NCBI GenBank assembly: GCA_964606085.1
Contig: CAZSFD010000014.1
Location: 3,469-67,468, forward strand
DNA length: 64,000 bases
Origin: an uncultured Anaerolineaceae bacterium
GTDB taxonomy: Bacteria; Chloroflexota; Anaerolineae; Anaerolineales; UBA4823
Reading direction: 5' to 3'
The position numbers and the translations under genes were made by a program. Shown one piece after another: positions 1 to 64,000 of this stretch. Within the stretch, counting starts at the first letter, position 1. Every line of letters starts with the position of its first letter. The notes beneath the pieces were generated by a model, which saw only the letters and a list, made by a program, of their open reading frames with translations, was not told the DNA's origin and made no database searches.

Positions 1-1
1 G

Positions 2-328
2 AGCGGTGGTGAGCGCGCCACCACCAGCAACCGCATGGAATTGACCGCCGCATTGCAGGCGCTCCAGGCGCTCAAACAACCCTGCCAGGTCACGCTCTAC
101 ACCGATTCAGAGTATCTCAAGCGCGGCGTTACCGAATGGATGGCCGGTTGGCGGCGGCGCGGCTGGAAGCGCAAAGAAGGCGAGTTGGCCAACGCCGACC
201 TGTGGCAGGCGCTCGATCAGGCCATCCAACGCCATCAGATCGCCTGGCATTGGGTGCGCGGCCATGCCAACGACCGCGACAATGAGCGGGTAGATACCTT
301 AGCGCGTGCCGCCATCCGCGGCCGCTGA
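2..328 (+). CDS. rnhA: Ribonuclease HI, C-terminal part (5' end outside window)
   Basis: The frame is open from position 2. The translation ..[58 protein letters not shown] carries the RNase HI motifs (NRMEL, TDS.Y, KGH.....NE..D.LA). Stop at 326-328. Confidence 0.85.
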
Positions 329-335
329 ACTTTAT

Positions 336-1013
336 TTAAGCGTTAAATGGGGGGTTTTCCAGCCGCAAGCCGTGACCGCGCACCGTGATGATGTAGTTGT
401 TCGTGGGGTCAAGGGCGGCCAGGCGGTCGCGCAGGCGACGCACCAGCGCATCCAGGGCCTGCTCCGAGACATCGGCGGCGTCTTCATCTCCCCATACCAC
501 GGCTGACATCTCGCGGCGGTCTACCACGCGGCCATCGCGTTCATAGAGGAGTTCCAACAGGCGAAACTGCGAAACCGAAAGCGGCGGCAGCAGTTCGTGT
601 TCGTTCACCCACACCCGCCGCGAGCGCTTTTCCAGGCGCAGGTGGCGTGGCATCTGGAAGCCGATATCCGTTTCCATCACCGCTTCCAGCGGCATGGTAG
701 CCGTTGCATCAGAAGTGACGAACATGAATTTCTGCACCAGGGCAACCTGGATCACATCCCCATCGTGCAGCCATATTGGCCCGCTGGCAGGTTGGCCGTT
801 GTGGTGCGTTCCGTTTTTGCTGCCCAGGTCTTCCATTCTAATCCCTTCGGGCAGCACCTGGAAGCGCACATGGTAACGCGAGACCTGTCGGTCTGAAATG
901 GTGATGTCGCAACTGGCGTCGCGGCCCACCAGGTAATCTTTCGTCAATGGGAAACGGTGTCCATTCAAAGGGCCGCTTTTACCGATCAAAATGGGGACAT
1001 CATCATTTACCAC
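336..1013 (-). CDS. FHA domain fused to OmpR/PhoB-type winged-helix DNA-binding domain
   Basis: FHA motifs are GRDASCDITISDRQVSRYHVRF and DLGSKNGTHHNG. The C-terminal effector-like segment reads LSVSQFRLLELLYERDGRVVDRREMSAVVWG..LDALVRRLRDRL..ITVRGHGLRLE. I place the start at GTG 1013 because AGGAGG (complement of 1019-1024) lies 6 nt upstream. The track start at 1070 is a TTG that would overlap the divergent kinase gene. Confidence 0.8.
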   Translation of the reverse strand: MVNDDVPILIGKSGPLNGHRFPLTKDYLVGRDASCDITISDRQVSRYHVRFQVLPEGIRMEDLGSKNGTHHNGQPASGPIWLHDGDVIQVALVQKFMFVTSDATATMPLEAVMETDIGFQMPRHLRLEKRSRRVWVNEHELLPPLSVSQFRLLELLYERDGRVVDRREMSAVVWGDEDAADVSEQALDALVRRLRDRLAALDPTNNYIITVRGHGLRLENPPFNA

Positions 1014-1030
1014 AGGCTTCCTCCTGCGGG

Positions 1031-1036
1031 TATAAT
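1031..1036 (+). promoter_or_regulatory. -10 TATAAT candidate for the Ser/Thr kinase gene
   Basis: GGGTATAAT lies 17 nt upstream of ATG 1054, with no SD in between. It sits within the 40-bp divergent spacer, next to the SD of the FHA gene. Confidence 0.4.
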
Positions 1037-1053
1037 AACACAACCCACTTGCT

Positions 1054-2043
1054 ATGCCAACACCACTCAAACCCGGAGAAACTTTACGCGGCCGCTATCA
1101 AATTCGCCGCATCATCGGCCAGGGGGGCATGGGGAGCATTTACCTGGCCGAGGATAACCGTCTCGAAGGCCGTCAGTGCGCTTTGAAAGAAGTCGAACAC
1201 GACCGCTCGATGCCGACCGATTTGTTGCGCCAGGCCCGCGACCAGTTTCAACGCGAGGCCACTGTGCTGGCCCGTCTCGATCATCCCAATTTGCCCAAAG
1301 TCTCTGACTTCTTTTCGCAGGGCGGGCGCGATTACCTGGTGATGGATTTCATCCCTGGCGAAGATTTACGCACCATTTTGAGCGAAAGCCGCCAGAAGGG
1401 GGCATTTTTGGCCGAAGCCGAGGTGCTGACCTGGGCCAGTCAGTTGGCCGATGCGCTTGAATATCTGCACAGCCAGGAGCCGCCGATCTTGCATCGCGAC
1501 ATTAAGCCGGGCAATATCAAGCTGACGCCCAGCGGCCTGGTCAAACTGGTGGATTTTGGCCTGGTGAAAATCCTCGCTTCTGATGAAATGACCGTGACTG
1601 TGCTGCAGGGTCGTGGCACCGTGCAATATACTCCCCTGGAGCAATATGGCGGCGATGCCGGCCACACCGATGTGCGCAGTGATGTCTACGCTTTTGGCGC
1701 GACGCTTTACCATCTATTGACTAATTCGGCACCCGTAGAAGCACGCGAGCGCTTTTTGCACCCCGATAGCCTTACTTCCCCACGCCAGATCAATCCTGAA
1801 ATCACCCCGCGCACCGAACGCGCCATCTTATGGGCGATGAATTTGCATCCCGATGAGCGTCCACCCTCCATCAAGGCTTTTCGCCAGGCTCTGCTGGGCG
1901 ATTGGCAAATTTCTTCCCGCCCGGGTCACTCACTGCCGGGCCTCAGCCTGGTGGATGTGTTGGCGATGACGCCGGAACGTTTTTTGTTGTTGTTGGCGGG
2001 GGGAGTCGTGATTGTCAGTTTGCTGGCTACTTTGTTCCGTTAG
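1054..2043 (+). CDS. Hanks-type Ser/Thr protein kinase, C-terminally tail-anchored
   Basis: Motifs seen: glycine loop [16 protein letters not shown] lysine, [19 protein letters not shown] single hydrophobic helix ([19 protein letters not shown]) sits at the extreme C-terminus, and there is no extracellular domain. Confidence 0.9.
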
Positions 2044-4930
2044 CGCGCCCGCGCAGGGCCAGCCGCCAGGCCCAGGCCGCCAGGCTGCCGAGTAAAGCGC
2101 CGGCCAGGGCCAATCCCATCACCCCCCAAATTTCCATCGCTTCCAAAAAGTCTTCGCTGCCCGGCCAATTCAAGGCCAGGTATGTGTAAGCGGCCATGCC
2201 CCCGGCCAGCGCCATCAAGCTGATCCGCACTGCCCATCGCACATTGCCGAAGTATCCTCCGAGCAGGTAGCCGATTGCCGCGATCACCAGGCTGATCAGG
2301 GTGGCCATGAACCAATCGCCGAACTGGGTTTGGGCAGGTTCGGGGGTGGGCGTGAGCGTGGGGGTGGGCGTCAGGGTCAGGGTAGGGGGCGGCTGAGTCT
2401 GGCTGGGGGCTGTAGTGTCGGTGAGGGTGGGGGGCGGGACGGTGGGTGTTTCGGTGGGGGTGGGGATTTCGGGCGTCACGTCCACGGGTGCAGGCACTTC
2501 AAAAGGCAGTGCAGCCGATTGACGTGCTTCGCCGCTTTCAACCCGCACTTCCCATTTGCCAGGGTTTTCGATGCGATAGACGGTGCGCGCAACGCCTTGC
2601 ATGGTGAGCGCTTCGCTCTGCTGAATGATTGGGTTATCGCCCAGGCGTGTGAAGGTGAAGCGCACAATCGTGCCATCGGGAACGATATTGCCGTTGTAAT
2701 CCACAATCGGGCCAGTCCGCAGCGGGACGATTTGCTCCAGTTCGAATACTTCGGGCAGCGGGGTGGACTCGATGGCCGGGGTAGGCGTGGCTTCTGTTGG
2801 TTGTGGAAAATCAAACTCGATCTGGATGGTCTGGTTGGGGTCTGGAAAGACAACTTTGTTGAGATCGTAGCCGATGCCTGGCACGCTGACCGGAAGAACC
2901 CCGGGGGCGCGAATTTCCTGGTAGAGCAGGCGGGCTGCCATATCCACAAAAACTGAATTTTTATTGGGCCCGTGGCTGTACAGGGCATAATAGGCGGTGA
3001 TCTTCGAGATGTCGGTCGCATCCAGGTAATAGGGGGCGGTGAAGGCGAAAACAATCAGCTTTTTCTGTCGGAATAGATCGGGCCGCTGATTGAGAAAATT
3101 GCGCAGCGCATAGGAGGATGGTTGCGCCGGGTTCATATCCAGCATTGAAAAGACAATCCAATCGGCGTTTTTGAGGTCATTCTCAATTTGCGCGACCCCC
3201 ACCCCAACCTCTAACATGCTTTGCAAATCTTGAAAGGTGTACGATTTCAAATTGTTAGCCAGCACCTGCCCGCCGCGGTTATAGAGGCGAAAGACGGCTG
3301 ATTCGAGCGCATTGGCTGGCAGGATGAATTGTTCCGGGCAGCGCGTACATTGACGATAGGTGCGCGTATCGGTGACGAACACGATCTGATCGTTGCGGTC
3401 AGGTGGCGATGGCAAGGTATCGGCCAATTCGGCCTGGCTGGGGCTGAGCAGGGTGGCCGAGTTGCTGGCGGTGGTGAGAATTTGCTGGTTGTTTGCTTGT
3501 AAAGCGGCCAGGTCGGTTTGGTCTTTCAAGACCTGTGAAATGCTGAAGCGCTCGCCATACAGGCGGTATTTCAACGTCAATATGCGCAGCACCGATTCAT
3601 CCACCCGCTGGGCAAAAGTTTCATCTTCGCGATACTTTGCGGTAAAAAAATTGAGCGTATCTACGATAGAAGTGAATGAATCGGGATCACCGCTGGCAGT
3701 GAAGTTGCCCAGGTAGAGGATGTCGTTGCCGGCCAGGAAGGCGTCGCGGGCGACAAAAGCGCTGTCGAAAGTTTGCCCGGTGGGATCATAAAACCGGCGC
3801 ACGGCCCGGCTGCCCAGGTCGGCGCTGACCAACACGCCGCCATTCTCGCGCCAGGTTTGAATCGGTTGCAAGGTGGTGATTTGCGTCAGGGCTTCTGCGT
3901 CGAAGCTGACCGGTTTGGTGGTATCGCGAATGTTATCCTGAAACCCCTGGTAACGGATGTGCGATACCAGCAGCGCATCGGTGGTGGCTTCGGCGTCGGG
4001 GGCGTTGCCCGTGACCGCGAAAAAGGGGGCCAGTTCGATCAGCTTGAGGGTTTCGAGCGGTTTGCGTACTGTGGATACTTCTTCTTCAGGCGGGCGGTCT
4101 GAGCCGCCAAAGCCGGGGAAATTTTTGGCAACCACGATCATCTGTCCCTGGCTGCCCTGGTGGATGCCGCGGATATACGCCCCACCCAATTGCCCCACCC
4201 AATAGGGGTCGCCGCCAAAGGCGCGCACGCCCATATCGCCGCTGCTATCGGGGCGCGGGGTGTCTAACACGTCGAGCGAGGGGCCGAGCAGCATGTTGAA
4301 GCCGAGGGCGTTCAGTTCGCTGCCCAGCACCGCGCCGATGTTGAGCGCCTGCTGGGTATCCCAGGTTGCGCCGATGGTCATGGGGTTGGGTAGTGAGGTC
4401 AGGCCAAAGTAAATTTGGTCGAAGGGGTAGCCGTCGCCATCTTGTATGGTGGTGATGAATAAGGGAATGTAGGCGCTGGCTGCTGCGCCCTCGCTTTGCG
4501 CCTGTTGGGAAGCGTTGAATTTGTTGAGCTGTAGCTGGCGGATCAGGTTTTGCGCTTCTGATGCGGTGACCTCGGGGGCGAGGAAATTATCATTGGCGGC
4601 CAGCATGACCACGCCGCCGATGTGATGGTCTACGATCAGTTTGTAGATTGGGGTGGGGGAACTGGCATCGGGGCCGGTGAAGGTGACGAGAAATAACTGC
4701 CCGACGCGTTCTTCAGGGGTCAATGTATCCAGCAACGCCCGCGCGCTATCGGCGGGGGCAATGCCCTGGGCGGCTGGCGCCGCGCGCCCGGCCTGGCTGG
4801 GCAGGAACAGGCTGAACAGCGCCACGAAGGTGAGCAGGCGAAAGAGGGCGATTCTCATGCGGTTCTTCTTCTGCCGGGTGATCCACCTGCGCCTGGCGTT
4901 GGCGGGGGTGGGCTGTTGCAGAAGGTTCAA
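2027..4930 (-). CDS. Glycoside hydrolase family 3-like exo-enzyme with PT-rich linker and C-terminal membrane anchor
   Basis: GH3 N-domain motifs are [15 protein letters not shown] and [11 protein letters not shown]. The signal-like segment [23 protein letters not shown] gives an alternative start at 4858. A long PT linker is followed by about 3 hydrophobic helices at the C-terminus. The ATGA overlap with the upstream gene uses the 4930 start. Confidence 0.8.
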
Positions 4931-5748
4931 TGTCCAAGTTCTTGTTGCAAGATGGTGTGCATCAGTTCGCGGCGGGCCGCGCCGCCGAGGGTCTCCAGGC
5001 GGCGGATGCCGAGGGGGTCAATTTCCTGGCGCAGCAGCCGAATTTCCTCGGCGGTGGGGGGCGGTGTTTCGGGCAGGTCGGTGGCTATTTGCAGTTCGAA
5101 GCCGGTTTGCGCCTGGATTTTTTCGATGGTCACGCCGGGATGCCGCGAGATCAGCCGCATGTGACCCTCGGCAAAGTCGAATTGGCCCAAATCTGAAACC
5201 AGGTAGCTGGCCCCTGCCCCGCCGCTGCGTCCCTCGTGATGGCCCAATCCAGAACAAAAGTCAAGCTGCGCGACAAAGGTCAGGCGGGTGTGGCGCGGGA
5301 CGTACAGATAGACGTGCCGGGTATACGTGGTCACATCGGGGATGCCGCCCGTGCCGGGCAGGCGCAGGCGCGGCTTGAGGTAGTTTTTGCCGATGGCGAT
5401 GTTGTTGAAATTGCCATGCGCATCCACTTGCGCCGGACGGAAAAATTCTTTGGGCTGCAACCGGTACAGCACATCGGCCACGGCGCGCCCGAAACCGATG
5501 TTGACCAGTGAGCGATCCAGCCACAGGCTTTCGACGGTGGCCAGCCCCAGGGGGGCCGGCTGGCGGCAAATGCCCTGCCCAATGGCCGAAACAAAGTACA
5601 GGTTGGGTGCGTGGGTGTGCCTCGCCAGCAGATAGGCGGCGGTGACGAGGGGGGTGGCAATCCCCTGGGCCACCACTTCGCCATCCATAATTTGCCGGGC
5701 GATGCAGGAAACCATCAATTCATCGGGTGTGAAATCGAAAGACAACAT
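4927..5748 (-). CDS. CoA-transferase beta-subunit-like protein (GctB/IpdB-like)
   Basis: Overall resemblance to family I CoA-transferase B subunits (..CIARQI.DGEVVAQGIATPLV.., LPGTGGIPD, VSDLGQFDF). No alpha subunit is adjacent. Confidence 0.65.
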   Translation of the reverse strand: MLSFDFTPDELMVSCIARQIMDGEVVAQGIATPLVTAAYLLARHTHAPNLYFVSAIGQGICRQPAPLGLATVESLWLDRSLVNIGFGRAVADVLYRLQPKEFFRPAQVDAHGNFNNIAIGKNYLKPRLRLPGTGGIPDVTTYTRHVYLYVPRHTRLTFVAQLDFCSGLGHHEGRSGGAGASYLVSDLGQFDFAEGHMRLISRHPGVTIEKIQAQTGFELQIATDLPETPPPTAEEIRLLRQEIDPLGIRRLETLGGAARRELMHTILQQELGH

Positions 5749-5754
5749 AAATCT

Positions 5755-5763
5755 ATTCTACCA
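5755..5763 (-). promoter_or_regulatory. Extended -10 TGGTAGAAT, 6 nt upstream of the CoA-transferase ATG
   Basis: The complement of attctacca reads TGGTAGAAT. Six nt (agattt) separate it from ATG 5748, and there is no Shine-Dalgarno sequence. Confidence 0.45.
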
Positions 5764-5805
5764 TTCCGCCCCTGGATTTGCCCTGGTATAGACTGTACGA
5801 AAAAA

Positions 5806-6594
5806 TTAGCCTGCGGCAGGTTGTTGATGCGTCCCCTGCAAAACCTGGCGCGCCAGCCGGGGATCATCGGTGAAGATGCCATCTACCCCCAGGTGGAACA
5901 GGCGCTGCATTTCGGCGGGATCGTTGACCGTCCACACATGCACACGGCAGCCGCGCCGGTGAATTTGCGCTACCAGGCGCGGTGTGGTATCGTCCCCGGC
6001 AGGGTGCAATGCCTGGTAGCGTACCAGCCGATACCCCAACCACGAACGCAGCGGCCAGCCGTGCCAGCCTGGCAGGGTCAGTAAACCGACTGGCACTTCA
6101 GGAAGCAGGGCCTGGGTGCGCAACAGGGTGCGCGGGTTGAAAGATGAAAAGAGTACGCTGTCGGTCAGGTGGTGTTTCTTGACCAGTTCCACCACTTTAT
6201 CGGGGAGGTCATCTTGGGGGGAGGCATAATTGGTCAGTTCGACGTTAATGAAAGTGCGCTGCCCGACCACCTCAAACACTTCGTTGAGTGTGGGGATCGG
6301 TTCGCCGCAATAGGCGACATCGAAAAATGAGCCGGCGTCAAGTTTTTTGAGCGCTTTGAGGGGCAGTTCGGCCACTTTGCCGCTGCCGTTTGTGGTGCGA
6401 TCCACCGTTTGATCGTGAATGACGACGACATGCCCATCGGCGGAGAGTTTGGCATCCAGTTCAATCGCGTCGGCGTTGTGCAGCAAGGCCAGCGTGAAGG
6501 CAGCCAGCGTGTTTTCGGGGGCATGGGCGCTGGCACCGCGATGGGCAAAGATGGTGGGTGACATGGTCAAACTAAAGTTCAACGAAGTAGGCAT
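5806..6594 (-). CDS. Glycerophosphodiester phosphodiesterase
   Basis: GDPD motifs are IFAHRGASAHAPENTLAAF, IELDAKLSADGHVVVIHD and VWTVND. An alternative ATG at 6564 would remove the 23-nt overlap with the upstream gene. Confidence 0.85.
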   Translation of the reverse strand: MPTSLNFSLTMSPTIFAHRGASAHAPENTLAAFTLALLHNADAIELDAKLSADGHVVVIHDQTVDRTTNGSGKVAELPLKALKKLDAGSFFDVAYCGEPIPTLNEVFEVVGQRTFINVELTNYASPQDDLPDKVVELVKKHHLTDSVLFSSFNPRTLLRTQALLPEVPVGLLTLPGWHGWPLRSWLGYRLVRYQALHPAGDDTTPRLVAQIHRRGCRVHVWTVNDPAEMQRLFHLGVDGIFTDDPRLARQVLQGTHQQPAAG

Positions 6595-8005
6595 CGGCAG
6601 CGCGGTCGATTAAGTCGCGGCTCATCACAGGTTCGGTGGCCATGTAGCGGGCAATGTCGAGAATCTGATCGCACAGGTCGCGGGGGTGCGAGGCGCGCAG
6701 CTTGCGATTGCGCTTGATATACCATTCTTGCAGCAGGTAGGCCAGGCCCTCATCTTTATAGATCACCCCTTTGGCTTCGGCGGTGCGCTTGAACACTTCG
6801 CGGTATTCCTCGAAGTTTGGGTCGCCGATTTCAATTTTGTGGCGCAGGCGGCGCAGAAAGGCTTCGTCTACCAGGTCGCGTGGTGGCAGGTTGGTGGAAA
6901 AGACCACCAAAACATCGAAGGGGATTTCGATCTTGCGGCCCGTATGCAGGGTCAGAAAGTCGACGCGGTTTTCGAGTGGGACAATCCAGCGGTTGAGCAG
7001 GTCGCGCGGGCGTACCAGTTGACGGCCAAAGTCATCAATCAGCAGGATTCCGCCATTGGCTTTGACCTGGAAGGGGGCTTCGTAGAATTTGTTGGTGTCA
7101 TCGAAAACCAGGTCGAGCCCTTCGAGGGTTAATTCACCGCCTACCACGATGAAGGGGCGGCGTATCCTTACCCAACGTGGGTCTCGCCGACCACCGGTGC
7201 GCAGACCGCCGGTGCCACTGGCAATGGGTGTCTGTTCTTCGGCCAATTGGTGGTTGACCGAGTCGTAGAGCTTGACCACCTGGCCTTCGATGTAAATGGC
7301 ATGGGGAATGTACATGCTTTCGCGCAGCATCATGTTGCCAATGGCGCGCGCTACACTGGTCTTGCCGTTGCCTGGCGGGCCATACATAAAAATAGACGTG
7401 CCGGAGTTAACCGCCGGGCCGATGCGGTGGAAGGTTTTTTCGGACAGGGTCAGGTGGGCGAGCGCCTGGCGCATGACGCGGTTGGTAATGGTTACACGGG
7501 CTTGCCCTTGCTTTTTGATGGCATCGTTGTAGACGTCAATGGGCACGGGGGCCGGCCCGGCATATTGGCTGCGTTCGAGCGCTTCGCGCGCCCGGGTGAT
7601 CCCGGCGCTGGTGATGGCATATTGGTAAGCGCCCTCACCCAGGCCAATCTGTGATGACTTGACCTCGACCAGTTTTTCGCGTTTGAGCGTGTCCAAAATC
7701 TGATCAATGACCCCGGTAAACGGCAGGCAGATCAGTTCGGCAATTTTGAAACCGCTCAGGTAGCCGCCGAAATAGAGGATTTTCAGCGCCAGGTCTTGCA
7801 GCCATAGCGGTGAAAGGCCGGTATCTTCGATTTTCGAGATGGGTGAGGGGGTAAATGCAGCACCGGTCGTCAGGCTGCCGCTGCTGGCGGGTTGGGCGGG
7901 CGGCGGCGTGGGTTGCTGCGGCTGTGGTCTGAGACCGCCGGATGTACGGAGGGTACCAGATGGTGCGCCAGGTGTACCAACTCGGTTGTTAGGGGGCAGT
8001 TTCAT
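6572..8005 (-). CDS. AAA+ ATPase with Pro-rich N-terminus and winged-helix-like N-domain
   Basis: Motifs seen: Walker A YGPPGNGKTSVARAIG, Walker B-like ILLIDDFGRQ, and VVFSTNLPPRDLVDEAFLRRL. GGAGAA lies upstream of ATG 8005. Confidence 0.75.
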   Translation of the reverse strand: MKLPPNNRVGTPGAPSGTLRTSGGLRPQPQQPTPPPAQPASSGSLTTGAAFTPSPISKIEDTGLSPLWLQDLALKILYFGGYLSGFKIAELICLPFTGVIDQILDTLKREKLVEVKSSQIGLGEGAYQYAITSAGITRAREALERSQYAGPAPVPIDVYNDAIKKQGQARVTITNRVMRQALAHLTLSEKTFHRIGPAVNSGTSIFMYGPPGNGKTSVARAIGNMMLRESMYIPHAIYIEGQVVKLYDSVNHQLAEEQTPIASGTGGLRTGGRRDPRWVRIRRPFIVVGGELTLEGLDLVFDDTNKFYEAPFQVKANGGILLIDDFGRQLVRPRDLLNRWIVPLENRVDFLTLHTGRKIEIPFDVLVVFSTNLPPRDLVDEAFLRRLRHKIEIGDPNFEEYREVFKRTAEAKGVIYKDEGLAYLLQEWYIKRNRKLRASHPRDLCDQILDIARYMATEPVMSRDLIDRAADAYFVEL

Positions 8006-8050
8006 GGGTTATTCTCCGAATTTTCTGTATCGGATAATCATTGTTTTTTC

Positions 8051-8059
8051 ATTATAGCA
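8051..8059 (-). promoter_or_regulatory. Extended -10 element TGCTATAAT (minus strand) for the AAA+ gene
   Basis: The complement of attatagca reads TGCTATAAT. GAGACA lies about 18 nt upstream on the same strand. The element sits about 45 nt upstream of ATG 8005 and overlaps the recJ stop codon. Confidence 0.45.
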
Positions 8060-9752
8060 CGCCCGCTGGCTTGATGTCTCGGACGTTCAATTGTAGTGAA
8101 ACCCGCCCGTTATATTCGTTGCTTTCAAATGAATACAGCAAATCTACCTTGGGTGGCAATTGGCCCAGCCAATGGCCCTGGCGAAAGGCGATGGCGTCGT
8201 AGTACACCTTGCCATCGCTGATGGTCAACTTGAGATGGCTGCTGTCGCGTCCTACCGAACGGGCATTGACCACCCGCACCTGGCGCGAAACGAAGTAAGC
8301 CTGGGCATTGCCATACCCGGTGGGTTGCAGCCAACTCAGCCATTCCAGGATTTCGGGTTTCAGATCGCTTAGCGGCAGCCTGAGGTCGGCATGAAGGCTG
8401 GGGCGCAGATCGAGGCCGGCCAGTTCGCGCTGGGCGATGCCTTCCAGCCGCTCGACCAGTTCGGGCAGCAGTTGGTTGCGCACGGTAAAGCCGGCGGCTG
8501 CGGCGTGGCCGCCGTGGTGTTCGAGCAGGTCGGCGCATTGATCGAGGGCGTTGGTGATGTGGAACTCGCGAATGCTGCGGCACGAGCCACGCGTAAATTC
8601 CTCTCCCTGGTGGGCGACGATGGCTGGGCGGTAATGCGCCTCGGTCAGTCGCGAGGCCACCAGCCCGACCACACCGGGGTTGAACTGCGGGTGAACGGCG
8701 AAAAGCAGCAGGGCAGTGGGTTTGTGCGCCAGGGCAATTTGCTCTGCCTGGGTTTGCATCTCGCGGGTGAGCGCCTGGCGTTCGCGGTTTTGCATTTCCA
8801 GGCGTTGCGCCAGGCCGCCGGCAACCTGGATGTCGCGGGTGGTCAACAAATCATAGGCGGCCAGCGCCGATTCGAGCCTCCCGGCGGCGTTCAGACGCGG
8901 CCCCAGGCCAAAGCCGATGTCGGTGGCGGTCAGGCTTTCGGGCTTCAAACCCGCCACGCCGATCAAGGAGCGCAACCCCTGGCGCTGCGACTGGCGCAGC
9001 ACGGCTAATCCCTGGCGCACCAGGGCGCGGTTTTCGCCGACCAGGGGGGCCATATCGGCCACGGTGCCGAGTGCGACCAGATCGAGTAATGTTTGGGGCT
9101 GAAAGTTGGCTGGTTGAAGGGCCGTGCAGAGGGCATCGGCCAGTTTGTAGGCCAACCCAACCCCGGCCAGGTCTTTATCGGGATAGGTGTCAGCGGGTTG
9201 TTTGGGGTTGATGATGGCAATGGCCTGGGGCATTTCACCCGCCGGGTGATGGTGATCGGTGATGATCAAATCCAGGCCGATGCGCCGGGCGTGCAGGGCT
9301 TCTTCAATAGATCGGATGCCGCAATCTACGGTGATGACCAGGCGGATGCCTTCTTCTGCCAGGTTGCCCAGGGCTTCGTTGTTCAGCCCGTAGCCTTCAT
9401 CGAAACGATTGGGAATATAGCCGCGTACCCTGGCCCCCAGCGTGTGTAAGGTTTGCACCAGCAGCACGGTGGCGGTCACGCCGTCTGTGTCGTAATCGCC
9501 ATAGACGGCGATGGCCTCGTCGTGTTGAATGGCAAAGCGAATGCGTTCAACGGCAGCGGCCATGCCGAGCAGATTTTCTGCCGCGCAGCCTGGCGGGGGC
9601 TTTCCTTCGAGAAACAGGCGCGCCGATTCGCTGTCGGCGTAACCGCGGTTGTATAAAATTTGCCGTAAAACAGGGGGGAAGCCATGTAAGGCCCGGTGGA
9701 CTTCATCGGGCAGGGGCGGTGGGATGTGCCAGGTTTTTTCGAGCGGTGGCAT
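8052..9752 (-). CDS. recJ: Single-stranded-DNA-specific exonuclease RecJ
   Basis: DHH family motifs are VYGDYDTDGVTA, ITVDCG and IITDHHHP, followed by a C-terminal OB-like region. Confidence 0.9.
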   Translation of the reverse strand: MPPLEKTWHIPPPLPDEVHRALHGFPPVLRQILYNRGYADSESARLFLEGKPPPGCAAENLLGMAAAVERIRFAIQHDEAIAVYGDYDTDGVTATVLLVQTLHTLGARVRGYIPNRFDEGYGLNNEALGNLAEEGIRLVITVDCGIRSIEEALHARRIGLDLIITDHHHPAGEMPQAIAIINPKQPADTYPDKDLAGVGLAYKLADALCTALQPANFQPQTLLDLVALGTVADMAPLVGENRALVRQGLAVLRQSQRQGLRSLIGVAGLKPESLTATDIGFGLGPRLNAAGRLESALAAYDLLTTRDIQVAGGLAQRLEMQNRERQALTREMQTQAEQIALAHKPTALLLFAVHPQFNPGVVGLVASRLTEAHYRPAIVAHQGEEFTRGSCRSIREFHITNALDQCADLLEHHGGHAAAAGFTVRNQLLPELVERLEGIAQRELAGLDLRPSLHADLRLPLSDLKPEILEWLSWLQPTGYGNAQAYFVSRQVRVVNARSVGRDSSHLKLTISDGKVYYDAIAFRQGHWLGQLPPKVDLLYSFESNEYNGRVSLQLNVRDIKPAGVL

Positions 9753-9756
9753 GGCG

Positions 9757-10692
9757 CTAATGGGCAGTTTCGACGGCCAGGGCCAACGCCCCGATCAACC
9801 CCACGTCATCACCCAGGGCTGCCGGAACGATGGACAGGCCGTCGGTGTATTGTTCGTTCATGGCATATTCATGCACGGCGGCGCGCAGGGGCGCAAACAG
9901 CAGTTCACCGCTTTGTGAGACGCCCCCGCCAATGATCACGATGGATGGGTTGAAAATAGCCAGGAAATTGGCAATCGCCATCCCCAGGAACTTGCCCGCC
10001 CGCGCCAGGGCGGCGATGGACAGGGCGTCACCCGCTTTGGCCGCGTCAGCCACATCTTTGCCGCTGAATGGGCGGTCGGTTGGCAGGCTGGAAGCAACGC
10101 CAGCCTCCAACTGCTCTTTGGCCCAGCGCGCCAGCCCCGGCCCCGAAGCCAGGGCTTCGAGATGCCCGCGGTGCCCGCAATTGCACAGCGGGCCGTCAGG
10201 CAGGAGTACGACATGACCCAACTCGGCGGCCATGCCGCTCAGTCCTAAGATCAGGTGGTCATCCACAATGACGCCGCCGCCAATCCCCGTGCTGACGGTG
10301 AGATACACCAGGTGGTGGTGACCTTGACCAGCGCCAAACTTCCATTCGCCCAGGGCGGCCAGGTTGGCATCGTTGCCCAGGGCAACTGGCACACCGAAGG
10401 CATCTTGTAAGTGCTGGCGCAGTGGCAGCCCTTCCCATCCGGGGATGTTGGGGGCTTCGATGATGATGCCTGTGTAGGGATTGAGCGGGCCAGGGGCGAT
10501 AGCCGCTATCGCGGCCACCTCGCCATCTTCGGGCCACACCTTGCGCACCGCGGCGATCAGGTTCTCTAAAGGGGTTGCCCCGGCCGCGTGGGTGGCGGTT
10601 TTTTCGACGCTAAGTGGGGTGGTGGCATTTTCTGGATAACAGGCGGCGCGAATTTGTGTGCCGCCGATGTCTATGGCAATGTAGGTTTTCAT
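9757..10692 (-). CDS. ROK family glucokinase
   Basis: Motifs seen: MKTYIAIDIGGTQIR start, GIGGGVIVDD, and the ROK zinc motif CNCGHRGHLEALASG. I use ATG 10692 because the longer ORF (to 10920) overlaps the divergent promoter and yvcK. Confidence 0.85.
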   Translation of the reverse strand: MKTYIAIDIGGTQIRAACYPENATTPLSVEKTATHAAGATPLENLIAAVRKVWPEDGEVAAIAAIAPGPLNPYTGIIIEAPNIPGWEGLPLRQHLQDAFGVPVALGNDANLAALGEWKFGAGQGHHHLVYLTVSTGIGGGVIVDDHLILGLSGMAAELGHVVLLPDGPLCNCGHRGHLEALASGPGLARWAKEQLEAGVASSLPTDRPFSGKDVADAAKAGDALSIAALARAGKFLGMAIANFLAIFNPSIVIIGGGVSQSGELLFAPLRAAVHEYAMNEQYTDGLSIVPAALGDDVGLIGALALAVETAH

Positions 10693-10729
10693 AAGCTTGA
10701 TCTCGTCCCTAAAAGGATTATGCGGCGAT

Positions 10730-10738
10730 AGTATAGCA
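10730..10738 (-). promoter_or_regulatory. Extended -10 TGCTATACT (minus strand) for the ROK kinase gene
   Basis: The complement of agtatagca reads TGCTATACT, about 38 nt upstream of ATG 10692. Confidence 0.4.
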
Positions 10739-10774
10739 CAGCTTTTTGGGTACTCCGTTAAAGAAAGTTTTGCG

Positions 10775-10803
10775 TTGACGTGCGCTTGAAACACTGCTAT
10801 CAT
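10775..10803 (+). promoter_or_regulatory. Sigma-70-type promoter: TTGACG, 17 nt spacer, TGcTATCAT, for yvcK
   Basis: The -35 TTGACG is at 10775-10780, followed by a 17-nt spacer. The -10 TATCAT at 10798-10803 is preceded by TGC. The ATG at 10814 is only 10 nt after the -10 element, which predicts a near-leaderless mRNA. Confidence 0.55.
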
Positions 10804-10813
10804 CCACCTCGCA

Positions 10814-12136
10814 ATGAATATGGTTTTGCGGCGTTTTTTGGGGTGGTTGCGGCGCTCACTGCGTTGGCTGATGCCAGGATTGGGGGTCAAGCGCTGGTTC
10901 TTTTTTGTATTATTTGGCACGATGCTGATCGGATTGGGCCTGGCGGTGATTTTGCTGGATGTTTACCGCTCTGCTCCCGATACCTGGTGGCTGCCGATGC
11001 TTTCGGCGGCCTCGTTGCGTTGGTTGGAGCGCCCCCTGCGGGCGTTGATCTTCGGCGGCCTGGGCATCGGGCTGATCTTGTGGGGCATGTGGGGCTTCAA
11101 CCGCTCGCTGATGGCCCCCTATCGCCGTTCGGGCCGCCCTATGGTAGACGACCTGGCTGCGCATCGGCGGCGTGAACGCGGGCCGCGCATCGTCGTCATT
11201 GGCGGTGGGCATGGGCTTGCTACATTGCTGCGGGGTTTGAAGGGATATACTTACAACATCACCGCGGTTGTCACCGTGGCAGATGACGGCGGGTCATCGG
11301 GCGAATTGCGTCGCACGCTGGGCGTGCTGCCGCCGGGGGATATTCGCAACTGCCTGGCGGCCCTTTCCAGCGATGAGGCGTTGCTCGGCCAGCTCTTCCA
11401 ATATCGCTTTCCTGCTGATGGCAGTGGCCTCGATGGACATTCCTTTGGCAATCTGTTCATCACGGCCCTGGCCGAGATCACCGGCAGTTTCGAGGCGGCG
11501 GTGGCTGAATCGGGGCGGGTGCTTTCGGTGCATGGCCGCGTCCTGCCAGCCACGCTGCACGATGTCCGCCTGGTGGCTGACATCACACTGCCGCACACCG
11601 TGAGTGAAGTGCGCGTGGCTGGTGAAAGCCAAATCCCCGAGGCCAGCGGCATCATCCGCCGGGTTTGGCTGGAGCCAGAAACTCCCCCGGCCTATCCGGG
11701 CGTGATCCAGGCCATTCTCTCAGCAGACTTGATCGTGGTTGGGCCGGGCAGCCTGTATACCAGCATCTTGCCGAACTTACTCGTGCCAGATATCGCCGCG
11801 GCTATCCAAACCAGCCGAGCCGTGAAAATTTACGTTTGCAATGTCGCCACGCAGCCCGGCGAGACGGAAGGCTATTCGTGCGGCGATCATGTCGAGGCCC
11901 TCGAAAAGCATGTTGGCACAGGATTGTTCGATGTCATTCTGGCGAACCGCGATTGCGAATATATCCTTCCTGAAGGCGTGCAATGGGTGTGCAGCGATGA
12001 AGACCTGGAGGCCGATCACATCGTTCACAAAGCCGATCTGGCCGACCCCGAATATCCCTGGCGGCACGATGCCAAGAAATTGGCCCAGGTGTTGATGGAT
12101 TTGCTGCAAGATCGCACCGGGCCTCTGGTAGAATAG
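10814..12136 (+). CDS. yvcK: YvcK/CofD-like gluconeogenesis factor with an N-terminal two-helix membrane extension
   Basis: Motifs seen: [59 protein letters not shown]. The first ~115 aa contain two hydrophobic helices. Confidence 0.85.
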
Positions 12137-12215
12137 CGGGCGGTATGCTCATCGTGAATCAAACGGCAACCTGCCGTTATTTGATAAACCATATTTCTTT
12201 TCTGGAGGATTTCCC

Positions 12216-13229
12216 ATGACTGTCAAAATTGGTATCAATGGCTTTGGCCGTATTGGCCGCCTCGTGTTCCGCACGATCCAGGCCCGCGTGGCCGACAAAG
12301 TGGAAGTGGTGGCAATCAACGATCTGTTCGATACCCCCACCAACGCGCACCTGCTCAAGTACGATTCAACCTACGGCGCTTTCGATGGCAAAGTGGAAGT
12401 GGCTGAGAACAACGACCTGATCGTGGACGGCAAGCGCATCAAAATCACCGCCGAACGCGACCTGAACGCCATCAAGTGGGCCGAGATGGGCGTGGACATC
12501 GTGATCGAATCCACCGGCCTGTTCACCGACGCCACCAAATCACGCGGTCACGCCACTTCTGGCGGGGCCAAGAAGGTCATCATCTCCGCCCCGGCGAAGA
12601 ACGAAGACATCACCATCGTCCTCGGCGTCAACAGCGACAAGTACGACCCCGCCGCTCACCAGGTTATTTCCAACGCCTCCTGCACCACCAACGGCCTGGC
12701 CCCCGTCGCCAAAGTCCTCAACGACAAATTCGGCATTGACCGCGGCCTGCTGACCACCGTCCACGCTTACACCAACACCCAGAAGCTGCAAGATGTCGGC
12801 GCTAAAGACCTGCGCGATGCCCGCGCCGCCGCCCAGAACATCGTCCCCTCCGAAACCGGCGCCGCCAAGGCCGTCGGCCTGGTCATTCCCGAACTGAAGG
12901 GCAAATTCGGCGGCATGGCCTTCCGCGTCCCCACCCCCACCGTCTCGGTTGTAGATTTCACTGCTATCTTGAACAAGGAAGCCTCGAAGGATGAAATCCG
13001 CGCCGCCATGCTCGAATATGCCGCCGGCCCGATGCAAGGCATCCTCGACGTGACCGACGAACCGCTCGTCTCCACCGACCTGCGCGGCACCACCTTCTCC
13101 TCCGTTTACAGCGCCATGGACACCCTCGTCCTCGGCAACCTGGTCAAAGTCGTGGCCTGGTACGACAACGAATGGGGCTACGCCTGCCGCCTGGCCGATC
13201 TGACCGCCATGGTCGCCAGCAAACTCTAA
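12216..13229 (+). CDS. gap: Glyceraldehyde-3-phosphate dehydrogenase
   Basis: Motifs seen: [34 protein letters not shown] lies upstream of the ATG. Confidence 0.95.
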
Positions 13230-13238
13230 AGATATTGT

Positions 13239-13305
13239 GGATTGCTGATTGTTGATTGCTGATTTTCTCGGCAATCAGCAGTCAGCAATCACAAATCAGA
13301 AATCC
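13239..13305. repeat. Heptamer-repeat imperfect hairpin filling the gap-pgk spacer
   Basis: The left arm GGATTGCTGATTGTTGATTGCTGATT (13239-13264) is built from GATTGYT heptamers. The right arm AATCAGCAGTCAGCAATCACAAATCAGAAATCC (13273-13305) is its imperfect complement with one extra heptamer. The element ends 5 nt before the pgk ATG. Confidence 0.8.
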
Positions 13306-13310
13306 ATAAC

Positions 13311-14483
13311 ATGAACAAAAAAACCGTCCGCGACATAGATTTGAAAGGCAAGCGCGTGCTGATGCGGGTGGACTTCAACGTCCCCATGGCCGATGGCGTG
13401 GTGACGGATGACAAACGCATCAAGGCCGCTCTGCCCACCATCCAATATGTGCTGGAACAGGGCGCTTCGCTGCTGCTCGCCAGCCACCTCGGTCGTCCGA
13501 AAGGCGGCCCCGATCCTGAGTTCAGCCTCAAGGCCGCTTCCGAAGCCCTGGCGAAACTGCTGGGCAAACCCGTGCAGATGGCTCCTGATTGCGTTGGCCC
13601 AGACGTGGAAGCACTGGCGAAAGTGCTGCAACCCGGCGACGTGTTGATGCTCGAAAACACCCGTTTCCACGCTGGCGAAGAAAAGAACGACCTCGAACTG
13701 GCCCGGCAAATGGCCGCCCTGGCCGAAGTCTACGTCAACGATGCCTTCGGCTCGGCGCACCGGGCGCACGCTTCCACGGAGGGTGTGGCGCGCTTCCTGC
13801 CGGCTGTCTCCGGTTTCCTGATGGAACAGGAACTCGAATACCTTGGCCGGGCTGTTTCCAACCCCGAACATCCCTACATCGCCATCCTGGGCGGGGCCAA
13901 GATCAGCGACAAAATCCTGGTCGTCGAAACCCTGCTGTCTAAATGCGATAAACTGATCATCGGCGGCGGCATGGCCAATACCTTCCTGGCCGCGCAAGGG
14001 CTGAACATGCAAGACAGCCTCGTCGAAGCAGCCTCCATCGAAACCGCCACAGCCCTGCTGGCCAAATCAGCCGACAAACTGGTGCTGCCCGTAGATGCCG
14101 TCATTGCCGACAAATTCGACGCCGAAGCCAATAGCCAGGTGGTGGCCGTAGACGCCATCCCCGCTGGCTGGCGTATGCTCGATGTCGGCCCGCAGACACT
14201 CGAACTGTATGCCGCGACGCTCCAGGATGCCAAACTGGTCGTGTGGAACGGCCCGGTGGGTGTCTTTGAAATGCCCAGGTTTGCCGAAGGCACCTTTGCT
14301 CTGGCGAAACTGCTGGCTGCCTCTGGCGCAACCACCGTCATAGGCGGCGGTGATAGCGCCAGCGCCGTCAAGAAGGCCGGCGTGGCCAAGCAGATGACGC
14401 ATGTCTCCACGGGCGGCGGCGCTTCCCTCGAATTCCTCGAGGGGAAAGAACTGCCCGGCGTGGCGGCGCTGCTGGATAAATAG
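13311..14483 (+). CDS. pgk: Phosphoglycerate kinase
   Basis: Motifs seen: [35 protein letters not shown]. Confidence 0.95.
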
Positions 14484-14495
14484 TTGCACGAAACG

Positions 14496-14540
14496 AGAAA
14501 TGAGAAACGAGTACCTCAACCGTACTCGTTTCTCATTTCT
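14496..14540 (+). promoter_or_regulatory. Perfect 19-bp stem-loop between pgk and tpiA, built from GAAAYGA heptamers
   Basis: AGAAATGAGAAACGAGTAC (14496-14514) pairs perfectly with GTACTCGTTTCTCATTTCT (14522-14540) across a 7-nt loop. It lies between the pgk stop (14483) and the tpiA ATG (14565). Confidence 0.8.
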
Positions 14541-14564
14541 TATATCTACTTTTTGGAGACCCTC

Positions 14565-15323
14565 ATGCGAACCCCTCTTGTTGCTGGAAACTGGAAAATG
14601 TACAAGACCGTGGCCGAAGCCCGTCACCTGGTGTCGGAGTTGGTGCCTGGTTTGCAATCTATCGGCGGTGTCGAAAAGGTGCTTTGCCCCCCCGCCACCG
14701 ACCTGATGGCTGTAGCCGCCCTGCTCGAAGGGACTGAAATTGGCCTCGGCGCGCAAAATATGCACTGGGAAGCCGCTGGCGCATTTACGGGTGAAATTTC
14801 ACCGGCGATGGTGGCTGAATTGTGCAAATACGTGATCCTGGGCCATTCCGAGCGCCGTCAATACTTCGCCGAAACCGATACTACGGTCAACCGCAAAGTG
14901 CGCGCCGCCCTCGAAGTTGGCCTGATCCCCATCGTCTGCGTTGGCGAAACGCTGGCCGAATATGAAGCCGAGCGCACCGCCGAAGTGGTTGGCCGCCAGA
15001 TCAAACTCGGCCTGGCTGGTATCGAATTGACCGCCGATGCAGCCGCTTCGCTGGTCATCGCTTATGAGCCGGTTTGGGCCATTGGCACCGGGCGCGCTGC
15101 CACATCCCAGGGCGCCAATGCCGTCATCGCCGATATTCGCAGCATTTTGGCGGAACTTTTTGGCGCTGAAACGGCCCAGGGCGTGCGCATCCTTTATGGT
15201 GGTTCGGTCAAACCCGATAATGCCGCCGAGTATTTCAACCAGCCCGATATTGACGGGGCGCTGGTAGGCGGGGCCAGCCTGAAGGTGGCCGATTTTGTCG
15301 CCATCACCCAGGCTGCCGGTTGA
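14565..15323 (+). CDS. tpiA: Triosephosphate isomerase
   Basis: Motifs seen: MRTPLVAGNWKM start with GGAGAC upstream, ILGHSERR, AYEPVWAIGTG. The track start at 14484 lies inside the hairpin spacer. Confidence 0.95.
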   Translation: MRTPLVAGNWKMYKTVAEARHLVSELVPGLQSIGGVEKVLCPPATDLMAVAALLEGTEIGLGAQNMHWEAAGAFTGEISPAMVAELCKYVILGHSERRQYFAETDTTVNRKVRAALEVGLIPIVCVGETLAEYEAERTAEVVGRQIKLGLAGIELTADAAASLVIAYEPVWAIGTGRAATSQGANAVIADIRSILAELFGAETAQGVRILYGGSVKPDNAAEYFNQPDIDGALVGGASLKVADFVAITQAAG

Positions 15324-15329
15324 TTTTTT

Positions 15330-16100
15330 CTATCCTGCTGATCGCACCAGGTAAATTACCCCAATCACCACCCCAATTCCCACCACCAGCCACCGCAAGG
15401 TGGCTGGTTTGATTCTGCCCGCCAGCCTGCCGCCCAACATCCCGCCCGCCAGCGCCCCCACGGCCATCACCAGCGCCACCGGCCAGTTCACCAGCCCCGA
15501 AAAAGCGAAGAATACCGCCGCCGTCACATTGGCGCTGAACGAAATGGACTGCTTGATGGCGTTCAGGCGGGTCAGGTTGTCATTTACCACCAGGCCGAGC
15601 ACCGCCAAAATAATCACGCTTAACCCGGCCCCAAAATAACCGCCATAGACTGCCGCCAGACCTACCGGCAGCACCGCCCAGCTTTCAGAAGAGGCTTTTT
15701 TGCCCGCCTGCGCGCGTTGGGTCAGCCAGGCCTTCACCGGGTCCTGAACTGCCAGCAGCGCCGAAGCCGCCAAAATCAGATACGGCACCAGATCGCTGAA
15801 CAGTTTCTCGCTGGTGACGCGCAGCAACAGCGCCCCGATCAGCCCGCCCACGGCCCCAGCCGGGATGAATAACCACAGCCTCGAACGCTGCCCTTGCAAA
15901 TCCTTCTTCTGGCCGATAATGCCGCCCAGGTAGCCGGGCAGCAGCGCCACGGTGTTGGTCATATTGGAATTGACAGCCGGCATCCCCATCGCCATCAGCG
16001 TGGGAAACGTGATCAGCGTGCCGCCGCCCGCCAGGGCGTTCACCAGCCCCGCACCAACCGCAGCCAGGGCAACCAGGATGTATTGGTACCATTCAAGCAT
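15330..16100 (-). CDS. TauE/SafE family anion exporter (polytopic membrane protein)
   Basis: About 8 hydrophobic helices. LAGGGTLITFP and LAGGMLGGRL resemble the duplicated TauE motif. Confidence 0.75.
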   Translation of the reverse strand: MLEWYQYILVALAAVGAGLVNALAGGGTLITFPTLMAMGMPAVNSNMTNTVALLPGYLGGIIGQKKDLQGQRSRLWLFIPAGAVGGLIGALLLRVTSEKLFSDLVPYLILAASALLAVQDPVKAWLTQRAQAGKKASSESWAVLPVGLAAVYGGYFGAGLSVIILAVLGLVVNDNLTRLNAIKQSISFSANVTAAVFFAFSGLVNWPVALVMAVGALAGGMLGGRLAGRIKPATLRWLVVGIGVVIGVIYLVRSAG

Positions 16101-16128
16101 GATGTTCTCCTAAGGAGTTTAAACCCGC

Positions 16129-17430
16129 TCAAGCAGGTTTCCAAAGCTTTGCCAGCGGCCCTTCCACCTCGCAGCCCAGCGCCGCTGCCAGCAGTTCCAC
16201 CGGGTGAACCGCCGGGATGCCCGTGGCGTGGGTGATCTGCCAGCGGCAGGTTTCGCTGTCGCAGATTGCCAACGGTGCGCCCGATGCCTTCACCCACTCG
16301 AACAGCGGGTCGCCTACGGCCATCGCAATGTCGTATTTTTCCACTTTATACCCATACGTCCCGGCGATGCCGCAGCAGGCGTGGCCGCCATCTGCCACCG
16401 TCAGGCCAGGGATCAGGTTCAGCACGTCTAGCCCCGGTTTGCCGATGCGGTGGGCGCGGTATTGGCAGGGGATGTGGTAGGGCAGGGGGGGCAGGTTTGC
16501 CGGTTGCAGGTTGGTAAGTGGCAGGGCGCAGGTGGCAAAGATCGGCAGGATGAATTCGTTGAAATCGTAGGTAGATTGGGCGACGAGGGCGGTGTCATCA
16601 TCGTGCATATCGAGCAGTTCGGGCGCTTCTTCCTTCAGGGTCAACGTGCAACTGGTGGACGTGCCGACGATGGGGATGCCCTGCCGGGCGTACGCCACCA
16701 ACGAGCGCACATTGCTCTCGTGATATTTGCGCGCCGCCGGAAATTCGCCGTTCGAGAGCAGCGGCAGCCCGCAGCAATTTTGGCGCGGGATGATCACCTC
16801 GAAGCCGAGCGCCTCCAGCACACGCACTGCCGCCTTGCCCACCCGCGGCTCGTAATACTGCGTGGAGCAGCCGTGGAAGTAAACGACCGATTTTTGATGG
16901 CTGATTGTTGAGGGCTGATTTTGGTGGTGGGCAAACCACCTCGTAAATTTCTCGCTCGAAAACGGCGGAAAGGGGGCTGCGTGGTGGATGCCGATGGTTT
17001 TCTCGGCCATCCAGCGCACCGGCTTCAGGCCCATCACCAGGTTGCCCAGCGGCGCCACCGGCTGCGCCACGGCCCCCAGCGTGGCCGCCCGCGCCACCAG
17101 GTTGTTGCGCAGACGTTTGAGCGGCGGCACTTTGCCCTGTTGCACCAGGTCGCCGCGCGCCCGCGCATTCATCTCAGCGATCTTCACCCCCGTCGGGCAG
17201 ATCATATTGCACACCCGGCAGCCGGAGCAGTAATCTACCGATGCGTCGGGCGTGGGCTGGCCGGGTTGGCGGAAGCGCCCTGCCTGCGGCCCGGCGTACT
17301 TGGGGCCGGGGAACAGGTCTGTGACCGCCATCACCGGGCAGGCGGTGGTGCAGATATTACATTTGAGACATTGATCGAGGGATTGTTCGACAGGAAATGG
17401 GTGCATGGGTTTGTGTGGCGCAAAATTCAT
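16129..17430 (-). CDS. GlpC-like (Fe-S) oxidoreductase with two 4Fe-4S motifs and two CCG domains
   Basis: Motifs seen: CLKCNICTTACP, CSGCRVCNMICP, FHGC..NCCGLP, CCGIAGTYG, CDSETCRWQI. The protein appears collinear with E. coli GlpC as recalled from memory (no alignment run). The start at ATG 17430 forms an ATGA overlap with the upstream membrane-protein gene; the 565-aa track ORF is an over-extension. Confidence 0.85.
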   Translation of the reverse strand: MNFAPHKPMHPFPVEQSLDQCLKCNICTTACPVMAVTDLFPGPKYAGPQAGRFRQPGQPTPDASVDYCSGCRVCNMICPTGVKIAEMNARARGDLVQQGKVPPLKRLRNNLVARAATLGAVAQPVAPLGNLVMGLKPVRWMAEKTIGIHHAAPFPPFSSEKFTRWFAHHQNQPSTISHQKSVVYFHGCSTQYYEPRVGKAAVRVLEALGFEVIIPRQNCCGLPLLSNGEFPAARKYHESNVRSLVAYARQGIPIVGTSTSCTLTLKEEAPELLDMHDDDTALVAQSTYDFNEFILPIFATCALPLTNLQPANLPPLPYHIPCQYRAHRIGKPGLDVLNLIPGLTVADGGHACCGIAGTYGYKVEKYDIAMAVGDPLFEWVKASGAPLAICDSETCRWQITHATGIPAVHPVELLAAALGCEVEGPLAKLWKPA

Positions 17431-18215
17431 TTTGCGTTTGGAAGGTTGCCGATGGCCGTGGCCATGATGACAAGAAAAATGACGCCCGAAAGTATGCGCG
17501 CCCACAACGGACGATGGCTCATCCATTCTTCGGCAGTGGTCAGGGCGTTGGCCGCTGGATAGATCATGCAAAAGAATACCACAGCCCCGAAATATTCCAT
17601 GACGGCGCTTTGGGGTGTACGGGCCTGGAAGGGTGTGCTTGCTGCCAATCCTTCCCAGATGATGGTGTAGGTGGTCACGCTGAAGACCGCCAGGGTGATG
17701 TCGGCCAACCATTCGACCGTCATGGGGTACTTTTCGCCGATACGCAGCCACGCCGGGCGGTGAATCTGTCCCATCCAGGGGAAGAGCGCCATCGGCATCA
17801 GCCCGGCGTTGAGCACGAACATGCAAAACAGGTAGGCAAAACCGAGCAGACCCTTGAACAGCGAGAGTTCGCCGCGGATGTCAATGCCAAAGGCTTGCAG
17901 GGTGGCCCAGCTGGCAAGCGGTGAAACCAGCCCCACATAGCACATCACCATCACGAAGGTAACGAAAATCCCAACACCAGGTGAAATCTGGCTGGCGTTA
18001 CCTGGGGTGTGGCGCGCCAGGCGTTCCTGTACGAATGGCGCTTTGTAGAGGATGGCGAACAAATTCAACACCTGGATGAGTGCCAGCGCCAGGCCTAACA
18101 AAGGGTCTGGATGCTCCCGGGTCTGGCGTAGGCTTGCCAACATGATTGGTTGTACCCACACAAAGTAGGCCAACTCACCCAGGCTGATGAAAATGGAGCG
18201 CAGATGTAAGATCAT
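17427..18215 (-). CDS. Uncharacterised polytopic membrane protein, translationally coupled to the GlpC-like gene
   Basis: 262 aa with about 6-7 hydrophobic helices and no motif I recognise. Its stop overlaps the downstream start (ATGA). Confidence 0.55.
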   Translation of the reverse strand: MILHLRSIFISLGELAYFVWVQPIMLASLRQTREHPDPLLGLALALIQVLNLFAILYKAPFVQERLARHTPGNASQISPGVGIFVTFVMVMCYVGLVSPLASWATLQAFGIDIRGELSLFKGLLGFAYLFCMFVLNAGLMPMALFPWMGQIHRPAWLRIGEKYPMTVEWLADITLAVFSVTTYTIIWEGLAASTPFQARTPQSAVMEYFGAVVFFCMIYPAANALTTAEEWMSHRPLWARILSGVIFLVIMATAIGNLPNAK

Positions 18216-18479
18216 TGGTAATCTTTCAGGGGGGTAGCGTTTTGATGAATGTTAACAAACTTCTGGTAATTTGCTACTGTGGATCATAGCGCGGCTTCCA
18301 GCCGCCGCCAAAACCTGACTTCCCGTGGATAGAAGAGAAACCCGGAATTGGTAAAGTATGCGTGGGTTCATCTTTCATCCACGGGAGATTAGCATTTATG
18401 CGAATGATGCAATGATGAGCGGCAGCATCATAATCTTCGCGGTTGTGATAGTTTTCAAAGAGCAATGCTATACCGCTGG

Positions 18480-18488
18480 ATTGTATCA
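18480..18488 (-). promoter_or_regulatory. Extended -10 TGATACAAT (minus strand) about 265 nt upstream of the membrane-protein gene
   Basis: The complement of attgtatca reads TGATACAAT. The same 9-mer occurs at 37781-37789. A second weaker candidate, TGTTAACAT, lies at 18249-18257. Confidence 0.35.
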
Positions 18489-18520
18489 CTTGACCGTTGG
18501 GATGTCGGGTATGAACAAAC

Positions 18521-19444
18521 TCACCCTCCGCGGCACCACGCCACCGTTTGACGAAGCGCCTCTTTCATCGGCGTTGGTTTCAGCCCAAAAGCCTTTTCTG
18601 CCTTGCTGCTGTCAATCACATACGGCGCAGTCCACTCGAACATCATCTCCACCGTTTCGGCCATTTCCTTATTGAACAGGCCCAAAAAGCGCATCGTCAG
18701 CGGCCCGCCCACCATCGTCTTGATCGGGCGGCCCACCTCAGCCTCGATCAGTTTGACGAAATCGGCTTGCGTCAATGCCGGGTTGGTGGGGGCGAACCAC
18801 ACCTGGCCGAGGGCTTCATCGCGCGTCCCCAGCGTGGCCAGCAGGCGGCCAAAATCGGGGATGTAGCTGAACGAATGCGGCTGGTCGGTGCGCCCCATCA
18901 GATTGACCGTTTTGCCCTGCACACCCGGCTGGATGGCGTAGCCCGTCAGTGCTGTATCATACGGCCCGAAGAAATCGGAGGCGCGCCCGATGGCGGCGCG
19001 CACCGTGCCGCGGGCATGGGCTTCCAGCACCTCCTGCGCCATGGCCGCCCGCACGCGGCCCTTTTTGGTGTTGGGCGCAACCGGTGCATCCTCGCGCAGG
19101 CTGCCGCTGAAGTGGCCGTACATGTACAGGTTGTCGCCCACCACCAGCTTCGCCCCGTTGGCTGCCGCCGCCTCGACGATGGCGCGCTGTAAGGGCGGGA
19201 ATTTTTCAGGCCATTCGTAATAATGCGGCTGGGCGCATTGGTAAATGGCCGCTGCCTCCTGGGTCAGTTCGATATTCTTCGCCGCATCGTACGCATCGCT
19301 GGCGATCACTTCCGCACCAGCCGGTTGATCGGCCATCTGGCCCGACCGGTTGATCAGGCGTACACGTTTGCCCATGTCGAGCAGTGCCTGTGCCGTCCAG
19401 CGACCCAATGGGCCGGTGCCAAAAACAACATGTACTTCAGCCAT
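18521..19444 (-). CDS. NAD(P)-dependent epimerase/dehydratase (SDR superfamily)
   Basis: N-terminal Rossmann motif VFGTGPLGRW. The length and overall pattern fit atypical SDRs. Confidence 0.75.
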   Translation of the reverse strand: MAEVHVVFGTGPLGRWTAQALLDMGKRVRLINRSGQMADQPAGAEVIASDAYDAAKNIELTQEAAAIYQCAQPHYYEWPEKFPPLQRAIVEAAAANGAKLVVGDNLYMYGHFSGSLREDAPVAPNTKKGRVRAAMAQEVLEAHARGTVRAAIGRASDFFGPYDTALTGYAIQPGVQGKTVNLMGRTDQPHSFSYIPDFGRLLATLGTRDEALGQVWFAPTNPALTQADFVKLIEAEVGRPIKTMVGGPLTMRFLGLFNKEMAETVEMMFEWTAPYVIDSSKAEKAFGLKPTPMKEALRQTVAWCRGG

Positions 19445-19445
19445 T

Positions 19446-20150
19446 TCATGCCTCCTGCGGATTGATAAGCATTTGTCTATGGATCATTTCAATTTCCCGG
19501 CGAAACACTTCACCTGGATCGGTGATGAATGACGGCATCTGGTTGCCAATTTCCAGCGCGACCAGGCCGTGTACCCGGCTGGCGATGGTCAGTGCAGCGT
19601 ACAGGATTTCGACATCCACCCCGCCCACGGCGGCACTCCAGGCTGCGAGCATGGCTGTCAACGCCGGGGTGCGCGGCGCTAAGCGGTCGGTGCGAAACTG
19701 CCCGGCGGCATGGAGCGCCCGCAGCGTTTCGATCAGCGGTACGAAGGCCGCCGTCGCTGCCGGCAGTGTGATTTCGGCAGGGGCGTGGTAGCCGGGGATG
19801 GGCGTGCCGAAGATCAGTTGGTAGCGTTGGGGGTACGTCACCGCCCATTGGCGGTAGGCCAGGCCGAGGGCGGTCAAGCGCGCCGGGCCGTCTTCGGGCG
19901 CGCAACTGCCGATAGCCTGCATCTGCGCATTGCCCAGCGACTCGAACGCCTCCACGATCAGCGCTGTCACCAGCGCATCTCGGTCGGGAAAATAATTGTA
20001 GATGGCGGGGGCGGTGATGCCGATCTCGCGGGCGATGGCGCGCAGGCTGAGCGCCGCCGCACCGCTCTCGGCGATCTGCCGCCAGGCCGTCTCTTTGATC
20101 GTTTGTGGCAGATGGCTTTGTTGTTCTGTTTTGCGCGGGCGTGGGGACAT
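19446..20150 (-). CDS. TetR family transcriptional regulator
   Basis: N-terminal HTH LSLRAIAREIGITAPAIYNYFPDRDAL. AAGGAG lies upstream of the ATG. The stop is 1 nt before the SDR gene start. Confidence 0.9.
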   Translation of the reverse strand: MSPRPRKTEQQSHLPQTIKETAWRQIAESGAAALSLRAIAREIGITAPAIYNYFPDRDALVTALIVEAFESLGNAQMQAIGSCAPEDGPARLTALGLAYRQWAVTYPQRYQLIFGTPIPGYHAPAEITLPAATAAFVPLIETLRALHAAGQFRTDRLAPRTPALTAMLAAWSAAVGGVDVEILYAALTIASRVHGLVALEIGNQMPSFITDPGEVFRREIEMIHRQMLINPQEA

Positions 20151-20163
20151 GGCAGTCTCCTTA

Positions 20164-20215
20164 AATAAATAAACGGTGTATATTTATTAAGATAAATATA
20201 CACCGTTTATTTATT
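20164..20215. promoter_or_regulatory. Perfect 23-bp AT-rich inverted repeat (terminator and/or operator)
   Basis: AATAAATAAACGGTGTATATTTA (20164-20186) and TAAATATACACCGTTTATTTATT (20193-20215) flank a 6-nt loop. The repeat sits between the giant ORF stop (20231) and the tetR RBS and ATG (20150). Confidence 0.7.
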
Positions 20216-20230
20216 GTTGTCAAGGCTGTT

Positions 20231-23200
20231 TCACGGCCCGTTGCGGAAGATCAGCGGCAGGTAGATTTTGCGCAATGTCTCCTCCTCGCCCATGGTCAGC
20301 GTGGCTGTGGCGTTGGCGCTGGTGCTGCTGCCGGTGGCCGTGGCTGTCAGCGTGTATGTGCCATCGCCCGATGGCGTCACCCACACCAGCAGGGTGGCGG
20401 TGGCGTGGGCGGGCAGCGTGAGGGTGGCGCTGCTCAGGCTGAGGCTGGCCGCGGGATCGCTGGTAATGGACAGGTCGAGGGTGGCCAGCGTGGAACCGGT
20501 GTTGGTGACGACCAGGCCGAAAGCGGCACTGCCACTCTCGATGCTTTGTGTGGCGGGCTGCCAGGCGAGTTCGACGCCCTCCAGCGGGGTGATGGTCACT
20601 TCGGTGGTGGCTTGATCTTCGATGGCCGGCTGCGCTGTGGATTGGGCGTGGAGGCCGAGGAAGGCCGCGCCGGCGATCAAGCCATCCAGCCCGCTGACCG
20701 TCACCTGCACCGTCTGCGACTGCCCGGCGTTCAGCGTGACCGAGGCCGGGCTGAGCGTGGCAAACGCTGCCAGCGGCCCGAAGGCGGCCAGGTCGAACGT
20801 GCCGCTTGAACTGCCGGGGTTGCTCACGTTCACCTGCCACACGCCGCTGCCATCGGGTTGGAGGCTGGCCGGGCCGCCGGTGAAGGCCACGCTCACACCC
20901 AGGCTGCCCACCTGCACCACGCCATCCCCCGTGGCCGCCGCCCGCGCCGATTGTGCGGTGACGCCGACGGCATAGCTGCCCGGCGCAGCCGTGGCCGCCG
21001 GGCTGACCAGCCATTGCAGCGTGACGGCGTTGCCCGCGCCGGGGGCCACCAGCACGGCGCTGACCGGCTGGCCGAGCAGGGTCAGTTGGCCGCTCCAGCC
21101 TGCCGGGAGCGCCGCGCTCAGGTTGTAGGTGTCGGGCAGGCTGCCCAGGTTGGCGATGACCACGGTGAGGGCGGTCAGCGCGCCAGGGCCGGATGCGGCT
21201 GTTGCCGGGTCGAGTGTGACGGCGACGAGGTGGGCGCCTTCGCCGCTGATGACGGCGGTAGCGCTGGCGCTGGCCCCCGTTGCGGCGTAGGCGGCGATCA
21301 CGGTGAACGGGTTGCCGCCCTCGCTCACCGCCTGGGCGCTGAACGAAATTTCTGCGGCGCTGTTGGCGGGTACGCTGACCTGGGCGGGCAAATCGAGAAC
21401 GGCCAGGCCAGAGAAGGCGAGATCGTAGGTGCGGGCGGCGGCTTCGAGGTTGGTCACGGTCAGCGTGTAGGCAGCGGTCTCGCCGGTGGGTACGCCGGCG
21501 CTGTCGGGGGTGATCTCGACCAGCAGCGCCGGGCCGGTGAGGGTGAGAATGCCGCCGGCCTGATCGCCATCCACGAACACGCCAAAAGGCAGGCTGGCGG
21601 GCGTGGCGTCAGGGGCAATGGCGGCGGTGAGCGGCACGGTCACTGCGCTGTTGGCGGGTACGTTCACCGGGTCGAGCGGCCCCCAGGTGACGCCCGGCAG
21701 GGGGGTGACGCCGGGCGTGTAGAGGACGCCGGAAGGCCCTGGGTTGGAGAGCGTCACGTTGAACGTAACCGTCGCGCCGTTCGGGGCGGCCTGTTCTGCC
21801 GGGTCGAGGGCGATGATGTGCGGTACGCTGACGTACAGCGGCGGCAGTTCGAGGTGATTCTGGCCCGATGGCAGCGTGTAGTCAACGGATGTGGCCTGGG
21901 CGACGAGGCGGGTTTCGCCGGGTTGCAAGTCGGCAAGTTGGACATCGAAGGTACGCGTGATGACGGGGGTTTCCCAGGTTTGGGCGTAGTCCCAGGTGAA
22001 GGTGGGCAGGGCCAGGGTGGAAGGTTGCACGTTGAAGGTGTCGGTGAGGACGGTGAGGCTGTCCAGCCCGACGGTGTGGGTGAGGGCGACGGCGAAGGAG
22101 AGCATGGGGTAGCGCAGGTGAGTTTGCGTGCGGTAGGTGTTGTGAACTTCCCAGCTATTTGGCTCGCTGAAGGGCAGGCTCAGATCGTCGTTGATGTTGG
22201 TGATGTGGTAGGAGTGCTGGTTCCACAGCGGGCGGGCCTCCGTCCACAGCGGGCCGTTGCCAAAGACGCGCAGGCCGCGCAGGGCGGCTACCACCACTTC
22301 GGCCTGGCCGTCGTTATCTACATCGGCAATCAGGGGGTAATCGGTGCCGGTAAACGAATTGGCTAACGGTTCGTCGAAAAGCACATCGCCGGTCGCGCCA
22401 TCGAAAATCGTAAAGCCCTGCTCTTTCCCGTTCCAGGCCACTTCGTAAATGCCATCGCCATCCAGGTCCATCACCGCGGCGTTGTTGGCGGAGGTGCTGT
22501 CCTCGGCGATGACGCTCCACAGCAGCGAGCCATCGGCGTTGAGGGCGTAGAGCTTGCCGAAGCGCCCGGTTTCGAACTCGTGCTTCATGCCGGTAACGAT
22601 TTCGATCTCGCCGTCGCCATCTATGTCGGCGATGGATACGCCGCCGGGGTTGCCCGCTTCGAGCGGGGTCGTCCAGAGCAGCGCGCCGTCTGGCCCGTCG
22701 AGGACGGTCAGCGCGCCGTTGTGGGCGAAGGCCGCTTCGGGGCCGGGGTCGCCGCCGGGCTGCGCGCCATCTATATCGGCCACGGCGGGCGCGCCGAAGG
22801 TGCCGGCCATTGTCGAGGTCAGTGTGGCGCTCCAGGCCAGTTGCGGCGAGCCGTAGTTGAAGTCGTAGACGAACACTTCGTCGTCCCAACCGGTCAGGAC
22901 GATGTCGAGCAGGCCATCGCCGGTGAGGTCGGCCAGCACCGGCGGGTTGACTTCTTGGGGGTAGACGGTGCTCCACAGCAGTTCGCCATCGTGGGCGCGC
23001 ACTTCGAGGCGGTTGCCGGCGTTGACGACGATTTCGGGTTCGGGGTCGAGGTCGAGGTTGGCAATGGCCGGGGCGGTGAGGGTCTCGAAGATGCTGACGG
23101 TGTCGGTGACCCAGTAGGTGCTGCCGTCGCCGTGGAAGGCGTAGAGTTGGTCGCCCGCCGCCACGACGATCTCCGCGCCGGGCAAGCCGTCCAGGTCGCC

Positions 23201-26200
23201 CAGGGCGGGCGAGCTGACCCAGGTGCGGAAGGTTCCGCCGCCGAAGTCGTGCGACCAGACGATGGGGTCGCCGTCGCCGGTGTCGCCGCCATCGCCGCGA
23301 TAGACGAAGAGCGTGCCGAAGTTGATCACATCGTCGGCAGAGACCACGATTTCGGGCCGGCCGTCGGCATCTACATCGCCAACGGCCATACCGGCGGCGA
23401 TGCCGTAAGTGCCGAAGAAGGGCGCGCCGTTGCCGGCGGGGGTGTCATCCCACCATTCGGCAATCGGCTGGTAGGGCAAGGCGGGCTGGTTGGCGGCGAA
23501 GCCATCCACGCGCATCTCCCACACATTATGGACGCGAATGCTGTGCGGGCCGTAGGGCAGGCCGGTGTAGTGGAAGGCCAGCGGCTGAACGCTGAAGGGG
23601 TAATCGAAGCGGATCGTGTCGGTGAGAACGCCGTCTATGTAAATTTCGGCATGGGTATTGTCATTTACCGACAGTCCGTACACGGTGACGGAATCGCCCA
23701 CGAAGCTGTACCAGACGTTGCTGTTGCTGTTGGGCAGGCCCGAGTCCACGAAGTCACCCTGAAAGGCATTCGGGTGGGCGGCGTCGCTGGCCGAACTGCT
23801 GACATGCACGCGCGCCGATTCTTGGCCGCGCCGGGCGTTCTGGAAATCGTCGCTGACGGGCGAGCCGTCCCAGAACTCGACGTAATCGAGATAGACCTGG
23901 TTGTAGCCGTTGGGCGGGTCGGAGATGCCCAGCACGGTGATGGTGACGGTGTGTGTGCCGGTGATCACGTCGAACGGGTACGCGGCAACATCTTCGCCTG
24001 GCGTGTAGGCGTTGATGCTGCCGTAGCTCACGCCGTCAATGCTCACATCGGCCAGGCCGCCGCGGTTGCGCGTGCGCAGGCCGATTTCGAGCCAACTGCC
24101 GTAAAAATCGAAACTGACGGTATTGCCAGGGGTGTTGGATACGGCGTAGGCATACTCGCTGGCCTGCGGGGCGTTTTCGGCTCCCCACGTGTTGGGGCGA
24201 TGGGTGAAGGGGGAACCGTTGTAGCGCAGGGCGGGGTGGTCTTCCTCATAGCGCACCAGGCCGGTGTCGCTGGGCGGGTCGTAATCGGGGCCGACGGCGG
24301 GGGTGATGAAGGCGTCCACGTTGGCCTCGCCGCGGAACGTGCCGATCTGCATGACGTGAGGGCCGGGGCCGAAGCCGCTGAACGAGTAGGTGCGTGTGAC
24401 CGGCTGCCCGGCGTAGATCAGCACGTCGCCCTGCCACACGCCATCCACCCACACATGCACGCGGTGGCTGTCGTAGCGGGCGAGCGCCACGAAACTGGCC
24501 GAATCGCCGGTGAAGGGCAACCAGGCCGACTGGTTGTTGTTGATTGCGCCGTCTTGCATGTAACTGCCGCCGCTGGCCTCAGCCTGCGTGACCGTGAACC
24601 ATGCGCCGGGCTGGATCATGATGCGGGGATCGTTGTGTTCGTACAGGCCATCGGGGTAGAGCGTGCCATCCCAGGTATCCACGTAGTCAATCTTAATCTC
24701 GGCGCCGCTGGCGTTGGGGTGCGATTGACCCGTGACGACGATCTCCAGCGTGTGCGCGCCTTCGCCCAGTCCGCTGAAGGCGGCGCTGCTGGCGCATTCG
24801 CTGATGAAGCACTGCTGCACCGGGTGGTACAAATCCACCGTGCCGCGGCTGATGCCATCCACGAAGATTTCGGCAATGCCGCCGTTGCGCGCCTTCGCGA
24901 AGCCGATATGCACCCACGCGCCGTTGAACGCCAGGCTGGCCGTATCGCCCGGCGTGGCCGAGGCCGTATAGCTGCCGTCGCTCAGGTGCGAGGCGAAGAT
25001 GTTGCTGACGGTCGCCCAACTGCCGGTGTAAGCGAGGGCGGCATTTTGGGTGCGCGTGATGGCGAAGGTGGATTGGGGGGCGAGGGGAGGAAAGGAGATT
25101 TCTGATTGTTGATTGTTGATTGCTGAATTCTGATTGCGTGATTGCGTGATTGGGTGATTTTGCGGCACGATGCCGGGGATGATGATTTCGGTCGTGATAG
25201 CCGTGGTGACGGTGAACTCGCCGGGCGGGACGAGGAGCGGGGTGGTGCTGTGCGAGACGCCCAGCAGTTGGCCCACACCCAGGTAGGCGTAGTTGCTGCC
25301 CGTGGGGATCAGGCTGCCATTGCCATCGAGCAGTTCCACCGTGACGGTGTAGATACCGGCGGCCCAGCCGGAGGTATCCACGGTTTGCAGTTCGTAGCTG
25401 CGCGGCGCACCGACCCGGATCGTGACGGGCGTCTCGCTGCTGTGCGTGAGTGTGCCATCGGGTGCGCTGATGGCGGCGCGGGCGGTGGCGTTTTGCACAA
25501 TGTTGGCGATATTGGCGACATCTACAAACAGGGTGGTGCTGCTGCTGCCGGTCTCGACGAAAGCAGGCGTAGGCCGCACCGCCGTAATCTGCACAAACTT
25601 ATCCACCACGTTGAATTTCGCCGGGCTGTACGCCGAAATTTCACCGTGAGCGACGACCGTCACCGCCGCTTCCAGGTCATACACCCCGACAGCCGGCTGG
25701 ACGAGGTTATAGGGGCGGGTTTCCGTGCCGCCGGGATCGAGCGTGACCTGGCCGCCTTCGAGCGTGCCGCCGGGGAGCGAGACGGTGAAGGCGTAGGTGG
25801 TTTGCAGGCTGCCGCGGTTGGTGAGCGTGAGGGTGTAGGGAAGCGTCTGGTCGGTCAGGGCTGCGCCGTAGAAGGGCGTCCAGCGCAGTTCGGGGGCGTG
25901 CTGGCTCCAGGCGCACACTTCGCCATCCAGGGTGGTCACGGCGGCGCTGATCGCCTGGAGGTCGGCGGTCACATCGGCGGGGTCGGTGTGCGCGGCGAGG
26001 GAATCGGCGGCGGCAACCAGGGCCGCCGCGCCATCCAGTCCGTCGTGGACGGCCCCGGCGTAGAGCGCCACGCTGTAGGCGGCGCTGACGACCTGATCAC
26101 GCGGGATGGGGTGGCAGTCGCCGTTCTGGCAGGCGCTTTCGAGCGTCGTCATTGCCAGGGCCAGGGCATTCAGCGCCGCCGAAAGGCCCGGCTCGCCAAG

Positions 26201-29200
26201 CGTGCAGACGGTGGCGGCATTTTCCGATGCCTGGAAGACGGCCCCCGACAACTCGCTGACGATCTGCACGTTGGCAAGGGCATACTGCGTGTAACTGCCC
26301 GGCGCGGGGCTGCCGATGACGAGCGGGAAGCGCACACCCAGCGGCAGGTCGCTGGCGGCGGTGAAGGTGGCGGTTTGGGCGGCGCTTGCGCCTACGTCCA
26401 GCGTGACGGGCGAGGTCAGGCCGGTCACGCTGCCCACGTTAGGCGGTAAGATGACGTTCAAGGGGAAGCTGCCGGGGGCGTTGCCGACGTTGGTTATCGA
26501 AAGGTCGAAATCAGCGGCGGTGTTGGGGGCGAGGTAGAGGGTTGAAGGTTGGAAAGTTACAAAGTTGAAGGGTTGGGAGGGCATGAGCCAGTTGATCGTG
26601 GCCGAGTCGGAGAGCGCGCTGCCATCGCTGGCGCTGAGGTTGAGGGTCAGGCTCGTGCCGGGAGCGGGCAGGGTGGGCGGCGAAACATACAGGCCGAGCG
26701 TGGCGCGGGCGTTGGGGGCCAGGCTGAGGCTGGTGGCGCTTTGGCGCTCACCGTTTAAGATCAGCCAATCTGCTGGCGCGCCGGTGATGTTGAGGGTGAT
26801 GGTTTTGGGCTGCGAGGTCAGGTTTTCCACTTGCAAGCGGTAAGCGGCGTTGGGCACTTCGCTTTCGCCGTCGTTGGTCTCGTTGGCTTTCGCGTCGAGC
26901 AGGGCCGCACCGACCGGCACGCTGATATTCGGTTCAGCTTGCCAATCCAGGGTGATGGCGTTGGCGTTGGAAACGCTAATGGTGGTCTCGATGACGGCGG
27001 TGGCTTCGGGGTGCTGGCGCGCCTGGCCGACGATGCGCACGGTGTAATTTCCGGCGGCCACGCCCGGCAGGGGGGTGACGAGCGCTTCGAGCGTGGTTTC
27101 ATCGAAGGTCAACAGGAAGTCATCGGGCGCATAGGCCCACACATCCACCAGGCCAGCAAAGTTGGCCGCGGCGCTGATGTCGAAGGTGTGCGTTTCGCCA
27201 GGCAGTACACTGCCCGAAGGCGGCGTCACATCGAGGCTAAAGGCAGGCGAGCCGCCGCCGCCATCGGTCACTTCAATCACGCGCCCACCCCAGCTTTCAC
27301 CGGCGAAGCCGTCGTGGTAGCCAAAGGGTATCTCTGGCAGCGGGATGGGGGCCTGATCGGGGTAACGCAGGGCAAATTGTTCGATGCCGCAGGTTTCACC
27401 TGGGCAAAGATAGGCCGGCAGGTAACGCCATGAGGCGGCCTGTGGGCGCAGGCCGGGGCCGGGCGGCGACCAGCCATCCAGACAATTCGTCGGGCCGCCG
27501 GGGTTGCCTCGCAGCGCTGGCACCACGGCTTGCTCGATGCACGTCCACAGGTCAGAGACGGCCTGCTGAATTTCAGCGCCATCTTGCACGAGCAGGGCGA
27601 AATCTATGATGTTGGAGAGCATTTCATACTCGACCGCCGAAAGATGCAGCCCGTTCTCCATCACGCTGACAGTCTGGCCGGTTTGCGGGTCCACTTCCCA
27701 CCAGCCCAACACGGCCGCGCCGTCTACCATCACCGGCGCGGCGGGGATGAGGATGGCTTTGCCCTCCAGCAGGGCTTTTTCGGCGTAGGCGTAGGATGAA
27801 CCGGAGAAGTACAGTCCAAGCAGGGCGGTATCGCCGGGGGCAATCCACACCGGCTGGATGCCCTGTCCCGCCATCTCGTCGAAGAGGCGCGAGACGGTCA
27901 GCGGCGCCTGGCCGGTGAGCCGGAAGATGGCCTGGCCCTCGAAGTACGACTCGGCCACGCCTTTCAGCCATTGGGCGCTAAAGGCCGCCTGGGGCGACTG
28001 CCCCGGCGCGACCACGATTTTAGCCTCCGTCGAACGCAAATCTAACGCTTGGTAGACGCTGCCATCCGACTGCCGGGCGCTGCTGGCGATAATAACGCGT
28101 GGCTGTTCGTACACCCATTTGACCCGCAGCGAGGCTTCGATGTCGCGCTGCGTGCTGTCGGCCAGTTTGGCAAACTCCAAACCGGCCAGGGCATACTGCT
28201 CGTTACGCGCCTGAATATATTTGAGCATCATCTCGCGCAAGGCTGCCCCGCCGGCGGGCGTGCTGAGGTCGGCGGGCAGGTTTTGGGTCATTTGGGCGGT
28301 GGCGAGGATGGCGCGGGCGTTTTCGGCCTGGGCTTTGCGGGCGTATTGCTGATTTTTGAGCGCGTTGGGCAAGAACCAGGCGGCGAAGAGATCGTCGAAG
28401 GTGGCGAAGGGGGCATTATCGGCGGGCAGGGCGATGACCGGGTTGCCGCCGTGCAGTCGGGTTTCCAGGCCGAGCAAGTCTTTCAGTTCACGGGTGAAGC
28501 TATCGGTGACATTGCCGTTGCCATCCTGAATGGTCACGTGCAGCCACTCGGCCAGCGTGAAGTGGGAGGCCAGCGGGAAGTTGGTCAGCAAATCCTGGAA
28601 ATCGTCGCCCAGGAAGAGAACCTCATCGCCACCGACGGCGAAATAGGGCGTGTAGGTGTGCAAAATATTCGTCACCACGCCGCCCTGGATTGCCGTGTTG
28701 ACGATATGCCCAAAGGTGACGGCTTTGGCGGCCAGTTCGGGCATGGCAAAGGTGGCGGTGAGCGGGGTAAACGAAGTCAGGTTGAGGCCGCCCACCGGGA
28801 AACTGCTGTACTGCTCCACCTCGAGGGCAAAGGTGACGCGTTGACGCGTGGCGTCGGGCAGTTCGGCGAGGCGGTCGTTGCTGCCCGGCGTGGCGAAGAC
28901 ATCACCCACCTCGGCCTCGGCAAACGATGGGTCGAGGTTCGTCCAGCCAGAAGCGGGCAGGTAAGCCTCCACCCACCAGTGATCCTGGACGAGGGCGAGC
29001 AGGGCGGCGTCGTTGGCGGGGTCGGCGGTGGCCGCGCCAGCGGGCAGGTATCCGGCCACGCCCTGCGCCGCCGGGAACATGCCGTTGATCAATACCTGGG
29101 CATCTGCGGTGGAAAGCGTGCCGTGGCGGTAACGCGCCGGAATGCCCGCCGCACGCAGCATGGCGATCAGCAGGCTTGATTGGTCGAGGCTGTTGCCGGC

Positions 29201-29974
29201 CTCGTTCCACAGTGTGCCGCGCGTGCCGCGCAGCGAACCGGGGTAAGGGTCGAAGGCGAAGCCGCGCACGAAGGCGAAGAGCGCCAGCGGGTCTTGTGCA
29301 AACTCAGCAGATTTCCACAGCATGTCGGCGTCGTGTGAGTTGGCATCCAGCGTGGGCGTGGTGTAGGCGGCGGCGATGCCGGTCGGGATGATCGTGGCAG
29401 GGTGGGCTGTAACGGAGACGGTCTGTCCCCAATACGTGGCCGAAGCCTGCGCACCGCTATCGAGATTGATAAAGTTTGACCCGGCGGCAGGCGTTTGCAC
29501 GGTCAGCGTGAGCGTTGCGCTGGCCTGCGGCGGCAGGTCGGGCAGGCTCCAGGTGATGGTGCTGCCGCTCTGCACCGGCCCGTCCGAGGCAGACACAAAA
29601 GTGGTGCCAGCGGCAAGCGTATCGGCCAGGGTGAGGCCGCGCAGGGTGTTGACATCGTCGGTGGGGTTGAAAGCTGCCAGGATGTTGACCGTGTCGGTGG
29701 GTGTGGTGGATGGCGAAATATCGGGCAGGCGCGTGGCTGGCAGGTTGTTGGTGAGGACGAAGGTGATCGTCGTCGTCCCGGCGGTGTAGGAAGATTGGAG
29801 GCGCGAGAGCGAGAGGGGGTGATCCAACGTCTGCGCCGGGGCAGCGGCGGTTTGCGCATCGGGCGCTGGCGGAACTTGGGGCGTGGTCACGGCTGCCTGG
29901 ACGGGCATGAAGGCGAAGAGTTGGGCAATGATGACCAGCAGCGAAATGGCTCGGAAGGTGATGGAACGGTGCAT
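20231..29974 (-). CDS. Giant (3,247 aa) secreted mosaic surface protein: DUF11-like, transglutaminase-like, Ig-like arrays, jelly-roll modules, FG-GAP propeller
   Basis: Uninterrupted ORF with AGGAG 7 nt upstream of the ATG and a signal peptide MHRSITFRAISLLVIIAQLFAFMPVQA. Segments seen in order: DUF11-like LADTLAAGTTFVSASDG..TWSLPDL; transglutaminase-like LLIAMLRAAGIPARY / HWWVEAYLPASGWTNLDPS; four jelly-roll-like repeats; eight D.D.DG..E(I/V)V blades; NEW3/CARDB-like LPAGWSG..APGSYAVGV modules. Confidence 0.85.
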   Translation of the reverse strand: MHRSITFRAISLLVIIAQLFAFMPVQAAVTTPQVPPAPDAQTAAAPAQTLDHPLSLSRLQSSYTAGTTTITFVLTNNLPATRLPDISPSTTPTDTVNILAAFNPTDDVNTLRGLTLADTLAAGTTFVSASDGPVQSGSTITWSLPDLPPQASATLTLTVQTPAAGSNFINLDSGAQASATYWGQTVSVTAHPATIIPTGIAAAYTTPTLDANSHDADMLWKSAEFAQDPLALFAFVRGFAFDPYPGSLRGTRGTLWNEAGNSLDQSSLLIAMLRAAGIPARYRHGTLSTADAQVLINGMFPAAQGVAGYLPAGAATADPANDAALLALVQDHWWVEAYLPASGWTNLDPSFAEAEVGDVFATPGSNDRLAELPDATRQRVTFALEVEQYSSFPVGGLNLTSFTPLTATFAMPELAAKAVTFGHIVNTAIQGGVVTNILHTYTPYFAVGGDEVLFLGDDFQDLLTNFPLASHFTLAEWLHVTIQDGNGNVTDSFTRELKDLLGLETRLHGGNPVIALPADNAPFATFDDLFAAWFLPNALKNQQYARKAQAENARAILATAQMTQNLPADLSTPAGGAALREMMLKYIQARNEQYALAGLEFAKLADSTQRDIEASLRVKWVYEQPRVIIASSARQSDGSVYQALDLRSTEAKIVVAPGQSPQAAFSAQWLKGVAESYFEGQAIFRLTGQAPLTVSRLFDEMAGQGIQPVWIAPGDTALLGLYFSGSSYAYAEKALLEGKAILIPAAPVMVDGAAVLGWWEVDPQTGQTVSVMENGLHLSAVEYEMLSNIIDFALLVQDGAEIQQAVSDLWTCIEQAVVPALRGNPGGPTNCLDGWSPPGPGLRPQAASWRYLPAYLCPGETCGIEQFALRYPDQAPIPLPEIPFGYHDGFAGESWGGRVIEVTDGGGGSPAFSLDVTPPSGSVLPGETHTFDISAAANFAGLVDVWAYAPDDFLLTFDETTLEALVTPLPGVAAGNYTVRIVGQARQHPEATAVIETTISVSNANAITLDWQAEPNISVPVGAALLDAKANETNDGESEVPNAAYRLQVENLTSQPKTITLNITGAPADWLILNGERQSATSLSLAPNARATLGLYVSPPTLPAPGTSLTLNLSASDGSALSDSATINWLMPSQPFNFVTFQPSTLYLAPNTAADFDLSITNVGNAPGSFPLNVILPPNVGSVTGLTSPVTLDVGASAAQTATFTAASDLPLGVRFPLVIGSPAPGSYTQYALANVQIVSELSGAVFQASENAATVCTLGEPGLSAALNALALAMTTLESACQNGDCHPIPRDQVVSAAYSVALYAGAVHDGLDGAAALVAAADSLAAHTDPADVTADLQAISAAVTTLDGEVCAWSQHAPELRWTPFYGAALTDQTLPYTLTLTNRGSLQTTYAFTVSLPGGTLEGGQVTLDPGGTETRPYNLVQPAVGVYDLEAAVTVVAHGEISAYSPAKFNVVDKFVQITAVRPTPAFVETGSSSTTLFVDVANIANIVQNATARAAISAPDGTLTHSSETPVTIRVGAPRSYELQTVDTSGWAAGIYTVTVELLDGNGSLIPTGSNYAYLGVGQLLGVSHSTTPLLVPPGEFTVTTAITTEIIIPGIVPQNHPITQSRNQNSAINNQQSEISFPPLAPQSTFAITRTQNAALAYTGSWATVSNIFASHLSDGSYTASATPGDTASLAFNGAWVHIGFAKARNGGIAEIFVDGISRGTVDLYHPVQQCFISECASSAAFSGLGEGAHTLEIVVTGQSHPNASGAEIKIDYVDTWDGTLYPDGLYEHNDPRIMIQPGAWFTVTQAEASGGSYMQDGAINNNQSAWLPFTGDSASFVALARYDSHRVHVWVDGVWQGDVLIYAGQPVTRTYSFSGFGPGPHVMQIGTFRGEANVDAFITPAVGPDYDPPSDTGLVRYEEDHPALRYNGSPFTHRPNTWGAENAPQASEYAYAVSNTPGNTVSFDFYGSWLEIGLRTRNRGGLADVSIDGVSYGSINAYTPGEDVAAYPFDVITGTHTVTITVLGISDPPNGYNQVYLDYVEFWDGSPVSDDFQNARRGQESARVHVSSSASDAAHPNAFQGDFVDSGLPNSNSNVWYSFVGDSVTVYGLSVNDNTHAEIYIDGVLTDTIRFDYPFSVQPLAFHYTGLPYGPHSIRVHNVWEMRVDGFAANQPALPYQPIAEWWDDTPAGNGAPFFGTYGIAAGMAVGDVDADGRPEIVVSADDVINFGTLFVYRGDGGDTGDGDPIVWSHDFGGGTFRTWVSSPALGDLDGLPGAEIVVAAGDQLYAFHGDGSTYWVTDTVSIFETLTAPAIANLDLDPEPEIVVNAGNRLEVRAHDGELLWSTVYPQEVNPPVLADLTGDGLLDIVLTGWDDEVFVYDFNYGSPQLAWSATLTSTMAGTFGAPAVADIDGAQPGGDPGPEAAFAHNGALTVLDGPDGALLWTTPLEAGNPGGVSIADIDGDGEIEIVTGMKHEFETGRFGKLYALNADGSLLWSVIAEDSTSANNAAVMDLDGDGIYEVAWNGKEQGFTIFDGATGDVLFDEPLANSFTGTDYPLIADVDNDGQAEVVVAALRGLRVFGNGPLWTEARPLWNQHSYHITNINDDLSLPFSEPNSWEVHNTYRTQTHLRYPMLSFAVALTHTVGLDSLTVLTDTFNVQPSTLALPTFTWDYAQTWETPVITRTFDVQLADLQPGETRLVAQATSVDYTLPSGQNHLELPPLYVSVPHIIALDPAEQAAPNGATVTFNVTLSNPGPSGVLYTPGVTPLPGVTWGPLDPVNVPANSAVTVPLTAAIAPDATPASLPFGVFVDGDQAGGILTLTGPALLVEITPDSAGVPTGETAAYTLTVTNLEAAARTYDLAFSGLAVLDLPAQVSVPANSAAEISFSAQAVSEGGNPFTVIAAYAATGASASATAVISGEGAHLVAVTLDPATAASGPGALTALTVVIANLGSLPDTYNLSAALPAGWSGQLTLLGQPVSAVLVAPGAGNAVTLQWLVSPAATAAPGSYAVGVTAQSARAAATGDGVVQVGSLGVSVAFTGGPASLQPDGSGVWQVNVSNPGSSSGTFDLAAFGPLAAFATLSPASVTLNAGQSQTVQVTVSGLDGLIAGAAFLGLHAQSTAQPAIEDQATTEVTITPLEGVELAWQPATQSIESGSAAFGLVVTNTGSTLATLDLSITSDPAASLSLSSATLTLPAHATATLLVWVTPSGDGTYTLTATATGSSTSANATATLTMGEEETLRKIYLPLIFRNGP
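25097..25161 (-). repeat. Heptamer/octamer repeat tract translated in frame inside the giant ORF
   Basis: The minus strand reads AATCACCCAATCACGCAATCACGCAATCAGAATTCAGCAATCAACAATCAACAATCAGAAATC and encodes NHPITQSRNQNSAINNQQSEI. It shares the ..CAATCAGAAATC end and AATCA(R)C units with the intergenic element at 13273-13305. Confidence 0.75.
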
Positions 29975-30094
29975 GACTTACTCCTGAGGGCGGTATAATC
30001 ACCCGTATCAAGGATATTGGTAAGTTGGATAAATACCACTAATTTTATCCGAAAAACACCTGGAAAATGCTTAAAAATACAATAGTAAGCTGCG

Positions 30095-30439
30095 ATGACC
30101 AATTACACCCAACTCCCCCCCGAAAAACTCGAATATATCGAAATTGCCCCCCTGACCGATTGCCCCCCCGGAGAGCGCCTGTTCGTGACGATTGAGAATG
30201 TCCCCATCGTCATCTTCAACATCGCTGGCGGGCTGTTTGCCATCGAAGATACCTGCACGCACGATGGCAACCCGCTCGACGATGCCCCGCTCGAAGGCCA
30301 TGCCGTGGTTTGCACCCGCCATGGGGCGCGCTTCGACGTGCGCAGCGGCAAGGCCCTTGCCATGCCGGCCTATGAAGACGTGTCGGCTTACCCGGTGCGG
30401 GTGGTTAACGGTCAGATCGAATTGGGTTGGCCGGTGTAA
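30095..30439 (+). CDS. Rieske [2Fe-2S] ferredoxin-like protein
   Basis: CTHDGNPL...VVCTRHGARFDVRSG matches the C.H ... C..H Rieske ligand pattern. 114 aa. Confidence 0.85.
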   Translation: MTNYTQLPPEKLEYIEIAPLTDCPPGERLFVTIENVPIVIFNIAGGLFAIEDTCTHDGNPLDDAPLEGHAVVCTRHGARFDVRSGKALAMPAYEDVSAYPVRVVNGQIELGWPV

Positions 30440-30448
30440 CCGGCTGTT

Positions 30449-30472
30449 TGCGTAAGCCCTTACGCACTTTTC
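30449..30472 (+). terminator. Short hairpin with T-run after the Rieske gene
   Basis: TGCGTAAG / CTTACGCA stem followed by CTTTTC. A second 10-bp stem, GGTGGTACGA / TCGTACCACC, lies at 30477-30511. Confidence 0.4.
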
Positions 30473-30550
30473 AAGATGGTGGTACGATCAGGGGCGCTTA
30501 TTCGTACCACCTCAACCTTTTCTATTTCCCCTCCCCCTGAATAAATTCCT

Positions 30551-31789
30551 ATGAATACCTCCCCTCAGCAATCCTATCGTGTTCGCGCGGTTCATTGCGA
30601 TTACCGCGTGCCAGATGAAGAAGTTTATCAGGCCCTCCAGCGCGCCACCGAACCCCTTGAGCGCGCCTGGGATCGGCTGAAACGGGCGCGGCGTATCGCC
30701 ATCAAGATCAACCACGATTGGCAGCCGCACAAGCTGGTCACCTACCAGGGCCACCGCCAGCAATTGGTGGGCGATGCCGTCGGCCGGGCGGTGCTGCGCC
30801 TGCTCAAAGAGCGCACGACCGCCGAAATCTATGTGGTGGATGTGGGCGTCGAAAGCCTGATGCTCGGCCAGGAGCGCGAGGCGGGCTATCTGATCCTGCC
30901 GGTGCTGCGCGAATTTGGCGTGCCGTTGATTGACGGCGTCAACGACCCGGTCAAATGGGTCAACGTGCCAGGCGGCGGACAGATGTTCGAGCGCTACCCC
31001 ATCCCGCAGTCGGTGGCCGATGCCGATGAGGTGATCTCGGTGCAGAAGATCAAAAATCACGCTTTCATGGGCGTGACCTTGTGCCTGAAGAACCTGTTTG
31101 GCCTGCTGCCGCTGCTTCCGCATGGCCGCCCGCGGCATTATTATCACCACCTGGTGCGCATGCCCTACATGCTGGCCGATATTGGCAAAATTTTCGACCC
31201 GGCGTTGAACATCCTGGATGGGTTGGTGTGCCAGGCCGGGCAGGAATGGGGACCAGGCGATGAGCCGCGTATCTGCAACACGCTGGTGGCTGGCGACCAC
31301 GCCATTGCTACAGATGCGTGTGCCGCCCACCTGATGGGCCACGATCCGCAATCAGATTGGCTGACTCCGCCCTTCCACCGTGACCGCAACGCTTTGTTGG
31401 TGGCGGCGCAGGGCGGTTACGGCACGGTCAACCTGGCAGAAATTGATTTCCAGTCGGAAGTGCAAGCGCCTATCGGCCAGTTCTTTGCCAAAGAATATGA
31501 TTCGCGCCAAATGGTCGCTTCGTGGCAGCGCACCACCTGTGAGCAGGGCCTGTATTACCGCGACCACCAGAAAGAAATTGCCGCACAGTATGCCGGGCAG
31601 TACATCATGCTGCAAATGAACGAGGTGCGCTGGGCCAGCCCCGATGGCCGCTTCAACATCAGCCGCCGCATCCTTGCGGGCGGCAACCCCGAACAGGCCA
31701 TGTGGCTCAAATATGTTGACCCTGAGGAAGATGAAGGCGAGCATTACGAAGTTTACGAGAATTTTCTCAAGCATCCGGCTTTCCAGTAA
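30551..31789 (+). CDS. DUF362-like protein (cytoplasmic) with ~100-aa C-terminal extension
   Basis: Motifs seen: RIAIKINHDW, VQKIKNHAFMGVTLCLKNLFGLLP, NTLVAGDHAIATDACAAHLMG. These resemble the DUF362 pattern also seen in the paralog at 39155-40249. Confidence 0.65.
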   Translation: MNTSPQQSYRVRAVHCDYRVPDEEVYQALQRATEPLERAWDRLKRARRIAIKINHDWQPHKLVTYQGHRQQLVGDAVGRAVLRLLKERTTAEIYVVDVGVESLMLGQEREAGYLILPVLREFGVPLIDGVNDPVKWVNVPGGGQMFERYPIPQSVADADEVISVQKIKNHAFMGVTLCLKNLFGLLPLLPHGRPRHYYHHLVRMPYMLADIGKIFDPALNILDGLVCQAGQEWGPGDEPRICNTLVAGDHAIATDACAAHLMGHDPQSDWLTPPFHRDRNALLVAAQGGYGTVNLAEIDFQSEVQAPIGQFFAKEYDSRQMVASWQRTTCEQGLYYRDHQKEIAAQYAGQYIMLQMNEVRWASPDGRFNISRRILAGGNPEQAMWLKYVDPEEDEGEHYEVYENFLKHPAFQ

Positions 31790-31836
31790 GGCGAATTAAT
31801 TTCGCCCTACATTTTTAACCCATAGGAGAATTTTTC

Positions 31837-33105
31837 ATGACCCCCGTTAGCGAAGAAAACGTCAACCGGCTTTCCCGCCCATCAGACTTGAAGATCACCG
31901 ACATGCGCGTGGTCAATCTGCGCCATTTGCCGATGGATGAAACCCTCATCCGTATTGACACCAACCAGGGCCTCAGCGGCTACGGCGAAGTGCGCGATTG
32001 GGCCAGCAAAACCTACGCCCTGATGCTCAAAAGCCGCATTTTGGGTGAAAACCCCTGCAATGTGGATAAGGTCTTCCGCAAGATCAAGCAGTTTGGCTAT
32101 CACGCCCGGCAGGCGGGCGGGGTATGCGGCATCGAAATGGCGCTGATGGATTTGGCCGGCAAGGCCTATGGCGTTCCGGCCTACATGCTGGCGGGCGGCA
32201 AGTTCCGCGACAAAATCCTGTGCTATTCTGACACCGAATCGGAACCCGATGGCCTGGCGATGGGCCAGCGCCTGAAAGAGCGCATGGAGCAGGGCTTCCG
32301 CTTCTTGAAGATGGATTTGGGCATCGGCTTGCTGCGCAACGTGCCCAACGCCCTGATCGCCCCGCCTGGCATGCTCGACCGCTACGACATCATGCACCCC
32401 TTCACCGGCATCCAGATCACCCAGATCGGTATTGATTGGCTGTGCAATTATGTGGAACAGGTGCGCTCGGTCATTGGCTACGAAGTGCCGCTGGCGATCG
32501 ATCACATCGGCCACATTGGGTTGGAGTCGTGCATCCGCCTCGGTCAGGCGCTCGACAAATATACCCTGGCCTGGTACGAGGACATGATCCCCTGGCAGTA
32601 TACCGACCTGTACGTGCGCCTGTCGCAATCGGTCAACACCCCCATCTGCACCGGCGAGGATATTTATCTCAAAGACGGCTTCAAGCCCTTGCTCGAAGCA
32701 CGCGCTGTCGGCATCATCCACCCCGATCTGGCTTCTTCCGGCGGCATCCTGGAGACCAAGAAGATCGGCGATATGGCCCAGGAATATGGCGTGGCGATGG
32801 CCATGCACATGGCTGGCACGCCGGTGGCGGCCATGGCGGCTGTCCACTGCGCTGCGGCCACCGAAAACTTCCTCGTCCTCGAAAATCACTCGGTGGACCT
32901 GCCCGAATGGAACGACCTCGTTACCGACATGGAAAAGCCGCTGATCCAGAACGGCTACATCACCGTCCCCGAAGCCCCCGGCCTCGGCTTTGGCGAACTG
33001 AACGAAGAAGTGGTGCGCAAATACATGGATGAACGCGACCCCGGCTATTTCGAGCCGACCGACGCCTGGAATAACGAGCGCTCGCACGACCGCCTGTGGA
33101 GCTGA
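31837..33105 (+). CDS. Enolase-superfamily enzyme (mandelate racemase/sugar-acid dehydratase-like)
   Basis: The N-terminal capping pattern is KITDMRVV...GLSGYGEV. Barrel segments include LKMDLG, AIDH, WYEDMIP, CTGEDI and HPDLASSGG. Confidence 0.8.
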   Translation: MTPVSEENVNRLSRPSDLKITDMRVVNLRHLPMDETLIRIDTNQGLSGYGEVRDWASKTYALMLKSRILGENPCNVDKVFRKIKQFGYHARQAGGVCGIEMALMDLAGKAYGVPAYMLAGGKFRDKILCYSDTESEPDGLAMGQRLKERMEQGFRFLKMDLGIGLLRNVPNALIAPPGMLDRYDIMHPFTGIQITQIGIDWLCNYVEQVRSVIGYEVPLAIDHIGHIGLESCIRLGQALDKYTLAWYEDMIPWQYTDLYVRLSQSVNTPICTGEDIYLKDGFKPLLEARAVGIIHPDLASSGGILETKKIGDMAQEYGVAMAMHMAGTPVAAMAAVHCAAATENFLVLENHSVDLPEWNDLVTDMEKPLIQNGYITVPEAPGLGFGELNEEVVRKYMDERDPGYFEPTDAWNNERSHDRLWS

Positions 33106-33119
33106 TCTGAGGCTATTCA

Positions 33120-33203
33120 CCACAAAGGACACAAAGGGACACGAAGGGTTTTCCCTTGGTGAACCTGGCGATACGAAGTATCGCGGTGTCCTTTGTGGTT
33201 TTA
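33120..33203 (+). terminator. Compound hairpin terminator built from 9-10-nt repeats
   Basis: The outer 13-bp stem pairs CCACAAAGGACAC (33120-33132) with GTGTCCTTTGTGG (33186-33198) and is followed by TTTTAAAA. Inner hairpins are AAGGGTTTTCCCTT and CGATACGAAGTATCG. The left arm contains GACACAAAG / GGACACGAAG repeats. Confidence 0.65.
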
Positions 33204-33208
33204 AAACG

Positions 33209-33880
33209 ATGCAGATCGATCAAATCATCCGCTCGAAACGCAAAACGGTGGCGCTGATTGTCGAAGCCGATGGCCGGTTGGTGGTGCGCGCCCCGCTGCG
33301 CCTGGCCTTGCGTGATATTCAAAAATTTGTGGATGCCAAACGTGCGTGGATTGAGCAGAAACAGGCGTTGGCGAAGGCGCGGCAGCCTGCTCCGCAACCG
33401 GCCAACCGCTACGCCGAAGGCGAGACGTTTCTTTACCTGGGACAGCGCTACCCCTTATCGCTTGTCGCTTCGTCCCGCCCGGCGCTGCGCCTGGAAAACG
33501 GGCGCTTTCTGCTGTCGAAAACGGCCCTGGCGCAGGCAGAAGATTTCTTTGCCGAGTGGTATCGTCAGCAGGCCCGCCAGGTTTGCACAGAGCGGGTGGT
33601 TTTTTATGCTGCCAAAATGGGGGTGACGTATGAGCGCATTCGCATCTCCTCGGCGCGCACGCGTTGGGGTTCGTGCAGCAGCCGCGGCACGCTCAGCTTC
33701 ACCTGGCGGCTGATGCTGGCCCCGCTGGATGTGGTGGATTACGTGGTGGTACACGAACTGGCGCACCGCCGCGAACCCAATCACTCGCCGCGCTTCTGGG
33801 CGGTGGTGGAGCAGTTCATGCCTGATTATAAAAAACGCCGCGAGGCCCTCAAAAAGGCCGCCGCGGCGTTGCGTTGGTAA
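33209..33880 (+). CDS. YgjP-like (DUF45) zinc metallopeptidase-fold protein
   Basis: Motifs seen: MQIDQIIRSKRKTVALIV start, WGSCS, VVHELAHRREPNHSPRFW. The track start at 33029 overlaps the previous gene and the terminator. Confidence 0.85.
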   Translation: MQIDQIIRSKRKTVALIVEADGRLVVRAPLRLALRDIQKFVDAKRAWIEQKQALAKARQPAPQPANRYAEGETFLYLGQRYPLSLVASSRPALRLENGRFLLSKTALAQAEDFFAEWYRQQARQVCTERVVFYAAKMGVTYERIRISSARTRWGSCSSRGTLSFTWRLMLAPLDVVDYVVVHELAHRREPNHSPRFWAVVEQFMPDYKKRREALKKAAAALRW

Positions 33881-33922
33881 AAAAGACTTCCGCAGTCTGT
33901 TGGCAGACTGCGGAAGTCTTTT
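33881..33922. terminator. Bidirectional 19-bp perfect hairpin between convergent genes
   Basis: AAAAGACTTCCGCAGTCTG (33881-33899), loop TTGG, CAGACTGCGGAAGTCTTTT (33904-33922). A-run and T-run flanks are part of the arms. Confidence 0.8.
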
Positions 33923-33944
33923 GCGTGTACCGGGGGAGAGCGCA

Positions 33945-35321
33945 CTATTTCAGCAAAACCACCACGCTAAACTTGGGCAGTTGAAATGCCAGCACGCCAT
34001 CGGCGGTGGTGAGCGTTTCGCCAGGCTGGTTGAGCGCGGCTTCGCTGTGGATGGTCATGGTGTAAGCGCCGTCGGGCAGTCCGCTGAAACGCACGTTTTC
34101 GGCAATGCCGTTGTTGACGATGTACAGGCTGAAGCCGCCATCGGGCCGCATCCCCGCGGCGAAGACGATATTGCTGGTGTCGCGCGAGCTGCCGACGATT
34201 TGCGTCCCCGGCGGGAAGGCTGCATCCATTTGCCGCAGCATTTCGAGCGCGGGGTAGGGGGTGTTGCCATCGTTCAGCGCATAGTCGCCGCCCATCATTT
34301 CCCAGTAATAAAATGTTGTGGCGCGGCTCATTTTCAGCACGCGGGTATAGGAATAGGCCAGCCGCCGGGCATTTTGCCAGCCCGGAAATTCCTTTGAGCG
34401 CCGCCACAGTTGCGCATCCCAGCCGCCCTCGGTGCAGCGGGCTTCGAGGCCATTTTCGGCGGCCCACTGGCTCAGCCGGGTAATCGTTCCGTCGGCCACA
34501 TTGACGCCATCCCAATTGTGGAAGGCCAGCGGCCCCAGGTAAGGGCGGATGTCATCGTTGGCATAGATGCCCTGGGCATATTCCAGGCAGCCGCCAATCG
34601 AGGAGCAATCGGCCAGCAGCCAACGGGTGTTCAGGCCCAATTCGGCAAACCGTTTGCCGCCCAGGCGGATCATTTCGGCATAATCGGTGGGTGAGAGCAG
34701 CACATTGATGCCGATGTTGGCTTCGTTGAATGAAAAATAGGCCACTTCCACGCCGTAGGTTTCTTGCGCATGGAGCAGCCAGGCGGCGATGGCTTCGATG
34801 GCTTCAGGATAGCGCTCCCGCGGGATGATCTGCGCGCTGCCGTTGTTGGGATTTTCCACCAGCCAGGCGGGCACGCGCCAGATACTGGCGGTCAGTTCCA
34901 CGCCTTGCGCCTGAAGTTGCTGCATGAGTTCGAAGGTGGCGTGATTGTGGGCGTCGTCTACGAAGGCGGCGGGGTCGGTGGCTAGCGGGTCATCGTTGTC
35001 GTTGACCGGCTCCCAGGCATCCAGTTCGATGGCGAGGCGGGCAAAGCGCGGTTGCAGGATTTCGAGATTGAGCGCCGAGATGGGTTCGGTGGCGGTGGTG
35101 GTTTGCCCAAAGTAGTGGATGAAGTTGCCACTGCCGATATGCGCCACAGTTTGCAGTGGTTGATCGGGATAAATTTCAAAGGCGGCAACGTAGGGCGTGA
35201 TGGTGGGTGGGGGCTGTGTGGCCGTGGGGAGCGGGGGCTGTGTGGCCGTGGGTGCGTTGCGGCAGCTTGCAAGCAGCCAACCTAACAGGAGCAGGGCAGT
35301 AAGTCGGGCTATGTCAGTCAT
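33945..35321 (-). CDS. Putative lipoprotein glycoside hydrolase (clan GH-A-like TIM barrel plus beta-sandwich)
   Basis: The start MTDIARLTALLLLGWLLASC gives a lipobox, followed by a PT linker. Candidate acid/base is SFNEAN and candidate nucleophile is CTEGGW. The family is not assignable by eye. The start at 35321 overlaps the upstream stop by 8 nt. Confidence 0.55.
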   Translation of the reverse strand: MTDIARLTALLLLGWLLASCRNAPTATQPPLPTATQPPPTITPYVAAFEIYPDQPLQTVAHIGSGNFIHYFGQTTTATEPISALNLEILQPRFARLAIELDAWEPVNDNDDPLATDPAAFVDDAHNHATFELMQQLQAQGVELTASIWRVPAWLVENPNNGSAQIIPRERYPEAIEAIAAWLLHAQETYGVEVAYFSFNEANIGINVLLSPTDYAEMIRLGGKRFAELGLNTRWLLADCSSIGGCLEYAQGIYANDDIRPYLGPLAFHNWDGVNVADGTITRLSQWAAENGLEARCTEGGWDAQLWRRSKEFPGWQNARRLAYSYTRVLKMSRATTFYYWEMMGGDYALNDGNTPYPALEMLRQMDAAFPPGTQIVGSSRDTSNIVFAAGMRPDGGFSLYIVNNGIAENVRFSGLPDGAYTMTIHSEAALNQPGETLTTADGVLAFQLPKFSVVVLLK

Positions 35322-37014
35322 AGAGAAATTCTGCCAGCAGTAAAAATACCGATGCCGTCCATGAATAGCCAGGGCAGCGCAAGCCTTTGCCGCTGAGGGC
35401 ATCGTAATTTTCCCAGAACCCGTTATCCTGGGCGCACAGGTCACAGAAGCGCTCGGCCACGGTGCGGGCGAGTTTCTTTTCGCCAGCGTTCACCAGGCCG
35501 TCGAAGATCAGGTAGGTGGCGGGCGCCCAAATGGGGCCGCGCCAGTAACCATCGGGGGTGTATTTGGGTGAGTTGGTCGCTTCGCTGGCCAGGCCCCAGC
35601 GGGTCAGGAAATTGCCATCGGGCTGTAAATCGGCCACCAGCGCTTTACGAATTTCCTTGGGCAAGCGCTCGCCCAACACCAGGGGGATGTAGTTGAGCAA
35701 AGATTGGCTGGCCACGGCCTGGTTTGCGCCATCGAGAGGGGCGAAGAAGTGATCCTTTTGGACGCCCTGCGACAACAGGTTTCGTAGTTGCTCCTGCGCG
35801 CGGCGCTGCCAGCGGCGGGCAGCCTTTTTCTTGCCCAGCGCCTCAGCGATAAAGGCCAGCCCTTCGCATTGCAGCACCAGGTGAGCTGCCAGGTCTGCGC
35901 CTTCGGTGGGGTAGCCCTGGTCGAAAACGGTGGCGTTATCCCAGCCTGAGTCGTTGCCGTGGTGATATTGGCACATGCCATCGCCGTCGAAGTCGCGGTA
36001 GGTGTACCACCATTCGGTAAAGCGGCTGAGCGGTTTGTAGATTTCGGCCAGGGCGGGTTGTGATTTTTCCAGGCCGATGCGTTCGACCAGCTTTTTGATC
36101 GCCCAGCCCTGGATGGGTGGTTTGTTGAAGCTGTACAAAACGTCGAGATCGTAGGCCATATCGGGGATGCTGCCGTTGGGATCCTGGTGATCGAAGAAGA
36201 GCAGCACCTGATCCCAGGCCAGCAGCGGGTCTGCCCTGGCAACGGCCAGCGCGTTGAAGCAGTTATCCCACGACCAGATCGCATTCATCCACGCTTTGCT
36301 CATGTAAATGGCCGGGCGCGTCAACTGCCCATCATCGGGAACGATGCAATTCCACAGCAAGAACCAGGCGATTTCAGCCGTGGGGCGATATTTCTCGGCC
36401 ACAGACGGGAGGCGTGCGGCCCAACGTGCATATTCCTTCTGACGGGCGTTCAGCGCCTTCGCCAGGGTTGGGAAGGGGGCCTGCCAGAAGTCTTCGTATT
36501 CCTGGAAGCGCAGTGCGCCGCGCCGCCCGCTGAAATCCACGCTGCCATGTGGGTTTTCTGTGGTGGCCGGGTTCAGTTGGATGGTGGTCTCATCGCCGGC
36601 GCGCAAGTGATGGATGCCGCGCCCCGGCCAGTCGACCAGGCAGTGTTGATCGTCGGCGGGGCGGTAGTGGGTGGCAAATTCTTTACAGGGCAGCAGGCGC
36701 AGGGTAACACCCTCGGTTTCAAAGGTGAGGGTATTGCCGCTGGCAAATGCCAGGGTGAGCGAGCCGCCGCCTTCGGCGTGCAGGTCGAGGCGGTGGGGTT
36801 GGGCGGTGCTGGTGTAGGCCACCTCGACGCCATCGCGCAGCAGCGCCAACTCGAAGAAATCGGCAGCCCAATCCGACATACTTTTTTCAGTAACCGCCCG
36901 GCGGGCGCTGGTTTTATAGAGCAACCGGTGGGTTTGTGAATGGGTGCGGGGTGTGATAATGAGAAATGAACCGGCCAGGGAGAAGGGGATGGTGGAAAGG
37001 TTATACGTTAACAT
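35314..37014 (-). CDS. GH63-like / MGH1-like (alpha/alpha)6-barrel glycoside hydrolase
   Basis: Motifs seen: WSWDNCFNALAVA, GNDSGWDN, YWRGPIWAPATYLIFDGL, ENYDALSGKG. These are typical of GH63/GH37-clan enzymes. Confidence 0.7.
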   Translation of the reverse strand: MLTYNLSTIPFSLAGSFLIITPRTHSQTHRLLYKTSARRAVTEKSMSDWAADFFELALLRDGVEVAYTSTAQPHRLDLHAEGGGSLTLAFASGNTLTFETEGVTLRLLPCKEFATHYRPADDQHCLVDWPGRGIHHLRAGDETTIQLNPATTENPHGSVDFSGRRGALRFQEYEDFWQAPFPTLAKALNARQKEYARWAARLPSVAEKYRPTAEIAWFLLWNCIVPDDGQLTRPAIYMSKAWMNAIWSWDNCFNALAVARADPLLAWDQVLLFFDHQDPNGSIPDMAYDLDVLYSFNKPPIQGWAIKKLVERIGLEKSQPALAEIYKPLSRFTEWWYTYRDFDGDGMCQYHHGNDSGWDNATVFDQGYPTEGADLAAHLVLQCEGLAFIAEALGKKKAARRWQRRAQEQLRNLLSQGVQKDHFFAPLDGANQAVASQSLLNYIPLVLGERLPKEIRKALVADLQPDGNFLTRWGLASEATNSPKYTPDGYWRGPIWAPATYLIFDGLVNAGEKKLARTVAERFCDLCAQDNGFWENYDALSGKGLRCPGYSWTASVFLLLAEFLYD

Positions 37015-37038
37015 ATTTTCAACAACGGATGGATTGGA

Positions 37039-37728
37039 TTAATCGAGCAGATAGGGTTTCATCGGCGCCCATTCATTTTTCCAAATGATCGGCACCATCA
37101 TTTTGGTCAGATGGGCTGGCATAGATTGACTCATCTCGGCGCGTTCGGCTGGGCTAAGGTTGTACAGCACGAACGCCAGCACCCACTCCGGGGGGCGCGA
37201 ATACTGCTGGCTGTACTCGACCGTGCGGCGGGTGATGGTTCGTTGTTCTTCGGCGGTCAATTGCAAGGCGGTTGCAGAGTGGGCGGCGAAGTAATTTTCT
37301 TCAGCGGGGGCGTGCATCGTCCAAAGGATGCGTACATTGTTGCAGGCCTGGCTTAGTTGTTCGAGTACGGCGGTGGGCGGCGTTTCTGATGCCAGTTCCA
37401 CGATGCTCGCTTTCAGCGCGTGGATGTGTGGCTGCATTTGTTGATGTTGTTCAATCAAGGGGGCCAGCCGCAAACCCGGCAGGCGTTCTTTGAAGTAAGG
37501 AAAGGTTACTTCTTCCTCCGCCTTGTGATGGGTTTCTAACACAGTTACCAGACAGTGCGCATAGCGGTAAAAGCCAACCTGTGTATCGGCGTCGAGACGG
37601 CCCTGCGGGGTGAATTTCTCGGCCAGGGCCAAGCTGCTGTGATGGGTGACTTCTAACCCGCGCGTGATCACCATGTGAATGCGCTGGAGTGCCTTGTGTA
37701 AAGCTAATTCGGATTCAGGGATACTCAT
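37039..37728 (-). CDS. Hemerythrin-like (HHE cation-binding) domain protein
   Basis: His/Glu-rich helices: HMVITRGLE, HHKAEEEVTFPYF, IEQHQQMQPHIHAL, MHAPAEENYF. Confidence 0.5.
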   Translation of the reverse strand: MSIPESELALHKALQRIHMVITRGLEVTHHSSLALAEKFTPQGRLDADTQVGFYRYAHCLVTVLETHHKAEEEVTFPYFKERLPGLRLAPLIEQHQQMQPHIHALKASIVELASETPPTAVLEQLSQACNNVRILWTMHAPAEENYFAAHSATALQLTAEEQRTITRRTVEYSQQYSRPPEWVLAFVLYNLSPAERAEMSQSMPAHLTKMMVPIIWKNEWAPMKPYLLD

Positions 37729-37780
37729 GGGATGGGTGTCTATGCCGGTGACCTGTTTACCCGGATGACACGCTGTCGCA

Positions 37781-37789
37781 ATTGTATCA
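37781..37789 (-). promoter_or_regulatory. Extended -10 TGATACAAT (minus strand) for the hemerythrin-like gene
   Basis: The complement of attgtatca, about 53 nt upstream of ATG 37728. Confidence 0.4.
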
Positions 37790-37860
37790 CCACACAGAAC
37801 GGAAAAATCCTGCGTTGTTATTCAGAACCAAGTCTAGTAAAATCGGCAGGCTAAACGGCG

Positions 37861-39126
37861 ATGACAAAACCAGGAAAAACGATGTCGAAACAAAACAAAC
37901 GCACCTTCTGGATCATTCTTTTCGGCGTGCTGGCGCTTTCGGGCGCGCTGATCCTTGCCAACTGGCGGGCCATTGGCACCCGCCTGGCCAACCCCATGCG
38001 CCAGGTGTTGGGCAAAGAGCGTGTTGCGCAACTGGAAACCTGGGTCTTCGAGATTCAAGACCAGGTGACACAATGGAAATATGCCCTCGGCCTTGAAAAG
38101 CCCGACGCTCCTGCCTGGGCAGTTGCCGCAGCCACAGCCACTTCCCTGCCGCCTTCGGCCACGCCGCGGCCAACGTCCACTTCCATGCCTACCGACACGC
38201 CCACCGCTGGCCCAACGCCCACCGGGGCCACCCTCACACCGGTCCCACCGACGGCTACCCCTACCGAAACGCCCACCCCCACGCCCGCCTATTGGAATTT
38301 GCCGGCCCTCAGCCCCTTTGACGATCTGCCCGGGGAAGGCATCTGGCAGCCCTATCTCTACGACTCCGCCGGTGAAGTCGTTGGCCTGCGCACCTTTTTG
38401 CAGCCCGACCCCGAACGCCCCTACGCCGTCGTCGCCGTCGTCGCCATCGACCTGACGCGCACGAAACTGACCTACGTCCTTGGCCTGAAAGAACCCGCCA
38501 TGCCCGACAGCAAACATGGCCTGGGCATCATCCCCCTTGAAGACCGTCAGCCCGGCAAACTGATCGCCGCTTTCAATGGCGGCTTCATCGCCGAACACGG
38601 TTATTACGGCGCCATGGCCGATGGCCTGACCACGCTCGGCGCTAAAACCGGCCTGGCCACCCTTGCCATCTACAAAGATGGCCGCGTGCAGCTTGGCGAG
38701 TGGGGCCTCGACCTGGCCGATAGCCGTGACTATCAATCCTATCGCCAGAACGCGCTCATGATCGTCCACAACGGGGTGATCAACGAGAAAGTCTACAACG
38801 GCAGCTACCTCGATTGGGGCGCTAACCTGGATGGGACGATCAACACCATTCGCTCGGGCGCTGGCCTGAGCGAAGATGAGCGTGTGTTGTACTATTTCGC
38901 CGGGCCAAGCCTTTCGATGCCCGCCCTGGCCGAGGCCATGCTGCGCGCCAATGCCCACAACAGCATGTTACTCGACATCAACCCCACCCACGCCCATTTT
39001 GCAGCCATGAAGGTGGTAGATGACAAACTGACCGGCGAAGCGCTCTACCCGGAGATCATGGATTTATGGGTGGATCGCTACCTGGGTCAGTGGGAGATGG
39101 ATTTCTTTTATGTGACGGGGAAATAA
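37861..39126 (+). CDS. Membrane-anchored extracytoplasmic protein with PT-rich linker (function unknown; weak DUF2233-like NGGF motif)
   Basis: N-terminal anchor FWIILFGVLALSGALILA, a ~60-aa PT linker, then a globular domain with AAFNGGFIAEHGYYG. Confidence 0.5.
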   Translation: MTKPGKTMSKQNKRTFWIILFGVLALSGALILANWRAIGTRLANPMRQVLGKERVAQLETWVFEIQDQVTQWKYALGLEKPDAPAWAVAAATATSLPPSATPRPTSTSMPTDTPTAGPTPTGATLTPVPPTATPTETPTPTPAYWNLPALSPFDDLPGEGIWQPYLYDSAGEVVGLRTFLQPDPERPYAVVAVVAIDLTRTKLTYVLGLKEPAMPDSKHGLGIIPLEDRQPGKLIAAFNGGFIAEHGYYGAMADGLTTLGAKTGLATLAIYKDGRVQLGEWGLDLADSRDYQSYRQNALMIVHNGVINEKVYNGSYLDWGANLDGTINTIRSGAGLSEDERVLYYFAGPSLSMPALAEAMLRANAHNSMLLDINPTHAHFAAMKVVDDKLTGEALYPEIMDLWVDRYLGQWEMDFFYVTGK

Positions 39127-39157
39127 AAAACGGGCGCTGCAAGCGCCCGTTTTTTTA
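39124..39157. terminator. Bidirectional rho-independent terminator
   Basis: AAAAAACGGGCGCT gca AGCGCCCGTTTTTTT lies between convergent genes. It overlaps the TAA of the minus-strand gene. Confidence 0.85.
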
Positions 39158-40249
39158 CTGTATGTTCAATTCTTCCACCCGCAAATTCGCCAGGTCGCTG
39201 CGCCCCAGGCCGCGCTGGGCGGCGGCAGCCACATAAACGAGGTCTTCGGGCTGTAAGCCGAACAGCGTGGCGGTGTAGCTGTCGAGGGCCACGATGTCGC
39301 GTGAAACGATGATCGTGTCGGCTTTTTTGACTTCTTGCAAGCTGAAACCCGTGGGGCCGCCATCCATCATCATGCGCACGGCATCCATCACGTTCAGCGT
39401 CGGGCGCAGCACCGAGATCAGGTCGGCCAGGCGGTTGCCGAAGGTCTCGCCAAAAAAGGTCACTTCGGTATCGTGCATGGCCGGGCGGTTGGAGATGACC
39501 CCCATCAGGTTCTTCATTCCCAGGGTCAACCTGGCGTTGGCGTGATGCTTGGCAATGGGGACGTTGATGACCACATCGGCTTTGAGAATTTCTTCGTAGA
39601 TGCCAAATTCCTGAAATTGCACGCCCTGTGGCGCAGGCGTGGCGATGAACTTCTCCACGGGCATCCACTCCATCACGCCGCCCGCCGCCTCCACCTGCTC
39701 CTGAATGCCGCTGCGGGCGTAGGCTTCGGTCATGTTGCGTTGCCAGGTCTGATCCATCACGCGCACGCTGGCTGCCCCGGCTTCGAAGGCCATCTTGACG
39801 AGCGTGCCGACCACCCACGGGTTGGTGGTGGCGGCCCATTGGTAAGTGCGGAAATCTACGCAGATGTTGGGTTTGACGATCACGTTCGCGCCAGGGAAGA
39901 CGAACTGCTCCATGCCACCCAGGGCGGCGATGGCGCGGCGCACCAGGTCTTCGGGTTCACCGTTACGGGCTACGATGATGTCGGGGCCGGGGGTGGGCGT
40001 GGCGGAGGGGGCGGGCGTTTCGGTGGGGATTGGCGCGTCGGTGGGTGCGCTGGTTGCACTGGGGGGAACGGTGAAGGTGGGTGGTGGCGGTTGGGTGGCC
40101 GTTGGCTGTGGGCGCGGCGTTTGGCTGGCCGCCGGCAGCGCCGCGGCAGGCGTGCTGGTTTCATCTACCCCGCAGGCCGCCAGGGCCAGCGCCGATACAC
40201 TGGTTGCTGCAATGCGCAGGAATTGTTTGCGAGAGAGCGCCTTTTTCAT
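39155..40249 (-). CDS. DUF362-like lipoprotein (extracytoplasmic paralog)
   Basis: The start MKKALSRKQFLRIAATSVSALALAACG gives a lipobox, followed by a PT linker. Motifs seen: ANVIVKPNICV, PIAKHHANARLTLGMKNLMGV, IIVSRDIVALDSY. Confidence 0.7.
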   Translation of the reverse strand: MKKALSRKQFLRIAATSVSALALAACGVDETSTPAAALPAASQTPRPQPTATQPPPPTFTVPPSATSAPTDAPIPTETPAPSATPTPGPDIIVARNGEPEDLVRRAIAALGGMEQFVFPGANVIVKPNICVDFRTYQWAATTNPWVVGTLVKMAFEAGAASVRVMDQTWQRNMTEAYARSGIQEQVEAAGGVMEWMPVEKFIATPAPQGVQFQEFGIYEEILKADVVINVPIAKHHANARLTLGMKNLMGVISNRPAMHDTEVTFFGETFGNRLADLISVLRPTLNVMDAVRMMMDGGPTGFSLQEVKKADTIIVSRDIVALDSYTATLFGLQPEDLVYVAAAAQRGLGRSDLANLRVEELNIQ

Positions 40250-40299
40250 GGGCAAGGTGTCCTTTCGATACCGTTCTATATTCCGATACAATTAGTCGT

Positions 40300-40308
40300 A
40301 TTTTAGCA
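40300..40308 (-). promoter_or_regulatory. Extended -10 TGCTAAAAT (minus strand) for the DUF362 lipoprotein gene
   Basis: The complement of attttagca, about 50 nt upstream of ATG 40249. It argues against the longer track start at 40291. Confidence 0.4.
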
Positions 40309-40356
40309 CCAAAACTTCCCCCATCGGCGCTTTTTTGTCAGCGGAATGCCCCCGTA

Positions 40357-41442
40357 TTACGGGCTGTTGAGCGCCTGGCGCATCACGGCCAGCACGGCCT
40401 CCTGAACCGGGAGCAGCACCTGGGCGCCGCCCGATGTGACCCACGGAACGAGCTGCTCATAGCCAATGCCATAGCGATGAATGCGGGTGGGATCGAGCAA
40501 TTGCGTTGCCAGCGGCAGCAGGGGGGCCACATCTTCAAAGCGGATGTTGGTGACGACGTTGTTGATATAGATATTGTATAAATCGGGGGCGCGTTTGACG
40601 GCATCTAAGCTCATCAATTTTTGGAAGATCGCCAGCAGCACTTCTTGTTGGCGGCGGCCGCGGTCTATGTCGTTGGTGGAGTAGCGCGAGCGCACATACC
40701 ACAGCGCCGTCTCGCCGTCCATGTGGTTGAGGCCGGCGGGCATGGTGTAATCGCCATAGCCCGTGCGGTGGTCGGTTAACGTCACGGCCACCTGCACGTC
40801 AATTCCTCCCAGGTTGTCAATCACTTCTTTGAAGGACCAGAAGTTGATCACCACATAATGGCTGGGCCGCACACCGAAATTGTATTCCATCGTGATCGCC
40901 AGCGCATCGAACCCGCCATAGCCAAAGGCGGTGTTGATGCGCTGCGTTGTCCAGCCAGGGATATAGACGTACAGGTCGCGCGGAAACGAGGTCAGGCTGA
41001 CGGTGCCGGCCTGCGGGTTGAGCGTGGCTAACAAAAGGGTGTCGGTGCGAAACCCGCCGCTATCAGGACGCTGATCTGAACCCAGCAGCAGGATATTCAC
41101 CTGGCCTTCGGGCTGTGGCAGCAAACCCACGGGCGGGGGGATGTCAATATCAGGCCAGACCGATGGCCCCGGATACGTATCCCAATTGGTTGGCGACTGG
41201 TTGGAGATGACCACATCGGCGGCTGGCGTTTGTGCGGGCTCGGTGGATAGGGCGTTGGCCACGGGCAGATAAGTGGCCGTGGGCGCCAGCGGCTGGAATG
41301 GCGTGGGCGTGGGCGTTGAACCCGCTGGCCCAATCGCCAGGATGGGTGGCATGTAGCCCGGCGAAAACGGCCCCCCGCAGGCAGCTAACGCCAGGCTGCA
41401 TAGCCACAAAAAAATGCCTATGGGGGCAATCGTGCGTCTCAT
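40357..41442 (-). CDS. LytR-CpsA-Psr (LCP) family protein
   Basis: Motifs seen: NILLLGSDQRPD, RTDTLLLATLNP, SLTSFPRDLYVYIPGW, RINTAFGYGG. The N-terminal signal carries LALAACGG. Confidence 0.85.
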   Translation of the reverse strand: MRRTIAPIGIFLWLCSLALAACGGPFSPGYMPPILAIGPAGSTPTPTPFQPLAPTATYLPVANALSTEPAQTPAADVVISNQSPTNWDTYPGPSVWPDIDIPPPVGLLPQPEGQVNILLLGSDQRPDSGGFRTDTLLLATLNPQAGTVSLTSFPRDLYVYIPGWTTQRINTAFGYGGFDALAITMEYNFGVRPSHYVVINFWSFKEVIDNLGGIDVQVAVTLTDHRTGYGDYTMPAGLNHMDGETALWYVRSRYSTNDIDRGRRQQEVLLAIFQKLMSLDAVKRAPDLYNIYINNVVTNIRFEDVAPLLPLATQLLDPTRIHRYGIGYEQLVPWVTSGGAQVLLPVQEAVLAVMRQALNSP

Positions 41443-42362
41443 GGGTTTTCTGCCGAGGGGGTGTCGCTGGGGATGGCCGCTGGCGTTTGGCTCGGCTCAG
41501 GCGTGGCTGTGGGTTCGGGCGTGGCTGTGGGTTCAGGGGTATCCGTGGCCGTTGCAGATGGCGTATCGGTGGGCGTGGGCGTGGCGGTTGGCTCTTCGGG
41601 CAGCAGCGTGGGGGTGCTTGTGGGGGTGGGGGTTTCTGTGGCGGGGATGGGTGTGGTTGGCTCAGGCGTGTGTGTGGCGGTTTCGGTGGGTGTGATGGCT
41701 GTCGTCGGTGCGGGGATGGTTGCGCTGGCGGTGGCTTCGGGGGTGAGGCTGGGCAGCGGGGTGATCGTCGGCGCAATGGGTTCGATGGGTGGGCGGTTGG
41801 GCACATAGAGCTTTTGCCCGGCGCGGATCAGGTCGCTGGCGAGGCAATTGGCGAAGCGCAATTCGTCCACCGTGGTGGCAAATAACTGGCTGATGGCCAG
41901 CAAGGTGTCGCCAGGCCGCACCTGGTAAGTCACCCACCCTGGATATGGGCCGCACGGTAAGCTGGTGTCTGTCGGGGCCACGGCTGGCACATAGAGGGTC
42001 GCCCCGGCGATCAGTCTGTCTATCAGCAGGCAGTTGACGCGTTTCAATTCAGCGGCGCTGATGCCATAGCGTTCGGCCAGGGTGGTCAGGTCATCGCCGG
42101 GTTGAATGTTGATGGCGATCCAGTTGGCTGGCTGGGGGCAGGCGGTGGGCAGGGCGGCTGACCGGGGCGGTGTGGCCGCGAACGTGACGGTTGGTTGACC
42201 AGGCGTGCGGATGAACTGCGGCCCGACGGTATTGACCGCCGTTGCCAGCAGCGCAATGGCTGGTTGTCCTTCGGCAAATGCCAGCGCCATACTGCCGATC
42301 ACCAGGAGCAGCGAGACACAAGCCAGGGCAATACCCGCAAAAGCCTGTTTCAACGCGCTCAT
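41439..42362 (-). CDS. LysM-domain protein with long C-terminal PT-rich tail
   Basis: One N-terminal hydrophobic helix. Two LysM repeats: IQPGDDLTTLAERYGISAAELKRVN and VRPGDTLLAISQLFATTVDELRFAN..AGQKLYVP. The tail includes EPTATPEPTATPEPSQTP, encoded by an 18-bp tandem at 41500-41535. Confidence 0.85.
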   Translation of the reverse strand: MSALKQAFAGIALACVSLLLVIGSMALAFAEGQPAIALLATAVNTVGPQFIRTPGQPTVTFAATPPRSAALPTACPQPANWIAINIQPGDDLTTLAERYGISAAELKRVNCLLIDRLIAGATLYVPAVAPTDTSLPCGPYPGWVTYQVRPGDTLLAISQLFATTVDELRFANCLASDLIRAGQKLYVPNRPPIEPIAPTITPLPSLTPEATASATIPAPTTAITPTETATHTPEPTTPIPATETPTPTSTPTLLPEEPTATPTPTDTPSATATDTPEPTATPEPTATPEPSQTPAAIPSDTPSAENP

Positions 42363-44761
42363 ACTTTTCCTCGTGCGCCGTTCCCATTCCCCCCGGTCAG
42401 GCTTGGCGCGGATACGGGCAGCAACACGCTGAACATCGAACCGTGGCCTTTTTGCGAGTCAACCCAAATGCGTCCCTTTTGGGCCTCGACCAGTGATTTT
42501 ACGATGGACAACCCGACGCCGGTATCTCCAACGCCCGGAATGAGCGGGTTATCCGCTTTGTACAGGCGCGAGAAAACGCGCGGCAGTTCGTCCTGTGGGA
42601 TGCCCTCGCCGCTGTCGGCCACGCGAATCAGCACGAAATGGGCGTTCTGATCGCCTTCTTCGATGTGGGCATGAAGCGAAATCTCACCATCCACCGGCGA
42701 AGCCAGGCCGGCATTTTGCAGCAGGTGGATCAAGATTTGCTGCAAAGCATCGCGGTCGGCGTAGATGTGCGGCAATTGTTCGGGCAGTTCGAGCCGCAGG
42801 GCGATGTTCTTCTCGCGGATTTGCACAACCGCTGCTGTGAGCGCCTCATCAATGGCGGCGCCCAGGTCAACACTTTCGCTATGATGAGAGGGCGTTTCGT
42901 TCAAAGTGATGCGTACCAGGTCTTCGACCAGCGTCCCCAGGCGTTCGCTGGCGATTTTGACCCGTTCGATGAACTTACGCTGTGACGCGCCCAACAGTCC
43001 TACCGATTCACCCAAGAGCAAATCGGTATAGCCGATGATCGAAAACAGGGGTTGGCGCAATTCCTGAGCCATGGCGGCAATCACAGCATCATTTTCGGGC
43101 GAGGCGGCATCGGTTGGTCTGGCGCGTTGCAGTTCCATCAGGCGCTGATCGGCCTCAAACAGGCGCTCATTGAGGCGGGTGATCTCTTCGAGCGAAATGC
43201 GCAATTGCTCCTCGAGTTGGGTCACTTCGCTCAAGCTATTGTTGGAGGATTGCTGGACATTCAGCTTGATCTGTTGATTCTCCGCCTGCAAGCGCGCCAG
43301 TTCTTCCAGGGTCAGGCGAAGCTGTTCTTTGAGTTGTTCGGTTTCGCTGTTGGAAAAACGCCCCTGGCCCAGCGCGGCAATCGCCGCCGTGGCCGGGGTT
43401 TGCGCCGAACGGTTGAGCAGCGCTTCCTTTTCCTGGCGCAATTCTGTAATTTGTTTGCGCGCCGCTGCCAGGGCTTGCTGGGCCTGTTCCAATTCCTGGC
43501 GCATGGCTGCGCTTGGCTGGTTTTGATGCAAGATGCGTGCCATCAGGCTGGCAATCTGGTTCAAATTGGCCTGGTCATCGTTCGTCCAGCCGCGATGCGA
43601 ATAGGGCGAGAGCAGCACGATGCCCATCAAGTTGATTTTGTCTTCCACGGGGAATGGCACAACCAGCATGTGTCCCACACGCCCGATGCCCAGCACATTG
43701 GCAAAACCCAACAGATCGGGCGAGGTGCTGCTGGCGGGCAGGCGCACTGAACGGTTACGCCGCAAAGCGCTGGAAATGATCGGCGAGAGACGTTCGTCAA
43801 TCGAAAAACCTTCGATGCTCTGCTGGCGGATCAAATCATATCCACAGGATACATTTAACTGTTTGCTATCCGCAGGCATCGAAACCATGAAGCACAGATC
43901 GGCCACCATCATTTGCGAAATGACTTTCGATAGCCCATCACACGCTTTACCGGGTATGGTGTTGCTGACCAGGTGCAAAAATTCCTGGATCAGACGCGGG
44001 TCTGAGTTGTAGCGCCGTTTTTCGGCAATGAGGCCCTTTTGCGCTGGGCTGACTGCTTTGTCTTCCTGGCGTTCGATCACGCCGGGGAAGCGCATGGGCA
44101 GGCCAAGCAGCAGCGGATAGGCCGCCAACTGCACCAGGCGTAATGCCCCGGCATAATCGGCTGTGGGCTGGTAGGCAAAGCTCAAGCTGCCCAGGTAGCC
44201 CATGGCTGTAAGGGTCAGCATCCCCAGGCCCAATCCCCAGCCATTAGGCCGCCGCAGCGCCAGCAGCAGGCATCCTGCCAGCGATAAGGCCAGGCCGAGC
44301 CACCCGGCTGCCTGATCCAGCCCGGAGGCGTTGAAGGGCATTTGCCCGCTTTCGGTTTGCCATAATAAGATGGCCGGGATCATCCCGACGCCGATGAACA
44401 GGCTCAACAGCAGGGTCGCGGCATCGCCGGGCCGCGAAGGCTCAGGAAAGCCCCACAACCAGATGATGGCGACCACGCTCAACAATCCCACGATGCGATC
44501 CAGCGGCGGCAGGGCGTATGGCATGGCCAAAACACCTATGTAGGCCAACAAGGCTGCTGCAAGCAAAATGGCCTGCAGCCCTAACAGCCAGGCCATGCCT
44601 CTGCTGGCGCGTGCCGCCTGCGGGAAACCGCTGGCGCGCCAATGGTTGACGCATACCATCAGCCCCATCACCATCGAAAAAATGGTGATCAAATGGTATG
44701 CCAGGCTGCCTGGTGTTGTCACCAGGATGGTTAGAAGTTGTTCAAAAAACGCACCCATCAC
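42359..44761 (-). CDS. Membrane sensor histidine-kinase-like protein lacking the phospho-acceptor His (H-box AQELRQPL)
   Basis: About 6-7 N-terminal helices, a GAF-like region and a coiled coil. The DHp helix is AAMAQELRQPLFSIIGYTDLLL, with Gln codon CAG at 43064-43066. The HATPase motifs are intact: LIHLLQNA, DSGEGIP, GDTGVGLSIV. Confidence 0.85.
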   Translation of the reverse strand: MMGAFFEQLLTILVTTPGSLAYHLITIFSMVMGLMVCVNHWRASGFPQAARASRGMAWLLGLQAILLAAALLAYIGVLAMPYALPPLDRIVGLLSVVAIIWLWGFPEPSRPGDAATLLLSLFIGVGMIPAILLWQTESGQMPFNASGLDQAAGWLGLALSLAGCLLLALRRPNGWGLGLGMLTLTAMGYLGSLSFAYQPTADYAGALRLVQLAAYPLLLGLPMRFPGVIERQEDKAVSPAQKGLIAEKRRYNSDPRLIQEFLHLVSNTIPGKACDGLSKVISQMMVADLCFMVSMPADSKQLNVSCGYDLIRQQSIEGFSIDERLSPIISSALRRNRSVRLPASSTSPDLLGFANVLGIGRVGHMLVVPFPVEDKINLMGIVLLSPYSHRGWTNDDQANLNQIASLMARILHQNQPSAAMRQELEQAQQALAAARKQITELRQEKEALLNRSAQTPATAAIAALGQGRFSNSETEQLKEQLRLTLEELARLQAENQQIKLNVQQSSNNSLSEVTQLEEQLRISLEEITRLNERLFEADQRLMELQRARPTDAASPENDAVIAAMAQELRQPLFSIIGYTDLLLGESVGLLGASQRKFIERVKIASERLGTLVEDLVRITLNETPSHHSESVDLGAAIDEALTAAVVQIREKNIALRLELPEQLPHIYADRDALQQILIHLLQNAGLASPVDGEISLHAHIEEGDQNAHFVLIRVADSGEGIPQDELPRVFSRLYKADNPLIPGVGDTGVGLSIVKSLVEAQKGRIWVDSQKGHGSMFSVLLPVSAPSLTGGNGNGARGKV

Positions 44762-44832
44762 GGAAGCCTTCTGGTGATCATCTGCTCGAAACGTTCTATT
44801 TCGGTAGGATTAATCGCAATTCCTTTCATAAG

Positions 44833-44841
44833 ATTATAGCA
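44833..44841 (-). promoter_or_regulatory. Extended -10 TGCTATAAT (minus strand) for the kinase-LysM-LCP operon
   Basis: The complement of attatagca, about 72 nt upstream of ATG 44761. Confidence 0.4.
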
Positions 44842-45015
44842 TGTCGTCTCTGGTCGGCTGCGTTGCAACATTGTCAGCCTTCGTTCACGCCATTTTTATC
44901 GGAGTGGGTTCGGTTGCGCGTTTCTAAGACCCTATATATACTTATAGCACAGCCAGAAAAAAGCCTTTTGACGACACTTTTTATGGCTGCGGATTTGCCC
45001 TTTCGGAGGAAAAAC

Positions 45016-45648
45016 ATGCATCTATACGATATTAGCTTGACGCTTTCACCGGCAATGCCTGTTTGGCCTGGCGATCCTCCTTTCGAGATGACGCGGGTAA
45101 GCAAAATTGAGGAAGGCCACCATGCGAATGTATCGCAGGTGCGCATGAGCGCCCATACTGGCACCCATGTAGATGCGCCGTACCACTTTCTTGCTAACGG
45201 GAAAACCATTGAACAGTTGTCGTTAAGCGATTTGAACGGTCGCGTGTACATCGTTCACCTGCCTGAGGTCGAGGTGATCACGGCAAGCGTCCTCGAACAG
45301 GCCGAAATTCCCCCGCGCACCCGGCGCATCCTGTTTCGCACGCGCAATTCAGACCTGTGGGCGAAGGGTATCACCGAGTTCCAGAAAGATTATGTCGCCC
45401 TCAGCGAAGATGGCGCTCAGTACCTGGTGGACCGCGGTTTTCGGCTGGTAGGCATAGATTACCTATCGGTAGCTCCCTTCGGCGATAGCGTTGCTGTTCA
45501 CCAGACTCTTTTACAGGCCGGGGTGATCATCGTTGAGGGGTTGAACCTTTCCGAGGTTTCGCAGGGGCGCTACACGCTTTACTGCCTGCCGTTAAAAATC
45601 GCCGGGGCCGATGGCACACCCGCCCGGGCGATTGTGATCGGCGTATAG
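45016..45648 (+). CDS. Cyclase / arylformamidase (KynB-like)
   Basis: MHLYDISL start with GGAGGA upstream. Motifs seen: SAHTGTHVDAPYHF and GIDYLSV. The track start at 44698 is an over-extension into the AT-richer spacer. Confidence 0.85.
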   Translation: MHLYDISLTLSPAMPVWPGDPPFEMTRVSKIEEGHHANVSQVRMSAHTGTHVDAPYHFLANGKTIEQLSLSDLNGRVYIVHLPEVEVITASVLEQAEIPPRTRRILFRTRNSDLWAKGITEFQKDYVALSEDGAQYLVDRGFRLVGIDYLSVAPFGDSVAVHQTLLQAGVIIVEGLNLSEVSQGRYTLYCLPLKIAGADGTPARAIVIGV

Positions 45649-45665
45649 GAGCTGGCGAAAGCACT

Positions 45666-46445
45666 TTGGCTGGAAAAATTCGTCTGGATGATTGCCTGGT
45701 TGCAGCGGGTTTGGCCGCAGACCGTTCACTTGCCCGGCGCTGGATCATGGCCGGGCAGGTGCGCGTTAACGGTCAGTTGGTTCAAACCCCCGCTGCGTTG
45801 GTGGCTGCCGACGCCCACCTGACACTTGATACCGGCCCACGCTTTGTCTCGCGCGGTGGTGAGAAACTGCAAGCGGCCCTGGATGCCTTTGACATCTCCG
45901 TAGCCGGGAAAGTTTGCGCCGATGTGGGCGCTTCGACGGGGGGCTTCACCGATTGTTTGCTGCAAGCGGGGGCCGAACGGGTCTACGCGATTGATGTTGG
46001 CACGGGCATCCTCGATTGGCGTTTACGGCAGGATGGGCGGGTGGTGGTGATGGAAGGGACGAATGCCCGCCACCTGTCTATGCTGCCTGAGCCGGTGGCG
46101 CTGGCAACCATAGATGCTTCGTTCATCTCGCTCAAGGTGCTGCTTCCGGTGGTGAAGGGCTGGCTGGCTCCTGCTGGACAGGTGGTGGCGTTGATCAAAC
46201 CCCAATTCGAAGCCGGGCGTGAACAGGCCGCCCGCACGCGTGGTGTGATTCGCGAGGCGGCGATCCATCAACAAATTCTGCGCGATGTGTTGAGTTTTGC
46301 CGTGGGAGAAAATTTCGCCGTGCAGGGGGGCATCCGTTCGCCGTTGTTGGGACCAAAGGGCAATGCCGAGTTTTTGGTCTGGTTGGCATTCCCCGCTGCG
46401 AACCTGATCCCGGTAGAGGCGTGGGTGGCGGGCGTGGGTTGGTAG
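45666..46445 (+). CDS. tlyA: TlyA family 23S/16S rRNA (cytidine-2'-O)-methyltransferase
   Basis: S4-like N-terminus RLDDCLV..GLA.SR..A...I..G.V.VNG, then FVSRGGEKL and DVGASTGGFTDCLLQ. TTG start at 45666. Confidence 0.85.
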   Translation: MAGKIRLDDCLVAAGLAADRSLARRWIMAGQVRVNGQLVQTPAALVAADAHLTLDTGPRFVSRGGEKLQAALDAFDISVAGKVCADVGASTGGFTDCLLQAGAERVYAIDVGTGILDWRLRQDGRVVVMEGTNARHLSMLPEPVALATIDASFISLKVLLPVVKGWLAPAGQVVALIKPQFEAGREQAARTRGVIREAAIHQQILRDVLSFAVGENFAVQGGIRSPLLGPKGNAEFLVWLAFPAANLIPVEAWVAGVGW

Positions 46446-46462
46446 AGGCCCACGGATGCCTG

Positions 46463-47527
46463 CTAGGGAACCGGTAAGATCACTGTAATTTTTGTGCCTT
46501 TGCCCACTTCGCTTTGTAAGACAATGCGCCCGTTGTGGCGTTTGATCACCCGGTCGCATACGGCCAGGCCCAGGCCGGTGCCATGCCCGGCAGATTTGGT
46601 GGTGTAGAAGGGGTCGAAAATGCGGGGGAGATGTTCGGGCGCGATGCCTTTGCCGTTATCGGCCACGCTGATGTGTACTTCATTGCCAACCAGTTCGGAA
46701 CTGATGTGGATTTCGCCGGCGGTTTTTTCAAAAGCGTCAATGGCATTCAGCAGCAGGTTCACCCACACGCCTTGCAGGTGACTTTGGCTGGCGCGTACGA
46801 ATGGTAAGGTGCTGGAAAGGTTGCTGTGCAGGGAAAGCGAATTGGCAACCACCTCGTGTTTGACCAGTTCAATTGCTTTGCGAATGGTGTCGTTGATCTG
46901 GGTGGGCAGAAATTCGTATTGCTCCAGGCGGGCCAGGTCGAGCAGGCTGCGCACCACCTGGGCGGCGCGTGCGCCAGCTTCGGCAATCATGCTGACCAAT
47001 TCCTGCCGGTCATCCTCTGGCGGGATTTCGCGCTGCAACAATTGGGCGTTGGCCAGGATGGCCGTGAGTGGGTTGTTGATCTCATGCGCCACGCCGGCGG
47101 CAAGCTGCCCGATGGCCGCTAATTGTTCCGACTGCGCCACCAGGCTTTCGAGGCGCTGTCGTTCGGTCACATCCTGCTCTAAAATAACCGTCTGGCTCAC
47201 CTGCTCCTTATCATAAATGGGGTAAGTGCCAATCTCCCAGGTTTGCGCTTCCTGGCTATCCTGGTGCGTGCGTTGGGTGCGGGTGGTGTTTTTGCCGTGG
47301 TTGAATGTCTCGGCAACCAGACAGCCCGGGCATGGTTCGGAGCGTTGATAAAGCGCCTGGTAGCAGATTTGCCCCGCCAAGGCCTGGGGTGATGCGGCGT
47401 GCCGTTGTGCCAGGGCGCGATTGACTGTGACTAACGTGTAATCGCGCTGGATGGCGTAAATGGCAAATGGCAGGCTGTTGATCAGCGCAAGCAGCGGGTC
47501 ACAACAGGTTGGATCGGCGGTGGACAT
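46463..47527 (-). CDS. Soluble PAS-histidine kinase
   Basis: Motifs seen: H-box AAGVAHEINNPLTAI, N-box VNLLLNAIDA, DNGKGI, GHGTGLGLAV. No transmembrane segment. The start at ATG 47527 avoids overlap with the response-regulator gene. Confidence 0.85.
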   Translation of the reverse strand: MSTADPTCCDPLLALINSLPFAIYAIQRDYTLVTVNRALAQRHAASPQALAGQICYQALYQRSEPCPGCLVAETFNHGKNTTRTQRTHQDSQEAQTWEIGTYPIYDKEQVSQTVILEQDVTERQRLESLVAQSEQLAAIGQLAAGVAHEINNPLTAILANAQLLQREIPPEDDRQELVSMIAEAGARAAQVVRSLLDLARLEQYEFLPTQINDTIRKAIELVKHEVVANSLSLHSNLSSTLPFVRASQSHLQGVWVNLLLNAIDAFEKTAGEIHISSELVGNEVHISVADNGKGIAPEHLPRIFDPFYTTKSAGHGTGLGLAVCDRVIKRHNGRIVLQSEVGKGTKITVILPVP

Positions 47528-47540
47528 GGTTGTTGAGGCG

Positions 47541-48287
47541 CTATTCGTTGCCGACGGTGTAACCGTAGCCTGGAACGGTACGGATGAAGGTGGGGGTGCT
47601 GGGGTCTTCTTCGATGCGCTCGCGCAGGTTTTTGATGTGAACACGGACGAGATCGGGGCTGCCGGTGTTGGCGGGGTAATCCCACACTTCATCGAGCAGG
47701 CGCGCCGGTGAGAAGATGCGGCCCGGATGGCTCATCAGATGATAGAGCAGGTCATATTGCACCGGGGTCAGGCGCAGTTTGCCATAGTGGGGGGTGGCTA
47801 ACTCATACGTGCGTGTATCCAGTATGTAGCTGCCAATCACAATTTTTGTACCATCAGCGGGGCTGTTTTCGGCGCTGCCGTTGGAACTGGCTGGCAGTGT
47901 TTTCTGCGCCTGGGTGCGGCGCAAAATGGCGCGCAAGCGCAGGATTAGCTCATCTACATTGAAGGGTTTGGTCAGGTAATCGTCAGCGCCAGCCATGAAG
48001 CCGGCGATCTTGTCTTCGTCTTTGATCTTGGCGGTGAGGAATAAGATGGGGACATGGGTCAGCAAGGGGTCGGCGCGCATTTCGCGGCAGACGGTGTAGC
48101 CATCCATGCCGGGCATGACGATGTCGAGGATGACCAGGTCGGGGATGGCGCGCCGGGCCGTTTTCAGACCATCTACGCCGCTGTTGACGGTGGTAATTTT
48201 GAACTCCTGGCCGCGCAAGCTGCGTTCGATGGTGCGGGCGACGATTTCATCATCTTCAATGATCAACAAGTTGATGCTGTTATTCAT
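47541..48287 (-). CDS. OmpR-family response regulator
   Basis: REC domain motifs LLIIEDDE, DLVILDIVMPGMDG, ILFLTAK. Winged-helix segment LTPVQYDLLYHL..VWDY....VRVHIKNLR..I..TVPGYGY. Confidence 0.9.
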   Translation of the reverse strand: MNNSINLLIIEDDEIVARTIERSLRGQEFKITTVNSGVDGLKTARRAIPDLVILDIVMPGMDGYTVCREMRADPLLTHVPILFLTAKIKDEDKIAGFMAGADDYLTKPFNVDELILRLRAILRRTQAQKTLPASSNGSAENSPADGTKIVIGSYILDTRTYELATPHYGKLRLTPVQYDLLYHLMSHPGRIFSPARLLDEVWDYPANTGSPDLVRVHIKNLRERIEEDPSTPTFIRTVPGYGYTVGNE

Positions 48288-49759
48288 GCGGAACCTCCCA
48301 AAATGACGCGCAAAATTGTACCACGCTGCGGATCGCTCTCGGCTTTGATCTGGCCGTGGTGCTGTTGGACAATGTCATTGCATAAGGAAAACTCGAACCC
48401 GATGCCGCGCTGTTTGACCGCTTTGCGAAAATCGGCTTCAAATAGGTGTGGGATGACTTCTGGCGGGATCGGGGCGCCATCATCATAGATTTCGACCTGC
48501 ACCAGTTTTTCATTGTGTTTGATCGAGCGGACGCGAATGGTGTGGGGGGCGCCATCATTGGTGGCGTCGCGGGCCAGCAGTAGCAGGTTCACCCACAGGT
48601 CGCTGAGTTGGCGCGGGTTGCCATATACTTCGGGCAGGTTGTCGCTCAAGATCACTTCGATGTTGGTGCCATCCATGCGAATAGGATCACTGACCAGGTT
48701 CAGGGCATCGCGGATGGTCTGGTTGATGTTGAGGTTGACCAGGGTGTCGGTGGTTGGGCGGGAAAGTTCCAGTAATTTTTGAACGGCTTCTTGAATGCGC
48801 CAGCCGCCTTTCTGGATGATCTCGACTGATTCGCGTGTGGGGTTGTTTTCGAGGTTTTGCAGCAGCAGGTGGCTTTCGCCGATGATGGCGGTGAGCGGGT
48901 TGTTGATGTGATGCGCCACGCTGGAGGCCATTTCGCCGATGGCAACCAGCCGGGCTGTTTGGGCGATGCGCGCCAGGGCGATGCGCAATTCTTGTTCCAC
49001 CTTTTTGCGCGAGGTGATATCGCGGGTGACATCCATGTAACCGAGCAAACGCCCGTTTTCATAATCGCGCAAAACGCTGATGCGCGAGCTGACCCAAAGG
49101 ATATGTTGGTTGCGCAGGTTGTAGCGGCGTTCGACTTCCTGCCCGGTGGTGCCTTCGCGCGGGGGTTCGCGCACCGGGGGGATAAACAGGTTGTGATAAT
49201 TTTCGACCACTGGCTGGTTGAGCCGTTCGGACGATTTCCAGCCGTAGAGCATTTCGGCGGCGGGATTCCAGTAGGTGATCTTGCCGGTGGTATCCCACAC
49301 CACTACGGCATCGCGCACGTTGTTGAGCAGCAACGCCTGATAGCGGATTTGCTCCATCGAGCGCTGCACGGAGAGTTTGAGCTGGTAAGCCTGGATGGCT
49401 TTTTGGATGATGGCGGGCAGCGTCAGCAGCGATTCGGCGCCTTTGATCATGTAATCGGCTGCGCCCAGGTGCATAGATTTGACGGCGATCCGTTCATCGC
49501 CCTGGCCGGTGATCATGATCACCGGCACCTGGTAGCCGCGGTTTTGCATTTCCACCAGGGCATCCAGGCCGGTGCCATCGGGCAATTTGTAATCGAGCAA
49601 GATGGTGTCGTAGTTGTGGTTGTAAATTTGCGCCCACAGTTCGGCCACGTCTTTCGCCCGCTCCGATGTGAACGGCCCAGAGATGCGCAGAAATTCGGCG
49701 ATCCACTCGGCGTGTTCTTCGTCGTCATCCACAATCAGGATGTGGTAATTTTCAGGCAT
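48284..49759 (-). CDS. Hybrid REC-PAS-histidine kinase
   Basis: N-terminal receiver motifs ILIVDDDEEH, ILLDYKLPDGTG, IMITGQGD. After the PAS region come H-box SSVAHHINNPLTAI, VNLLLLARDA and RGIGFEFS. The start at ATG 49759 overlaps the upstream gene by 8 nt. Confidence 0.85.
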   Translation of the reverse strand: MPENYHILIVDDDEEHAEWIAEFLRISGPFTSERAKDVAELWAQIYNHNYDTILLDYKLPDGTGLDALVEMQNRGYQVPVIMITGQGDERIAVKSMHLGAADYMIKGAESLLTLPAIIQKAIQAYQLKLSVQRSMEQIRYQALLLNNVRDAVVVWDTTGKITYWNPAAEMLYGWKSSERLNQPVVENYHNLFIPPVREPPREGTTGQEVERRYNLRNQHILWVSSRISVLRDYENGRLLGYMDVTRDITSRKKVEQELRIALARIAQTARLVAIGEMASSVAHHINNPLTAIIGESHLLLQNLENNPTRESVEIIQKGGWRIQEAVQKLLELSRPTTDTLVNLNINQTIRDALNLVSDPIRMDGTNIEVILSDNLPEVYGNPRQLSDLWVNLLLLARDATNDGAPHTIRVRSIKHNEKLVQVEIYDDGAPIPPEVIPHLFEADFRKAVKQRGIGFEFSLCNDIVQQHHGQIKAESDPQRGTILRVILGGSA

Positions 49760-50003
49760 ACGATGGCTCCTGAGCTTGTGTGATTTCTTCGGCCACATTG
49801 CGCAGTGCCGGGGCCAGGCAGGCGTTGAGCATGGGGACGGTGTAACGCCGATGTCCGCCTGGCGTGCGCAAGGGTGTGAGTTGCCCCACCTGTTCCATGC
49901 GGTAGAGGGTCGAAAGGCTCACGCGCAAATAGCTGGCGGCTTCGCGGGCGGTGAGCAATTTGAGCGTTTCTTGTGCTGGAGAAAGTTTATCATTCATCTT
50001 CAA
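49752..50003 (-). CDS. Excisionase-type (HTH_17/MerR-like) DNA-binding protein
   Basis: LTAREAASYLRVSLSTLYRMEQVGQLTPLRTPGGHRRY matches the helix-turn-helix_17 pattern. 83 aa. Confidence 0.65.
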   Translation of the reverse strand: MKMNDKLSPAQETLKLLTAREAASYLRVSLSTLYRMEQVGQLTPLRTPGGHRRYTVPMLNACLAPALRNVAEEITQAQEPSYA

Positions 50004-50084
50004 ACCTCGTCAAATTCGGTCAGGGAATTGCATTAAGGATACGGCAAGGGGGCCTTTCCAACCATAAACGAGGCATAAATCATT

Positions 50085-50228
50085 GCAGAGCAGGTTGCAA
50101 GTTGCAGGTGGCAGGAAGCGCGGGGCGAGGGTATGGAAAGAAACGCCGGATGCTGCGATAACGCAACACCCGGCGCAAACCTGCTACTTGCTCCTTGCCA
50201 CTTGCCCCCTGCTACCTGCCCCCTGCTA
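50085..50228. repeat. Degenerate-heptamer inverted repeat (GCAGGTN family) downstream of the GH4 gene
   Basis: The left arm is GCAGAGCAGGTTGCAAGTTGCAGGTGGCAGGAAGC (50085-50119). The right arm is CCTGCTACTTGCTCCTTGCCACTTGCCCCCTGCTACCTGCCCCCTGCTA (50180-50228). GCAGGTGGCAGG against the complement of CCTGCTACCTGC matches 11 of 12. Confidence 0.7.
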
Positions 50229-51572
50229 TGCTTCCAAATGCGTGAACTGCGGCAAGTAATCCTTGTTCTTCTGCAGCATCTGGTTGACCATTTGTTTGAT
50301 CTCGGCCAGGGAGAGGACGGCGGCGCTGAGCGGGTCGTGGATGACGGCCTGGTAGACCAGGCGCGGGTTGCCGGTGAGGGCGGCTTCGACGGCCATCTCT
50401 TCGATCATCGAACTGGTGTGGACGAGGGTGGCTAACTGCGGCGGCAGCGCACCGACGTGAACGGGGTGCAGCCCGGCCTTATCCACGTACACCGGCACTT
50501 CCACGCACGCCCCTTCGGGCAGGTTGGTGATCAACTTGGTGTTGGGCACGTTGCCGTTGAACCAGAAGATTTCGCCGCCTTTGACGGCGTTCATGATGTA
50601 AGCGGCGTATTCGTGGCCGCGCTCCAGGCTGATGGGAACTTCTTTGTCGAACCACTTCTTGGCTTCGTCGCGCCAGGTGTCGGCGGCTTTTTCGTATTCG
50701 TGCAAGATGTAGGCGTAGTGGCCGGGATTCCAGCCGGTGCCGTGGGTGCAGTATTTTTCGATCAGGTCGGGGCGCTTGCGGAACCAGGCGTTGTATTCAG
50801 AGTTGTGGCCGCTCGACTCGGTGACGTAGTAATCGAGCGCCAGGTACATTTCGTTGCGGACGATTTCTTCGTTGTAAACCTCGGGGCGCTCGGTGATGGC
50901 TTTGTGGATCAGCGGGTAGGCGTCTTTGCCGTTCCATTTGAAATCGAGGTAGAAGGCCTGGTGGTTGATGCCGGCGCAGGTGTAGGTGATTTCGCTATCG
51001 GGCGCACCGATCCAATGGGCCAGCATCGAGGCGGTGCCCTGGACGCTGTGGCACAGGCCGGTCAGGCGCAGGTCTTGGCCGAAATGGTCGAATTTCTTCT
51101 GGATGGCTCGGCAGAGCATGGCCATGGGGTTGGTGTAGTTCAACACCATCACATCGGGTTTGGCGTAGCGTTCGATGTCGGCGGCGATGTCGAGCATGAC
51201 GGGGATGGTGCGCAGGGCGCGGAAGATGCCTGAGACGCTGCGTGTGTCGCCGACGTTGGTATCCACGTTATATTGCTTGGGGATCTCGATGTCGTAGCGC
51301 CACACGTCCACGCCGCCCGCCAGGATGGTGATCAAGACGAAATCGGCGTCTTGCAGGGCTTCCTGGCGGCTGAGCGTGGCTTCCACTTTGGCGGGGTAGT
51401 TGCCCATCTCGACGATGCGGGTGACGGCACGCCTGGCGAAATCGAGCCGTTCGGGGTCAATATCCATCAGGCTGATCGTGGCGTCGGTGAGGGTGGGGAA
51501 GGTCAGCAGGTCGCGCACCAGGCCGCGTGTGAAGCCCAGGCTGCCAGCTCCAATGAAGGCGATTTTGGTCAT
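50226..51572 (-). CDS. Glycoside hydrolase family 4 (alpha-glucosidase/alpha-galactosidase, NAD/Mn-dependent)
   Basis: Motifs seen: [41 protein letters not shown]. Confidence 0.9.
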
Positions 51573-51610
51573 AAAAATTGTCCTTTCGGTTGGGGGGAAG
51601 AGATAGGGGA

Positions 51611-51638
51611 ATTATGCCAGATTCGACAACGGTGTCAA
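51611..51638 (-). promoter_or_regulatory. Sigma-70-type promoter for the GH4 gene: TTGACA, 16 nt spacer, TGgCATAAT
   Basis: On the minus strand, TTGACA is the complement of 51633-51638. A 16-nt spacer follows. CATAAT (complement of 51611-51616) is preceded by TGG. AAAGGA lies upstream of ATG 51572. Confidence 0.55.
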
Positions 51639-51662
51639 CGAATCGCGAATGCCCGTGCATCG

Positions 51663-52283
51663 TTATTCGGTACTCGGTATTCGGTTTTGGTAAAGCTGCT
51701 TGTTCTGGATGAGTTCATACACGGCGGCAGGCAGGTAATAACGGTAAGGCCGTCCTTCGGCAATGCGCTGGCGAATGTCGGAGGCGGCGATGGTCAGCAG
51801 GGGGGCCTCGATGAAACGGACTTTGGCGCTGACGCCGGGGAGTTGCCTTTCCAGGGCATTCAGGTCAACGGCGTCGCCGGGGCGGCGCATGACGCCGAGG
51901 GAAGCCAGGCGGGCCAGCAGTTCGCCGGGCTGCCGCCAGCGGGGTAGATCGTGCAGCGAATCGCCGCCCATCACATAGGTCAGGTTGGCCTGGGGGTGCA
52001 GGTCTGCCAGGATGCGCACCGTGTCGCAGGCGAAGTGTGGGCCGGGACGATCCATGTCTACGGTAGAAATCTCAAAACCGGGATCATCGTGCAGGGCGGC
52101 GTGCAGCAGTTCGAGGCGGGTTTGCAGCGGCGTGATGTGCTGATGGCGTTTGTGCGGTGGCTCGGGCGTCAACACCCACAGCAGGCGATCCAGTTCCAAC
52201 TGCGCCCGCGTTTCGGCAGCCAGGATCAGATGGCCGATGTGAGGGGGGTCGAAGGTGCCGCCGAAAATTCCTAGTCTGACCAT
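51663..52283 (-). CDS. nadD: Nicotinate-nucleotide adenylyltransferase
   Basis: Motifs seen: LGIFGGTFDPPHIGH and ISASDIRQR-like (IAASDIRQR). The gene overlaps the obg stop by 13 nt. Confidence 0.9.
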   Translation of the reverse strand: MVRLGIFGGTFDPPHIGHLILAAETRAQLELDRLLWVLTPEPPHKRHQHITPLQTRLELLHAALHDDPGFEISTVDMDRPGPHFACDTVRILADLHPQANLTYVMGGDSLHDLPRWRQPGELLARLASLGVMRRPGDAVDLNALERQLPGVSAKVRFIEAPLLTIAASDIRQRIAEGRPYRYYLPAAVYELIQNKQLYQNRIPSTE

Positions 52284-53554
52284 TCCAACTCAAATTCATC
52301 GCCGATGAACACCGTATCGCCCTGCTTTGCGCCGGCGCGGCGCAGGGCATCTTCGACGCCCAGGGTTTGCAGGATGCGTTGGAAGCGGCGGATGGATTGT
52401 TCTTCTTCCCAATAGGTCATGGCGGCGGCGCGCTCGATAGATTGCCCGCTGACGCGGAAGCCTGCGGGGGTGCGGGTGATGGTGTAGGTGCGCGGGTCTT
52501 CTTCGGGGCGGTAGATGGGGAGTTCGCTTTCGGCAGTCGGGCGTTCCGATGGCAGGGTGGGCGGTGGGGCTTCGGCGAGGCGTTGGGCGGCGCGGTAGAG
52601 CAGTTTGCGCACGTCGCTGCCGGCCACGGCTGAGATCGCCATGGGTTCGTAGCCTTTGGCCTTGAGGCTGGCTTCGACTTGCGGCCAGCGCGCCTGTACG
52701 TCGGGCAAGTCCATCTTATTCAGCGCTACCACTTGCGGTTTTTGCGCCAGGGTGGGGTCGAACAAGGCTAATTCGCTGTTGATCTGGGCGAAATCGAGGA
52801 TGGGGTCTTCGGCCATGCCATCGAGCAGGTGGATCAGCACACGCGTGCGTTGGATGTGGCGCAAAAAATCGTGACCGAGGCCAATGCCCAGGTGCGCGCC
52901 TTCGATCAGGCCGGGGATGTCGGCCAGGACGAGGGTGGTATCTTCGTCGAGGTTGGCCACGCCCAGGTTGGGTTCGAGCGTGGTGAAGGGATAGGGGGCG
53001 ATTTTGGGCCGGGCGTTGGTGACGACAGATAGGAAGGTGGATTTTCCCGCATTCGGCACGCCGACGATGCCGATATCGGCGATCAGTTTCAGTTCCAGGC
53101 GCAGGGTGCGTTCTTCGCCGGGTGCGCCGCGCTCGGCCACGCGCGGGGCCTGGTTAGACGAGGTGGCAAAGTGCTGGTTGCCGCGTCCGCCGCGCCCGCC
53201 CTTGCAGACGATGAGCTGCTGCCCTTTGTCGGTCAGGTCGCCAACCAGGGTGCCGCTGGCCTCATCGTAAACCAGCGTGCCTGGCGGAACGGGGACGATC
53301 AGGTTGTCAGCTGATTTGCCGGTCATGTTTTGCTTCTGGCCGCGTGCGCCGGGCTGCGCGGCAAACTCGCGTTTGTGTTGAAAGTTGGAGAGCGTATTCA
53401 GGTGCGGGTTGACTTCGAGGATCACGTCGCCGCCGTGGCCGCCATCGCCGCCATCGGGCCCGCCGCGGGGGATATATTTTTCGCGGCGAAAGTGGATGGC
53501 GCCATCGCCGCCTTTGCCGGAACGTACGAGGATTGTGGCTTGATCAATGAACAT
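52271..53554 (-). CDS. obg: GTPase Obg/CgtA
   Basis: Motifs seen: MFIDQATILVRSGKGGDG start, Gly-rich Obg fold, GVPNAGKST, DIPGLIEGA, NKMD, C-terminal OCT-like domain. The track start at 53632 translates the octamer repeat (HPLTLSPSHPLTLSPSH) and is rejected. Confidence 0.95.
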   Translation of the reverse strand: MFIDQATILVRSGKGGDGAIHFRREKYIPRGGPDGGDGGHGGDVILEVNPHLNTLSNFQHKREFAAQPGARGQKQNMTGKSADNLIVPVPPGTLVYDEASGTLVGDLTDKGQQLIVCKGGRGGRGNQHFATSSNQAPRVAERGAPGEERTLRLELKLIADIGIVGVPNAGKSTFLSVVTNARPKIAPYPFTTLEPNLGVANLDEDTTLVLADIPGLIEGAHLGIGLGHDFLRHIQRTRVLIHLLDGMAEDPILDFAQINSELALFDPTLAQKPQVVALNKMDLPDVQARWPQVEASLKAKGYEPMAISAVAGSDVRKLLYRAAQRLAEAPPPTLPSERPTAESELPIYRPEEDPRTYTITRTPAGFRVSGQSIERAAAMTYWEEEQSIRRFQRILQTLGVEDALRRAGAKQGDTVFIGDEFELEWSD

Positions 53555-53562
53555 GGGAAGAT

Positions 53563-53618
53563 GGTGAGAGGGTGAGAGGGTGAGAGGGTGAGAGGGTGAG
53601 AGGGTGAGAGGGTGAGAT
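53563..53618. repeat. Seven tandem octamers GGTGAGAG (CTCTCACC on the obg strand)
   Basis: Six perfect copies and one imperfect copy (GGTGAGAT) lie head to tail. The array starts 9 nt upstream of the obg ATG, in the obg/rex divergent spacer. Confidence 0.95.
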
Positions 53619-53641
53619 GATTTTTTGTGCAATGAGAAAAG

Positions 53642-53647
53642 ATTATA
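53642..53647 (-). promoter_or_regulatory. -10 TATAAT (minus strand) candidate for obg
   Basis: The complement of attata within GGGTATAATC. This position would put the octamer array inside an ~80-nt obg leader. Confidence 0.4.
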
Positions 53648-53730
53648 CCCTACCGCTCCTCATCGCCTGATTACCGGATCACGCGCTTGCACCCCGCTTG
53701 TTCTTTTTTGCACAACAATTGCACAAACTG

Positions 53731-53739
53731 TGGTACATT
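53731..53739 (+). promoter_or_regulatory. Extended -10 TGGTACATT, 6 nt upstream of the rex ATG
   Basis: TGG, TACATT, then cgagtt, then ATG (53746). The geometry is the same as at 5755-5763 and predicts a leaderless mRNA. Confidence 0.45.
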
Positions 53740-53745
53740 CGAGTT

Positions 53746-54369
53746 ATGAACGAAAACAAACACATTCCCGATATTGTCGTTGGCCGTTTGCCGCTGTACT
53801 TGCGGGCTTTGCAGCAGTTGGCGGCGCACAACCGCCAGGTCACCTCTTCGCAAGAACTCGCTGAACGGTTGGGTTTTTCGGCGGCGCAGATTCGCAAGGA
53901 TTTGTCGCATTTTGGCGAATTTGGCAAGCAAGGCACGGGTTATTCCATTGCTGAGTTGGCGCAGTGCTTACAAAGAATCCTCCACCTCGACCGGGTGTGG
54001 GAGATGGCGGTGGTGGGCGCGGGCGATGTGGGCCACGCCGTGGCACGCTACAATGGCTTTGCCAACCGCGGTTTTCACGTCGCCATGATTTTCGACAGCG
54101 ACCCGGCCAAGATTGGCACGCGCATTGGCGAGTACGTGGTGCAAGACGCCGCCGCCATGCCAGAAGCCATCCGCCAGGCCGGTATTTTGGTGGCGATGAT
54201 TGCCGTTCCCGAAGCATACGCCCAGGCGGTGGCTGATCAACTGGTGAAGGCGGGCATCAAAGCCATTTTGAATTACGCCCCAGTCAGCCTGTCAACCCCG
54301 CCGGGCGTGCAGGTGCAATATATTGACCCCGGTGTCCACTTGCAGAAGATGGCGTATTATCTGGCCTGA
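53746..54369 (+). CDS. rex: Redox-sensing transcriptional repressor Rex
   Basis: Motifs seen: RLPLYLRAL, SSQELAERLG.SAAQIRKDLS.FGEFGKQG.GY, and the Rossmann segment VVGAGDVGHAV. Confidence 0.9.
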   Translation: MNENKHIPDIVVGRLPLYLRALQQLAAHNRQVTSSQELAERLGFSAAQIRKDLSHFGEFGKQGTGYSIAELAQCLQRILHLDRVWEMAVVGAGDVGHAVARYNGFANRGFHVAMIFDSDPAKIGTRIGEYVVQDAAAMPEAIRQAGILVAMIAVPEAYAQAVADQLVKAGIKAILNYAPVSLSTPPGVQVQYIDPGVHLQKMAYYLA

Positions 54370-54391
54370 CCCTATTTCCTCAGGAGGCAAG

Positions 54392-55345
54392 ATGCTTCGT
54401 TCGTTTTTTGTTTACCTCTCGAAAGCCGATTGGGCGCGGCGCATTGTGACGGGCTGGCCGGTGATGCGGCGGGTGGCAACCCGTTTTGTGGCTGGCGACA
54501 CGCTGCAAGATGCCTGCAAGGTGATCGAAGAGCTGAACCGCAAAAACATCCAGGCCACGCTCGATCATCTTGGCGAGAATACCTCCACCATCGAGGAAGC
54601 CCGCCAGGCAGCCAGCGACATCGTCGAAGCCCTCGATACGCTCGAACGCCTGGGCCTGCGCGCCAACGTCTCGGTCAAGTTGACCCAGCTTGGCTTGCGC
54701 CTCGACCCTGCGCTTTGCACCGCTTTGCTGGCTGAGGTTGTCGCGCACGCCCATCACCACGCCAACTTCATCCGCGTAGATATGGAAGACTCCACGGTCA
54801 CGCAAATCACCCTCGACATCGTGCGCCAGGTGCGGCAGCGCGGCTTCGAGAACCTCGGCATCGTCATCCAGGCTTATCTGTATCGCAGCCAGGCCGACAT
54901 CCAGGCGTTGGCTGCCGAAGGGCTGCGCGTGCGTCTGTGCAAAGGGGCCTACAAGGAGCCTGCTGAGGCGGCTTACCCCAAGAAAAGCGATGTAGATGGC
55001 AATTTCGATGCGCTGGCCCGCCTGTTGATAGATGGCGCTGCCCGGCTGCCTGGCCTGAGCGCCGATGGCAAGACGCCGCCCCTGCCCGCCCTGGCCACGC
55101 ACGACGCCCAACGCATTCAGGTTGCCAAAACCTATGCCGCCCAAAGCGGCCTGCCCAAAGAAAAGCTCGAATTTCAAATGCTGCACGGCATCCGCCGCGA
55201 CCTGCAAGAAAGCCTGGCCGCCGAGGGCTACCCGGTGCGGGTGTACGTGCCGTATGGCACGCAGTGGTATCCCTACTTTATGCGCCGGTTGGGAGAACGC
55301 CCGGCCAATGTATGGTTCATCGTCTCCAACTTTTTCAGGAAGTGA
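54392..55345 (+). CDS. Proline dehydrogenase (monofunctional PutA-like)
   Basis: Motifs seen: RFVAGDT, LDHLGE, IRVDMEDS, VRLCKGAY, QMLHGI, VYVPYG. AGGAGG lies upstream of ATG 54392. Confidence 0.85.
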   Translation: MLRSFFVYLSKADWARRIVTGWPVMRRVATRFVAGDTLQDACKVIEELNRKNIQATLDHLGENTSTIEEARQAASDIVEALDTLERLGLRANVSVKLTQLGLRLDPALCTALLAEVVAHAHHHANFIRVDMEDSTVTQITLDIVRQVRQRGFENLGIVIQAYLYRSQADIQALAAEGLRVRLCKGAYKEPAEAAYPKKSDVDGNFDALARLLIDGAARLPGLSADGKTPPLPALATHDAQRIQVAKTYAAQSGLPKEKLEFQMLHGIRRDLQESLAAEGYPVRVYVPYGTQWYPYFMRRLGERPANVWFIVSNFFRK

Positions 55346-55365
55346 ACGATCTCGTGGAAGCCTAA

Positions 55366-56250
55366 ATGACTATCTTTCGCTTGCTTTTCCGCATTATCCA
55401 GCCGCTGGCCCTTTTCTTTTCCACCCTGCTTTATTTGCTCGGCGTGGGCATTGCCCGTTACCTGGGGGCGTTTCTCGATGGCGGCCTGCTGCTGAGCGGG
55501 CTGGTGTGGGTGCTGCTCACGCAGGTTGGCGCGCTTTTTTTGATCGAATACCACACCGCCGTGCTGGCTGCTGCTGCGCCGCGCCGTGCGGAAGATGCCC
55601 CGCCGCATCTCGCCCCGCCGGCGGCGCTGATGGCCGCGGCGGCCTGCCTGACGGCCCTGGCCTCGCTGACGGTGCTGCTGATCCGCCTGGCCGGCTGGCA
55701 GCCGGGCGTTTTTCTGCTGATGCTGTTGGCCTTTGCCGGGGCGTTCTTCTACGCCGCCCCGCCGCGCCGCCTGGCGGCTTCGGGTTATGGCGAGTTGGTG
55801 GTGGTGATCTTGCTGGTCAATTTCATCCCGGCGTTGGCGCTGCTGCTGCAATCGGGCGAATCGCTGCGCCTGGCGGCGATGAGTACCTTCCCGCTCACGC
55901 CGTTGTGCCTGGCGCTGGTGCTGCTCGGCCAGTTGCAAACCTATGCCACCGACCTCAAAGCCGGGCGCACCACGCTGTTGATCCGCATGGGTTGGCAGCG
56001 GGGCATGTTGATGCACAACGTGCTGGTGCTGATGGCCTTCGTGCTGATCGGCCTGGCGGCGGTGATGGGGATGCCCTTTGCCATCATCTGGCCCACATTT
56101 TTGCTCATCCCCGTGGGCGGCTGGCAGGTGTGGCAGATGAACCGCATCGCTGACGGGGCCAAGCCCAACTGGCGCGCCATGCTGCTCGGGGGGCAACTGC
56201 TGATCGGTATGATCGCCTATTTGTTGGCTTATGGTTTCTGGATTCGTTAA
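55366..56250 (+). CDS. Polytopic membrane protein with weak UbiA-prenyltransferase resemblance
   Basis: About 8-9 helices. TYATDLKAGRTTLLIRMG resembles the second UbiA motif (D...D..G..TL). I see no clear first N..D...D motif. Confidence 0.5.
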   Translation: MTIFRLLFRIIQPLALFFSTLLYLLGVGIARYLGAFLDGGLLLSGLVWVLLTQVGALFLIEYHTAVLAAAAPRRAEDAPPHLAPPAALMAAAACLTALASLTVLLIRLAGWQPGVFLLMLLAFAGAFFYAAPPRRLAASGYGELVVVILLVNFIPALALLLQSGESLRLAAMSTFPLTPLCLALVLLGQLQTYATDLKAGRTTLLIRMGWQRGMLMHNVLVLMAFVLIGLAAVMGMPFAIIWPTFLLIPVGGWQVWQMNRIADGAKPNWRAMLLGGQLLIGMIAYLLAYGFWIR

Positions 56251-57479
56251 TGCCTGAATTTCTGTCGCTGCTCTCCCCCGCCGTGGCCCGCCAACGCTGG
56301 TTGGCCGCCTGGCAGCCGCACCCACAGGCTGAGAATGTGCCGCTGGTCGAGGCCCTGGGCCGCGTGGCCGCCGCGCCGATCCCTGCCCCACACCCGCTGC
56401 CCGAGTTTGCCCGCGCCACTGTAGATGGCTACGCCGTGCGCGCTGCCGATACCTATGGCGCCTCCGACAGCCTGCCGGCTTACCTGAACTTGCGCGGCGA
56501 AATTGGCATGGGCGCGGCCCCTGCTTTTGCCTTGCAGCCAGCCGAATGCGCCCTGATCCACACCGGCGGCATGTTGCCCGGCGCGGCTGATGCGGTGGTG
56601 ATGGTCGAGCATACTCAGGCGGCCCGGCCCGGCGAAATTGAAATCCAGCGGGCGGTGGCTGTGGGCGAGAACGTGATTCAGGCGGGCGAGGACGTGGCCG
56701 CTGGCGAGATGGTGATTGCCGCGGGGGTACGCCTGCGCCCGGCAGAGATCGGTGGGCTGGCGGCGCTGGGCCTGGTCAATGTGGCTGTGGCGCGCCGCCC
56801 GCGGGTGGGCATCCTGTCGAGCGGCGACGAAGTCATCCCTGCCCAGGCCCGCCCTGCGCCTGGGCAGGTGCGCGACGTCAACACGCACACCCTGGCCGCC
56901 CTGATCACGCAGCATGGCGGGCTGCCGGTGAGTTATGGCATCGTGCCTGACCAACTGGAGGCGTTGTCGGCCGCTGCCGCCCGCGCCCTGGCCGAGTGCG
57001 ACCTCGTCGTCGTCACGGCGGGTTCATCGGCCAGCACGCGTGATCTCACCGCTGAGGCGATCAACCGCCTGGGTGTGCCAGGTGTGCTGGTGCATGGCGT
57101 CAACGTGCGGCCTGGCAAGCCGACCATTTTGGCGGTCTGCCAGGGCAAGCCGCTGATCGGGCTGCCCGGCAACCCGGTCAGTGCGCTGGTGATTGCCGAT
57201 CTGTTCGTACGCCCGGCAGTGGAGGCCTGTTTGGGCCTCACGCCGCGCCCTCAATCCGTCGTTTCTGCCCGCCTGACGCTCAACCTGTCCTCGCAGGCTG
57301 GCCGCGAAGATTGGATTCCCGTGCGTTTGCTGCCTGACCCGGCTGGTTACCAGGCCGAGCCGATCTTCGGCAAGAGCAATCTCATCTTCACCCTCGCCCG
57401 CGCCGATGGCTTGATCGGCATCCCGGCAGATGCTACTGGTTTGCCTGCCGGTGAAATGGTTGCGGTGTGGTTGTTATGA
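56250..57479 (+). CDS. moeA: Molybdopterin molybdenumtransferase MoeA
   Basis: Motifs seen: ATVDGYAVRAADT, IHTGGMLP, SSGDE, VVTAGSSAS, GLPGNPVSA. The TAATG junction overlaps the upstream gene. Confidence 0.9.
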   Translation: MPEFLSLLSPAVARQRWLAAWQPHPQAENVPLVEALGRVAAAPIPAPHPLPEFARATVDGYAVRAADTYGASDSLPAYLNLRGEIGMGAAPAFALQPAECALIHTGGMLPGAADAVVMVEHTQAARPGEIEIQRAVAVGENVIQAGEDVAAGEMVIAAGVRLRPAEIGGLAALGLVNVAVARRPRVGILSSGDEVIPAQARPAPGQVRDVNTHTLAALITQHGGLPVSYGIVPDQLEALSAAAARALAECDLVVVTAGSSASTRDLTAEAINRLGVPGVLVHGVNVRPGKPTILAVCQGKPLIGLPGNPVSALVIADLFVRPAVEACLGLTPRPQSVVSARLTLNLSSQAGREDWIPVRLLPDPAGYQAEPIFGKSNLIFTLARADGLIGIPADATGLPAGEMVAVWLL

Positions 57480-57853
57480 ACCTCTGCCTGCTGCCATCTC
57501 GCTTCTCCATTTACCGCCTCGACCCGGCTGCGCCGCTTCCCGTATGGGCGGTTGGCGAACTGGTGTCGCTGACGCGCACGGCAGATGAGCTTTCGGTGGT
57601 TTGCGCGGCTGACGCCGCGCCGTCGGGTGTGCGGGCGGAAAGCGGCTGGCGCGCTTTCAAGGTGCTTGGCCCGCTCGATTTCGCCCTGGTCGGTATCCTG
57701 GCGCAGCTTGCGGGTGTGTTGGCGCAGGCGGGGGTCAGCCTGTTTGCCATTTCCACCTATGATACCGATTACATCCTGGTCAAAGAAGATATGCTTGGTC
57801 GTGCGCTGGCCGCTTTGCGCGAAGCTGGGAACGAAGTGACGGTGCCAGGGTGA
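57476..57853 (+). CDS. ACT-domain protein (ACT_7/CASTOR-like)
   Basis: Motifs seen: WRAFKVLGPLDFALVGILAQLAGVLAQAGVSLFAISTYDTDYILV. ATGA overlap with the moeA stop. Confidence 0.65.
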   Translation: MNLCLLPSRFSIYRLDPAAPLPVWAVGELVSLTRTADELSVVCAADAAPSGVRAESGWRAFKVLGPLDFALVGILAQLAGVLAQAGVSLFAISTYDTDYILVKEDMLGRALAALREAGNEVTVPG

Positions 57854-57867
57854 GCGGGCAATCGCCG

Positions 57868-58178
57868 GTGGGCGGATCGGTGATGCCTGGTGCTGTCGGG
57901 CGGATCGGTGATGCCCAATGGCCGCCCGGCGATAAATCGCCGGGTTAGTGAGCGGCGCCCGCTGAAGCGGGCTGAAAGCCGGTTTTGAACCGGCGCTGTG
58001 GGTAGCCCGGACATTCATGTCCGGGCGGGCGTGATGCCGCCCGGGCGGATCGGTGACGCCCAATGGCCGCCCGGCGATAAATCGCCGGGCTAGTGAGCGG
58101 TGCCCGCTGAAGCGGGCTGAAAGCCGGTTTTGAACCGGCGCTGTGGGTAGCCCGGACATTCATGTCCGAGCGGGCGTG
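57868..58178. repeat. Tandem ~145-bp multi-hairpin element, about 2.2 copies
   Basis: Copy 1 starts at 57898 and copy 2 at 58043, with about 4 mismatches by eye. A partial leading copy lies at 57871-57888. Each unit contains CCCGGCGATAAATCGCCGGG, GCCCGCTGAAGCGGGC, GCCGGTTTTGAACCGGC and GCCCGGACATTCATGTCCGGGC hairpins. Confidence 0.9.
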
Positions 58179-58204
58179 AAATATCAGAGAAAGGAGATTC
58201 CGCT

Positions 58205-58777
58205 ATGTCTACTGTTCCCCTGACGGCTGAAGAGCGCCAATTTTTGCTCACGCTGGCGCGCCAATCGCTGGAGGCGGGTGTGCGCGGCCAGCCCTTGCCC
58301 GAACTCAACCTGCCGGCCCTTTCGCCCACCTTACGCGAGACCGGCGCGGCATTTGTTACGCTAACCAAAGGCGGCCAACTGCGCGGCTGCATTGGCGCGA
58401 TTGAACCCTACCAACCTCTGGCTGAAGATGTGCGCGAACACGCCGTTGCTGCCGCCCTCGACGATTACCGCTTTGCCCCCGTCCAGCCTGGCGAACTGCC
58501 GCACATTGCTATCGAAATCTCCCGCCTGACCGCGCCACAGCCGCTTGATTACACCGACGCCGATGACCTGCTGCGCAAGCTGCGCCCCGGCGTGGATGGC
58601 GTGGTGCTGCGCGATGGCCCGCGCCGGGCCACCTTTTTGCCGCAAGTGTGGGAGAAAATCCCCGCTGTGGCGGATTTTTTGGGGTATTTGTGTGAGAAGA
58701 TGAATGCCCCCTCCGATTTATGGCGGCGCAAAAAAATAGAAGTGCTGACCTATCAGGTCGAAGAATTTCACGAATAA
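58205..58777 (+). CDS. AMMECR1-domain protein (AmmeMemoRadiSam system protein A-like)
   Basis: Motifs seen: GAAFVTLTKGGQLRGCIG and RATFLPQVWE. GGAGA lies upstream of the ATG. Confidence 0.85.
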   Translation: MSTVPLTAEERQFLLTLARQSLEAGVRGQPLPELNLPALSPTLRETGAAFVTLTKGGQLRGCIGAIEPYQPLAEDVREHAVAAALDDYRFAPVQPGELPHIAIEISRLTAPQPLDYTDADDLLRKLRPGVDGVVLRDGPRRATFLPQVWEKIPAVADFLGYLCEKMNAPSDLWRRKKIEVLTYQVEEFHE

Positions 58778-58792
58778 ACTGGACGAAAGAAA

Positions 58793-60964
58793 ATGTGGAC
58801 ACTTACCGAAACAACCTTTGATCCCCACAAACAGCATCACCACGAAACGATTTTCACCATTGGCAACGGCTACCTGTGTACCCGCGGCGCTTTTGAAGAA
58901 GGCTACCCCGACGACCGGCGTGCTACCTTCGTGCATGGCGTGTTCGACGCCGTGCCGATCGTCTTCACCGAGCTTGCCAACGCCCCCGATTGGCTGCCGC
59001 TGACGGTCTGGCTGGATGGCGAGCGCTTTTCGCTTGCCTCCGGCCAGGTGGAGGCCTACCAGCGCTCGCTCGACCTGCGCACGGGCGTGTTGAAGCGCTC
59101 GTTGCGTTGGGTCTCGCCGGGCGGCAAGGCGGCCACGCTCACCTTCGAGCGTTTCGCCTCGCTGGCCGACGAACACGCCCTGCTGCTGCGCTGCACGGTC
59201 ACGCCTGAATTTGCCGGAAGCGTGGAAGTGCGCGCCGCCCTGAACGGCAACACCGATAACGAAGGCGTGGCCCACTGGCGGCACGTGGCCCAGGGGCGCA
59301 CGGACGATGCCATCTACCTGCACAATCGCACGCGCCAATCAGGCATCGAACTGGCTTGCGCCATGCGTCTGAGCGGCGCTGGCGGCGGGCCGCAATCGGC
59401 GGCCTTTTGGGATGTGGAGAATACGCCTACCCAGGTGTTGACGTTTGCCGCACGGCCCGGTGAAACGATCACGGTAGATAAATTGATCGCCGTGGCTACC
59501 TCGCGTGAATGTGCCGACCCGCTGGCCGCGGCGCTTCAGCACGTCGCGGCGATTGGCGACTGGCCCACGCACCGGGCCGCTCACGCTGCCGCCTGGGAAG
59601 CCGAATGGCAGCGCAGCGACGTGACCATCGCAGGCGACGATGAAGCCCAGTTGGCCGTGCGTTTCAGTCTGTTTCACCTGTTGATCGCCGCGCCGCGCCG
59701 CCCGGGGGCGGATGTCAACATCGGGGCCAAGACGCTTTCGGGCTTTGGCTATCGCGGCCATGCCTTTTGGGATACCGAGATTTTCATGCTGCCGGTGTTC
59801 ACCTTCACCGCCCCGCACATTGCCAAAAACCTGCTCGATTACCGCTATCAGCGTCTGCCCGCTTCACGGGCCAAAGCGCAGGCCGCCGGTTACGAGGGCG
59901 CCTGGTTTGCCTGGGAAAGCGCCGAGACCGGCGAAGAGGTGACGCCAACGTGGATTCCCGATTTTCGCGACCGCACCAGGCTTGCCCGCGTCTGGACGGG
60001 TGACCTGGCGATCCACATCTCTGCTGATGTGGCCTATGGCGCGTATCAATACTGGCGGCTGACCGGCGATGATGCCTGGCTGATCGCACGCGGGGCTGAG
60101 TTGATCCTCGATACCGCCAGGTTTTGGGCCTCGCGCGCCGAATGGGATGCCGAGCGGCAAGGCTATGGCTATCGCGATGTGATCGGCCCGGACGAAAACC
60201 ACGATCATGTGAACAACAACGCCTACACCAATCACCTGGCGCGCTGGAACCTGCAAACTGCGCTGGATGTGTTCGCCTGGCTGCAACGGCATGACGAACA
60301 GCAAGCCGCCCGCCTGGGCCAACTACTCGACCTGACCCCCGCACGCCTGGCGCACTGGCAGGATGTCATCGAAAAATTGATTTTGCACCAATCCCCCGCC
60401 GGCCTGATCGAACAGTTCGACGGTTTCTTCGCCCTCCACGATGTCAACCTGCGCGACTACGAACCGCGCACCCGCTCGATGCAAGAGATTTTCGGCATCG
60501 AGGAAGCCAACCATTATCAGGCGCTCAAGCAACCCGATGTGCTGATGGTGCAATATCTGCTCCACGACCAGTTCGATGATGCCGCCATGCGCATCAACTA
60601 CGATTACTACACCCCGCGCACCGACCACACCTACGGTTCATCGTTGGGACCATCCATCCAGGCCATCGTGGCCTGCCGCATGGGCGACGTGGACGATGCC
60701 TACGAACACTTCATCCGCGCCGCCCGCGCCGACCTGCGCGACGTGCGCGGCAATGCCGGTGATGGCATTCACGCGGCTTCGGCGGGTGGCACCTGGCAGG
60801 CGGTGGTTTTTGGCTTCGCCGGGCTGCAAGTTCACGCCGATGGTTGGACGGTGACACCGCACTTGCCCAAGGGCTGGCGGCGCGTGGCTTTTCGGTTTAT
60901 GTACCGCGGCCAGTGGCAGGATGTGGTGGTCGAAAATGAACCGGTTCCCGGGGATTTGTCGTGA
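58793..60964 (+). CDS. Glycoside hydrolase family 65 (disaccharide phosphorylase/hydrolase)
   Basis: Motifs seen: ETIFTIGNGYLCTRGAFEE, GFGYRGHAFWDTEIF, VIGPDENHDHVNNNAYTN, YTPRTDHTYGSSL. Confidence 0.9.
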   Translation: MWTLTETTFDPHKQHHHETIFTIGNGYLCTRGAFEEGYPDDRRATFVHGVFDAVPIVFTELANAPDWLPLTVWLDGERFSLASGQVEAYQRSLDLRTGVLKRSLRWVSPGGKAATLTFERFASLADEHALLLRCTVTPEFAGSVEVRAALNGNTDNEGVAHWRHVAQGRTDDAIYLHNRTRQSGIELACAMRLSGAGGGPQSAAFWDVENTPTQVLTFAARPGETITVDKLIAVATSRECADPLAAALQHVAAIGDWPTHRAAHAAAWEAEWQRSDVTIAGDDEAQLAVRFSLFHLLIAAPRRPGADVNIGAKTLSGFGYRGHAFWDTEIFMLPVFTFTAPHIAKNLLDYRYQRLPASRAKAQAAGYEGAWFAWESAETGEEVTPTWIPDFRDRTRLARVWTGDLAIHISADVAYGAYQYWRLTGDDAWLIARGAELILDTARFWASRAEWDAERQGYGYRDVIGPDENHDHVNNNAYTNHLARWNLQTALDVFAWLQRHDEQQAARLGQLLDLTPARLAHWQDVIEKLILHQSPAGLIEQFDGFFALHDVNLRDYEPRTRSMQEIFGIEEANHYQALKQPDVLMVQYLLHDQFDDAAMRINYDYYTPRTDHTYGSSLGPSIQAIVACRMGDVDDAYEHFIRAARADLRDVRGNAGDGIHAASAGGTWQAVVFGFAGLQVHADGWTVTPHLPKGWRRVAFRFMYRGQWQDVVVENEPVPGDLS

Positions 60965-61012
60965 TGGACTGCAAGATACGTTTCAAGATAAACCACGCAT
61001 CGCACGCATTGA

Positions 61013-61056
61013 CACGAATAAAAGCCAAAAATTCGTGTAGGTTCGTTTTATTCGTG
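61013..61056 (+). terminator. Hairpin downstream of the GH65 gene
   Basis: CACGAATAAAA (61013-61023) pairs with TTTTATTCGTG (61046-61056). Alternative pairing uses ATTCGTG at 61031-61037. Confidence 0.45.
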
Positions 61057-61125
61057 GTTGGGACAGCGTGTAATTGGGATTGCTGGCGTCGAAATGGGGG
61101 TAAAATTTGAGCAGGAGAAGCTACC

Positions 61126-61653
61126 ATGGAACGAAAATCTATCTCACTCGAACAACTCACCACCCGCCCGGTTGGCCTTTGGGAACCGGGCTGGTTCTTG
61201 TTAACCAGCGGCGATTTCGCCGCCGGGCAATTCAACGCCATGACGGTTTCGTGGGGCGGCATGGGGGTTTTGTGGAATAAGCCGGTGGTGCAGGTGGTGG
61301 TACGCCCACAGCGCTACACCTTCCAATTTATGGAGCAATACCCCACGTTTACGCTGTGCGCCTTCCCGCCAGAATACCGCGCCGCCCTCAACCTGCTTGG
61401 CACGAAGTCGGGCCGCGAGGGGGATAAAATCCGCGAGGCTGGCCTGATGCCGGTTGCCTCGGGTGCCGTCCCCGCCCCGGCCTATGCCGAAGCCGAACTG
61501 GTCTTCTGTTGCCGCAAAATCTACTGGCAAGACCTCGACCCCGAACACTTCCTCGACCCCGCCATAGACCGCAACTACCCCCGCCGCGACTATCACCGTG
61601 CCTATTTCGGCGAAATCGTGGCGGCCTTTGGCACATCAAACTTCGCCGAATGA
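61126..61653 (+). CDS. Flavin reductase-like (FMN-binding split-barrel) protein
   Basis: FNAMTVSWGGMG...VVRPQRYT pattern of flavoredoxin-like proteins. GGAGAAG lies upstream of the ATG. Confidence 0.7.
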   Translation: MERKSISLEQLTTRPVGLWEPGWFLLTSGDFAAGQFNAMTVSWGGMGVLWNKPVVQVVVRPQRYTFQFMEQYPTFTLCAFPPEYRAALNLLGTKSGREGDKIREAGLMPVASGAVPAPAYAEAELVFCCRKIYWQDLDPEHFLDPAIDRNYPRRDYHRAYFGEIVAAFGTSNFAE

Positions 61654-61722
61654 CGAATACCGGTTCACGTTGATCGTAAATCGGTATTCGTATGCGTAAA
61701 TCTACCCTCAGGAGTTTCCCCC

Positions 61723-62757
61723 ATGTCCCCCTATCGCGTTGGCATCATTGGCTGCGGCCGCCCGTGGAAGGCCGATGGCTCGACCGGTTTTGGCATGTCG
61801 CGGGCGCACGCCCGCGGCTACAACCGCTCACCTGACTGCAAAATCGTCGCTTTGGCCGACATCAAGCTCGAAAACGCCCAGGCTTTCCAGGCTGAGTTGG
61901 GCGGCGATACACTTTACACCGATTACCGCGAGATGCTTGCCAAAGAGAATCTCGACATCGTCAGCATCTCGGTTTGGACGCGCCTGCACAAAGAGATGGT
62001 GCTGGCCGCTGCCGAAGCCGGGGTGAAGGCCATTCACTGCGAAAAGCCCATCGCGGCCAATTTTGGTGACGCCAAAGCGATGGTGCAGGCGTGCGAAAGC
62101 CGCGGCATCCAACTGACGTTCAATCACCAGCGCCGTTTCGACAGCGAGTTCCGCAAGGTGCGCGAACTCTACCAATCGGGCGTGATCGGCAAGCTCGAAC
62201 GCATGGAAGCGCGCTGCCCCGATATGTTCGACTGGGGCACGCACTGGTTCGATATGCTCTTCTTCTACAACGACGAAACCCCGGTGGAATGGGTGATCGC
62301 CCAGGTGGAGCCGCGCGGCGGGCATGATGTCTTCGCCGTCTACATGGAAGAACAGGGCATCAGCCATTTCAAGTATGCCAATGGCGTCCTCGGCACGCTC
62401 TACACCGGCCACACCGATCATTGGGATGCCTACAACCGGCTGGTTGGCGAGAACGGCACCATCGAACTGAACATGACCCGCAACCCGCAGGTGCGTTACT
62501 GGGCCAAAGGCATGACCGACTGGCAGGATGTTGCCACCGAAAAGGTGGAAGCCGTCGAGCTGGGCGTCCTCGACCTGGTAGATGCCCTCCAGACCGGCCG
62601 CGAGCCAGAGCTTTCGGGCGCGCGTGCCTTGCGCGCCACCGAGATGATCTTTGCCACCTACGAATCCAGCCGCCGCCACGGGCGCGTCGAACTCCCCCTC
62701 GACATCGAAGACAACCCGCTCGATGCGTTGGTCAAGATGGTAGCAAGTGGCAGGTAG
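61723..62757 (+). CDS. Gfo/Idh/MocA family oxidoreductase
   Basis: Motifs seen: YRVGIIGCGR, HCEKPIA, and a C-terminal alpha/beta domain. The stop TAG (62755-62757) lies inside the repeat arm. Confidence 0.9.
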   Translation: MSPYRVGIIGCGRPWKADGSTGFGMSRAHARGYNRSPDCKIVALADIKLENAQAFQAELGGDTLYTDYREMLAKENLDIVSISVWTRLHKEMVLAAAEAGVKAIHCEKPIAANFGDAKAMVQACESRGIQLTFNHQRRFDSEFRKVRELYQSGVIGKLERMEARCPDMFDWGTHWFDMLFFYNDETPVEWVIAQVEPRGGHDVFAVYMEEQGISHFKYANGVLGTLYTGHTDHWDAYNRLVGENGTIELNMTRNPQVRYWAKGMTDWQDVATEKVEAVELGVLDLVDALQTGREPELSGARALRATEMIFATYESSRRHGRVELPLDIEDNPLDALVKMVASGR

Positions 62758-62868
62758 CAGGTCAACCCTGCCCCCCTCCCCCCTGCCTCCTGCTAACTGC
62801 CCACTGCTAACTGCTCCCTGCTCCCCGCTCCCATGCTCCCTCCCTCCCCCGCTCCCTCCCCCCGTCTC
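62743..62868. repeat. GCAGGTN-family repeat hairpin plus C/T-rich tract spanning a stop codon and the next start codon
   Basis: GCAAGTGGCAGGTAGCAGG (62743-62761) pairs imperfectly (15 of 19) with CCTGCTAACTGCCCACTGC (62789-62807). CTGCTMM and CTCCC repeats follow up to 62868. Confidence 0.7.
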
Positions 62869-64000
62869 CACTTTGGCGCTGCCTGGTATCCCGAACACTG
62901 GTCTGAAGAACGCTGGCCCGAAGATGTGCGCCTGATGAAAGAAGCCTTCTTCACGGTTGTGCGTGTCGGCGAGTTCGCCTGGTCAACCTTTGAGCCTGCG
63001 CCCGGCCAATTCAACTTCGACTGGCTCGACCGCGCCATCCAGCTTTGCGCCGCTAACGGCATCGTCACCGTCATCGGTACGCCCACCGCCGCCCCGCCCG
63101 CCTGGTTGACCTATGCCACGCCCGATAGCCTCGCAGTGGATGAATATGGCCGCCGCGCCCAGCATGGCAACCGCTGTCACTACTGCCCCACCTCGCCCGC
63201 GATGATCGCCGCCTCGCAGCGCATCGTGGCAGCGATGGCGGAGCATTACGCCGGGAACCCCCACGTCATCGGCTGGCAGACCGACAACGAATTTGGCCGC
63301 CAGTGCTATTGCGAGCGCTGCCGGGCGCTGTTTCAGCAATTCCTTCAGCAGCGCTACGAAACGCTCGACAACCTCAACGCCCGCTGGTCTACCGCCTACT
63401 GGAGCCAGACCTACTCCGCCTGGGAGCAAATCCCTATCCCCATGGGCGGCCACAACCCCGGCCTGATGCTCGAATGGAAGCGCTTCGTCTCGAAGTGCAA
63501 TACCGACTTCCAAAAGGTGCAGGTGGAAATCCTGCGCCCGCATCTGCCCGAAGGCGTGTGGATTGCGCACAACTTCATGGGCTGGTACGACGGCTTCGAC
63601 CACTACGAACTGTCGCAAGACCTCGACCTGGCCTCGTGGGATGCCTACGTTGGCACCGGCCACCACGATTACACCACCCTGGCGGCCTACCACGACCTGG
63701 TGCGTGGCTTCAAACGCAAGAATTTCTGGATCATGGAGACGCAGCCCGGCACGGTCAACTGGTCGCCGGTGAACAATGCACTGTATAAATGGGAGGCGCG
63801 GGCGATGGCCTGGCAGGCCGTGGCGCACGGCGCGGAGGCCATCTTGTGGTGGCAGTGGCGCTCGGCCCTCGGCGGCCAGGAGCAGCTCCACGGCACGCTG
63901 GTAGACCAATCGGGCCAGCCGCGGCCCTTCTACCAGGAAGCGCAGCAGATTGGCAAGGAATTCGCCGCATTGTCAGACCTGGTGGCGGGCAGCAAGGCCG
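62833..64000 (+). CDS. Glycoside hydrolase family 42 beta-galactosidase (3' end outside window; absent from the ORF track)
   Basis: Manual translation from ATG 62833 gives MLPPSPAPSPRLHFGAAWYPEHWSEERWPEDVRLMKEAFFTVVRVGEFAWSTFEPAPGQFNFDWLDRAI...IGWQTDNEFG..CYCERC...WIMETQPG. The frame is open to the window end and appears collinear with Thermus-type GH42 enzymes as recalled from memory (no alignment run). Confidence 0.85.
   Translation, partial: MLPPSPAPSPRLHFGAAWYPEHWSEERWPEDVRLMKEAFFTVVRVGEFAWSTFEPAPGQFNFDWLDRAIQLCAANGIVTVIGTPTAAPPAWLTYATPDSLAVDEYGRRAQHGNRCHYCPTSPAMIAASQRIVAAMAEHYAGNPHVIGWQTDNEFGRQCYCERCRALFQQFLQQRYETLDNLNARWSTAYWSQTYSAWEQIPIPMGGHNPGLMLEWKRFVSKCNTDFQKVQVEILRPHLPEGVWIAHNFMGWYDGFDHYELSQDLDLASWDAYVGTGHHDYTTLAAYHDLVRGFKRKNFWIMETQPGTVNWSPVNNALYKWEARAMAWQAVAHGAEAILWWQWRSALGGQEQLHGTLVDQSGQPRPFYQEAQQIGKEFAALSDLVAGSKA

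Follow-up and report, generated by a model that had tools for sequence, protein, structure and literature searches.

A histidine-less sensor-kinase homologue encoded with LysM and LCP genes is conserved in the class Anaerolineae

The analyzed window, a stretch of 64,000 nucleotides from an uncultured Anaerolineaceae bacterium, contains on its minus strand three tightly packed genes, encoding a homologue of sensor kinases, a LysM protein, and an LCP protein. The start of the LysM gene overlaps the stop of the kinase-like gene by 4 nt, and the LCP gene overlaps the LysM gene by the same distance. The kinase-like gene starts either with GTG at 44761 or with the neighbouring ATG at 44758. The features of the locus are as follows.

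42359..44761, minus strand: gene of the histidine-less sensor-kinase homologue, 800 amino acids (ORF call and translation)
44087..44761, minus strand: N-terminal seven-helix membrane sensor, residues 1-225 (sequence conservation, model)
43526..43999, minus strand: cytoplasmic GAF-like domain, residues ~255-412 (Pfam, model)
43121..43525, minus strand: long helical or coiled-coil linker, residues ~413-547 (secondary structure of the model)
42905..43099, minus strand: helical DHp (HisKA) hairpin, residues 555-619; its H-box, QELRQP, is degenerate (Pfam, HK853 alignment)
43064..43066, minus strand: CAG codon of Gln566, which stands where HK853 has its phospho-acceptor, His260 (sequence and alignment)
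43052..43054, minus strand: CAA codon of Gln570, at the +4 site that holds Thr/Asn for phosphatase activity in HisKA kinases (sequence and alignment)
42413..42877, minus strand: CA (HATPase_c) domain spanning residues 629-783, in which the N, G1, F, and G2 boxes are all intact (Pfam, HK853 alignment)
41439..42362, minus strand: second gene, downstream; its product is anchored in the membrane and has two LysM domains and a tail rich in Pro and Thr
40357..41442, minus strand: third gene, for an LCP (LytR-CpsA-Psr) glycopolymer transferase whose N-terminus is lipobox-like (LALAAC)
44833..44841, minus strand: TGCTATAAT, which may be an extended -10 element, ~70 nt before the start of the kinase-like gene (sequence reading only)

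The candidate -10 element TGCTATAAT was not recovered by a two-hexamer promoter scan. In the kinase-like protein, Pfam detects HisKA at residues 559-616 (E 1.8e-10) and HATPase_c at residues 669-783 (E 1e-20), together with a weak match to GAF at residues 287-412 and no REC domain. This succession of DHp and HATPase_c, typical of HisKA kinases, is also seen in the HK853 alignment and in the fold matches; the full-length model, used as the query of a fold search, matched DHp-CA structures of ordinary kinases and nothing else. Pfam entry PF28159 is given for one homologue in a precomputed table.

The N-terminal membrane domain matches no Pfam family, even at E = 1. Its AlphaFold model is confident (pLDDT 89, pTM 0.85), and a fold search with this model gave no significant structural match. 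The hits obtained were generic seven-helix bundles, GPCRs and rhodopsins, with E of at least 0.017 and TM about 0.5; they are taken to reflect topology rather than homology. The domain is strongly conserved, with 24 positions invariant across 32 species. A heterodimer with a paralogue, on the model of RetS, was rejected for the window's genome because the sensor domain is present there in a single copy (one match).

The H-box of the kinase-like protein is AAMAQELRQPL, the minus strand reading gct CAG gaa ttg cgc CAA ccc, or A-Q-E-L-R-Q-P. The phmmer alignment to HK853 (2C2A/3DGE) sets IAAMAQELRQPL opposite IANISHELRTPL; therefore, Gln566 corresponds to His260 and Gln570 to the phosphatase residue Thr264. 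Both the sequence and this alignment bear out the original prediction that Gln, encoded by CAG at the complement of 43064-43066, stands in place of the phospho-acceptor His. Of the HisKA-kinase signature H-E/D-x-x-T/N-P, two residues are replaced, the His by Gln566 and the Thr/Asn at His+4 by Gln570 (CAA). No alternative acceptor His is found in DHp helix 1 across the family. As had also been noted, two other kinases in the window retain the His (VAHEINNPL in 46463-47692 and VAHHINNPL in 48284-49798).

The nucleotide-binding motifs, predicted to be intact, are so both in this protein and in its subclade. As in HisKA kinases, all four boxes are present: LLQNA (N), DSGEGI (G1), F730..Y734 as F..LY (F), and GDTGVGLS (G2). 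Residues N683, D716, G718, G720, G748, and G750 are invariant in 26 aligned members of the subclade.

The codon CAG is one substitution away from CAC and CAT, as could be expected if the sequence or its assembly were in error, if the mutation were specific to one strain, or if the gene were becoming a pseudogene. The original prediction had named His in orthologues at this column as the sign of such an artefact. None was observed: Gln occupies the site in 121 of 121 closest homologues and in all 80 species-level genomes compared, where it is encoded by CAG (67) or CAA (13). Turnover between these two codons is synonymous, and the amino acid is retained. The same substitution in hundreds of species is far beyond chance, and these genomes were assembled independently. 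In all genomes compared, the reading frame runs uninterrupted over its full length; the synteny is conserved, and so are the 24 invariant positions of the membrane domain; 97 columns are invariant among 26 subclade sequences that share only 43-70% identity. An error, a strain mutation, or recent decay of the gene is thus scarcely conceivable. The loss of the His is a natural and ancient trait, common to the whole orthologous group, and the gene is under purifying selection, not in pseudogene decay.

Members of the family occur only in the class Anaerolineae, where relatives are encoded in at least 556 species genomes and form 846 clusters at 50% identity. The common architecture consists of a seven-TM sensor, a GAF-like domain, a coiled coil, DHp, and CA. 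In a diverse set of 118 representatives clustered at 50% identity, the residues at the ex-His site are Q (81), R (9), E (8), H (4), L, M, K, T, and S (2 each), and G, I, and D (1 each). With a column entropy of 2.04 bits, against 0.62-1.24 for the following five positions, this site is the most variable one in an otherwise conserved H-box; the remainder of the box (E/D-L-R-x-P) and the DHp domain are strongly conserved family-wide. The site changed state at least 28 times on a tree of 79 rows; in subclades elsewhere in the family it drifted to residues such as R, E, K, L, T, and G. On the same tree, members with HELRQ are nested within Gln clades with 99% SH-aLRT support, and all four His-bearing members of the 118 have a degenerate G2 box, that is, a decayed ATP lid. 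In the window protein's own subclade, Gln and its acidic neighbour Glu567 are under purifying selection. Because Gln is selectively maintained in the main clade, it has some role that is not explained by a purely dead site.

The selection on Gln and Glu567 would suit an active ATP-using enzyme that phosphorylates a non-canonical acceptor, either another residue of its own or Ser, Thr, or Tyr of a partner, as would the intact boxes with key residues invariant in the 26 subclade members. Non-canonical acceptors are used with the same ATP-binding fold by plant phytochromes, mitochondrial PDK/BCK, and anti-sigma-factor kinases. However, the missing alternative His in DHp helix 1 speaks against such an enzyme, and no candidate substrate motif was identified. 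The nucleotide site itself is unevenly preserved in the family. The N-box Asn is retained in 91% of representatives and the D/G/G residues of G1 in 94-97%, but only 46 of 120 have both glycines of G2, so that about 60% of the family has a degenerate G2 box. A Fisher test, in which members were counted without phylogenetic correction, links non-Gln residues at the ex-His site to G2 decay. Since the protein and its operon persist in spite of the loss of G2, chemistry on the ATP gamma-phosphate cannot be the function of the family as a whole, and an active enzyme of this kind is unlikely.

Conservation of DHp and of the H-box remainder could also be expected of a dedicated phosphatase, negative for kinase activity, which would dephosphorylate a response regulator encoded elsewhere and be stimulated by the CA domain and nucleotide. 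Such stimulation, by ADP and the CA domain, is known for HK853 and EnvZ (PMC7005713). [quoted passage not shown] By contrast, Thr or Asn at His+4 is needed; the activity is lost in CrdS N375A and N375Q, and with N375Q it was not measurable (PMC3510030). It is exactly Gln that occupies this position in 80 of 80 species genomes of the window protein's order. Other orders of the class retain Thr at +4, as QELRTP, and there phosphatase activity could persist. However, the ex-His site tolerates R, K, L, M, and I, the G2 box that forms the ATP lid is degenerate in most of the family, as described above, and no response regulator gene is conserved nearby in any lineage. Taken together, these observations make a dedicated phosphatase rather improbable.

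The last point follows from the analysis of gene neighbourhoods. Cognate response regulators are usually encoded alongside HisKA kinases, but none is present in the operon of the kinase-like, LysM, and LCP genes, in agreement with the original prediction, and in ~135 neighbourhoods of family members no conserved gene with a REC domain was found, only sporadic matches; a partner may still be encoded at a distance. A gene for an OmpR-type regulator at 47541-48287 belongs to a separate operon of opposite arrangement, and its neighbourhood is conserved only within the genus. The order kinase-like, LysM, LCP is observed in 70 of 71 loci having enough flanking DNA and also in 18 genomes across the window protein's order, and a LysM gene follows the kinase-like gene in most other orders of Anaerolineae. 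This synteny suggests a functional tie between the kinase-like protein and the LysM and LCP proteins. In 14 of 19 order-level loci, a divergent gene upstream encodes a small DivIC-like membrane protein; the Pfam match of this protein is sub-threshold (E 0.006), the gene is absent from the window, and tblastn added few further loci. This neighbour is a lead only.

Based on these data, the protein is probably a natural pseudo-histidine kinase, a transmembrane protein that regulates a cell-wall module or serves as its scaffold. The original prediction of a pseudo-histidine kinase of the DivL kind is supported by Gln in the orthologues, by the drift of the ex-His site, and by the nested position of His-bearing members with degenerate G2. 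It had not included Gln at the +4 phosphatase position, the conserved LysM-LCP operon headed by this gene, or the ATP lid decay seen more widely in the family. The phospho-acceptor His of DHp was replaced by Gln in an ancestor within Anaerolineae, and with it autophosphorylation at the canonical site and the His-Asp relay would have been lost. Replacement of Thr/Asn at +4 by Gln in the window's order makes canonical dephosphorylation of a regulator unlikely as well. Selection keeps the remaining DHp surface and, in the window's lineage, all nucleotide-binding motifs, from which we infer that the protein binds ATP or ADP and is switched in conformation by the membrane and GAF sensor. The signal would then leave through protein contacts, not phosphotransfer, and a role as a scaffold or an ATP-dependent sensor is plausible. 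Given the apparent translational coupling of the kinase-like gene to the genes for LysM, a peptidoglycan-binding protein, and LCP, a glycopolymer ligase, and their nearly universal synteny, the most likely output would be control or scaffolding of wall-glycopolymer attachment in these filamentous bacteria.

A more specific scenario, which we consider possible but rather speculative, is that the kinase fold works as a switch independent of phosphorelay. The seven-TM sensor would detect a membrane or cell-wall-precursor cue, and the Gln-containing DHp and nucleotide-loaded CA domains would shift and gate or position the LysM and LCP proteins. Such direct gating may determine where glycopolymers are attached along the filaments of Anaerolineae. 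If so, the kinase fold has a class-wide route of output free of two-component signalling, and Gln has a specific structural role for which it was selected in place of His.

Proteins of this kind are already known, DivL and PsmA being examples; the Anaerolineae family is undescribed. Literature searches yielded no account of it, nor any of a kinase-LysM-LCP operon from Chloroflexota. To our knowledge, few pseudo-histidine kinases have been studied, namely DivL, PsmA, RocA, and plant receptors, and here a large family spans a whole class of abundant and poorly studied filamentous bacteria. Its members are at present labelled everywhere "sensor histidine kinase" or "ATP-binding protein", so that a protein probably unable to relay phosphate would be included whenever two-component systems are counted in Chloroflexota genomes. 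The tight and ancient link to LysM and LCP is a concrete lead to the regulation of wall polymer attachment. The family also provides a natural series for decay of the kinase fold: some clades combine Gln with a full ATP site, in others drift of the ex-His site is accompanied by loss of the lid, and a few members regained the His without regaining the ATP lid.

Among known systems, the best-matching solved structure is the canonical HisKA kinase HK853 from Thermotoga maritima (whole DHp-CA region, E 2e-25 to 2e-24). Both proteins have the N, G1, F, and G2 boxes, and their H-boxes align residue for residue. The difference is in His260 and Thr264 of HK853, opposite Gln566 and Gln570, and in the cognate regulator, RR468 for HK853 and none encoded near the window's protein.

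DivL from Caulobacter crescentus is a pseudo-histidine kinase in which Tyr replaces the His (PDB 4Q20; PMC4211667). It has the full DHp-CA fold, the phospho-acceptor His is replaced in all its orthologues, and its signalling proceeds via protein contacts instead of phosphotransfer, as proposed here for the window's protein. The DHp-CA region of DivL is found among both the sequence and the fold matches. However, the two proteins have no specific relationship beyond the HisKA/HATPase_c fold, HK853 being the better sequence match. DivL is alphaproteobacterial, with PAS sensor domains, a single membrane anchor, and a place in the CckA/DivK cell-cycle network, whereas the window's protein has Gln, a seven-TM, GAF-like, and coiled-coil sensor part, a LysM-LCP operon, and relatives in Anaerolineae only. 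Thus, with neither the Tyr, the PAS domains, nor the CckA/DivK context, it lies outside the DivL orthologous group.

Two other proteins, RetS from Pseudomonas aeruginosa (PDB 6DK7), which is among the matches, and RocA from group A Streptococcus, exemplify modulation of signalling by protein-protein contacts of a kinase-like fold (PMC7028121). They act on a partner kinase, GacS and CovS, respectively, whereas the window's genome has no paralogue sharing the sensor domain.

PsmA, the polarisome histidine pseudokinase of Streptomyces venezuelae, is without autokinase activity; its orthologues differ at the ex-His position (E, D, Q, V, Y) but have conserved residues next to it in the H-box (PMC12963549). 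A variable ex-His site amid a conserved H-box is the same signature as in the Anaerolineae family. Both are conserved kinase-like proteins from filamentous, monoderm-type bacteria, PsmA is linked to cell-wall growth, as is proposed for the Anaerolineae family, and PsmA also is without the E/DxxT/N phosphatase motif. The PsmA group is restricted to Streptomycetaceae and is characterized by a C-terminal receiver domain and a DivIVA-binding N-terminus (PMC12963549). The window's protein, from a different phylum, with a membrane-embedded N-terminus and no REC domain, does not belong to it. PsmA is a cytoplasmic hybrid that binds DivIVA and has the H-box xSLRGP, whereas the protein described here is polytopic, with (Q)ELRQP; its main clade selectively keeps Gln, and its gene is tied to LysM and LCP, not to the polarisome.

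The kinase-like protein of the window has no canonical phospho-acceptor, and this absence is ancient and under selection. The relevant features are as follows:

42359-44761, minus strand: kinase-like gene, 800 residues
complement of 43064-43066, minus strand: codon CAG of Gln566, the former histidine site
residues 555-585 and 590-619 of the protein: helices of the DHp hairpin in the AlphaFold model

The minus-strand DNA at the H-box reads gct CAG gaa ttg cgc CAA ccc (A-Q-E-L-R-Q-P), so the glutamine codon lies exactly where the original prediction had put it. The same prediction was right about the ATP-binding motifs, the N, G1, F, and G2 boxes all being present, and about the histidine kept by the two other kinases of the window. 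Pfam recognizes HisKA (559-616), HATPase_c (669-783), and a weak GAF domain (287-412), and no NCBIfam model reached its cut-off. The closest solved structure by match is HK853 of Thermotoga maritima. The alignment sets IAAMAQELRQPL of the kinase-like protein opposite IANISHELRTPL of HK853, and thus places Gln566 at the phospho-acceptor position His260; Gln570, at position +4, corresponds to Thr264, the residue of the E/DxxT/N motif required for phosphatase activity. The full-length AlphaFold model (26-sequence alignment, mean pLDDT 77.5) contains, in order, eight N-terminal helices, an alpha/beta domain resembling GAF, a stretch of long helices (about 135 residues), the DHp hairpin, and the CA domain. 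Modeled by itself, the membrane domain is confident (pLDDT 89.4, pTM 0.85). The positive-inside rule, applied to its loops, predicts seven transmembrane helices that run from an outer N-terminus to an inner C-terminus; 24 positions of the domain are invariant in 32 species. No Pfam family was found for this domain, and a structure search with it returned no significant match, only generic 7-TM bundles (E ≥ 0.017).

The original prediction was open to refutation by histidine in orthologs. All of the 120 best full-length homologs (43-70% identical, from Anaerolineales/Chloroflexota metagenome genomes) read Q-[E/D]-L-R-Q-P. A scan with one genome per species, in which relatives are encoded in at least 556 genomes, gave Gln at both the former histidine site and position +4 in 80/80 best hits. 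In the window's order, the phosphatase residue is replaced as well. The codons at the former histidine site in these 80 hits are CAG (67) and CAA (13); the codon has changed synonymously and the amino acid has not, a sign of purifying selection for Gln in the main clade, to which the window belongs. Judged by these homologs, the Gln is not an error, and the chance of an artefact is negligible.

A search with the N-terminal sensor only (residues 1-545) yielded 846 clusters (50% identity), of which 401 have E ≤ 1e-30. The former histidine site would be the most conserved position in a working kinase. Here its entropy is 2.04 bits, and that of the five positions after it is 1.24, 0.94, 0.73, 1.06, and 0.62. 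The residues in 118 representatives with a DHp are:

Residues at the former histidine site
Q 81, R 9, E 8, H 4, L 2, M 2
K 2, T 2, S 2, G 1, I 1, D 1

Most of the non-Gln residues are one nucleotide from CAG. A tree of 79 members, rooted by a His-bearing paralog clade that has the same sensor and no LysM gene after it, requires at least 28 state changes at this site. The paralogs (loci L070, L075, L083, and L085 in genomes G058, G094, G145, and G104) share the 7-TM/GAF sensor, keep the canonical H-box SHELRTPMTSVKGY and all ATP boxes intact, and occur together with the Gln form in some genomes. Members with a regained histidine (HELRQP; P0138, P0165, P0231, and P0264) fall within Gln clades (SH-aLRT support 99%). 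Because the G2 box is degenerate in every one, they appear to be products of neutral Q-to-H drift and not kinases whose activity was restored. A LysM-linked lineage from one family of the class (L072-L074; genomes G137, G048, and G094) branches near the tree base and reads AHELRTPMTSI.GYTDLL. All three loci have intact N and G1 boxes, and L072 and L074 an intact G2 box as well; in L073 the first G2 glycine is Asp. This lineage may be an ancestral holdover with an active kinase, basal support being only 89-91%. In other orders of the class the H-box is QELRTP, EELRTP, GELRTP, or NEFRNP, and by these motifs the Thr-to-Gln change at +4 is confined to the window's order. The family was present in 44/151 sampled genomes of the class and in 41/41 close relatives, and was absent from sampled genomes of other classes of the phylum.

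The catalytic domain has decayed unevenly. Among 120 representatives, the N-box Asn is kept in 91% and the G1 Asp/Gly/Gly in 94-97%; only 46 keep both G2 glycines. Non-Gln residues accompany G2 loss (39/41 vs 7/33; Fisher p = 0.0013, uncorrected for phylogeny). Two grades can be distinguished by sequence. The main clade, including the window, combines Gln with a complete nucleotide site; in other clades both have decayed, and the protein and operon are kept. The latter speaks against gamma-phosphate chemistry as the function of the whole family. In the window's lineage, where the remaining DHp and the site for nucleotide are preserved around the lost acceptor, nucleotide binding is probably still important. 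An active enzyme using another acceptor would suit such a site and fits poorly with the doubly decayed clades; we consider it unlikely.

The kinase-like gene is linked to the genes of two cell-wall proteins that act outside the cytoplasm. The neighboring genes are:

41439-42362, minus strand: LysM gene with two LysM domains, its start overlapping the kinase-like stop by 4 nt
40357-41442, minus strand: LCP (LytR-CpsA-Psr) gene, overlapping the LysM gene by 4 nt
46463-50003, minus strand: separate operon of a soluble PAS kinase (VAHEINNPL), an OmpR-type regulator, and a REC-PAS kinase (VAHHINNPL)

This order, kinase-like gene, LysM, LCP, is kept in 18 genomes across the order and in 70/71 species loci whose flanking DNA was long enough; LysM also follows the kinase-like gene in most of the class's other orders. 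The upstream cyclase, TlyA, and the adjoining phosphorelay with an OmpR-type regulator are conserved within the genus only. The predicted lack of an adjacent response regulator holds, none being conserved near the compared loci. The nearest in the window is the OmpR-type regulator (47541-48287), whose neighborhood is conserved only in the same-genus locus L021. The sequence TGCTATAAT is found some 70 nt upstream of the kinase-like start. Intrinsic-terminator-like sites are not commoner than in shuffled sequence.

Both wall proteins of the window (40357-42362, minus strand) have long Pro/Thr-rich linkers, and a lipobox-like LALAAC at the LCP N-terminus suggests a lipoprotein anchor. In 14/19 order-level loci (within L022-L038), a divergent gene about 0.3-1 kb upstream on the opposite strand (e.g., L023:4039-4425) encodes a single-pass coiled-coil membrane protein of about 125-130 aa, with a weak, sub-threshold Pfam resemblance to DivIC/FtsB (E 0.006); it is absent in the window and its closest relative. 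Downstream of LCP, ten loci (L022, L025, L028-L032, L034, L035, and L037) encode an approximately 370-aa protein with a SnoaL-like C-terminal domain and an N-terminal domain without assignment, gyrA lying beyond on the opposite strand; the window has a DUF362 lipoprotein gene (39155-40291) in its place. Two contigs labeled Syntrophothermus sp. and Bacteroidota bacterium (L095, JBLNAU010000172; L096, JBLMZU010000259) carry typical family members in LysM-LCP context and are probably mis-binned or mislabeled Anaerolineae contigs of one project.

Loss of the histidine does not prevent a HisKA kinase from working as a phosphatase: the regulator has a half-life of 2.6 min with CrdS H371A, vs 53.5 min without the kinase (PMC3510030), and the phosphatase reaction is stimulated by ADP and the CA domain (PMC7005713). 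The window's protein might thus be a dedicated phosphatase. An Asn-to-Gln change at +4 ends this activity (PMC3510030), and Gln occupies +4 here; we regard such a role as quite improbable. PsmA of Streptomyces shows the same variability at the former histidine site, lacks autokinase activity, and functions as before when the motif is restored (PMC12963549). The sequence and gene-context results above, together with this literature, favor, with somewhat better than even confidence, a pseudo-kinase that would pass on its sensor state through conformation and protein contacts, the likeliest receiver being the LysM/LCP wall-polymer attachment module.

Database labels of the homologs are "sensor histidine kinase" or "ATP-binding protein", and we found no literature on this family or on a Chloroflexota kinase-LysM-LCP operon. 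The family is real, ancient, undescribed, and of a known kind, the pseudo-histidine kinases. Its value lies chiefly in annotation, in Anaerolineae cell-wall biology, and in the natural series it offers of a kinase fold in decay. By analogy, the protein would work in the manner of DivL and PsmA and is a member of neither family, differing from both in sensor, residue, taxon, and context.
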